DNA of 38,222 nt from a virus (IMGVR_UViG_3300023218_000134:1-38222), one strand, 5' to 3'. Positions 1 to 38,222 are shown, counted from the first letter of the stretch. The notes: generated from the sequence alone by a model not told the origin. Numbers and translations: made by a program.

Positions 1-52
1 CCCATGCAAACCGCCGCTCGCCCCTCCTTCCGTGATCGCCTCAATCGATCAA

Positions 53-78
53 TGTAAGGTGACAAGAGGTTCTGGAGT
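53..78 (+). repeat. Left end (attL) terminal inverted repeat / transposase site L1
   Basis: TGTAAGGTGACAAGAGGTTCTGGAGT resembles the reverse complement of the right end (TGTAGCCTGACAAGACGTTTTGGACT). Confidence 0.9.
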
Positions 79-537
79 GCCCGTTACCGGGATTATCCGG
101 GATTATACGGGGACATCTGGGCGCGAGAGTGGCGGGAATGCGCCGTTTGTCGATAGGGGCACTAAAATCTGGCGCTCGGCGAGACTGTCAAGAGTCGTCG
201 GCCATTTGGACGGTGTTTTGTCAGGACCGGCTGGAGTGGACGCGATTAAGCAATCAGCGCTTCAAGAGCTTCTTAGTGGCGGAAAACCGGGCTTCAGCGC
301 ACCTTCACTGCCTAATGAAGGACCAAAAATCGGCTGCGAACTGGGACAAGAACTGGGGCGTTTGGTGTCCAAGTTCATCAAAATCAGCCCGAACTGGGCA
401 CTCATTGAAATATAAAGGGAAATTATAGCAGGACGGTCCGAAATCGCCTTACTTACATTGGTGTAAGTGGGCGGGTTTTTCCGGGCGATTGGCGTCCAGT
501 CGCAGGCGTTTCTACTGGGCGAGAGAGGCAGAGCTGA

Positions 538-924
538 TCAACGATTATCGGCTAACTCAAAGTCGCTGCGCCGATCGTCGAACTCAGCGCCGCTCACTAC
601 CTGCAATTCCGCGCGACCGCTGAGGAAGCCGCGCTTTATCTGACAACGAACGTAGCGAGTTTCGCCCGGTTCGACGAGGACTTCTACGCTGGTGTGGCGG
701 TTCTCTAGAATATAGCGTCCAGGCTCAACGTCCAATTCAGCAAATCGCCCGCGTCCGAGTTCTGTCACGTCCTCGCCCTCGAAGCGGATCGGACAGCCAA
801 TAGCTGCGCCCCAGACGCTTCCCCTGCGATACACGATGATGTGGCCAGCATCCTCTGAAGGGACTTCCTCTAAAGAAGGGCCCTCGACAGGCGCGGCGGC
901 TGCGAGAATTAGTGCGAGAAGCAT
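538..924 (-). CDS. Exported DUF2846-like protein, co-transcribed with the repressor
   Basis: N-terminal signal peptide MLLALILAAAAP and the motif IIVYR...GRFAELDVEPGRY...EPGETRYVR. It starts 2 nt after the repressor stop. Confidence 0.7.
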   Translation of the reverse strand: MLLALILAAAAPVEGPSLEEVPSEDAGHIIVYRRGSVWGAAIGCPIRFEGEDVTELGRGRFAELDVEPGRYILENRHTSVEVLVEPGETRYVRCQIKRGFLSGRAELQVVSGAEFDDRRSDFELADNR

Positions 925-925
925 T

Positions 926-1588
926 CTATACCCTCCTAGCGATGGCGATGACGCGGCCGATAATAATGAGTTCGTCCTGGGCGACCTCGTAATCGGGGAC
1001 GTTGGCGTTGTCGGATAGTAAAGTGACTTGCCCCCCGGCCTCGACCCGCACCCGCTTTACCATACCAATGCCGCCGGAGGCGAGAGCCCAGATTTGATCG
1101 TTGATACGGATGGCATCGCGGCTGCGATCAATCAGAAGGACGTCCCGGTCACCGATGGTGGGGTACATGCTGTCGCCGACACCATATGACCAGACCAGCT
1201 GATCGGCCGGCGCGCTGGTGAACATGCGGACGAAGGCTCGCGGAAAGCGCTCTATCCGCTCGCCGACATCGACATCGTCCAGGAAAGTCCCGCCCATGCC
1301 GTAGCCGAGCTCGAGCATCGGGATTTCGAAGCTGTCATCCGGCGGCTCGGGCACGTCGATGTGCGCGAGCGCAGCAGCGCCGGCGCGGGACCAACCGGGA
1401 AATTTCGGGTAAGCGTCGTGGAGTTTTTCCAGCGTCCGCTGGCTGATCCGCGTGGTTGCAGTACCCTTAATCGGGCGCTGAATTGTGGTGGGATCGACAC
1501 GGGCCTTGCGGGCGACTTCGGCTGCGGTGACGCCGGAATAATCCACTAGAGCGCGCATAAAGGAGGAGTCTTGTTCTAGGCCCGACAT
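926..1588 (-). CDS. CI/LexA-type phage repressor (HTH + S24 peptidase)
   Basis: N-terminal HTH (TAAEVARKARVDPTTIQR), the catalytic Ser motif GDSMYPTI, the Lys motif MVKRV and C-terminal IIGRVI. Confidence 0.92.
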   Translation of the reverse strand: MSGLEQDSSFMRALVDYSGVTAAEVARKARVDPTTIQRPIKGTATTRISQRTLEKLHDAYPKFPGWSRAGAAALAHIDVPEPPDDSFEIPMLELGYGMGGTFLDDVDVGERIERFPRAFVRMFTSAPADQLVWSYGVGDSMYPTIGDRDVLLIDRSRDAIRINDQIWALASGGIGMVKRVRVEAGGQVTLLSDNANVPDYEVAQDELIIIGRVIAIARRV

Positions 1589-1623
1589 AAGAGTGGGCTA
1601 TCAAAACGATGGCGGAATGATGA

Positions 1624-1667
1624 GCGGAATAAATCCTGTTGCAAGACGGGAAAAATACCGCTACTCC
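1624..1667 (+). promoter_or_regulatory. Early promoter overlapped by putative repressor operators
   Basis: TTGCAA(1639-44)-17 bp-TACTCC(1662-67) lies 7 nt before the ATG at 1675. It overlaps the related boxes GCGGAATAAATCC and GGAAAAATACCGC, which are in inverted orientation. Confidence 0.6.
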
Positions 1668-1674
1668 CGTCACC

Positions 1675-1926
1675 ATGAACCAGCAGCAAATCGTCAAAGA
1701 TATTCAGCAGAGGGCGAAAGCCTCGCGGATATCTATCGCAGCCCTGTGCCGCCGGGCGGGAATTTCCCCGGACACCTTTCACAATTGGAAGAAGACCGAG
1801 CGGAACCCCAACCCGTGCGGCGCCAACCTGCATTCGATCGAGGCGCTCTATCGCGAACTGGACAAGATCGACGCCGAGGACACCGCGCGGCTCTCGCGCC
1901 GCAGCGGCAAGGCGGTGGCGGCATGA
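1675..1926 (+). CDS. Cro/Ner-like HTH regulator
   Basis: Divergent from the repressor, with the HTH SIAALCRRAGISPDTFHNWK. The ATG at 1675 is preferred over the TTG at 1639. Confidence 0.85.
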   Translation: MNQQQIVKDIQQRAKASRISIAALCRRAGISPDTFHNWKKTERNPNPCGANLHSIEALYRELDKIDAEDTARLSRRSGKAVAA

Positions 1927-2336
1927 GCAATCAGATGGTCGATGCCGGGTTCGCCGATGTCGAGATCGCGCGGGAGATCGTCCGGCGGCTGAAAATGCGT
2001 GCTGCCTTAAAGGATGCACGCGGATCAATCGAAGAACTCCTCGAGCTGCTCGACAAGAGCATTCAGGCGGATCGCGACCGGAGCGCGGCCCTGTTCGACG
2101 AGGCGGGCGATCTCCTCCCGGCCGAAGTCGAGCGTCTCCAGCGTGATGCGGCGGTCAACGCCGTCGCAGGCAAGGATGTGCGCGAGAAGGAGCTTCTCGA
2201 AGGCATGAAGCTGGCTCTTGATCTCCTGGACAGGATCGGCGTCGGAATTCGGCATGGGCTGTTCTCCTCGTGTGGCGGGGACGAGCTTAGCCAGGCCCGG
2301 ACAGGCGCGCAGCGTCTACGTGGAGGCCGCGCATGA
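1923..2336 (+). CDS. Hypothetical early protein (MSNQMVDAG...)
   Basis: ATGA overlaps with both neighbours suggest translational coupling. Confidence 0.55.
   Translation: MSNQMVDAGFADVEIAREIVRRLKMRAALKDARGSIEELLELLDKSIQADRDRSAALFDEAGDLLPAEVERLQRDAAVNAVAGKDVREKELLEGMKLALDLLDRIGVGIRHGLFSSCGGDELSQARTGAQRLRGGRA
2025..2255 (-). CDS. Small antisense helical protein (76 aa)
   Basis: GAGGAG RBS 8 nt upstream of the ATG and an amphipathic, protein-like composition. Confidence 0.5.
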   Translation of the reverse strand: MPNSDADPVQEIKSQLHAFEKLLLAHILACDGVDRRITLETLDFGREEIARLVEQGRAPVAIRLNALVEQLEEFFD

Positions 2337-3304
2337 ACACCGGAGCGGTGCTGAGCGAGGCGAAGCTGATGGAGCTTTCGCCGGATCACGTCGACGAGAG
2401 CGACCGGATCGGCTTCTACCACGAGGACAAGGCCGTCGCACTCGGCCGCCTGATGGCGGTCGATGGTCAGCGCGACCCGATCAAGGTCCGCGCCAATGCG
2501 GGCGATCCGGATCGGCCCTGGAAGCTGGTAACCGGGCTGCATCGCCTGATGGGCGCGCGGATCGAATGCTCGACGGTCTTCGCGATCGAGGTTTCGGGCG
2601 AGGCCGACCAGTTCAAAGACCTGGAAGCGAGCGAGAACCTGCATCGCAGGCCGCTCGGGCCGATCGAGCGGGCGAAGTTCACCGCCGCGCTTGTCCAGGC
2701 GGCGCAGGAGCGGATTGCGCGAGAGCATGGCAACCTTGGTCAACACAAACTGGCAATCAAGGCTCGCTGGGATCGCGTGAAGCACGGCGAAGAGCGGGTC
2801 GAAGGTGCGTTGAGGGACGAGACCGAGGATACGTGTGCAAAGTTTGCACACGTATACGGTTGGGAAGAATCCGCGCGTGAAGCTTTCGGCATGTCGCGGA
2901 GATCGCTCTACGACAGCCTTTCCCTTTATCGCCTCATCATCGAGCAGTTTCCCGACTTGGTCGAGGCGCTTTCGAAGCATCCCGTCGTGGGTGAGAATGC
3001 CAGCCAGCTGAAGGCGATCGCGGCGGTCAAGGACGAGGGCCGGCGCCGCGAAGTAATCGAGGTTTTGCTCGCCGATCATGAGATTGGCGCGGACGATGCG
3101 CGCATTCTCGTGGGCGTCGATCGACCCGGCGGCCCCGATGCGACGCCGGTGGCCCATCAGAAGCACTTCAATGCGATCGAAGGCGGCTGGTCGAGGCTCG
3201 GAAACCCCGAGAAGCGTCTATTTCTTCCGCGCATCCCGAAAATGCTGACCGAGGGCATGAAGCGCGAGTTGCGCGACATGCTCAACGAGGAGCTGGGCGA
3301 ATGA
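2333..3304 (+). CDS. ParB/Srx N-terminal domain protein with HTH
   Basis: DGQRDPIKV...LVTGLHRL (GxxR-like), ASENLHRRPLGPIERA and the HTH AREAFGMSRRSLY. Confidence 0.88.
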   Translation: MNTGAVLSEAKLMELSPDHVDESDRIGFYHEDKAVALGRLMAVDGQRDPIKVRANAGDPDRPWKLVTGLHRLMGARIECSTVFAIEVSGEADQFKDLEASENLHRRPLGPIERAKFTAALVQAAQERIAREHGNLGQHKLAIKARWDRVKHGEERVEGALRDETEDTCAKFAHVYGWEESAREAFGMSRRSLYDSLSLYRLIIEQFPDLVEALSKHPVVGENASQLKAIAAVKDEGRRREVIEVLLADHEIGADDARILVGVDRPGGPDATPVAHQKHFNAIEGGWSRLGNPEKRLFLPRIPKMLTEGMKRELRDMLNEELGE

Positions 3305-3543
3305 CGAAGATCGTTATTCGGGAGATCGGCGATCTGCAGATGCATCGGGGCTCTTTCGGCCCATCACATGCTGAGTTCGAATATGGCCCGCTAGCTATTG
3401 ATGCAATTGGGCACGCGACTGCGGAAGACCTCCTAGTCGAGCTCCGTATGTCGATGAGTGAAGCCCACGCTCAGATGGTGGTAGGCATCCTGCTCGAAGC
3501 AGACCTAACCTTCGACAGCACGATCGACGTCGAGGTCGTCTGA
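3301..3543 (+). CDS. Hypothetical protein
   Basis: Coupled by ATGA and TGATG overlaps; lower GC than its neighbours. Confidence 0.65.
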   Translation: MTKIVIREIGDLQMHRGSFGPSHAEFEYGPLAIDAIGHATAEDLLVELRMSMSEAHAQMVVGILLEADLTFDSTIDVEVV

Positions 3544-4250
3544 TGCGCGGTGAAATCTCCTCCGGCAAGTACTCGAAGCGTCATCCGCTCGACTGGTATG
3601 TCGATCCGGTGTGGTGCGCCGCGCAGCTCGCGCTGGCGATGGACGGGTTCTGGTTCGAGCATGCCCATGGGCTCGCGATCTGGGATCCGAGCTGCGGCAT
3701 GGGTAACACCCTGCATGCCGCGCATGAACTGAATTTGCGGACGATCGGCTCGGACGTGGTCGATAATCTCGCGTTCGACCAGTTCATACAGAACAGCGGT
3801 CACGATAGCGGCTATATCGACCCCGAGTTCTTCATCGCCGATTTCCTCGAGCTCGAGCACCGGCCCGCGCCGTGCAGCATCGTGTGCAACCCGCCCTATT
3901 CCTATGGCCGGCGACCGATGGCCGAGTTGTTCGCGCGCCAGGCGCTGAAGCTTTCGAGCAAGCATGTCTGCCTGCTGCTGCCGAGCAAGTGGCTCGCGAG
4001 CCAGGGACGCTACGACCTGTTCACCGAACATCCGCCGTTAGCCGTCCTCCACCTTTGTCAGCGCCCGAGCATGCCGCCGGGCGACATGATGGCGGCGATG
4101 GGCGAGCGCGCCGGGCGCGGCGGGATGACCGATTATTGCTGGATCGTCTGGGACGCGACGGTGCCAACGGCGTGCGGTGCGACGCGCACGATCTGGCTGC
4201 CGCCACTTCACCGAAACGACAAAATCCGACCGATCCGGGAGAGCCGATAA
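3543..4250 (+). CDS. Orphan amino (probably N6-adenine) DNA methyltransferase
   Basis: SAM-binding motif I IWDPSCGMG and catalytic motif IV CNPPY. Confidence 0.85.
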   Translation: MRGEISSGKYSKRHPLDWYVDPVWCAAQLALAMDGFWFEHAHGLAIWDPSCGMGNTLHAAHELNLRTIGSDVVDNLAFDQFIQNSGHDSGYIDPEFFIADFLELEHRPAPCSIVCNPPYSYGRRPMAELFARQALKLSSKHVCLLLPSKWLASQGRYDLFTEHPPLAVLHLCQRPSMPPGDMMAAMGERAGRGGMTDYCWIVWDATVPTACGATRTIWLPPLHRNDKIRPIRESR

Positions 4251-4384
4251 TGCGCAATCCGATACCTCATTGCACCTGGTGGGAGCTGGCGCTGGCAGCG
4301 GCATGCGCCGTGATCCTCGTTGCCTGCGGCGCGGCAGTCGTTCTCTCGATCGACCTCGCGATCGCGAACGGGGGGTTCCAATGA
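4250..4384 (+). CDS. Small membrane protein (44 aa)
   Basis: TAATG coupling and a hydrophobic segment LALAAACAVILVACGAAVVLSI. Confidence 0.6.
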   Translation: MRNPIPHCTWWELALAAACAVILVACGAAVVLSIDLAIANGGFQ

Positions 4385-4515
4385 GCCTGTCCGTGCCGAG
4401 CGAGGACGCGATCGCGCGCGAAATAGCAGAGACCGGCCTTGGCCGACTGCCCTGCATCCGCCGGATCCAGCAGCGCGAAAGCCTGCGCCGCAAAGCATGC
4501 GGGAGGCTCGTATGA
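4381..4515 (+). CDS. Small hypothetical protein (MSLSVPSEDAIARE...)
   Basis: ATGA overlaps on both sides. Confidence 0.6.
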   Translation: MSLSVPSEDAIAREIAETGLGRLPCIRRIQQRESLRRKACGRLV

Positions 4516-4784
4516 TCTCGCTCACCCCCGAACAGACGCGCGTGAAGCGCTTCATCGAGAGATATTCGCGTCGGCACGGTTCGGTGCCCAATTACAGCGA
4601 GATCGCCCAGGGCTGCGACCTCTCGAGCAAAGGGACCGCCTGGTATGCCGTGGCTCGGCTGATCGAGCGCGGGCACGCGCGGCGGACCGGCGAAGGCGAA
4701 CGGAACTACGAGCTGGTTCATGCGGCCATATCGCGCGCTCCGGATGGAGCGCCGCTCTACTTCGTGCCGGTGGGGGGGATCTGA
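4512..4784 (+). CDS. LexA-like winged-helix DNA-binding domain protein with no peptidase domain
   Basis: LTPEQTRVKRFIERYSRRHGSVPNYSEIAQGCDLSSKGTAWYAVARLIERGH matches the LexA N-terminal pattern. A GGAGG RBS is present. Confidence 0.8.
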   Translation: MISLTPEQTRVKRFIERYSRRHGSVPNYSEIAQGCDLSSKGTAWYAVARLIERGHARRTGEGERNYELVHAAISRAPDGAPLYFVPVGGI

Positions 4785-4785
4785 G

Positions 4786-5007
4786 ATGGCCTTAAGTCGC
4801 ACCGAAAGAGAAATAATGGAGCTGTCGGACGCGGGGTTCGTGCCCCGCGAGATCGCGCGGCACCTGGGCATCTCGAACAAATATGCGACCGATACCGTCT
4901 CCCGGTTCACGGTGAACACGTATCGCGAAGCGCGGGAGGCCGATGCGCTGCGCGCGCAGACCCGCAAGCTGGGCAAGATCGTCGTTGCAGCGGGAGGGCA
5001 TCGCTGA
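4786..5007 (+). CDS. Small LuxR-like HTH protein
   Basis: LSRTEREIMELSDAGFVPREIARHLGIS. Confidence 0.7.
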   Translation: MALSRTEREIMELSDAGFVPREIARHLGISNKYATDTVSRFTVNTYREAREADALRAQTRKLGKIVVAAGGHR

Positions 5008-5249
5008 TGGCCCGGTTCGCATCCCTCGCCGAGAAATACCGCCACCACCGCAAGTGCTTCGAGCTGGGGCTCGCCCTCGGCATCACACCGAAGGAGGCGG
5101 AGAGCATGATCGAGCGCGTCCAGGCTCGCAAGGCGCACCGGGCGCTTTGCCGCAGATACGGACAGGAATCGGCGCTGCCGCCGCTCGAACTGCCGCGCAG
5201 CCGTGCGGATTTCGAGCGTTGGGACGCGCCCTGGATGTCGAGGGACTGA
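5007..5249 (+). CDS. Hypothetical protein
   Basis: TGATG coupling with GGAGGG upstream. Confidence 0.65.
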   Translation: MARFASLAEKYRHHRKCFELGLALGITPKEAESMIERVQARKAHRALCRRYGQESALPPLELPRSRADFERWDAPWMSRD

Positions 5250-5251
5250 GC

Positions 5252-5500
5252 GTGAAGTACGGCCCTACATCGCAATATGAATTCAGCGCCATGACGCCGA
5301 TCGAACGCACGGTCACCGGCTTGTGGGACGCGGGCGCCTCGATCGAGCAGATCGCGCTCGAACTGGACCGAACGAGGAGCATGATCTCGGGCATTGTCTC
5401 CCGGCTCGACGAGAACGGCGAGCGCCGTTCGGAACGCACCATGATGGGAAAAGGCAGCGAAGCGCTGCTGGTCGCGCTGCGTGGCTCCGCCGATGCCTGA
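5252..5500 (+). CDS. Small HTH protein resembling the GcrA N-terminal domain (start 5252 GTG or 5291 ATG)
   Basis: GLWDAGASIEQIALELDRTRSMISGIVSRL resembles the GcrA pattern LW..G.SASQIA..LG..SRNAVIG.V.RL. Confidence 0.6.
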   Translation: MKYGPTSQYEFSAMTPIERTVTGLWDAGASIEQIALELDRTRSMISGIVSRLDENGERRSERTMMGKGSEALLVALRGSADA

Positions 5501-5762
5501 CCTCGTCGTCACACGGCATGCGATGGATCGCTACCGGGAGCGGGTCGCGGACCTGCCCGATTGCGACATCTTCGCGCGGCTGACCGGCTCCACCTTCGAG
5601 GCAGCGGCCGCGTTCGGCGCGCCGTTCGTGCGCCTCGAAAGCGGCCAGCGCGTGGTCATTCGCGGTTTTACTGTCGTCACCGTGCTGCCGATCGACTGCC
5701 ATCCGGGCAAGCTCGACCCGCGCCGCGACCCGACGGGCGACTGGGACGCCATCGATGGGTAA
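5493..5762 (+). CDS. Hypothetical protein, RelE/DUF4258-like
   Basis: VTRHAMDRYRERV...RVVIRGFTVVTVLP pattern. Confidence 0.55.
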   Translation: MPDLVVTRHAMDRYRERVADLPDCDIFARLTGSTFEAAAAFGAPFVRLESGQRVVIRGFTVVTVLPIDCHPGKLDPRRDPTGDWDAIDG

Positions 5763-6210
5763 GGCGAAAGCGCATCCCGATCAGGTGGCGTTCGATTTCA
5801 GCGCGCCGGTGCCCGCGCGCGGGGTCGCGGAACTGGCCGGGCTCGAGCGGCAGATCAACGAAGCCGTCGGCGTCATCCTCAATACCGATCCGCGCCCGCG
5901 CGAGGTGATTGCGGCCGAGATGAGCATCCTGCTCGACGACACGGTGAGCCGGGCGATGCTGGACGCCTATGCGAGCCCCGCGCGAACCGAGCACAAGGTG
6001 CCGGCGAGCCGCCTGCTCGCACTGCTCGTCGTCACCGACCGGCAGGATCTGGCGCGGCCGGTCCTGGCCAAGGCCGGGATCGGAGCTCTCATCGGCGACG
6101 AGGTCAAGACCGCGCGCATCGGACAGTTGCAGGCGCGGATCACCCAGGCGCAAGCCGAAATGCGCGCACTCAAGAAGGATGCGCCCCAGATCTACGAGGG
6201 CGAGGACTGA
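5755..6210 (+). CDS. Conserved Mu-like phage protein upstream of the transposase (putative DNA-binding)
   Basis: REVIAAEMS...VSRAMLDAYAS pattern; coupled to MuA. Confidence 0.65.
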   Translation: MGKAKAHPDQVAFDFSAPVPARGVAELAGLERQINEAVGVILNTDPRPREVIAAEMSILLDDTVSRAMLDAYASPARTEHKVPASRLLALLVVTDRQDLARPVLAKAGIGALIGDEVKTARIGQLQARITQAQAEMRALKKDAPQIYEGED

Positions 6211-8195
6211 TGGCGCGCGGAGGGGAATTCGAAAACGTGGTGACCCGCGAATGGTTCACGGCCGCCGAGCTCGCCGAGCTTGGCCTGCCGGGACTTGCGC
6301 GCGACAAGCGCTCGATCAATCGCCGTGCGGACAATGAGCGCTGGGCCTCGCGGCTCGGCTCCGACGGCGCGCTGCTGGTGCGGCAGCGCGCCGGTCGCGG
6401 GGGCGGCACGGAATACCATGTCAGCCTGCTGCCCGGCGAAGCGCGCATCGCCCTCGAGCAGCGCGGGATCTACGCGCCGCCAGCGGCGGTGGAGGATGCC
6501 AATGCCAGCGGTTGGATCTGGTACGATCGGCAGAGCGAGGCGACGAAGGCGGAAGCCGAGCGCCGGTTGATCGCGGTCCAGGCGGTCGAAACGCTCGAGG
6601 CGAGCGGGCTTTCGCGCACTGCGGCGATCGCCGCGACATCCGACGAGCGCGAGGTCGGGAAGTCGACCCTGTGGAACTGGCTGAAATTGGTCGACGGGAT
6701 CGATCCGGCCAACCGCCTGCCGGAGCTCGCCCCCAACCGGCAGGGCGGCGGCGTGGCAGCCGAGATCGACGACGAATTGTGGCGGATATTCCTAAGCGAC
6801 TATCTGCGACTGTCGCAGCCCACCCTGACCAGCTGCTATGCGCGGACCGCCAAGATCGCCGCCAAAAAGGGCTGTTCGATGCCCTCCGAGCGCACGTTCA
6901 GGCGGCGTTTGAAGGCGGAGGTCGCGCAGTCGATCATCACCCGCCGGCGCAAGGGCGACGAGGCGCTGCGGCGCTCCGTTCCGGCCGAACGCCGCAGCGT
7001 GACGCATCTGCGCGTGCTGGAACACGTCAATATCGACGGCCACCGCTTCGACGTTTTCGTGCAGCCGCCGCCCGGCAGCGCGAAATCCAAGCCGATCCGC
7101 CCGACCATGGTGGCAATCCAGGACGTACGCTCGAGCAAGATCCTCGCCTGGCGGGTCGCAGAAACCGAATGCTCGGCCACCGCGCGCCTCGCCTTCGCAG
7201 ACCTCTTCCGCAATCACGGTATCCCCAAGGCCTGCACGCTCGACAACGGACGCGGCTTTGCCAGCAAGTGGATCACGGGCGGGGCGAGCACCCGCTTCCG
7301 CTTCAAGATCCGCGATGAAGAGCCGACCGGGCTGCTGACGACGCTTGGCATCGAGATCCATTGGGCACTGCCGTATCGCGGCCAGTCCAAGCCGATCGAG
7401 CGCGCATTCCGCGATCTGTGCGATACGATCGCCAAGCATCCCAAGCTCGAAGGCGCATACACCGGCAACTCGCCCAGCGCGAAGCCGGAGAATTACGGCA
7501 GCCGGGCGGTCGCCTGGGACGAGTTCGTCGAGTTCGTGAACGAAGGCGTCGCGCTGCACAATGCGCGCACCGGGCGGAAGGGGCGCGATTATGCCGGGCG
7601 CAGCTTCGACCAGGTATGGAACGAGCTGGCGGCGCACTCGCCGATCGGTCGGGCGCGGCCCGAGCAATTGCGGCTCGCCTTGCTCGCCGCCGACGAGAAG
7701 CTGGTCAACCGGACCACGGGCGAGATCGAGCTTTACGGCAATCGCTACTGGTCGCCCGAATGCGGTGAGCTTCACGGACAGAAAGTGACGGTGCGGTTCG
7801 ATCCGGAGAACCTGCACCAGGAGGTCTACCTCTACGATCAGGCCGGGCGGTTCCTCACGGAGGCCCAGCTCCTCCGCGACAGCGGTTTCGACGACGTGGC
7901 TGGTGCGAAGGCCACCGCCAAGCGGGTCAAGGAGCAACGCCAGAAGGTTCGCGAAGGCGAGGAGGCGCTGCGCCTCCTGCGCGCGGAGGAAGTCGCCGCG
8001 CGGCAGGCAAAAATCCATGCCGTTCCCACCCCGGAGCCGAGCGTGATCCGTCCGGTTCGCGAGATCGGGAACACCGCAGCGGCGCTCAAGCGGGAACCCA
8101 AACCAGAGAAAAGGCCGCATCGCGACCCGCTCGACAGTGTCGCGCGCGTCGGGCTGCGGCTGGTCGAAGCCAAGAATGAAAGGGACAGCCGATGA
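6210..8195 (+). CDS. Mu-like DDE transposase (MuA)
   Basis: Mu N-terminal DNA-binding domain (WFTAAELA..LPGL...GRGGGTEYHVSLLP), the DDE triad (IDGH, LDNGRGF, KPIERAF) and the C-terminal VTVRFDPENL. Confidence 0.96.
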   Translation: MARGGEFENVVTREWFTAAELAELGLPGLARDKRSINRRADNERWASRLGSDGALLVRQRAGRGGGTEYHVSLLPGEARIALEQRGIYAPPAAVEDANASGWIWYDRQSEATKAEAERRLIAVQAVETLEASGLSRTAAIAATSDEREVGKSTLWNWLKLVDGIDPANRLPELAPNRQGGGVAAEIDDELWRIFLSDYLRLSQPTLTSCYARTAKIAAKKGCSMPSERTFRRRLKAEVAQSIITRRRKGDEALRRSVPAERRSVTHLRVLEHVNIDGHRFDVFVQPPPGSAKSKPIRPTMVAIQDVRSSKILAWRVAETECSATARLAFADLFRNHGIPKACTLDNGRGFASKWITGGASTRFRFKIRDEEPTGLLTTLGIEIHWALPYRGQSKPIERAFRDLCDTIAKHPKLEGAYTGNSPSAKPENYGSRAVAWDEFVEFVNEGVALHNARTGRKGRDYAGRSFDQVWNELAAHSPIGRARPEQLRLALLAADEKLVNRTTGEIELYGNRYWSPECGELHGQKVTVRFDPENLHQEVYLYDQAGRFLTEAQLLRDSGFDDVAGAKATAKRVKEQRQKVREGEEALRLLRAEEVAARQAKIHAVPTPEPSVIRPVREIGNTAAALKREPKPEKRPHRDPLDSVARVGLRLVEAKNERDSR

Positions 8196-9160
8196 ACAAT
8201 GTCAACAACGTGCCGATCGATGTGGAGGAAATGCGGCTCTGGGCGCAGGGCTTCATGAAGCAGTTCACCCCGATGCTCTCCAATGTCGAGATGGCGCGGC
8301 GATCGGGTATTCCGACGGGAACGCTGGGGCCGTTCCTGGCAGACAAGTATCCGGGGCGAAACGACAACATCGCGCGCAAGCTTCTGGCCTTCAAGGCGAA
8401 GGTCGAAGCGAGCAAGAAGGTGAACGACGCGCTGCCGGTCGATCCGGGCTATTTCGAGACCGAGACATCGATCAAGTTCGAGAAGCTGCTGACGCTGGCG
8501 CATACCGGCCGTATCACCGCGATCGGGACGGGGCCGGGCACCGGCAAGACGATCACAATCCGCGAATACCGCGAAGCGCGCTCGGAAGTGTTCGTCGCCA
8601 CGATGTCGCCCAGCAAGCGCAGCCTGGTGCAGATGATCACCGAAGTGCAGCTCGCGCTGGGCATGATCCCGCGCAAGATGCGCGCCGCCGATGCCTCGCG
8701 CAAGGTTGTCGACCGGCTGACGGGGCGCAACGCGCTGCTGGTGATCGACGAGGCCAATCACCTCAATTACGAATCGATCGACGAGCTGCGCGCCTGGCAT
8801 GACGCGACCGGCGTTGGCCTGTGCCTCGCGGGTAACGAAGAGCTCGTCCGCGAAATTCAGCAGGGCAAGAACAAGGATGCCTTCGCACGGCTCAACAGCC
8901 GGATCGCGCGGATCTACACGCAGCAAACGCCCGATCCGGACGATGTGATCGCATTCTGCGAGGGCTGGCGAATTCATGATCCGGCGATCCGCGAGTATCT
9001 GAGTACGATCGGCACGCATCGCGATGCGGGGGGCTTGCGCGAATGCAAGCAGCTGGTCGAGATCGCTTCCTACATTGCCGATGAGGATGGCCGGGGGCTC
9101 TTGCTGTTCGATCTGCAGGATGTGCAGCGCACACGCGGCAGCCGGTGGATCAAGGCATGA
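8192..9160 (+). CDS. MuB-like AAA transposition ATPase
   Basis: N-terminal HTH, Walker A GPGTGKT, Walker B LLVIDEA and ARLNSRI; follows MuA. Confidence 0.95.
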   Translation: MNNVNNVPIDVEEMRLWAQGFMKQFTPMLSNVEMARRSGIPTGTLGPFLADKYPGRNDNIARKLLAFKAKVEASKKVNDALPVDPGYFETETSIKFEKLLTLAHTGRITAIGTGPGTGKTITIREYREARSEVFVATMSPSKRSLVQMITEVQLALGMIPRKMRAADASRKVVDRLTGRNALLVIDEANHLNYESIDELRAWHDATGVGLCLAGNEELVREIQQGKNKDAFARLNSRIARIYTQQTPDPDDVIAFCEGWRIHDPAIREYLSTIGTHRDAGGLRECKQLVEIASYIADEDGRGLLLFDLQDVQRTRGSRWIKA

Positions 9161-9315
9161 AGACGACCATCGGTATCGTGCGGCGCGTCATGCGCGAATA
9201 CGACGCGGTCTACGGCGTGGGCGCGGCGGCGCGGGAGCTTCAGAAGGGGCTTTTGTGCGCGATCGGGCTCTATGTCCTTGCGACCGGGATCGCCGCGATC
9301 GGGGGAGGCGTGTAA
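9157..9315 (+). CDS. Small membrane protein (52 aa, not in the ORF track)
   Basis: MKTTIGIVRRVMREYDAVYG...GLLCAIGLYVLATGIAAIGGGV with ATGA and TAATG overlaps. Confidence 0.65.
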   Translation: MKTTIGIVRRVMREYDAVYGVGAAARELQKGLLCAIGLYVLATGIAAIGGGV

Positions 9316-10007
9316 TGGGCGCCCAGACCAAACCCGCGACGTTCGACCGCACTCGGCAGAATCGGCGCGCGATGCTGGCGAAGGTCCATATCGCGAAGAA
9401 GCAGCTTGCGCTCGACGAGGACGATTATCGGCAGATCCTGTTCGACGTGACGGGGTATGACAGTGCCGGAGATTGCGAGGACGCCGCGCTGAAGCGGGTT
9501 CTGAAGCGGCTCGAAGCGCTCGGGTTCAAGCCGCTGCCCAAACGGGGCGCTTCGCAGCCCGCACGAAGCCCGATGGCGAAGAAGGCGCGTGCGCTGTGGA
9601 TCTCGCTGCATCATCTGGGCGAGGTTCGCAATGCGAGCGAGAAAGCGCTCGAGGCGTTCGGCAAGCGCCAGCTCGGCTGCGAGCGGATGGCCTGGGCGAA
9701 CCAGCGCGAGGCCTACAAGCTGATCGAGGCACTGAAGGCGATGGCGGAGCGCGCCGGGTGGCGGCAGACCAACGCCCATGGTGCCGCGCTGTCGCCGCGC
9801 GAACTCAATGAAGGTTTGTGCGAGGCGATCCTGTGCAAGCTGAAGAATGCGGGCGAAGTGCCCGAGCACTGGACGCTCAACGACGCGGCCTTCCGGCTAT
9901 GCGGGACCGAGCCGGGCGCGGCAGGCCCGATGAGAGGCGAGGACTACGCGGACCTCGCGGCCAAGCTCGGCAAGGTTCTGCGTGAAACGGGAGGTGAGAC
10001 ATGCTGA
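9315..10007 (+). CDS. gemA: GemA (Mu gp16/DUF1018) regulatory protein
   Basis: AKVHIAKKQLALDEDDYRQIL..VTG..S...KARALWISL...LIEALKAM. Confidence 0.88.
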   Translation: MGAQTKPATFDRTRQNRRAMLAKVHIAKKQLALDEDDYRQILFDVTGYDSAGDCEDAALKRVLKRLEALGFKPLPKRGASQPARSPMAKKARALWISLHHLGEVRNASEKALEAFGKRQLGCERMAWANQREAYKLIEALKAMAERAGWRQTNAHGAALSPRELNEGLCEAILCKLKNAGEVPEHWTLNDAAFRLCGTEPGAAGPMRGEDYADLAAKLGKVLRETGGETC

Positions 10008-10291
10008 CCGATGCACGGAAACGCGTAATCGCGATCGAGACCCAAGTCTTGGTGATCGAGATAATCCAAAAGCACGGAGGCTATCACAGCGGAGGCCTTC
10101 CCTTCGAGATGGCTTCGTTAGACATGTTTTTTTGGGAAGATGATGAAGAATCGGGGCGGGTAGCGGGCTGCTCTTACAGAGGAATTAGGGTGTGCTCGGA
10201 AGGTTCGAGTGGCCCGGAGCTTCTCGATCTTTGGTTAGCTAAGGCGAAGACAGAGTTGGCAGTCATGCGCGCACTGGGGGAGCGCGCATGA
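10001..10291 (+). CDS. Hypothetical protein (low GC, moron-like)
   Basis: GGAGGTG RBS; visibly more AT-rich than its neighbours. Confidence 0.65.
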   Translation: MLTDARKRVIAIETQVLVIEIIQKHGGYHSGGLPFEMASLDMFFWEDDEESGRVAGCSYRGIRVCSEGSSGPELLDLWLAKAKTELAVMRALGERA

Positions 10292-10425
10292 TCTTGTACT
10301 CCTTCCCGCACACGAAGGGGTTGCGTCGGATCGGGGCGAGCGAGCGGACGGCGGCTACCCTCATATTGATCGTCTGTCCGCCGACGGTTCGCGCAGAGTT
10401 GCGCGCTATCGGGTTGCTGCCATGA
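10288..10425 (+). CDS. Small hypothetical protein (45 aa)
   Basis: MILYSFPHTKGLRRIG... with ATGA overlaps at both ends. Confidence 0.5.
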   Translation: MILYSFPHTKGLRRIGASERTAATLILIVCPPTVRAELRAIGLLP

Positions 10426-10601
10426 AGTTGTTGATCACCGATCCGCTGCCGCTGCACCGTCAGCCCCATGGCCCCGCCTATTACCAAGGCGAGATCAACG
10501 TCTGCCCGAGCTGCGGCGGGACGGCGTTCTCGGTCGGGCGGTCGACCGCGGAATGCGGCCGCTGCGGGCGACCGATGATTCTCGCGCACCGGAAGCTGTG
10601 A
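10422..10601 (+). CDS. Small Zn-ribbon protein (59 aa, not in the ORF track)
   Basis: CPSCGG...AECGRCG with ATGA and GTGA overlaps. Confidence 0.7.
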   Translation: MKLLITDPLPLHRQPHGPAYYQGEINVCPSCGGTAFSVGRSTAECGRCGRPMILAHRKL

Positions 10602-10774
10602 GCGAAAAGCCCATCTTTGACCGCGTATGGTACTGGCGCTCAACTTTGCCTCATCGCAAAGGAGACCGCTGCCGAATTGTCGCGCGCGGCACGATGAATA
10701 GCTGCCAAATCGAATTCGAGGACGGCGAGCGGCACATTGTGTCCCGCTTTGCCGTGCGAAAGGTCGCATCGTGA
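10598..10774 (+). CDS. Small hypothetical protein (SH3-like beta barrel)
   Basis: RKGDRCRIVARGTMNSCQIEFEDGERHIVSRFAVRK with GTGA overlaps. Confidence 0.65.
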   Translation: MSEKPIFDRVWYWRSTLPHRKGDRCRIVARGTMNSCQIEFEDGERHIVSRFAVRKVAS

Positions 10775-11172
10775 GCGATCGCCGCGCCTACCTTCCCGGC
10801 GTGCTGGGCGATATCGCGCGGGTGGCGGGCGAGGAAGCGGCGCTCGCGATCGCGCGCAAGTTCGGCGGGACGCGGGTCTATTTTCCCGCCGAGCCTGCCG
10901 CCGATCACTGGCTGAGCAAGCTCGTCGGGCACGAGACCGCGCTCGCCATCGGCGACCATCTGACCGGCGGTTTCGTCGGCGGCGCGCGCATCGATCTGCC
11001 GAGCGGAGCCTTCGGCCACCAGGAAAGCGTACGCGCCAGGGTCGACCGGATGATCGGGGAGGGCGCGAGCGTGCGTGACATTGCGCTGGCCACTCGCTAC
11101 ACCGAGCGCGCGGTCCACAAGCGCAAGGCCAAGCTGCGCGACGATCGCCAGGACGATCTCTTCTCCGACTAG
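10771..11172 (+). CDS. Mor/C-family late transcription activator
   Basis: LPGVLGDIARVAGEEAALAIARKFGGTRVYFP plus a C-terminal HTH; last gene before the late operon. Confidence 0.88.
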   Translation: MSDRRAYLPGVLGDIARVAGEEAALAIARKFGGTRVYFPAEPAADHWLSKLVGHETALAIGDHLTGGFVGGARIDLPSGAFGHQESVRARVDRMIGEGASVRDIALATRYTERAVHKRKAKLRDDRQDDLFSD

Positions 11173-11190
11173 AGCCCGCGCGAGAGCCGG

Positions 11191-11238
11191 CCCCTGAACG
11201 CGTTCAGGGGCGCAGCCGGGCGCGACTTCCCCCATTCC
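11191..11238 (+). promoter_or_regulatory. Late promoter 1 with palindromic activator site CCCCTGAACGCGTTCAGGGG
   Basis: Perfect 20-bp palindrome. Positions 11192-11219 are identical to 19877-19904. Confidence 0.8.
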
Positions 11239-11245
11239 GGCGAGC

Positions 11246-11821
11246 ATGGTCGCCCAGAAACTCTCGATCCGCACGATGCAGGAAATCGCCGAGCACGAAG
11301 GTCTCGTGCTCGAAGCGTACAAGTGCAGCGCAGGCCGCTGGACCTGGGGGTTCGGCGTGACCGGGAAGAGCGGCCATGAAGTCTATCCGCGATATTACCG
11401 CAGGAGCTCCAGCCTCGAGCGAGCGGTCGAGGTCTACGAATGGCTGCTGCGCACGCGATACCTGCCTGCCGTGGAACGTGCCTTCGCCGGACACGAACTG
11501 AGCGAGGCGCAGCTTACAGCGGCGCTTTCGTTCCACTGGAACACGGGCGCGATCGAGAGGGCCGACTGGGTCGGTCGTTTCCGGGACGGCGATCTCTCGG
11601 CGGCGCGGCGCGCCTTTATGAACTGGGTCACTCCGCGCGAGATCATCGGGCGGCGCAAGGCGGAGCGCGCGCTGTTCTTCGACGGCATGTGGACCGGCGA
11701 CGGCTTCGTCACGCTTTACGACCGGGTATCGCGCCTTGCGTCCGCCAACCCGGTCTGGTCGAGCGCGCGGCAGATCGATATCCGGCCGGCCCTGCACGCC
11801 GCCCTGGCGAAGGCCGGGTGA
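11246..11821 (+). CDS. Endolysin (GH24 lysozyme-like)
   Basis: HEGLVLEAYKCSAGRWTWGFGVT...ALSFHWNTG...RRKAERALF. Confidence 0.9.
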   Translation: MVAQKLSIRTMQEIAEHEGLVLEAYKCSAGRWTWGFGVTGKSGHEVYPRYYRRSSSLERAVEVYEWLLRTRYLPAVERAFAGHELSEAQLTAALSFHWNTGAIERADWVGRFRDGDLSAARRAFMNWVTPREIIGRRKAERALFFDGMWTGDGFVTLYDRVSRLASANPVWSSARQIDIRPALHAALAKAG

Positions 11822-12495
11822 TGTTCAGCGCGCTCAAGCTTTTCTTCTCCGGCATCCTCGGTTCGATCGTCAGGGCGGCTTCATCGGCGCTTGAGTGGGT
11901 GCTCAGCGACTGGCGACACGGACCGCTCGTTTTCTTCGGGTTCGGGTTGCTGGCGCATGTTTTCTTTATAGATCCCGGCCTGCGCTCCGATCTTGCCGAC
12001 CTTGCCGAGGCGCGCGACATCGCGCTCGAGCGCGCCGACGCGGAACGCCAGGCGCGCCTGCGCACGATCCTGAATTACGAGCAGGCCGCGCGCCGGGCGA
12101 AGGCCGAGGCCGATGCGAACGCCGCGCGGGTCCGGGCCGAGCAGAACGCGATCACCAGGGAGACGATCGATGATTACGAAAGCCGCCTTGCCGATGCTCG
12201 CGCTCGCGCTGAGCGCCTGCGCGCGCAGTTCGCCCGAACCGCCGCAGGCGATCCCGGCGGTGCCCGAGCAACTGATCTGCCCGGCTCCGGCCAGTCCGCC
12301 GCCCGCGCTGCTGGCGCGTCCGAGGATCCTGGACTTCCTGCCGCCCGAGACGGCTGCCCCGCCGGCTTCGCCTGCCTCACCCTCGCCGAAGCGCTGATCG
12401 CGACCGAGCAGGCGGTCCAGCTCGACGCGCTGATCGCCTGGACCGAGCTGCAGGCCGCGATCGGCTTCACGCCCGAGGCCGGCCGTGCACAGTAG
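11821..12495 (+). CDS. Rz-like inner-membrane spanin
   Basis: N-terminal TM segment, an Ala/Arg/Glu coiled coil and a C-terminal QLDALIAW; follows the endolysin. Confidence 0.75.
   Translation: MFSALKLFFSGILGSIVRAASSALEWVLSDWRHGPLVFFGFGLLAHVFFIDPGLRSDLADLAEARDIALERADAERQARLRTILNYEQAARRAKAEADANAARVRAEQNAITRETIDDYESRLADARARAERLRAQFARTAAGDPGGARATDLPGSGQSAARAAGASEDPGLPAARDGCPAGFACLTLAEALIATEQAVQLDALIAWTELQAAIGFTPEAGRAQ
12170..12397 (+). CDS. Rz1-like outer-membrane lipoprotein spanin embedded in Rz (+1 frame)
   Basis: MITKAALPMLALALSAC lipobox, a Pro-rich mature part and a GGAG RBS upstream. Confidence 0.75.
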   Translation: MITKAALPMLALALSACARSSPEPPQAIPAVPEQLICPAPASPPPALLARPRILDFLPPETAAPPASPASPSPKR

Positions 12496-12706
12496 CGAGC
12501 GCGGCCTCGAGCGCGCGGAGGGTTTCGAGCGCCAGCAGGGTGAGTTGCGGATCGCGCGCATCCGCGGGTCCCTGACGCTTACCGGTGACGAGTTCTACGA
12601 GGATTGCGGCGATGCGATCGGCATGCGGCGCCGGGCCGCGCTGCCTTCGGCGACGCGCTGCGTCGAATGCCAGGCAAGGCACGAAGGGGGCGCGCGTGGT
12701 CGCTGA
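12485..12706 (+). CDS. TraR/DksA C4-type Zn-finger protein (first Cys replaced by Tyr)
   Basis: FYEDCGDAIGMRRRAALPSATRCVECQ. Confidence 0.75.
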   Translation: MHSSERGLERAEGFERQQGELRIARIRGSLTLTGDEFYEDCGDAIGMRRRAALPSATRCVECQARHEGGARGR

Positions 12707-13118
12707 ATTCAAGTTTCTTGCCGGATGGCTGCCCGCGTTCGCGGTGGCGGCCATTGTTCCGGGTGATGGAACGCCGCTCGGCGACCGGTTCCTGATCGAC
12801 GTCTTCGGCCTGCCTGTGCCGGTGGTGACGTGCGCCCTGGGAGCGCTCGGCATCGTCGCCTCCAGGCCGTTCACGCGGCGGGCGGAAGCCGATCTGGGGT
12901 GGCCGCTGCGCCTGCTGGTCAGCCTCATCATGCTCGTCGTGGTGGAGTTGTGGATCATCGAATCGCGGCCGGGCTGGCTGTTCGCCTTCGTCGTTGCGAT
13001 CGGGCTGGGTTTTTCGGGTTATTCGCTGATCGAGCTGTTCGGCGAGGAAGTGAAGACGATGATGCGCCGCGCCTTCGAGAAGGCCGGCGCCGGAATTGGA
13101 AAAGGGCCGCGCGAGTGA
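12696..13118 (+). CDS. Putative holin (multi-TM)
   Basis: Several hydrophobic helices and a basic C-terminus, within the lysis cassette. Confidence 0.6.
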   Translation: MVAEFKFLAGWLPAFAVAAIVPGDGTPLGDRFLIDVFGLPVPVVTCALGALGIVASRPFTRRAEADLGWPLRLLVSLIMLVVVELWIIESRPGWLFAFVVAIGLGFSGYSLIELFGEEVKTMMRRAFEKAGAGIGKGPRE

Positions 13119-13720
13119 ACTCGTCGGGAATACTGGAGTTGGCGATCATCGCCTTCATCGTGATCGGGATTGGCGCCGCGATCTGGCGTGGCGGTGCGCG
13201 CAACCCGGTCGGCACCGGCGCGCTGCAGAAAGACGTCAGCAAGCTCAAAAGCGAGGTCGGCGCGATCTCGGGCAGCGTCGAACGGCTCAACGCACATTTC
13301 GTGACGGCGCAGGATTTCGAGCGCGAGCAGGTCCGGATCGAGAAGGCGCTCGCCGCGCTCGGTTCGGTCGAAAGCGAGCTTGCCATGCTCGCCTCGAACA
13401 TCGGTGCGCGCAACGCGGTGACGGAGGCACTGGCCGAGAGCGTGCGCGCCATGGCCGCCGAGCTGAAGGCGCACCAGAAGGACGTCTCCGCCAGGTTCGA
13501 GCAGCTTTCCGACCTGTCCGAGCGGATCGAGGCCAACCGGGCAGGGATCGACAGCATCATCGAGCGATTGCCGGCGATAACGCTGCGCCAGTCCCAGATG
13601 GCCGAGGAGGTTTCCTCGATCAAATCGGGAATGGCGGGGGTCGCCGCAGCAACGCAGCACACGGGGAAGCAGGTGGATCGCCTCTACGACGTGCTGGTTA
13701 CGAAGGGGATGGAAAAGTGA
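13115..13720 (+). CDS. Membrane-anchored coiled-coil protein (Mu gp25 position)
   Basis: N-terminal TM segment plus a long heptad region; GTGA overlaps. Confidence 0.6.
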   Translation: MNSSGILELAIIAFIVIGIGAAIWRGGARNPVGTGALQKDVSKLKSEVGAISGSVERLNAHFVTAQDFEREQVRIEKALAALGSVESELAMLASNIGARNAVTEALAESVRAMAAELKAHQKDVSARFEQLSDLSERIEANRAGIDSIIERLPAITLRQSQMAEEVSSIKSGMAGVAAATQHTGKQVDRLYDVLVTKGMEK

Positions 13721-14025
13721 GCCTGAAGAGAGACCTGGCCGAGCAGATCGCGAAGGAAGCGCGGCTCTACATCCTGCGGGAACTGGCCGAGCAGACCAAC
13801 GGGCGGCTTTCCGCGAGCCTGCTCAAGCGGGTGCTCGACGCGCATGAAATCCACCGCGACCGCGACTGGATCGAAACCCAGTTGGAAAAGCTTGAGGCGC
13901 TGGGCGCGATCTCGATCATCCATGCCGGGACCATGCCGATCGCCGTCATAGAGCGCGTCGGTCTCGACCATCTCGAGCAGCGCGCGGTCATTTCCGGCAT
14001 CGCGCGCCCACGGGATGTCGAGTGA
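13717..14025 (+). CDS. Mu gp26-like winged-helix protein
   Basis: ARLYILRELAEQ...RDWIETQLEKLEALGAI...GIARP. Confidence 0.75.
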   Translation: MSLKRDLAEQIAKEARLYILRELAEQTNGRLSASLLKRVLDAHEIHRDRDWIETQLEKLEALGAISIIHAGTMPIAVIERVGLDHLEQRAVISGIARPRDVE

Positions 14026-14615
14026 TGAGCGGCAAGCCACAGAGTTCGGGCGACAAGCGGCAGGGTCGGGGCCGGCTTTCCTCGATCGACATGCTGCCCG
14101 ACGAGGCGCAGCCCGATCTGCTGTGGGCGCTCGACCAGCTGCGCGAGCGGAGCCTGCCGCAGAAGGTGATCCTCGAGGAGTTCAATGCTCGGCTGATCGC
14201 ACTCGACATCAAGCCGATAAGCAAGAGCGCCTGGAGCCGCTACGCCGTCAGAAAGGCGATCCAGTATCGCCGACAGGACGAGACGCGCCGGATCGCAGGC
14301 GAGCTCGCGGCCTCGATGGGAACGGACGATGCCGACGAGATGACGGTGATGATCGCCGAGATGGTGAAGATCGCCGCATTCGAGATCCTCGAGGGCGGAG
14401 AGCTTTCGACCAAGGGCATCATGGAGATCAGCCGCGCGCTGCAAAGCTCGGTCAGCGCGCAGAAGGCCAGCGCGGACTATCGCGAGCAATTGCAGAAGCG
14501 GATCGACGCCAAGCTCGCCGAGGCGGCCGAGAAGGTCGGCGCGATCGGCCGCAAGAAAGGCGTTTCCAAGGCCGCGATGAAGCAGATCAACGATGCGCTG
14601 ATGGGCGGCGGCTGA
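14025..14615 (+). CDS. Mu gp27-like (DUF3486) small terminase subunit
   Basis: GRGRLSSIDMLPDE...ISKSAWSRY; directly upstream of TerL. Confidence 0.85.
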   Translation: MSGKPQSSGDKRQGRGRLSSIDMLPDEAQPDLLWALDQLRERSLPQKVILEEFNARLIALDIKPISKSAWSRYAVRKAIQYRRQDETRRIAGELAASMGTDDADEMTVMIAEMVKIAAFEILEGGELSTKGIMEISRALQSSVSAQKASADYREQLQKRIDAKLAEAAEKVGAIGRKKGVSKAAMKQINDALMGGG

Positions 14616-16033
14616 TGGCGGGAAAGGCGCCTGGAAACGCGAAATGCGTACCCAAGGACCGCGATGCGATCTTCCTGCCCTACCAGGCGGCGTGGATCCG
14701 CGACGAGGCCCGCCTGAAGCTGATCGAGAAGAGCCGCCAGATCGGCCTGTCCTGGGCGACCGCCTATGCCTGCGTCCAGCGCACCGCGCTCGAGGATGCG
14801 CGGCTCGATCAGTGGGTGAGCTCGCGCGACGATGCGCAGGCGCAGCTCTTCCTCGAAGATTGCAAGCTGTGGGCCGGCAATCTGAAGATCGCCGCCGACG
14901 ATCTCGGCCAGCAGGTGATCGATCCGCGCGACCGTCAGACCTCCTACGTCCTGCGCTTCGCCAATGGCCGCCGGATCAATTCGATGTCGTCCAACCCGAA
15001 CGCGCAGGCGGGCAAGCGCGGCGGACGCGTGCTCGACGAATTCGCGCTGCATCCCGATCCCAAGAAGCTCTGGGCGATCGCCTATCCCGGCATCACCTGG
15101 GGCGGCGCGATGGAGGTGATCAGCACGCATCGCGGCAGCCACAATTACTTCAACACGCTGGTGCGCGAGGTGCGCGAGGGCGGCAATCCGAAGGGAATCA
15201 GCCTGCACACCGTCACGCTGCAGGACGCGCTCGACCAGGGCTTTTTGTGGAAGTTGCAGCAGGTTCTTCCGGCCGACGACAAGCGGCAGGCGATGGACGA
15301 GGCGGCGTATTTCGAGTTCGTGAAGAGCGGCGTCGTCGACGAGGAGAGCTTCCTCCAGGAATTCATGTGCAAGCCGGCCGACGACGATGCGGCGTTCCTC
15401 GAATACGAGCTGATCGCGAATGCCGAATATCGCCAGGGAACCGCGTGGCAGCAAATCGAGGACGGCGCGCTGTTCGCCGGCGTCGATATCGGCCGCAAGA
15501 AGGATCTGACCGTGCTGTGGATCGTCGAGAAGCTCGGCGATGTCTTCTACACCCGCCACATCGAAGCGCTGCAGAACATGAGCAAGGGCGACCAGGAGAA
15601 GGTGATCTGGCCCTGGTTCGAGAGATGCGCGCGGGTCGCGATCGACGCCACCGGGCTCGGGATCGGCTGGGTCGACGATGCCAAGGCGCGTTTCGGCGAA
15701 TACCGCATCGAGGGTGTCACCTTCACCGCGCGCAGCAAGGAAGCGCTCGCCTATCCGGTGCGCGGCGCGATGGAGGACCGCCGGCTGCGCATCCCCTATT
15801 CGGGGGCGATCCGCGCCGATCTGCGCAGCGTGACGAAGCAGGTGACCGCGGCAGGCAATATCCGCTTCACCGCCGAGCGCACGCCGGACGGACACGCCGA
15901 CCGCTTCTGGGCGCTGGCGCTGGCGCTGCACGCGGCCTCCGATGGCGGGGCAGCTCCCTGGCGGCCGATGACGGAGCCGGTCGCCCGCAAGGACAATATC
16001 CTCGACCTCGATGCGAACTGGATCCCGGCATGA
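14615..16033 (+). CDS. Large terminase subunit (Mu gp28-like)
   Basis: FLPYQAAWI, EKSRQIGLSWA, VLDEFA, ISTH, GVDIGRKKD, IDATGLG and HADRFWALALA. Confidence 0.95.
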   Translation: MAGKAPGNAKCVPKDRDAIFLPYQAAWIRDEARLKLIEKSRQIGLSWATAYACVQRTALEDARLDQWVSSRDDAQAQLFLEDCKLWAGNLKIAADDLGQQVIDPRDRQTSYVLRFANGRRINSMSSNPNAQAGKRGGRVLDEFALHPDPKKLWAIAYPGITWGGAMEVISTHRGSHNYFNTLVREVREGGNPKGISLHTVTLQDALDQGFLWKLQQVLPADDKRQAMDEAAYFEFVKSGVVDEESFLQEFMCKPADDDAAFLEYELIANAEYRQGTAWQQIEDGALFAGVDIGRKKDLTVLWIVEKLGDVFYTRHIEALQNMSKGDQEKVIWPWFERCARVAIDATGLGIGWVDDAKARFGEYRIEGVTFTARSKEALAYPVRGAMEDRRLRIPYSGAIRADLRSVTKQVTAAGNIRFTAERTPDGHADRFWALALALHAASDGGAAPWRPMTEPVARKDNILDLDANWIPA

Positions 16034-16176
16034 AGCAAGGCACGCACAATCTGGGCAGCGATGGTTTCGGCCATTTCGCCCTCGTCCGCGTCGATGCGGT
16101 CTGCGTTACGATCAGTTCCAACGCTGGCGGGAAGCGCACCGATCTCACGCTCAATCTCGAACAGGCCGCGCCCTGA
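16030..16176 (+). CDS. Small hypothetical protein (48 aa)
   Basis: ATGA overlap with TerL; fills the gap before the portal RBS. Confidence 0.45.
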   Translation: MKQGTHNLGSDGFGHFALVRVDAVCVTISSNAGGKRTDLTLNLEQAAP

Positions 16177-16189
16177 AGGAAGTGCTCCA

Positions 16190-18385
16190 ATGAACGCGCT
16201 CACCAAAGCCCTCGCCTCCGGTCTTGGCCAGGTGCTCGCTCCGATCCGCAGGATGCGGCATCCGGGGCAGCCGCTGGTCTTCAACCGGATGCTGAAGCGC
16301 ACGCAGTTCGATTACCGGCGCGAGGTCGGGGACGGGCTCGACAGCTCGGTCGTCACCGCGCCGATCATGTGGGTCCAGCGCGCCCTGCCCGAGGCGCGCC
16401 TGGCAATCCGGGAGACGAAGGCGGACGGTTCAAAAGAGGACCTGGAAGATCACGAGCTGCTAGAGCTGATCCAGAACCCCAATCCGTTCTATGGCGACAT
16501 CGCTTTGTGGGGCGCGATCATCCTGTCCTTCCTGATCGCGGGCAACGCCTACCTCATCAAGGTGAGGAACGGCGCGCGCCGGGTGACCGAATTGTGGTGG
16601 GTGCCATGGTGGATGATCGAGCCCAAGGCGCCGATCGATGGCAGCGACTTCATCGCATATTACGAATACACGCCGGGCACCGGAGAGGGGCGCTTCCCGC
16701 TCGATCCGGACGACGTGATCCATTTTCGCAACGGCATCGATCCGCACAACCTCATGAAGGGCCTCTCGCCGATCGGCGGGGTGATCCGCGAGATCTTCAC
16801 CGACCTCGAAGCCAGCAATTTCGTCGCCAGCCTGCTCCGGAACATGGGCGTGCCCGGCGTCGTCATCAGCCCCAAGGGCGGCGCGATGCCGGCGAGCGAG
16901 GACGTCGAGGCGACCAAGATCTGGTTCAAGCAGGCCTTCGGCGGCGACCAGCGCGGCGCGCCGCTGGTGATGGGCGCGCCGACAGAAGTTTCGAGCTACG
17001 GCTTCGATCCCAAGGCGATGGACCTTTCCGAGGGCCGCGACGTCGCCGAGGAGCGCGTGTGCGCCTGCATCGGCATTCCGGCGGCTGTCGTCGGTTTCGG
17101 CGCGGGGCTGCAGCAGACCAAGGTCGGCGCGACGATGGAGGAGCTGCGAAAGCTCGCCTGGCACAACGGCGTCCTCCCGCTCGGCCGCCAGCTGGTCGAC
17201 GAGATCCAGCGCTCGCTGCTGCCCGATTTCCAGCGCGGCGCGCAATCGGGCCGCCGGCTCGAGCTTTACTGGAACACCGACGACGTGCTCGCCCTGCAGG
17301 AGGACGAGAACAAGCAGACCGAGCGCAAGCTCAAGGAATTCGAAGCCGGCGCGATCACGCTGTGGGACTATCTCAACGAAACCGGGCGCGAGGCGGGGGA
17401 TCGCCATCGCTATTACCTGCGCGCGTTCAACCGGATCGAGGTGCCCGAGGCCGAGGCTGGGAAAATGCGTGCTGCTCGCCCCGCTTCCTCGCTGCCCGAG
17501 CCCGAGCCCGAGCCCGAGCCCGAACCCGGATCGAAGGCCCTGCCACCGCCGCAGCTCAAGCACTCGGAGGACTGGCTGCCCGAGGACGCGGGCGAGGCCA
17601 GCCCCGAGGCGATCGCGCGCGGAGAGCGCTTCGTGGAAATGTTGCGGCGGCAGGAAGGCGGCCTCTCGGCGGCATTCGAGGCGGCGCTGAGGCCGCTGTT
17701 CGAAAGCTGGGGCGACATCGCCGGGCGGATCGGTCGCGACGTGCTCCAGGCGAGCGGCTTCAAGGCCGGCGAGCTGGGCGAGACCAAGGCCGCGCCCGAT
17801 CGCAACGACCCGATCGTGCGCCAGGTGATCGAGCTGCTCAACACCGAAGCCTGGCGCGCGCAGCTTTCCTCCAAATACCAGGCGCAGTATCTGGCGATCG
17901 CGCGCGAAGTCGCCGAAGCGATCGAGCAGTCGGGCTTCGCGACCGGCATCCCCGATCCGGTGATGCGCCAGATCATCGCCGAGGGCGGGACGCGCGCCGG
18001 GCTGGTCGACGTGAGCGAACAGACCCGCGCCGCGATCTTCGCCGCGCTGGCCGAGGGACGCGCCGAGGGCGAAGGGGCGCAGGCCCTCGCCAACCGGATC
18101 GCCAACCACGTCGAGGGCGGGCGCTGGGGGAATGCCGAGACGCGCGCCAGGGTGATCGCGCGGACCGAGACCAAGCACGCGCAGAACCTTTCGACGATCG
18201 CGGCGGCGCGGGCGAACGGCGTCATGCAGATGGTGGTGTTCGACGGCCGCTTCGGCGAACCGCGATCCGAACTCAGCCACATCGCGCGCGACGGCAAGAT
18301 CGTCTCGATCGAGGCCGCGCAGATCATGACCGAGAACATGCGGCCGAACTGCACGCTGAGCTTCGCGCCGCATTTTGGATTGTAG
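16190..18385 (+). CDS. HK97-family portal fused to a MuF/SPP1 gp7-like head morphogenesis domain
   Basis: Portal motifs LLELIQNPNP, GNAY, DVIHFR and GLSPI; a PEPEPE linker; C-terminal RARVIARTET...RPNCT. Confidence 0.88.
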   Translation: MNALTKALASGLGQVLAPIRRMRHPGQPLVFNRMLKRTQFDYRREVGDGLDSSVVTAPIMWVQRALPEARLAIRETKADGSKEDLEDHELLELIQNPNPFYGDIALWGAIILSFLIAGNAYLIKVRNGARRVTELWWVPWWMIEPKAPIDGSDFIAYYEYTPGTGEGRFPLDPDDVIHFRNGIDPHNLMKGLSPIGGVIREIFTDLEASNFVASLLRNMGVPGVVISPKGGAMPASEDVEATKIWFKQAFGGDQRGAPLVMGAPTEVSSYGFDPKAMDLSEGRDVAEERVCACIGIPAAVVGFGAGLQQTKVGATMEELRKLAWHNGVLPLGRQLVDEIQRSLLPDFQRGAQSGRRLELYWNTDDVLALQEDENKQTERKLKEFEAGAITLWDYLNETGREAGDRHRYYLRAFNRIEVPEAEAGKMRAARPASSLPEPEPEPEPEPGSKALPPPQLKHSEDWLPEDAGEASPEAIARGERFVEMLRRQEGGLSAAFEAALRPLFESWGDIAGRIGRDVLQASGFKAGELGETKAAPDRNDPIVRQVIELLNTEAWRAQLSSKYQAQYLAIAREVAEAIEQSGFATGIPDPVMRQIIAEGGTRAGLVDVSEQTRAAIFAALAEGRAEGEGAQALANRIANHVEGGRWGNAETRARVIARTETKHAQNLSTIAAARANGVMQMVVFDGRFGEPRSELSHIARDGKIVSIEAAQIMTENMRPNCTLSFAPHFGL
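17495..17530 (+). repeat. (CCCGAG)n hexamer repeat encoding the PE linker
   Basis: CCCGAG x4 followed by CCCGAA and CCCGGA. Confidence 0.85.
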
Positions 18386-18395
18386 GAGAAGAACG

Positions 18396-18596
18396 ATGAA
18401 TGCTGAAAAACTGCGCTGGGCAGCGCACGAGACCAAGGCCCAGGCCGAAAAGCTGATCGACGACGTGCGTGCCAGGAACTGCGGCGCCGGCGGCCTTGCC
18501 ACGGCCGCGGAGGCGCTGCGCGATTACCGCACCTTCGTCAGCGAGGCGAACCTCGCCGGGCTGACCACCGAACCGGAGACCTCCGATGCAGACTAA
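18396..18596 (+). CDS. Hypothetical protein
   Basis: AGGAG RBS before the ATG at 18396. Confidence 0.6.
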   Translation: MNAEKLRWAAHETKAQAEKLIDDVRARNCGAGGLATAAEALRDYRTFVSEANLAGLTTEPETSDAD

Positions 18597-19296
18597 GAAC
18601 CTGACCGTCACCGACATGGACGATGCGGGCAAGGGGCTGGCCGTGCTGGCCGACATGAGCGCAGTCGATCACGACGGCGATGGCTACGAAGCCGGGGCGT
18701 TCGCCTGGAAGGGCGATCAATGGTGCCCGTTGCTCACCGCGCATGATCGCTGGGCCATGCCGTTCGGCAAGGCGCGGGTCTACGAGGAGGGCGACAAGGC
18801 CTACGCCGAGCTGCACCTCAACCTCGAGACCCAGACCGGACGCGAATGGCATTCGGCGTTGAAGTTCGACCTTGCGAGGGGGCAGTCGGTTCAGGAATGG
18901 AGCTACGGCTACGAGGTCATCGAAGCCGAGGACCAGATCGGCGATGGCCAATGGAAGCGCAAGCTCAAGAAGGTCAACGTGTATGAGGTCAGCACGGTGG
19001 TGCGCGGCGCGGGTTCCGGCACCCGGACGATCGCGATGAAGAACCTCAAGGCCGCGCTGAAGGAGGGCGAGTTCGATGCGCTGATCGGTGGCCTCGGCGA
19101 AATGGCCGGGGCGCTGGAGGCCAATCCCGGCCTGCTTTCGGCCACCGGGCGCAAGCAGCTCGGCGAGATCCACGCAGCGCTGGGCAAGGCGCTGGTCGAT
19201 CCGGCCGAGGCGGAGGCGAAAGCGCGCGCCGCGATCGAGAGCGAGATCGCCCGCAACCTGACCCGCAATGCCCGTCGGCGCGTCGGCGCGCTGTAA
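18586..19296 (+). CDS. HK97-type prohead protease
   Basis: VDHDGD...GAF, LLTAHD..PFG, WSYGY and VYEVSTVVRGA. Confidence 0.88.
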   Translation: MQTKNLTVTDMDDAGKGLAVLADMSAVDHDGDGYEAGAFAWKGDQWCPLLTAHDRWAMPFGKARVYEEGDKAYAELHLNLETQTGREWHSALKFDLARGQSVQEWSYGYEVIEAEDQIGDGQWKRKLKKVNVYEVSTVVRGAGSGTRTIAMKNLKAALKEGEFDALIGGLGEMAGALEANPGLLSATGRKQLGEIHAALGKALVDPAEAEAKARAAIESEIARNLTRNARRRVGAL

Positions 19297-19416
19297 AGCG
19301 CCAGAATGGTCGAAAAGGCCTTTTGGCCCCATCGGGTCGAACGAGCGCGGCGACCCGGCCCTTAGAGGCCTTAATTGACGCTCAGCGGCAAATTCGTTCG
19401 AGGTTGGCGGTCCGGT

Positions 19417-19791
19417 TCACCCGCAGGGCGTGACCGGGCCGCGATATCGCTCTGCAAGACCCTCTTCGACGAGCCGGGTTCCGGCATCGATCCCGCCGGC
19501 CTCGATCCGGGCGAGCGTGCGGCCGTAGCAATCGGTCCCGACCCGCTCGATCGCGATCCGCCGCGCGCCGATCAGTGCGACCATGCGCGTGCGCGCTGCG
19601 GTGGCGCGGCGGCGTTCGGCCGGGTCGGTCGTGTCGAGCTCGGGCGCGTCGATCGCGGCGATGCGGATCTTCTCGCCTTCCCATCAGATCGTATCGCCAT
19701 CGTGCACGCAGTGGGCGCGTGGTTCGGGTGGCGGCGGGCAGACGGCGATGGCGGCGGCGGATGCGAGAGCGAGAGTGGGAGCGAGCAGCAT
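19417..19791 (-). pseudogene. Secreted thermonuclease (SNase) interrupted by an in-frame TGA at 19684-19686
   Basis: Signal peptide + CVHDGDTI*WEGEKIRIAAIDAPE...DCYGRTLA...LVEEGLA, all in one frame. Confidence 0.85.
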
Positions 19792-19876
19792 GCGGAAGGC
19801 CCTAGCGCATTCGGTTTGCGAAATCGAGCGGTCCGGGCTAAGCCTGCGGCCTTCCCGAAGCCCCGCCCGATGCCCG

Positions 19877-19923
19877 CCCTGAACGCGTTCAGGGGCGCAG
19901 CCGGTGCGCGCAGCCTTCATACG
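19877..19923 (+). promoter_or_regulatory. Late promoter 2 (capsid operon)
   Basis: 28-bp exact copy of the late promoter 1 element, with an equidistant CAT-starting hexamer. Confidence 0.8.
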
Positions 19924-19977
19924 AACTCCACCGATTTCGGTCCGGCACGGGAGCCGGACGCTCGATGGAGAAAACGA

Positions 19978-21303
19978 ATGTCCGATGTGAAGACGCTGAC
20001 GCTGAAGGAAGGGCAGGAAAAGCTCGCCGATCGGCAGGAGAAAATGGCCAAGGTGGTGGCTGAGGCCAAGCAGGACGACGGCAGTCTGGACTTCAACAAG
20101 GTCACCTGCCTCGGTTCCGATGTGAAGGGCTCGATCGCGGTCGCCGAGAAGTTCAAGGCGATGAACGACGAGGCCGACGAGATCGGCCGTCACGTCGAGA
20201 CGCTGGTCGCCGCCGAGAAGGCCGCGAGCGATCACGATCGCCGCGAAAAGGGCATCCGCAACTTCCCGCTTCCCGGTGCCGGCGGCCAGAAAGGCCAGCC
20301 CGCGAACCAGATGCAGTTCAAGTCGCTCGGCGAGCAGGCGGTCGAAAGCAAGTCGTTCAAGGACTGGCAGCAGAATGGCGGCGAGGGCGTCAAGCTGCGC
20401 CTCGACGATGCGATGCCGTCCGATTTCCTCGGCCAGGCCAAGAGCTTCGCGACGATCGGCAACAAGGCGCTGATGTCGACCACGGCGGGTTTCGCACCCG
20501 AAAGCATCCGCCTGCCCGGTTTCGTCGAAGCTGCGACCCGCCCGATCCAACTGCTCGACATTCTCCCGACCGGATCGACCGGCCAGGAGGCGGTCAAGTT
20601 CATGGAAGAGACGACACGCACGCACGGCGCGGCCGAGCGGGCCGAGGCTGCCGCCTTCGCCGAAAGCGCGTTCGCCTTCACCGAGCGCAACACGCCGGTC
20701 CAGAAGATCACTGACAGCGTGCCGGTGACCGACGAGCAGCTCGAGGACGCCGCGCTGATCGAAAGCTACATCAACGGCCGGCTCGCCTTCGGAGTGCGCC
20801 AGCGGCTCGACCAGCAGTGCCTGATCGGCGATGGCGCGGCACCGAACCTGCGCGGCATCCTCAACACGCCGGGGATCCAGACCCGGGTGAAGGGCGGCGA
20901 TCCGGTGATGAATGCGATCTACAAGGCGATGACCGATATTCGCCTGGTGGGCCGCGCCATGCCGACCCACACCAACATGCACCCGCTCGACTGGCAGAAC
21001 ATCCGCCTGACCCGCACCTCCGACGGCGTCTACATCTTCGGCGCGCCGACCGAGGCGGGGCCGGAGCGGCTGTGGGGCCTGCCGGTGATCCAGAACGATG
21101 CGCTCGCCGAAGGCACCGCGCTGGTCGGCAGCTTCCAGCCAGCCTGGATCATGCTGTTCGAGCGGCGCGGGATCGACATCCAGGTCGGTTTCGTCGCAAC
21201 CCAGTTCACGCAGGGCCTGCGCACGGTGCGCGCCGACATGCGCGGTGCGCTGGCGGTGTTCCGTCCCGCCGCGTTCCACGCCGTCACCGGCCTCAACGCC
21301 TGA
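19978..21303 (+). CDS. HK97-fold major capsid protein with an N-terminal delta/scaffold domain
   Basis: GGAG RBS and a coiled-coil N-terminus, followed by ERAEAAAFAES, VQKITDSVPVTDEQLED, GDGAAPNLRGIL, LWGLPVI and VFRPAAF. Confidence 0.93.
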   Translation: MSDVKTLTLKEGQEKLADRQEKMAKVVAEAKQDDGSLDFNKVTCLGSDVKGSIAVAEKFKAMNDEADEIGRHVETLVAAEKAASDHDRREKGIRNFPLPGAGGQKGQPANQMQFKSLGEQAVESKSFKDWQQNGGEGVKLRLDDAMPSDFLGQAKSFATIGNKALMSTTAGFAPESIRLPGFVEAATRPIQLLDILPTGSTGQEAVKFMEETTRTHGAAERAEAAAFAESAFAFTERNTPVQKITDSVPVTDEQLEDAALIESYINGRLAFGVRQRLDQQCLIGDGAAPNLRGILNTPGIQTRVKGGDPVMNAIYKAMTDIRLVGRAMPTHTNMHPLDWQNIRLTRTSDGVYIFGAPTEAGPERLWGLPVIQNDALAEGTALVGSFQPAWIMLFERRGIDIQVGFVATQFTQGLRTVRADMRGALAVFRPAAFHAVTGLNA

Positions 21304-21313
21304 TCTCTCCCAT

Positions 21314-21384
21314 CCGGCCGGATCGCAAGCCCGGCCGGACGAACTTGCGGGGCCGGTTCCGACCCGACCCGGTCCCGCCCTTTT
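21314..21384 (+). terminator. Hairpins / probable partial terminator after the capsid gene
   Basis: CCGGCCGG...CCGGCCGG stem, then GCGGGGCCGG...CCGGTCCCGC followed by CCTTTT. Confidence 0.5.
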
Positions 21385-21448
21385 CCAGCGGCTTTCGCGT
21401 CCACCGCGCGAGCCGCTCGAAAAGGCCACCAGCAGGAGCGCTTTCACC

Positions 21449-21715
21449 ATGCCCACGATTTCCGGTTTTCCCAGACCGATCAGCACCGCGATCGTCCCCG
21501 GCGCCCCCGCCGGCAGCCACGACGTGCCCGGCGCGCTTGCCGCGGGCGACACGCTGCTCGCGGTGACGCGGGTCACCGACGCCGATCCCCCGGTCGCCAG
21601 CGACCTCACCGCCGAATTCTCGATCCCCGCGAGCACCGCGAAGACGATCGACAATGCGGCCGGCACCGACACCAGCGGCGACTTCCTGGTCGTCACCTGG
21701 GCCAAAGGAGAATGA
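21449..21715 (+). CDS. Small virion protein (putative head decoration)
   Basis: AGGAG RBS; A/G/T/V-rich and beta-rich; follows the MCP gene. Confidence 0.6.
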   Translation: MPTISGFPRPISTAIVPGAPAGSHDVPGALAAGDTLLAVTRVTDADPPVASDLTAEFSIPASTAKTIDNAAGTDTSGDFLVVTWAKGE

Positions 21716-22233
21716 CGATGAGCAAGAACCAGATCTGCGCCGAACGGCTGTTCCTCACCGAGGACAAGAGCGAGCTGCGCCGCGAGGGCGAGGACGGCGC
21801 GCGCTTCCTCTACGCCAGCGTGGGCGACGAGATCCCGGCCAGCGCCTGCGAGCGCTTCGGCATCGAGGGAGGCAAGCTGAAGGGCGAAGGCAAGGCGAAG
21901 AAGGTGCCTGCCAACAAGGAGCGCCCCGCGCCTGCGAACAAAAGCGCGCCGGTGCCCGAAGGCAAGGTGCCGCAGGATCGCAACCACGCGGGCGATCCGG
22001 GGTCGACCAACCCGGCGATCGATGCCGGCAAGGATCCCGAAGCGGCCATCACCGACATTACCGACATCGCCGGGATCGGACCTGCGACGGCGAAGGCTCT
22101 GGCGGATGCCGGCATTGCCGATGTCGCCACGCTGGCCGCCATCGACCCGGCCAACGCGCCTGCGATCGAAGGTCTCGCTTCCGGCTTCGACTGGGCCGAG
22201 GCCGTTGCTGCGGCGAAAGGCGGTGCGGCATGA
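21712..22233 (+). CDS. Helix-hairpin-helix domain protein in the head-tail region
   Basis: DITDIAGIGPATAKALADAGI HhH motif. Confidence 0.7.
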   Translation: MTMSKNQICAERLFLTEDKSELRREGEDGARFLYASVGDEIPASACERFGIEGGKLKGEGKAKKVPANKERPAPANKSAPVPEGKVPQDRNHAGDPGSTNPAIDAGKDPEAAITDITDIAGIGPATAKALADAGIADVATLAAIDPANAPAIEGLASGFDWAEAVAAAKGGAA

Positions 22234-22463
22234 CGACGAGAGTCACCATCACCACGCACGACTGGCCGGTGAAGGTCAGCGGTTTTCCGCTCGATGATCG
22301 AGAACCGCTCGATGGCGGCGACTGGGCGGACCTGGGCGCTGTTCCGCCGAATTCGGGTCAGGACTTTCATGTCCATTCGGGTCAGGACATCCTCGTCCGC
22401 GAGCTGCCCGCCGAATGGGAGGGCGACGTGACCGGCGCCGCCCAGGTCGACGAGGCCGCCTGA
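22230..22463 (+). CDS. Hypothetical protein (MTTRVTITTHDWPV...)
   Basis: ATGA and TGATG coupling. Confidence 0.65.
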   Translation: MTTRVTITTHDWPVKVSGFPLDDREPLDGGDWADLGAVPPNSGQDFHVHSGQDILVRELPAEWEGDVTGAAQVDEAA

Positions 22464-23029
22464 TGGCGCTGCTCGACCGGGTCAAGGCGCGTACCGGGAG
22501 CGACCTCCCGGACGCCGAGCTCACGGCGATGATCGATGCGATCGGCGCCGAGCTCGATGCGCGTTTCGGTCCGGTCGGGCAGGCCACCGTCGAGATCGGC
22601 GATCCGAACGATCCGAGCTCGCGCTTCATGCGCAACCTGCGCCTGGTGCGCCCGGCCGATACGAACGAGCCGATCTCCATCGTCGAGCGCGATCCGGGCA
22701 ATACCGGGCAGGCGAGCGACGAGACCGAGTTGGCGGCGGGCGATTTCCGCGTCCTGCATGGCGGGCGAACGCTCCAGCGGCTCAGCCTCGGGCCGAACCC
22801 GGCGCAGTTCTGGGCGCCGATGGTCAGCGTCACCTACACGCCGGTCGCCAACCAGGCGGCGCGCGACGAGGCGACGATCAAGCTGATCCAGCTCGATCTT
22901 TCCTATCGCGGCGGTCTCAAGAGCGAGAAGGCCGGCGATTACGCCTTCACGCTGTCGGGCGACATGGCCGCCGATCGCGAGGCGATTTTGCAGACGCTGG
23001 AAGACCGGCGCGGGATGGTGCTGTCGTGA
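22463..23029 (+). CDS. Head-tail adaptor
   Basis: Position, plus LLDRVKARTGSDLPDAEL...KSEKAGDYAFT. Confidence 0.7.
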   Translation: MALLDRVKARTGSDLPDAELTAMIDAIGAELDARFGPVGQATVEIGDPNDPSSRFMRNLRLVRPADTNEPISIVERDPGNTGQASDETELAAGDFRVLHGGRTLQRLSLGPNPAQFWAPMVSVTYTPVANQAARDEATIKLIQLDLSYRGGLKSEKAGDYAFTLSGDMAADREAILQTLEDRRGMVLS

Positions 23030-23373
23030 TCGCCGGACGCCTCACCATGCGCGCGGCGGTGGAGCGCGATGTCGCGACGGGCAGCGATGCCTGGGGCGGC
23101 GAGCCTGCGCCCGAATTCGCGGTGATTCACACCGCTTTGCCGTGCTTCGTCTATTCGCGATCGAGCCGCGAGCTGGTCGACGGGGCAAAGACCGCGCTGA
23201 TCGAGGATCTGCGCGCGATGTTCTCGCTCACCGCCGACATCGCGGCCGAGGACGTCATTACCGCGGTCAGTGACCGCAGCGGCAATGTCCTGATTCCCGG
23301 CCGGCTGAAGGTCGAAGGGCCGGTGCAGCACAAGCACACCCACGTCGAAGCCGCACTCCAGAGGATCGGGTGA
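23026..23373 (+). CDS. Head closure/stopper protein
   Basis: Position and size, plus the SDAWGG motif. Confidence 0.65.
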   Translation: MIAGRLTMRAAVERDVATGSDAWGGEPAPEFAVIHTALPCFVYSRSSRELVDGAKTALIEDLRAMFSLTADIAAEDVITAVSDRSGNVLIPGRLKVEGPVQHKHTHVEAALQRIG

Positions 23374-23537
23374 TGGGAGGCCAGTCGCTCATCCACCACA
23401 CGGCAGGGTGTCTCGATTGCAGCGCCCAATGCGGTAGCCGCAACGCTCAGGCGTGGGCGCACAACCACGCGCGTCATCACGGCCACAAGGTCGAGCTGGC
23501 CCTGGGCTACGTGGTCTCGCCCGAAAGGATCGGGTGA
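23373..23537 (+). CDS. Small Cys/His Zn-finger protein (54 aa, not in the ORF track)
   Basis: MGGQSLIHHTAGCLDCSAQCGSRNAQAWAHNHARHHGHKVEL with TGATG coupling at both ends. Confidence 0.7.
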   Translation: MGGQSLIHHTAGCLDCSAQCGSRNAQAWAHNHARHHGHKVELALGYVVSPERIG

Positions 23538-23821
23538 TGGATGTCGTTGTGATTGAAGGCGCGACCCGGATCGTTGGCAAGAGCCAGGGCTACCTCGGCC
23601 TCCCGATCCGCGATGAACAGATTGAGTGCTCGGTGAACGGCTCTCGCACACCGGCGATGATGACCGCCTGGAAGCCGACGGCAGACAAGCTCGCCGCGCT
23701 CAATGCAGGTGCGTCAGTTCATGTTCGCATTTTGGGGCAAGTTCCACCGCCGATGATGGTTTTGGTCGGGCCGGCCCCCGAGCCGCTCCCGGATCTTCCC
23801 GAGTTTCTCGCCAATGAGTAA
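23537..23821 (+). CDS. Conserved phage hypothetical protein
   Basis: IEGATRIVGKSQGYLGLPIRD...MMTAWKPT..LAALNAGA. Confidence 0.7.
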   Translation: MDVVVIEGATRIVGKSQGYLGLPIRDEQIECSVNGSRTPAMMTAWKPTADKLAALNAGASVHVRILGQVPPPMMVLVGPAPEPLPDLPEFLANE

Positions 23822-24269
23822 GAGCCTCACCTGGAAGGGCGACGCACTCACCGCCAAGATGCGGCAGGCGCAGAAGCTCGGCGTCAACGCGACGATGTCG
23901 AAGGCCGTCCAGCACGCGAAGAACAACCACGCCTGGAAGAACCGCACCGGGATCCTCGAGGGCTCGCTCGATATCGTCAATTACGCTCGCGAAGTGCCCG
24001 GCGGGGTCGAGGGGCGCTGGGGATCGCAGGACGTCGTCTACGCGCTGATCCACGAGCTGGGCGGGACGATCGTGCCGAAGAAGGCTGCGGCGCTGGCGAT
24101 CCCGCAGCCGGACGGCTCTGTCCGCTTCGCCAAGAGCGTCACCATCCCGGCGCGGCCCTATCTCCGGCCCGCGGCCGATGCGGTCTATCCGCAGCTCGTC
24201 GCCAATGTGCGCAAGGCTTACGACCGGCTGAGCGGTGCTTCAGGCGCGCCTCAGGGGCGGCCGACATGA
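23814..24269 (+). CDS. Tail completion / neck protein (HK97 gp10 / Mu gpG-like)
   Basis: RTGILEGSL...YALIHELGG...IPARPYLRPA. Confidence 0.8.
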   Translation: MSKSLTWKGDALTAKMRQAQKLGVNATMSKAVQHAKNNHAWKNRTGILEGSLDIVNYAREVPGGVEGRWGSQDVVYALIHELGGTIVPKKAAALAIPQPDGSVRFAKSVTIPARPYLRPAADAVYPQLVANVRKAYDRLSGASGAPQGRPT

Positions 24270-24691
24270 GCGCGGCGGATCTGGAAAGCGGGTTGCGGGC
24301 CTTTCTGCTTGCCGATGCCGATGTCGCAGGGGCGAGCGGCGGGCGCGTCTTCGCAGGTGAACTGCCCGCGCGAGAGACCGGCGAGATGCCGCGCACCGCG
24401 ATCGTCATCCGCTCGAGCGGCGGAGCCTCGATCGCGGGCGAAGGCACGGCCGAGCACGATACGCGGCGGGTCGATCTCTTCGCCTACGGCGCGACCCCGC
24501 GCGAAGCCGGGCAGGTGATGGCGGACGCCGCGCTTGCCCTGAAGCGGCTGCGGCGCAGCGTTCACGATGGCGTCCTGCTGCACTGGGCGAACAGCGCGGG
24601 CGGCTCTGCCACCGGGCGCGAGCCGAACACCGAATGGCCGCGCGCCTTCCAGTCCTTCCAGATCTACCACGCGCTGGAGACGGTCGAATGA
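24266..24691 (+). CDS. Tail terminator protein
   Basis: LRAFLLADADVAGASGGRVF; located before the major tail gene. Confidence 0.7.
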   Translation: MSAADLESGLRAFLLADADVAGASGGRVFAGELPARETGEMPRTAIVIRSSGGASIAGEGTAEHDTRRVDLFAYGATPREAGQVMADAALALKRLRRSVHDGVLLHWANSAGGSATGREPNTEWPRAFQSFQIYHALETVE

Positions 24692-24828
24692 TGCCGCTCT
24701 CGACCCCGCTTTCCGGCAGCCAGGCCTACCCGCGCCGAGCCACCCGCGCCGCGACGATCCGACCGATGCTGCTCGCCACGACCGCGCTTTGCCGCCCCCT
24801 TCTTCCTTTCTGACCAGGAGCCACCAGA

Positions 24829-25437
24829 ATGCGACCCTTTGAAATTATCTGCGCCCCGATGACGGTCTACGTCGCCGAAATCGGAACCGTTTTCCCCACG
24901 CTCGACGAACAGCCCGGCCAGGACTGGCAGCTGCTCGGCACGAACGGCGCGCGCTCGATGGACGAAAACGGCGTCACCGTCAGCCATTCGAAGAGCTATT
25001 CGAAGATCCGCAGCGCCGGAGCGACCGGCCCGATCAAGGCCGAGCTCGAGCAGGAGGATCTGATGTTCCGGGTCAACCTGCTCGACCTCAGCTTCGAAGG
25101 CTACCAGTTCGCGCTGAACGGCAACATCATCACCACCACTGCGGCCGCGCAGGGGACGATGGCGCACAAGAAGATCGGCCTCTCGCAGAGCGTCGGCCGA
25201 ACGCGCGAGTTCGCGTTGATCGCGCGCGGTCTCTCGCCCTACGACGAGGCGCTGCCGATACAGTATTGCGTGCCGCGCTGCTACGACAGCGGAAGCCCCG
25301 AGCCGCAATTCCGCAAGGGCGGGACCGGCGCCTCGCTCCAGCTCGAGCTCACCGCGCTCGAAAGCCTGGCCGACGGCGTAAGCGAGCAGGAGCGCTTCGG
25401 CTACATCCTCGCCGGCACCGAAGCGGCACTGCCCTGA
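24829..25437 (+). CDS. Major tail (tube) protein
   Basis: AGGAG RBS; 202 aa; canonical position between the terminator and chaperone/TMP genes; followed by a hairpin. Confidence 0.85.
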   Translation: MRPFEIICAPMTVYVAEIGTVFPTLDEQPGQDWQLLGTNGARSMDENGVTVSHSKSYSKIRSAGATGPIKAELEQEDLMFRVNLLDLSFEGYQFALNGNIITTTAAAQGTMAHKKIGLSQSVGRTREFALIARGLSPYDEALPIQYCVPRCYDSGSPEPQFRKGGTGASLQLELTALESLADGVSEQERFGYILAGTEAALP

Positions 25438-25440
25438 TGA

Positions 25441-25475
25441 AGCGGCGGGCGCGGACCACGCTGCGCCCGCCCGCT
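25441..25475 (+). terminator. GC hairpin after the major tail gene
   Basis: AGCGGCGGGCGCGG-ACCACG-CTGCGCCCGCCCGCT, with only a weak pyrimidine tail. Confidence 0.45.
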
Positions 25476-25507
25476 CCTTCCCACTCCCGCAAGCGCAAGG
25501 GCCGCAA

Positions 25508-26005
25508 ATGCCGCACAACAACCAGCCGCTGCTCGACCTAGACACGCTGATCGATCGTCCCGTCGTCGCGATCGACGGAGTGAAATACGAGATCCTCTCC
25601 GCCGACGAGCTTTCGGTCCTCGACAGCGCGCGCTTCGGCCGCTGGGGCCGCCGGATCAAGGAACTGGGCGAGGCGGACGAGATCGACGCCGACGGCGAGG
25701 CCGAGCTCGAGCAGCTGGTCAAGCGGGTCGCCCGCCGCGTCCTGGTCGGTGTGCCGGATGATGTCTTCGACACACTCACCGGCGCCAATCGCTGGGCGGT
25801 GGTCGACCTTTTTACCGGGCTCCTGCTGCGGCGCGCGATGCGGGTGGCGGGAGCGATGCAAAAGGCGGCGGGGATGGAGATGGCATCGGAGAGCGAGAGC
25901 CGACCGATTGGGGCGAGGTTCTCCCGCGGCTCCAGCGTTTCTACGGCGGATCGCCGGCCGAGTGGCTGGAGCGATGCCCTGCAGCGCTGGTTCGGGCTTA
26001 CCTGA
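25508..26005 (+). CDS. Tail assembly chaperone (gpG-like)
   Basis: Lies between the MTP and TMP genes and overlaps a -1 frame ORF. Confidence 0.75.
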   Translation: MPHNNQPLLDLDTLIDRPVVAIDGVKYEILSADELSVLDSARFGRWGRRIKELGEADEIDADGEAELEQLVKRVARRVLVGVPDDVFDTLTGANRWAVVDLFTGLLLRRAMRVAGAMQKAAGMEMASESESRPIGARFSRGSSVSTADRRPSGWSDALQRWFGLT

Positions 26006-26229
26006 AGATGCTGCCGCGCCTCGAGGCTACCGAGCAGCTTGCCGCGATCCGCGCGGGCGCGCTCGGCAATGTGGAGATGGACCGTGACGATCGCCGCCGC
26101 GCGATCGAGGCGATCGAGAAGCGCGCGCAAGGCGGGCGCGAGCGGCGGGCGCAGAAGGCGAAGCGCGGCGATATCGCCGGGATGGGGATCGGCATGCGCG
26201 TTACGCCGAAAGCCGGGAAGGCCGACTGA
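25906..26229 (+). CDS. Tail chaperone frameshift extension (gpGT-like, -1 frame)
   Basis: DWGEVLPRLQRFYGGSPAEWLERCPAALVRAYLKMLPRLEA... is open upstream of the annotated ATG at 26008. Confidence 0.7.
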   Translation, partial: DWGEVLPRLQRFYGGSPAEWLERCPAALVRAYLKMLPRLEATEQLAAIRAGALGNVEMDRDDRRRAIEAIEKRAQGGRERRAQKAKRGDIAGMGIGMRVTPKAGKAD

Positions 26230-28439
26230 TGGCGGAGACACTCGGCGATGCCGTCCTCTCGCTGCGCACCGACGACGCGCAGTTCCAGTCGGGCGTGAAC
26301 CGCGCGGAAGGCCGCGCGCGCCAACTCGGCGGCACACTCGACAAGACCAGCGGCAGCACGTCGAAGCTGGCCGGGCAGATGACGAAGGCCGGCCAGAGCG
26401 CGCGGGGAATGGGCGATGGCTTCCAGAAGGCAGGCGCGAACGTGGTCCGTTCGGCGGGCGCACAGCGCGCCGGGATGCAGCAGCTCAGTTTCCAGCTCAA
26501 CGACGTTGCGACGATGTACGCGCTGGGCGCGCGGCCGATGCAGATCTTCGCCTCGCAATCGGGCCAGGTGATCCAAGCGGTTCAGATGATGACCGGCGGC
26601 ACCAGCAAGCTCGCCGCATTCCTGGGCGGACCGTGGGGCATGGCGCTGACCGGCGCGGTGGTGGTGCTGACGCCGTTCATCGGCAAGCTGTTCGAGACCG
26701 AGGACGCGGTGGAAGCGGTCGAGCTCGCATCCGACCGGATGGGCGATGCGCAATCGATCCTGGGCAGCGTCGTCGACCTCACTACCGGCAAGATCAACAC
26801 GCAATCCGCCGCACTGCTTGCACTGGCAAGGGCCAAGGCGATCGCGGGCGAAGTGGAAGCGCGCGCCGAGCTGCAGGCCGCGACCAGGACGATCAACAGC
26901 TTCGAGCCGACAAGCAAGCGCTATGTCGGCGGAAGCTCGATCGGACTGCGATCCGGCCTTGAGACCGAAACCGATCCGGTCGGCGTCATCGTCGCCGGCT
27001 TTCGCGAAGGACGGCTGGACACGAAGACGGCGACCGACCGCCTGCAGCCGCTCATCACCACGGCGAAGGACGATCCGGCGATGCGGGCGATGATCGCGAT
27101 CGCCAATGCCGGCACCGCGCGCGAAGGCATCGGCCAGATGCAGGAGCTTCAGGCCGCGCTCGATGGTGATCAGGATGCGCTTGCGGGTTTCCTCAATCCG
27201 CCCAAGCCGACGCGGACGCGCGAAGGTCGGTCGGGAGGTGGAGGCCGCGCCCAGCGCTCCGGTCCCAGCCAGGCCGATATCGAGGCGCGCTACGAAGACC
27301 AGCTTGCCGGGGTCACCCGGCAGATCCTCGGTGCCCGCCAGCGCACCGCGCGCAGCGCCGAGGAACGCGCGCAGCTCCAGGCGCTCGAAGTCGAACAGTC
27401 GCGCCAGCTCGCGATCGAGCAGATCGAGACCGACGAACACCTCAGTGAAGTCCAGAAGGCCGAGCTGGTCGCGGCCGAGAACCGGCTGGCCGATATCGAG
27501 CGCAATGCGATCGACTTCGCCCAGGCCGCCGAGCTCGAACGCGACGCCGCAGCGATGGCGGCCGAGCGCTACACCGCCGAGACCGAGGCGCTCGATATCG
27601 AGCTGCAGCTCGCCGATACCGAGGCCGAGCGCAAGGCGATCGCCCTCAAGCTGCTGGCGGCGGAAGAGGAATATCTGCGCTCCAAGCTGCTGGCGGTGAT
27701 CTTTTCCGAAACCGCCAACGACGCCGAGCGCGAGCGGGCCGAAGTCGCACTCGCTGCTATCCGGGCAACGTCCGGCGATCGCCGCCGCGCTGTCGCCCGC
27801 GCGAACGAGACCACTACCGAACGCTATCTGCGCGATCTCAACAAGACGCCCGAGCAGATCGACGAAGCGGTCGACCGGATCACGATGCGCGGGCTCGACG
27901 ATCTCAACGACGGTCTCGCCGATGCGATCATGGGCGTGCGCTCGCTGGGCGACGTGTTCGACAATGTCGCCGACCAGATCATCGCCGCGCTGCTGCGCAT
28001 CGCGATCGAGCGCGCGATCATTGAGCCGCTCGCAGGTGCGCTTTTCCCGGGCGGCGCAGGCAATGGCGGGGGTGGCCTTGGCGGCGTGCTTTCGAGCATC
28101 GGATCGTTTTTCGCCGGGTTCTTCGCCGATGGCGGAACGATCCCCGCCGGCCAGTTCGGGATCGTCGGCGAGGCCGGTCCGGAGCTGGTCTTCTCCACGC
28201 CCGGCGGGACCGACGTCGTCTCCAATTCCGACAGCCGCCGCATGCTGGAAGGCGGGAATGGCGGCGGGACGAATATCAGCATGCCGATCAACATCGATGC
28301 GACCGGCGCGGATGCCGCGGGCCTGCAGCGCGTTCGCGCCGAGATCGAGCGCCTGCGCCGCGACCTGCCCGGCCAGATCGTCACCACCGTGCAGGATGCG
28401 GGCGATCGCCGGATCTTCTCGACGGGGAACTGGCGATGA
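26229..28439 (+). CDS. Tape measure protein
   Basis: QLSFQLNDVATM...QSGQV, an Ala-rich helical body and GFFADGG...VGEAGPELV. Confidence 0.92.
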   Translation: MAETLGDAVLSLRTDDAQFQSGVNRAEGRARQLGGTLDKTSGSTSKLAGQMTKAGQSARGMGDGFQKAGANVVRSAGAQRAGMQQLSFQLNDVATMYALGARPMQIFASQSGQVIQAVQMMTGGTSKLAAFLGGPWGMALTGAVVVLTPFIGKLFETEDAVEAVELASDRMGDAQSILGSVVDLTTGKINTQSAALLALARAKAIAGEVEARAELQAATRTINSFEPTSKRYVGGSSIGLRSGLETETDPVGVIVAGFREGRLDTKTATDRLQPLITTAKDDPAMRAMIAIANAGTAREGIGQMQELQAALDGDQDALAGFLNPPKPTRTREGRSGGGGRAQRSGPSQADIEARYEDQLAGVTRQILGARQRTARSAEERAQLQALEVEQSRQLAIEQIETDEHLSEVQKAELVAAENRLADIERNAIDFAQAAELERDAAAMAAERYTAETEALDIELQLADTEAERKAIALKLLAAEEEYLRSKLLAVIFSETANDAERERAEVALAAIRATSGDRRRAVARANETTTERYLRDLNKTPEQIDEAVDRITMRGLDDLNDGLADAIMGVRSLGDVFDNVADQIIAALLRIAIERAIIEPLAGALFPGGAGNGGGGLGGVLSSIGSFFAGFFADGGTIPAGQFGIVGEAGPELVFSTPGGTDVVSNSDSRRMLEGGNGGGTNISMPINIDATGADAAGLQRVRAEIERLRRDLPGQIVTTVQDAGDRRIFSTGNWR

Positions 28440-28452
28440 GGGAGTTCCCGCG

Positions 28453-29109
28453 ATGATCCTGCCCCTCCCCGAAACGCTGTCCGGGATCGCGCAGGTGAGC
28501 TTCGAGCCGCAGCGGATCGATTACGGCGCGCCCGAGGCGAGCGGTCGGCAGGGCGGCGTCCAGGCGGGCTGGCCGCTGTGGGGCGCGCTCTACCAGATCG
28601 ACCGCTCCGATCCGCAATCGGCCGACGAATGGCGCGCGTTTCTCGCCCGGCTGCGCGGCCGCATTCGCCGGTTCTACGCCTGGGACACGACGCGCCCGCT
28701 GCCGCTCGCCTACGCTTTCGGCCTACCCGCCGGTTTCGACGGCGCGGCGAGCGACTGGAGCCAGTCGATCGACGCCGATGGCGATGCGCAGCTTACGCTC
28801 GAAGGTCTGCCGGCCGGGTTCGAGATCTCGCTGGGCGATTATGTCGGCTTCAAATGGGGCTCCGGGTTCGAGCGCCGGACGATGGCGCGCGCTGTCCTGC
28901 CCGCGACCGCGAACGGCAGCGGGACCGCGGCCGTGACGGTGGAGCCGCCGCTCGATACCGCGCTCGTTCCCACGGACGCGACCGCGCATTTCGACCAGCC
29001 GCGCTGCGTAATGCAGCTCGTGCCCGATAATTCCGAGCTCGGCCCGATCGTCGAGGCCGGCGTGCTGGCCGGCGGGACGATCGCCGCGATTCAGGATCTG
29101 CGGCCGTGA
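28453..29109 (+). CDS. Distal tail protein
   Basis: GGAG RBS; directly after TMP; WRAFLARLRGR motif. Confidence 0.7.
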   Translation: MILPLPETLSGIAQVSFEPQRIDYGAPEASGRQGGVQAGWPLWGALYQIDRSDPQSADEWRAFLARLRGRIRRFYAWDTTRPLPLAYAFGLPAGFDGAASDWSQSIDADGDAQLTLEGLPAGFEISLGDYVGFKWGSGFERRTMARAVLPATANGSGTAAVTVEPPLDTALVPTDATAHFDQPRCVMQLVPDNSELGPIVEAGVLAGGTIAAIQDLRP

Positions 29110-29765
29110 AGTCGATCGCGACGCCTGCGCTCGAAGCGCTCGACGAAGGCACCGCCATCGTCGCGGGCGCGGTCGAGATCGAGAGCGTTCCGCCGGTGCG
29201 CGTCTGGGGTGGCTGGGCGCCGATCGCGTTCGCCGGGCGCACGTTCGATCCGGTCGGCGATCGCGGGCTCGTCCAGGTCGCAGGCGGCGCGCTGGGCGAT
29301 GCGGCGCAGTCGATCACGCTCACCCTGTCGGGCGTCGATCCCGAAACGCTGGCACTGCTCGATGCTGAGGATGTCTCCGGCGCGCCCGCGATCCTGTGGC
29401 GGCTGATCTTCGATGCAAGCGGAACCACGCTGCTCGATTATCACGTCTGGGCGCGCGGGCGGATCGACACGCTCGAAAGCGACGAGGAAATCGGCGGCGA
29501 GGCGGCGATCCTCGCCCGGCTCGAAACACCGGCGCGCGGGCTCGGCCGACGCGGCGCGCGGATGCGCTCGGATGCCGATCAGCGGCTGATCGATCCCGAT
29601 GACGGTTTCTTCAAGAACGTCTCCTACGCCGGTGAGAAGACGCTCTACTGGGGCGGGCGGCGGCCGTCGCGCGCGGGTTCGGTGGTCAATGGCGGCCGCT
29701 CGGGAACCCGCGGCAGCGGCGGCGGTGCCGGAGGGCTTTCGCCAACGCAGGTGTTCAAGCTGTGA
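29106..29765 (+). CDS. Minor tail / hub protein
   Basis: SDADQRLIDPDDGFF...LYWG; position. Confidence 0.7.
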   Translation: MKSIATPALEALDEGTAIVAGAVEIESVPPVRVWGGWAPIAFAGRTFDPVGDRGLVQVAGGALGDAAQSITLTLSGVDPETLALLDAEDVSGAPAILWRLIFDASGTTLLDYHVWARGRIDTLESDEEIGGEAAILARLETPARGLGRRGARMRSDADQRLIDPDDGFFKNVSYAGEKTLYWGGRRPSRAGSVVNGGRSGTRGSGGGAGGLSPTQVFKL

Positions 29766-30202
29766 GCGGCCCGCAAACCGCCCGGCGCGACATCGCGGCG
29801 CTGCTGGCCCTGATCGAGGCGCGGCGCGACTGGGCGCATGCCTGGACGCGGGGCCGGGACTGCGTGAGCTTCGCCCTGCGCTGTGTCGAGGCGCAGACCG
29901 GCGTGGACCTGCTCGCCGACATTCCGGCGTGGAGAGACCGGCGCGAGGCGCGGCAGGTGACGCACGATCTCGGCGGGCTGACGGCAGCGCTCGACGAGCG
30001 GCTCGATCCGATCGCTCCGGCGCTGGCGCAGCGCGGCGACGTGGCGGCGCTGGCCGAGCCGACCTTCGGTATCCGCCTGATGGTGATCGAGGGCGAGACG
30101 ATGGTCGGTCCCGGCGATCGGGGCCTTGAGCGGCTGCTGCGCTATGCGATGATCCGGAGCTGGTCGATCGCCTCGCTGATCGGGGAGGCGCGCCGTGGGT
30201 AA
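29762..30202 (+). CDS. NlpC/P60-like tail assembly protein (DUF6950-like)
   Basis: W.RGRDCVSFA...QTGVD...LAQRGDV. Confidence 0.75.
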   Translation: MSGPQTARRDIAALLALIEARRDWAHAWTRGRDCVSFALRCVEAQTGVDLLADIPAWRDRREARQVTHDLGGLTAALDERLDPIAPALAQRGDVAALAEPTFGIRLMVIEGETMVGPGDRGLERLLRYAMIRSWSIASLIGEARRG

Positions 30203-32747
30203 GGTGGTCAAGGCCGTCGTCGGAGCGGTGACGTTCGTCGCCGGCGTCGTTACCGGCAATTTCGCGCTCATCGCCACCGGCATCTCGCTGGTCGGCGGCG
30301 CGCTCGCCTCGCCTTCGTCCCCACAGCGTTCCGAGCGCGCGGCCGCCGCCGCGCAGCTTCAGATCGGCGAGACGCCGCGCGGCGCGATCATCGGTCGGGC
30401 CGGCCTCGACGGCAGCCTCGTAGATGCCTTCAATTACGGCGGAGACGACAACACCGACTGGGAAGTGCTCGTGATCGCGCTCGCCGATCACGAATGCGAC
30501 GCGCTCGAGGGCTTTTTCGTCAATGACAGCTACGTCGCGTTCGCCGGGGACGGCGCGGTCGCGGGCTACAACAACCAGCTCGAGGTCTACTGGCGCTCGG
30601 GCACCTGGACCCAGAGCGTGCCCTCGATCCTCACTAGCCACGGCCCGGGCTGGACCGCGAACGATCGCGGGCGCTCGGTCGCCTACGTCGTCGTCGCCTA
30701 CAAGGCCGACGATGCCGAAGCCGAAAGCCCGGTCTGGCCGGGCGGCCGCCCGCAGTTCAAGTGGGTGGTGCGCGGTCTCAAATGCTACCAGGCGCGCAAG
30801 GACAGCAGCATCGGCGGCAGCGGCAGCCATCGCCGCGACGATCCGGCCACCTGGGAGTGGACCGAGAACCCGATCGATCTGCGCTACAACTGGGTTCGCG
30901 GGATTCACGCGGGCGACCGGATCGACGAGCCCGGGCAGCTCCTGATCGGGCGCGGCCTGTCCGCGATCGAGGCCCCGCCCCAGAACGTCTTCGCCAGGGC
31001 CAATCTGTGCGACGAGATCGTCGACGGACAAGCTCGCTACCGCGTCGGCGGGGTTGTCTTCTCCAACGAGGCCTTCATCGATGTCGAGAAGGAATTCGCC
31101 GCCGCCTGCGCAGGCGTGATCGTCCAGCGCGAGGGCAGTGTCGAGATCGATCCGGGCGAACCGCGCGCGGCGGTCGCGCATTTTACCGACGACAACCTGA
31201 TCGTCGGGACGAAGGCCACGTGGTCCGATTTCCTCGGCGAGGAGAATGCAGGCTGGGTCAACACCGTGGTCGCCCGCTTCGTCGATCCCGACCAGCGCTG
31301 GAACGAACGCGGCGCGCCGGTCCGCCGCGAGATCGCCGATATCGTCGAGGATGGCGCCCCGCGCGAGCAGCAGGTTTCGCTCGGCTTCGTCACGAATGGC
31401 GGACAGGCGCAGCGTATCGCCGAGATCACACGGCGGCTCGGGCGGCTCTGGGGGCGCGGGCAGGTAACCCTGCCGCCGCGCTTCGCCGCGATCGAGGAGG
31501 ACGACTGGGTCACCTGGCAGAGCGATCGGCGCTTCGGCGGGCAGACGCTCACCTTCCGGGTCGAGGCCTGGGGATCGGACGAGGGCTGGCGGCACCAGAT
31601 CACGCTGCGGCAGATCTCGGCCAGCGCGTTTTCCGACACCGCGCCGCTCGATGACGGCTCGGTCGCCAGCCAGCAGGGCCGGCCCTCGGGAAGCCTCGCG
31701 CCCGGCGCCGGGGCCTGGAGCCTTGCGGCAGTGCAGCTCGATGGCGGAGACGTGCTGGTGCCCGCGCTCGAGATCACCGGCGCGAACGACAATCGCGCGA
31801 CCGAGCTGATCCGCTTCGAGTACGTCCGGTCCGCCACCGCGCCCGATGCCGCGACCGTCTGGACCGCCATGGGCGCTTCGCGGCCCGACACGACGCGGCG
31901 CGAGATCCAGGTGGCACCGAACGCGACGTTCTACGCCGCCGTTTCCTATGTGATCGACGGTGTGACGCGCGAGCGGCTGGTGCTGGGGCCGGTGACGACG
32001 GGCGGGCTCGCGGGCATCACCTTCGATCCGGTCTCGCCGATCAACATCCAGGCGGACAGCTCCGGCCAGACGACGACGAACCTGCCGATCGACCGCACGA
32101 TCCGCATGCGGCGCGCGGGTCAGCTGGTGACCAGCGGCGTCGCCTTTTCGAGCCCGGTGGTACCGGGCGGCATCACGGCCAATGCAGCGCTTTCGGGCGG
32201 AGCGATCACCATCACGGTCACGCAGGCCGATGCGGCCGGCGTCATCCTGGTGCCGGTCACCTTCGCGGGTCAGACCTACCTGCGCGAGATCGTGGTCAAT
32301 CGCAGCATCGCCAGCGGCCAGAGCGGCGGCGGCGCGGGCGCGTCCGGGTTCACCGACACGGCGCTCGCCAACGTCTCGAGCACTAATTTCGCCCAGGTGA
32401 GCGATGTCGGCGCGATCGTCGCGGCGAGCGGTTCGGGCGAGCTGCGTTTCGAATGCCTCGGCCAGTACGATGGCGCAGGCGCGATGGAGATTGTCGCGCG
32501 CTATTCCGACGATGGCGGGGCGACCTGGACCGACGCGGGCGCTTCGGCGACCGGAACGCAATCGACGGGCGGTTCGGGCGGCCAGCAACAGCCGACATTC
32601 GGCGAAACCGGCTTCGTCTCTCTCGACCGGACGGTCACCGGACTCACCGCCGGTGCCGATTACCAGGTGGCGCTGTTCGCCCGTCGCACCAGCGGCAGCG
32701 GCACGCTTAGCTGGTTCCAGCCCAACTTCACCGTAAGCCAACCCTGA
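30195..32747 (+). CDS. Tail tip / central fibre (host specificity J-like) protein
   Basis: VRGLKCY...WEWTENP...ANLCDE...NTVVARFVDP, followed by beta-sandwich C-terminal domains. Confidence 0.85.
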   Translation: MGKVVKAVVGAVTFVAGVVTGNFALIATGISLVGGALASPSSPQRSERAAAAAQLQIGETPRGAIIGRAGLDGSLVDAFNYGGDDNTDWEVLVIALADHECDALEGFFVNDSYVAFAGDGAVAGYNNQLEVYWRSGTWTQSVPSILTSHGPGWTANDRGRSVAYVVVAYKADDAEAESPVWPGGRPQFKWVVRGLKCYQARKDSSIGGSGSHRRDDPATWEWTENPIDLRYNWVRGIHAGDRIDEPGQLLIGRGLSAIEAPPQNVFARANLCDEIVDGQARYRVGGVVFSNEAFIDVEKEFAAACAGVIVQREGSVEIDPGEPRAAVAHFTDDNLIVGTKATWSDFLGEENAGWVNTVVARFVDPDQRWNERGAPVRREIADIVEDGAPREQQVSLGFVTNGGQAQRIAEITRRLGRLWGRGQVTLPPRFAAIEEDDWVTWQSDRRFGGQTLTFRVEAWGSDEGWRHQITLRQISASAFSDTAPLDDGSVASQQGRPSGSLAPGAGAWSLAAVQLDGGDVLVPALEITGANDNRATELIRFEYVRSATAPDAATVWTAMGASRPDTTRREIQVAPNATFYAAVSYVIDGVTRERLVLGPVTTGGLAGITFDPVSPINIQADSSGQTTTNLPIDRTIRMRRAGQLVTSGVAFSSPVVPGGITANAALSGGAITITVTQADAAGVILVPVTFAGQTYLREIVVNRSIASGQSGGGAGASGFTDTALANVSSTNFAQVSDVGAIVAASGSGELRFECLGQYDGAGAMEIVARYSDDGGATWTDAGASATGTQSTGGSGGQQQPTFGETGFVSLDRTVTGLTAGADYQVALFARRTSGSGTLSWFQPNFTVSQP

Positions 32748-32758
32748 GGAGCGCCTGA

Positions 32759-35700
32759 GTGTCGCCTGACGAGATCATCACCGGCCCCTACACCGTCTGG
32801 ATCGCGCCGGTCGGAACCGCCTTCCCGGAGCCAGGCGTCGAGCCCGGATCGGCGTGGACGAGGCTCGGCACGAACGGAGCGCGCAGCTACGCGGACGGCG
32901 GTGTTTCGGTGCAGCATCTGCGCCGCTTCGACCAGGCACAGCCGGCCGGCTCGCCCGCGCCGACGATGGCGTGGATCGCTGGCGAGCAAGCGCGCATTTC
33001 GCTGGAGCTGATGGACTTGACGCTCGAGCAGTATGCGCACGCTCTGGGCGGGAATGCGGTGACCCGCCGGCCGGGGCCGGACGGTGCCGGCTCGCTACTC
33101 TCGATCGGGCTCAGTCTTCGACCGCGCGGCCAGAGCGCGATGGCTCTGCTGGTGCGCGGGCAATCGCCCTATGACGAGGCGCGCGAGGCGCAATACGAAG
33201 TCGCCCGCTGCATCGAGGTCGGCAGTCCGCGCCCTGTCTTCCGCCGCGGTCGGCCGGCGACGCTGGCGCTGGAATTCACCGCGCTGGTCGATCCGGCGGC
33301 GAAGAACGCGGAGGAGCGCTTCGGCCGGCTCGTCGCCGACGAGGCAACCGAGCTGCTCTTCCCGAGCGGGAGTTATGACGGAACGCCCTCCAGCGGTTTC
33401 GCTAGCGAGCCGGTCGATCCGCAGCGGACCACGGCAAAACCTGCGGCGCGCCTGCTCGTCCCGCATTCGCTTCCTTTCACCGACAATCTCCTCGTCGGCA
33501 TCGAGGCCTACGCGAAGGGCGGTATCGCGCGCGTCATCGCCCATTACGAAGGCAACAGCGCTGAACTCACCGAGCGGTCGATCGAGACGCCGGGCGGGCA
33601 TCCTGCGGAACACGGCGGCTCGGCGGTCGAACCGCCGCCGGTGAGAGCGTGGTGGACGCGCCTTGCGCATAGCGGGGTCAATGGGACCGGACGCGTCTTT
33701 TTCGAAGTGGTCCCGAACGATCCGACGATGCAGAGCCGCATCATCGGCCCGTTCTCCTTCCATCCTTTCGAAGGATACGACGCCGATCTCGAAATCGCTC
33801 CATCGCAAACCGAGGTGGCGGGCAGCCGATACCAGTCCATCGGCGCGGCGATCGAATATTGCCGTACGAACAGCCGTGATTTCCCGAAAATCACCGTCGT
33901 TGAGGCGGGTGATTACGACCTCGTCGCGCCGCAAAGCTATTCTCCGAAAGGCCGCGTGCGGATCGAGGCGACCGCTCCCGTGCGCTTCTACCGCCCACCC
34001 AATGCGTCAAGTCCGGCAATCCGTCCTCGATACCCCTCCCATTTCGTCGGTAAAAACATCACGATCGATCTCGCCGGGGCGAGTGAGTTCTACATCGAGG
34101 TCGGTATTCCCGAACAGGTGGCGCTCGCCAACGTCTTCGATGGGGTGACGATCACCGACAGCAACGGGCGCGGCTCGCTGATCGAGCGCGATATTCGCGC
34201 GGCGGGCCATACGGTTCGCGCGCCATATTTCATGCTGGATTGCGCCGTAACCGATCTGCCGAACCCCGCGACCAATGCGGAGTTGGTACGATGCGGATCG
34301 TTCGACCGCTGTTTTGCCGACCTGTTCAGTTCTTCGAAGTGCGTCGTCGGCCCGACCGTGCGAGATCTGGATAGCAGCGTCTATCGCATCGGCTTCGACG
34401 CCCTCAACATCACCGGCCCCGCCAACGGCACCGTCGAAAGCAGCGGGACGGTTTCGCAAAAGACATTCACATTCCGCGAAGGCGGCACCGAGGTCGGCGC
34501 TATCACGCTTGAGAAGGTCGATTTTGTCAGCGACCTTGCCGACGCGGTGAACGCTCTGGTTGGGTGGAATGCCACGGTTCTCAACAACGGTATCGTCCCG
34601 ACCGTGCTAAGCCTCGCGACCGGGAAGCCGGCTGACCAGTTTGCAGCGCAGGACGTGTCCTCCGGCCTGACGCTCAAGGCCCGGTTCGATTATCACAGCG
34701 ACATCTGGCAGTCGCAGGCGGCACACGAAAACGTCATTGTGGACGGATTTTTGGCTTATGATTGCCGCGCGCAGATGTTCCTTATCTCTCGCGGCTTCGC
34801 GCTGAAAGACGCGGCATTCGTCAACAATCTCGCGTTCCAGAACCCGGCCGCAAGCCCGATCTACGATAACGCGGTGACCCCCAGTTACCTCGAACAGAAT
34901 GCGGGCAGTGGTCACATCTTTTTCGATCACAACACGATGCCCGATCAGCGCCTGCTGTTCGAAGCGCTCGACGATTATTCGAGCGTATCCAACAATGTCC
35001 TGCGCCGCCTTGACTGGTTCTCGGGCAAGGAAACCGACGGCAAGACGATCGATGGCAACCACCTGTCCGAAGCCGGCACGGCACCCCAATTCGCGACGGG
35101 CACCACGATCGGCGGAACCACCGCCACGCTGACGCAGGATTATGCAGCGGAAGATCTGCGCGCTGCCGGCGACCTTCTGCTTACTCTACGCGCGCCGACC
35201 GTTCCGTTTGATCGCGGTGGTGCCCGTCGCGGCGCGACCGATGTGGTCGGAGCGCTGTCGAATTCCGCCGCTTCACCGGAAGTTGGCACGGTGCCGGTTT
35301 ATGCCGTCGCGCCCTTGATCAGCGGGGCTGCGATCACCGGGACACCGCAGGACGATGAAGTCCTGACGTTCAACGCGACGATTTCCGGCACTCCGCCGCT
35401 GACCATCGAATATCGCTGGGGCGATGATGATGGCGATTATTCGGGCGAGGAAAGCCAATCGTTGCTTCTCGATGCCGCCGCTATGACGCTCGTTCACAAC
35501 GATGTGATTGAAGGCGAATTGACCGTGGCGAATGCGCAAGGGACGGCGAGCGCCACCGCCACGCGCACTTTCGTCGATCCGGCGCAACTCGACCCGCAAC
35601 TGGCAGCTTTGCTGAACGAAATATCGGGCATTGCGCAAGGACTGGTGGCGGACCTTACCGAAAGCACGGACGATGGCACGCTGACGGTCGCCAACCAGGC

Positions 35701-36214
35701 GGACGGGACCTCCGACCTCGTGCAAGGAACTGCCGGGAACAAGCCGAGCATGGACGCCTCCGGTGCCATGTTCGATGGCGACGACTTCCTACGTTACGAC
35801 ATCACCAACAACCGGACATGGACCGTCTATATCCGGTTTGCGAAGGACGCCGCGCATAGCGGTCCCGGCAAGCTGTTCACCTCGCAGGGTTCGTTCTCGC
35901 CGCTGGTCTATCACGACGGCTCGACCGCCGCGCAATCCGCATCAACCACCCTTGATCCGCATCTATCCGGCGGGACGTCAATCGCAGACTGCAACGCCCT
36001 TCATGACGGGATCGACGACGCCGCCGCGCACGTCATCAAAATCACAGGATGGGGAACCGCTTCGTGGACGATGTTCCGCTTCGGCGGGGCAGGCAATCCG
36101 TCCGATGGCATCAGGGGCGCGATCGACAAGATCGTGGCCTTCCCGGAAGACGGGCTTTCCGCGCAGAAGCTGTCCGACCTTCGCGCCGCTGCAGAAGCGT
36201 GGATGGCAGCATGA
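32759..36214 (+). CDS. Tail-tube-paralog domain fused to large beta-rich (beta-helix/Ig/lectin-like) receptor-binding or depolymerase domains
   Basis: GAGGAG RBS + GTG. Residues 1-~195 align end-to-end with the major tail protein; the remainder is beta-rich and lower in GC. Confidence 0.8.
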   Translation: MSPDEIITGPYTVWIAPVGTAFPEPGVEPGSAWTRLGTNGARSYADGGVSVQHLRRFDQAQPAGSPAPTMAWIAGEQARISLELMDLTLEQYAHALGGNAVTRRPGPDGAGSLLSIGLSLRPRGQSAMALLVRGQSPYDEAREAQYEVARCIEVGSPRPVFRRGRPATLALEFTALVDPAAKNAEERFGRLVADEATELLFPSGSYDGTPSSGFASEPVDPQRTTAKPAARLLVPHSLPFTDNLLVGIEAYAKGGIARVIAHYEGNSAELTERSIETPGGHPAEHGGSAVEPPPVRAWWTRLAHSGVNGTGRVFFEVVPNDPTMQSRIIGPFSFHPFEGYDADLEIAPSQTEVAGSRYQSIGAAIEYCRTNSRDFPKITVVEAGDYDLVAPQSYSPKGRVRIEATAPVRFYRPPNASSPAIRPRYPSHFVGKNITIDLAGASEFYIEVGIPEQVALANVFDGVTITDSNGRGSLIERDIRAAGHTVRAPYFMLDCAVTDLPNPATNAELVRCGSFDRCFADLFSSSKCVVGPTVRDLDSSVYRIGFDALNITGPANGTVESSGTVSQKTFTFREGGTEVGAITLEKVDFVSDLADAVNALVGWNATVLNNGIVPTVLSLATGKPADQFAAQDVSSGLTLKARFDYHSDIWQSQAAHENVIVDGFLAYDCRAQMFLISRGFALKDAAFVNNLAFQNPAASPIYDNAVTPSYLEQNAGSGHIFFDHNTMPDQRLLFEALDDYSSVSNNVLRRLDWFSGKETDGKTIDGNHLSEAGTAPQFATGTTIGGTTATLTQDYAAEDLRAAGDLLLTLRAPTVPFDRGGARRGATDVVGALSNSAASPEVGTVPVYAVAPLISGAAITGTPQDDEVLTFNATISGTPPLTIEYRWGDDDGDYSGEESQSLLLDAAAMTLVHNDVIEGELTVANAQGTASATATRTFVDPAQLDPQLAALLNEISGIAQGLVADLTESTDDGTLTVANQADGTSDLVQGTAGNKPSMDASGAMFDGDDFLRYDITNNRTWTVYIRFAKDAAHSGPGKLFTSQGSFSPLVYHDGSTAAQSASTTLDPHLSGGTSIADCNALHDGIDDAAAHVIKITGWGTASWTMFRFGGAGNPSDGIRGAIDKIVAFPEDGLSAQKLSDLRAAAEAWMAA

Positions 36215-36852
36215 CCTGGCCGCTTCTCATCCCGCTCGCCCTCGCGATCGCCCTCGCTGTCATGTTCGCCTGGCGGCGACGCGCCGAGCCTGATGGTTGG
36301 AGCCTCGGTCCGATCATCAAGGGCCGCAACCGTTCGAGGGGGCGGCTCACGCTCGGGCGCATCCTCGGAGAGGAAGGCCTCTGGTCGCTCGATGGCGGCG
36401 AGCCGCACTACGTCACTCGCTCGGCCTACGATCTCTCCTTAGGGGCCCGCATCCGCTTGCGCTATCGCGTGGAAGGCACGATGCGTCCGGTCGAGAAGCC
36501 GTCCGCCGATCCGCTACTGACGCTCTATTTCCAGCGCGAGGGCGACGACTGGTCGGCGCGCGGGCCGAAGCGGCATTATCGCTGGTATTCGAAAGCGCGC
36601 CTGCCGCTCGCGCCGGGCGATTACGAAGCCTTCGTCGACGTCGAACCCCGCGACTGGTTCTCCGTGCTCGGGGAGCCGGGCGAGGACAACCCCCGCATCT
36701 TCGAGCGCGCGGTCCGCGAAGCCGTACGCGTCGGCGTGGTCTTGGGGTGGCAGGGCCGCGCCGGGCACGGCGTCACGCTCGACGGCCGCTTTACCATGCT
36801 CCAATTCGCGATCGAACCCGCCCTCAACCCCGACCAGGAGACCGTCCGATGA
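36211..36852 (+). CDS. Membrane-anchored hypothetical protein, Trp-rich beta-sandwich-like
   Basis: ATGA coupling, N-terminal TM MTWPLLIPLALAIALAVMFAW and LYFQREGDDWS...YRWY. Confidence 0.7.
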   Translation: MTWPLLIPLALAIALAVMFAWRRRAEPDGWSLGPIIKGRNRSRGRLTLGRILGEEGLWSLDGGEPHYVTRSAYDLSLGARIRLRYRVEGTMRPVEKPSADPLLTLYFQREGDDWSARGPKRHYRWYSKARLPLAPGDYEAFVDVEPRDWFSVLGEPGEDNPRIFERAVREAVRVGVVLGWQGRAGHGVTLDGRFTMLQFAIEPALNPDQETVR

Positions 36853-37403
36853 GCCGCCGCAAGACCGAAACCGTCCACGTTCCTTCCGATGCCGCCGAAG
36901 CGGCTGAGATGCTCGCCGAGTATGTCGATCTCGATCGCCAGCGCATGATCGAACGGCTCGCGGCCGAAACCGCGATCGACCGGGTCAAGGCCCAGCGCGA
37001 CGAGGCCCTGCGCGAGATCGAGGCGGAGGCGAAGCCGCTCTGCGCCGGAATTAAGTCCTGGTGGGAGAGCGGCGGCTGCGACGAGGTGGCGAAGGGCAAG
37101 CGCTCGGCCGAGCTCGCCAACGCCAAGATCGGCATCCGCCTCGGCATGCCGCAGGTGAAGTTCGTGCGGAAGGTCAAGGCGGGCGACGTCGTCGACTGGC
37201 TGCGCGGCCTGCGCTGGACTAAGGCGAGCACCTTCCTGCGCACCCGGATCACGCTCGACAAGGAAGCGGTGATCAAGGCGATCCGCACCGACCCGAAGAC
37301 GGCCGAGACCTTCGCCGAACATCTGAGCGTCGAGCAGGCCGAGGAGTTCTTCATCGACACCGGCCTGGATGAGGACGCGCTGAGGAAAGAGATTGCGGGA
37401 TGA
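36849..37403 (+). CDS. gam: Mu Gam-like host-nuclease inhibitor
   Basis: AGGAG RBS; a coiled-coil N-half, then KRSAELANAKIGIRLGMP, FLRTRITLDKEAV and VEQAEEFFID. Confidence 0.85.
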   Translation: MSRRKTETVHVPSDAAEAAEMLAEYVDLDRQRMIERLAAETAIDRVKAQRDEALREIEAEAKPLCAGIKSWWESGGCDEVAKGKRSAELANAKIGIRLGMPQVKFVRKVKAGDVVDWLRGLRWTKASTFLRTRITLDKEAVIKAIRTDPKTAETFAEHLSVEQAEEFFIDTGLDEDALRKEIAG

Positions 37404-37463
37404 TCCACCTGCGATCGCTTGCGGGCACTTTCCTACAGGACCGGCGCGGTGCTTCATCGCGCG

Positions 37464-37691
37464 GTGAGCAGCAAGCGTCTTGATTCGGTCACCGATTACA
37501 TCCGCAACGGCTGCCGGATGCGCGTGCGCTGTGGAGCCTGCGGTCATCAGATCGAGATCGATCCGCATCGCGTCCTCTCGCAATGTGCCAGCCGCGGTAC
37601 CAGTCCCAGACTTTGCCAGGTCGGACAGCGCCTGCGCTGCAGCCGCTGTCGCCAGCGCTCCGCCTCGATCGCGCCGGGGACCTCTATCTAG
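37464..37691 (+). CDS. Small Zn-binding protein (CxxC...CxxC); start uncertain
   Basis: VRCGACGH...RLRCSRC. Confidence 0.65.
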   Translation: MSSKRLDSVTDYIRNGCRMRVRCGACGHQIEIDPHRVLSQCASRGTSPRLCQVGQRLRCSRCRQRSASIAPGTSI

Positions 37692-37733
37692 AATTGTCGG
37701 GACTGCGCAGCCGATGGGATGTAAAGACGTTCC

Positions 37734-38101
37734 ATGAGCGATATCTACGACAGATCGGAATGGCCGGCGCCCGAGAACAATCCCTTGGTCCTGCTGCTGC
37801 TACGTGGCGACGAATGGTATTCGAATCTTGAGATAGTCCGCGCGCTTGGCCTGGGAGATGGACGTGCTCTGCTGAGCCAAGGAGCCGCCTTCGGCAAAGT
37901 GCTGCAGTTTGACGATGCCGGCATCAGGCAGGACGAGCAGATGGTGATCGGAACCGACGTCAAGCCGCCCATGGTGGAGGACAAAGAGTGTTCTCTCGGG
38001 CTGCACTCGTTCTCGCCGCCATGCGCCATCAAATTATCAACGCGGTGGCATTTCGAGACTGGCTGGTTCGACGAGCAGCGAGCGAATTAGCGGGTGGCTG
38101 A
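37734..38101 (+). pseudogene. Bro-N-like DNA-binding protein, apparently frameshifted near 37965-37970
   Basis: The N-terminus has EWYSNLEIVRALG. The -1 frame continues HGGGQRVFSRAALVLAAMR...AVAFRDWLV to a stop at 38101. Confidence 0.55.
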
Positions 38102-38160
38102 AGGGTGCATAAGCGGCTCCTCAGCGGCGCTTCAGAACCCCAAATTACAGGCAAAAAGTG

Positions 38161-38206
38161 CTCTAGAGGGTCTTGTCAAAAGTCCAAAACGTCTTGTCAG
38201 GCTACA
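38161..38206 (-). repeat. Right end (attR) with two tandem transposase-binding sites R1/R2
   Basis: The minus strand reads TGTAGCC-TGACAAGACGTTTTGGAC-TTT-TGACAAGACCCTCTAGAG. The consensus shared with L1 is TGACAAGA-NNN-TYTRGAS. Confidence 0.9.
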
Positions 38207-38222
38207 ACGGTACATGTGTGAT

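Follow-up and report, generated by a model that had tools for sequence, protein, structure and literature searches.

The window analysed here, 38,222 bases long, represents a whole virus record with an estimated completeness of 96%. Its genes include those for an HK97-type capsid and for Mu Gam, as well as a siphophage tail module. The tail genes follow the order terminator, tube, chaperone-position gene, tape measure, Dit, tail protein, DUF6950 and J-like tip. A transposase and other Mu-like early genes were named by eye from the window translations. The same gene order is found in the cultured Sinorhizobium phage Aussie, which has a single major tail gene and in which the tip gene is followed by a hypothetical protein and a tail fibre. 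Homologues of the tube protein (TTP1) in three cultured phages carry the annotation major tail protein. In the window, a second tube-like domain (TTP2) lies at the start of a long gene directly behind the tip gene:

24829..25437, + strand: TTP1, major tail tube protein, 202 aa, located between the terminator and the chaperone/tape measure genes and supported by fold search
28453..29109, + strand: distal tail protein (Dit; phrog_1302, E 6e-29)
30195..32747, + strand: J-like tail tip protein, 850 aa (PF13550 and phrog_5616), of the short type by length comparison with relatives
32759..33346, + strand: TTP2, tail-tube paralog and N-terminal anchor domain (aa 1-196), 42% identical to TTP1, in a clade with 23 other TTP2 rows, with a predicted lateral interface
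32918..32983, + strand: degenerate stacking-hairpin tip of TTP2 (aa 54-75), without R61 and K70 of TTP1
33440..33766, + strand: beta-sandwich domain before the helix (aa 228-336; AF2 strands), conserved in 8/8 rows with window-type cargo
33776..35149, + strand: right-handed parallel beta-helix with an inserted domain (aa 340-797; fold search), with the candidate active site D-x-H-x-D
35315..35569, + strand: Ig-like spacer domain (aa 853-937; strands from the model, Ig label from pattern), common to other TTP2 cargos
35636..36214, + strand: C-terminal beta-rich domain in the model (aa 960-1151), lectin/LamG-like by pattern

The open reading frame at 32759-36214 (+) encodes 1151 aa from a GTG start with GAGGAG upstream, and begins 11 bases past the stop of the J-like tip gene. 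Its N-terminal ~195 aa had been described in a first-pass annotation as a full-length paralog of the major tail protein, and this was borne out by BLASTP against the product of 24829-25437 (86 of 204 residues identical, 42%, E 8e-44), in which TTP1 was covered end to end. The motifs quoted there are all present (7/7 TTP1/TTP2 pairs and 4/4 cargo motifs), with the pairs in register at offsets of 0 to 2 residues. Exactly two matches to TTP1 exist in the window. The TTP2 gene is located 7.3 kb downstream of the TTP1 gene, has a start and a ribosome site of its own and shares 56% DNA identity with it. In line with the further remark that no other obvious side-fibre gene is present, nothing else fibre-like was found between J and Gam; the sole other gene in this interval (36211-36852) has a hydrophobic segment at its start and no Pfam or PHROG match. 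Single-sequence searches detected neither longer TTP1 homologues nor loci with the N-domain in genomes or viral contigs, gave no match among PDB sequences, and gave none to Pfam or PHROGs for TTP1 and the 1151-aa protein; profiles were needed.

Within the flank, a second tube copy was present in 12 of the 118 related loci found with the TTP1 profile, always directly after J; many of the other loci end too early or are distant. Two prophages (L053, L123) carry TTP2 after J but lack TTP1 and its neighbouring genes there, and are deletion-damaged. Searching 1.84 billion representatives (50% identity) with a TTP2 profile yielded 660 matches. Among the best 150 of these are 13 proteins, including the window's, that begin with this domain and measure 805-1151 aa (four of the 13, from the window, L085, L053 and L018, were already in the query alignment). 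Because 13 such proteins bear the TTP2 N-domain, the fusion is not an artefact; an assembly error or chance read-through is ruled out by its recurrence in 13 clusters (50% identity representatives). In a sample of 401 genomes from the family of G001, any match was seen in five and TTP2 in one, and the 50,697 phage records searched include three with a match, each at a single place. The TTP2 system is therefore narrow but recurrent, and the duplicated tube gene fused to cargo is real and conserved. Short forms of TTP2 (200-261 aa) exist as well, two of them in G276. In L125 and L146 the short TTP2 precedes a separate 584-aa gene with glycine-rich repeats and a 937-aa SASA esterase-domain gene; the next gene starts at the stop of TTP2, and no sign of a frameshift joining the two was seen by eye.

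A quick maximum-likelihood search with 71 rows, which were labelled by profile score and included 11 P-rows without genomic context, placed 24 TTP2 rows on one side of a branch (SH-aLRT 98), apart from the TTP1 of their own phages. In this quick tree the grouping of TTP2 rows with each other, and not with their own TTP1, rules out a recent duplication within the window's phage. On the TTP1 side, phages with and without TTP2 are intermixed, and the TTP2 module is therefore optional, being acquired or lost jointly with the J end. The dN/dS values (0.05-0.31 in the six closest TTP2 pairs, 0.29-0.54 in four distant pairs) indicate purifying selection on TTP2 and rule out a dead duplicate.

Relatives combining the same N-domain with swapped cargos, as envisaged in the first-pass annotation, were found. 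Cargos without a BLAST match to each other are joined to near-identical N-domains in the pairs P0110/P0111 (0.027 changes per column between the N-domains), P0115/P0118 and L085/L086, so TTP2 behaves as an anchor for swappable modules, in the manner of fibre and tailspike anchor domains. The cargos form unrelated groups, namely the window's type (L121, L090, P0127), a second one that may be beta-helical, judging by sequence (P0111, P0113, P0114, P0115), GDSL esterases by Pfam (P0109, P0112) and an SGNH-like group defined by motif only (P0107, P0110, P0117, L122), the remaining ones being singletons. The core of the window's cargo also occurs without TTP2, after a short N-terminal peptide, in four proteins (P0103-P0106, 32-36% identity), so TTP2 replaces another leader. 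A derivation of the cargo from the C-terminus of long J was rejected, since TTP2 cargos and long-J extensions gave no BLAST match in the loci compared.

In an AF2 model of aa 199-1151 (mean pLDDT 71.5, pTM 0.56, alignment of 10 rows), the core at aa 340-797 resembles the alginate epimerase/lyase 8ja4 (VIA; Z 17.2, rmsd 3.4, 281 residues aligned), RbmB (Z 16.9) and tailspikes of Klebsiella and Acinetobacter phages (Z 15-16). Model and fold search thereby support the beta-helix that had been suggested as possible, and the predicted core has the right-handed parallel beta-helix that characterizes tailspike depolymerases; such likeness to polysaccharide lyases and tailspikes is a shared fold, which alone implies no function. 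Foldseek on the cargo agreed weakly with a beta-helix (best E 2e-4), an Atlas search had a best value of 0.89, which is a lead only, and a search of the cargo against the 50,697 phage records gave no match. The D-x-H-x-D motif at aa 644-648 is retained in 8/8 rows with window-type cargo and is a candidate active site that may have a catalytic role. As for the Ig-like segment and LamG-like end proposed earlier, both came out as beta-rich domains in the model, and neither obtained a fold match in a search that barely covered the ends. The Ig-like spacer has BLAST matches in L121, L122, L085, P0107 and P0110. Relatives of the C-terminal domain, which we take to be LamG-like and for which aa 960-1151 gave no Pfam match, are found in L121 (two copies), L122, L085 and P0112. 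The G+C content is 0.71 in the N-domain and 0.58-0.67 in the cargo segments, and at third positions it falls from 0.84 in the N-domain to 0.60-0.79 across the cargo, compared to 0.84-0.89 for seven other genes; this drop fits a cargo acquired later than its anchor.

The AF2 model of TTP1 (pLDDT 84.5) had phage tail and tail-tube entries as its top Foldseek matches (best E 1.7e-7), including mycobacteriophage Douge, SPR, JBD30, lambda and other tails; DSR2 entries also occur among the matches. With PF25681 (Phage_TTP_17), TTP1 scored E 0.16 and TTP2 gave no match, while the cut-off was passed by 4/4 distant homologues tested. Taken together with the 42% identity of TTP2, the model and Foldseek results assign the family a tail-tube fold, and TTP2 is predicted to form the tail-tube beta-sandwich with a helix and a long hairpin. 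To characterize the contact between both proteins, two TTP1 and one TTP2 domain were modelled as a complex. The TTP1-TTP2 score was 0.67 and the best of three controls scored 0.00; of 157 solved complexes, 116 reach the mark applied, as do 2 of 215 mismatched pairs; these figures are only roughly applicable here, and the pass may stem from likeness to solved tube rings. The TTP1 alignment used had 51 rows, one of which is the window's TTP2. Runs agreed in at least 92% of contacts, with a partner pLDDT of at least 78, and the contacts join edge strands 49-53 with 157-161, as between neighbours within a ring; the confident interface involves one of TTP2's two side faces only. As a descriptive contrast, the TTP1-TTP2 identity at the 28 best-contact positions is 0.60, compared to 0.43 outside interface and hairpin, and conservation within TTP2 over the whole predicted faces (0.58 and 0.47) is not in excess of that elsewhere (0.54). 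The N-domain is thus predicted to bind TTP1 via the in-ring interface, in line with the earlier proposal of a subunit that forms rings with the major tail protein.

In the available parts of PMC8718954 and PMC13252515, the stacking loop is described as the main ring-to-ring contact, which points to the ring below or Dit. Tube growth in lambda, SPP1 and T5 requires this loop, tube proteins without it stop at rings, and the C-terminal domains of tube proteins face outward (PMC8718954, available text). Conserved residues of this loop have been lost in TTP2. Identity in the hairpin tip (aa 54-75) is 0.32 within TTP2, the lowest of 13 regions, whereas the 47 TTP1 rows together reach 0.50 and the closest 22 of them 0.69, and the TTP2 loop shares an identity of 0.20 with the TTP1 set of the same phages. 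R61 and K70 are present in 94-96% of TTP1 rows and in 8% and 0% of TTP2 rows, respectively; A63-G64 are largely retained, and G67 and A71 are mostly lost. The hairpin length is unchanged to within one residue, and the N-arm, D86 and E90 are retained. The drop in identity is larger in the hairpin than in other columns (p 0.005, with columns that are not independent and a region picked after viewing the alignment), and the eight highest sliding windows for this drop all begin at 56-65. A degenerate stacking hairpin makes a fully equivalent tube subunit unlikely, and mixed rings or a special ring therefore fit better. With this refinement, the co-polymerising tube subunit suggested in the first-pass annotation is supported by prediction: two findings named there as refuting it, an N-domain without the tail-tube fold or one unable to form rings with the major tail protein, were not borne out.

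The length of J was compared across phages that share at least 55% J identity with the window. In 12 phages with TTP2 it ranged from 613 to 877 aa, and in 12 lacking TTP2 from 801 to 1726 aa (p 6e-5, kinship ignored), a contrast that is confounded by linkage and kinship and in which the ranges overlap (L042 without TTP2, 801 aa; the window and L090 with TTP2, 850 and 877 aa). L003, L004, L005 and L007 were collapsed into one row, the length of L088 is a lower bound, and duplicates as well as L009, L010, L012, L025, L027 and L172 (J broken or cut) were left out. The absence of TTP2 is secure in L168, L169, L170 and L174 from the J-to-Gam stretch and in G001 and G163 from a search of the genome; in the remaining phages it refers to the flank only. 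Among nine proteins tested for co-variation with TTP2 presence, 17 columns were found in J, two in Dit (p 0.013 against shuffles) and one notable column in TTP1 (position 115), with nothing clear in the six others; linkage is the best reading of this pattern. We infer that these phages follow one of two designs, having either a long central fibre or a short tip that is combined with a TTP2 cargo.

Our best reading, to which we assign a probability of roughly 55%, is that TTP2 sits beside TTP1 in a small number of tube rings, probably close to the tip, and that its cargo is displayed outside the tail. The duplicated tail-tube domain, with its beta-helix cargo attached, would join TTP1 side by side in these rings and be incorporated into virions at low copy, and the TTP1 neighbours would supply the ring-to-ring stacking that the altered hairpin of TTP2 no longer fully gives. 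The cargo may bind or cut host surface polysaccharide and could take over part of the receptor-binding role held by long J in relatives, and recombination at the junction behind TTP2 would change the cargo. Retained side contacts and a relaxed stacking loop would suit a minor subunit held by TTP1 neighbours; the loss of R61 and K70 could equally mean that TTP2 forms a ring of its own or enters no tube at all.

A TTP2 ring on Dit is the main rival to mixed rings. It would lie between Dit and the first TTP1 ring and place six cargos around the tip, by analogy to T5 p140, which in the available part of PMC10038345 is a duplicated TTP that forms a ring bearing the fibre collar. The location of the gene in the tip module is consistent with such a ring, as are a changed loop toward the ring below alongside retained N-arm, D86 and E90, the short TTP2 forms that adjoin a separate fibre- or esterase-like gene, and the two Dit columns that follow TTP2 presence. 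However, the loop appears relaxed and not re-specialised, given its low identity within TTP2, relatives without TTP2 retain similar Dit and TTP1, and the Dit signal, seen in one of nine proteins, may be linkage; we therefore regard a separate ring as rather unlikely. Mixed rings with TTP1 also agree better with the predicted contacts than a tube domain repurposed as an anchor on the outside of tail or tip, which would leave unexplained why residues at the best predicted in-ring contacts stayed TTP1-like and why the hairpin length was kept within one residue. Loss of the stacking residues and the faster evolution of TTP2 relative to TTP1 would be expected from such an outside anchor, and the conserved motifs could serve the fold alone, but overall it seems improbable. 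Least probable is a soluble, non-virion enzyme that would serve release from matrix and whose tube domain would be either a decoy against tube-sensing defences or a brake on the growing tube. Defence proteins such as DSR2 recognise tube proteins, and DSR2 entries matched the TTP1 model. A brake would agree with the arrest of loopless tube proteins at rings (PMC8718954, available text). Yet the gene occupies the slot of the tail fibre in the cultured relative Aussie, its cargos are tailspike-like modules with Ig-like spacers, a short J accompanies TTP2, and a decoy would need no 950-aa cargo.

As a minority tube subunit with an extra C-terminal domain, TTP2 would resemble SPP1 gp17.1* and the lactococcal MTP-TpeX, as far as these are described in the available texts. 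The ratio of gp17.1 to gp17.1* in SPP1 is 3:1 (PMC8718954, in the accessible part), and TpeX of the lactococcal 936 group contains a carbohydrate-binding module that binds host cells (PMC6669499, likewise). Both arise from a single gene by programmed frameshift, with an identical tube domain and about 100-350 extra residues according to these partial sources, whereas TTP2 is a separate, diverged gene (42%) in the fibre slot whose stacking loop is altered and whose enzyme-like cargo, 600-1300 residues long, is swapped among phages; it is thus no frameshift extension. T5 p140 (and T4 gp54) shares with TTP2 the origin as a tube-gene duplicate in the tip module, and the collar that anchors the T5 side fibres surrounds the p140 ring (available part of PMC10038345). 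In that text p140 is 9% identical to pb6, undecorated and limited to T5-like phages; TTP2, in contrast, is 42% identical to TTP1, mostly fused to cargo and absent from close relatives. An undecorated ring with fibres held by a collar protein does not describe the window's protein, in which the cargo is fused, and the short forms of relatives come closer. TTP2 would thus work like frameshift-extended tube subunits and p140, yet it lacks what defines either class. Two related tube genes are also known from Gordonia cluster DJ phages (43% identity; PMC12859696, available text), where the pair is one gene apart and differs by 51 C-terminal residues, with no large cargo and no location in the fibre slot. 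Tube-fold tip ring proteins bearing sugar-binding modules, as in evolved Dits and the Hcp-like rings of ceduoviruses with CBMs, are a further parallel, and mixed rings are predicted for the ceduoviruses c2 and bIL67 (PMC12474359, in the part accessible); those proteins are the Dit, whereas the window's phage has an ordinary Dit besides TTP2. With swapped-depolymerase tailspikes, TTP2 has in common a conserved anchor, exchanged cargo and a beta-helix fold, but its anchor is a tail-tube domain. In such tailspikes the N-terminal anchor is conserved and the C-terminal depolymerase exchanged.

A separate tube paralog fused to a large exchanged cargo was not found reported in the literature covered, which was partial; no such fusion appears in the accessible parts of PMC3556154, PMC13252515, PMC13595954, PMC13243795 and PMC12486242 (Citromicrobium prophages). 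Each part has precedent (SPP1 gp17.1*, lactococcal TpeX, T5 p140), and it is the combination that was not found. A broader proposal, which we place slightly below even odds, is that TTP2 is a new class of receptor-binding-protein anchor in the tube wall, which gave up stacking as a minor or terminal subunit and became a socket for swapped tailspike-sized enzymes that replace the long central fibre as main host-range determinant. The known attachment sites of side fibres and tailspikes are the baseplate, collar, neck or Dit. In the papers covered here, tube decoration takes the form of Ig domains or frameshift extensions, and a separate tube subunit with exchangeable enzymes of 60-140 kDa would add another, unusual route of attachment. 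TTP2 would also offer a natural experiment in which ring formation is uncoupled from ring stacking, and it marks a set of unannotated candidate polysaccharide-active modules against the surfaces of Erythrobacter-like bacteria. The closest tube proteins among named records are mostly from Erythrobacter, Porphyrobacter and other Sphingomonadales.

Two deletion-bearing prophages and one genome with a pair of related prophages were found among the related loci:

L123 / L146, 830-3100, deletion-bearing prophage
L053 / L149, 5776-5933, deletion-bearing prophage
L127; G276:C1:3043391-3066399, pair of related prophages that share one genome and lie tail to tail

One deletion-bearing prophage lacks the neck, terminator and major tail tube protein (TTP1) genes, and in the other the distal tail protein (Dit) gene directly follows the terminase gene. 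TTP2, the TTP1 paralog, is intact in both. Each of the tail-to-tail prophages carries its own TTP1 and its own short TTP2.

More distant proteins of the tube family (P0129, P0157, P0212 and P0235) bear small additions at the N- or C-terminus, identified by Pfam as TIG, cadherin-like and Fn3-like in three of the four. Such ordinary decorations of tube proteins in this family are of separate origin. The stand-alone forms of the beta-helix cargo (P0103-P0106) start with a short Gly/Phe/Leu-rich peptide, a leader that may represent an alternative virion anchor.

Further genes concern the region 3' of the TTP2 fusion, the tail tip and the head:

36211-36852, +, 213-aa gene of the window, between the TTP2 fusion and Gam
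36849-37403, +, feature of the window
L109 15640-19455, long J-like tail tip protein of a related locus
21712-22233, +, 173-aa gene of the window, 3' of the capsid gene

The 213-aa product has an N-terminal hydrophobic segment followed by basic residues, and may serve as an accessory or exclusion protein anchored in the membrane. It matched nothing in Pfam or PHROG, and no homologue of its gene was detected among the related loci compared. Inspected by eye, the C-terminal end of the long J protein looks like a Hint (intein-like) domain. The 173-aa gene encodes a helix-hairpin-helix domain (PF14520, E 6e-7), which is unusual content for the head-to-neck region.
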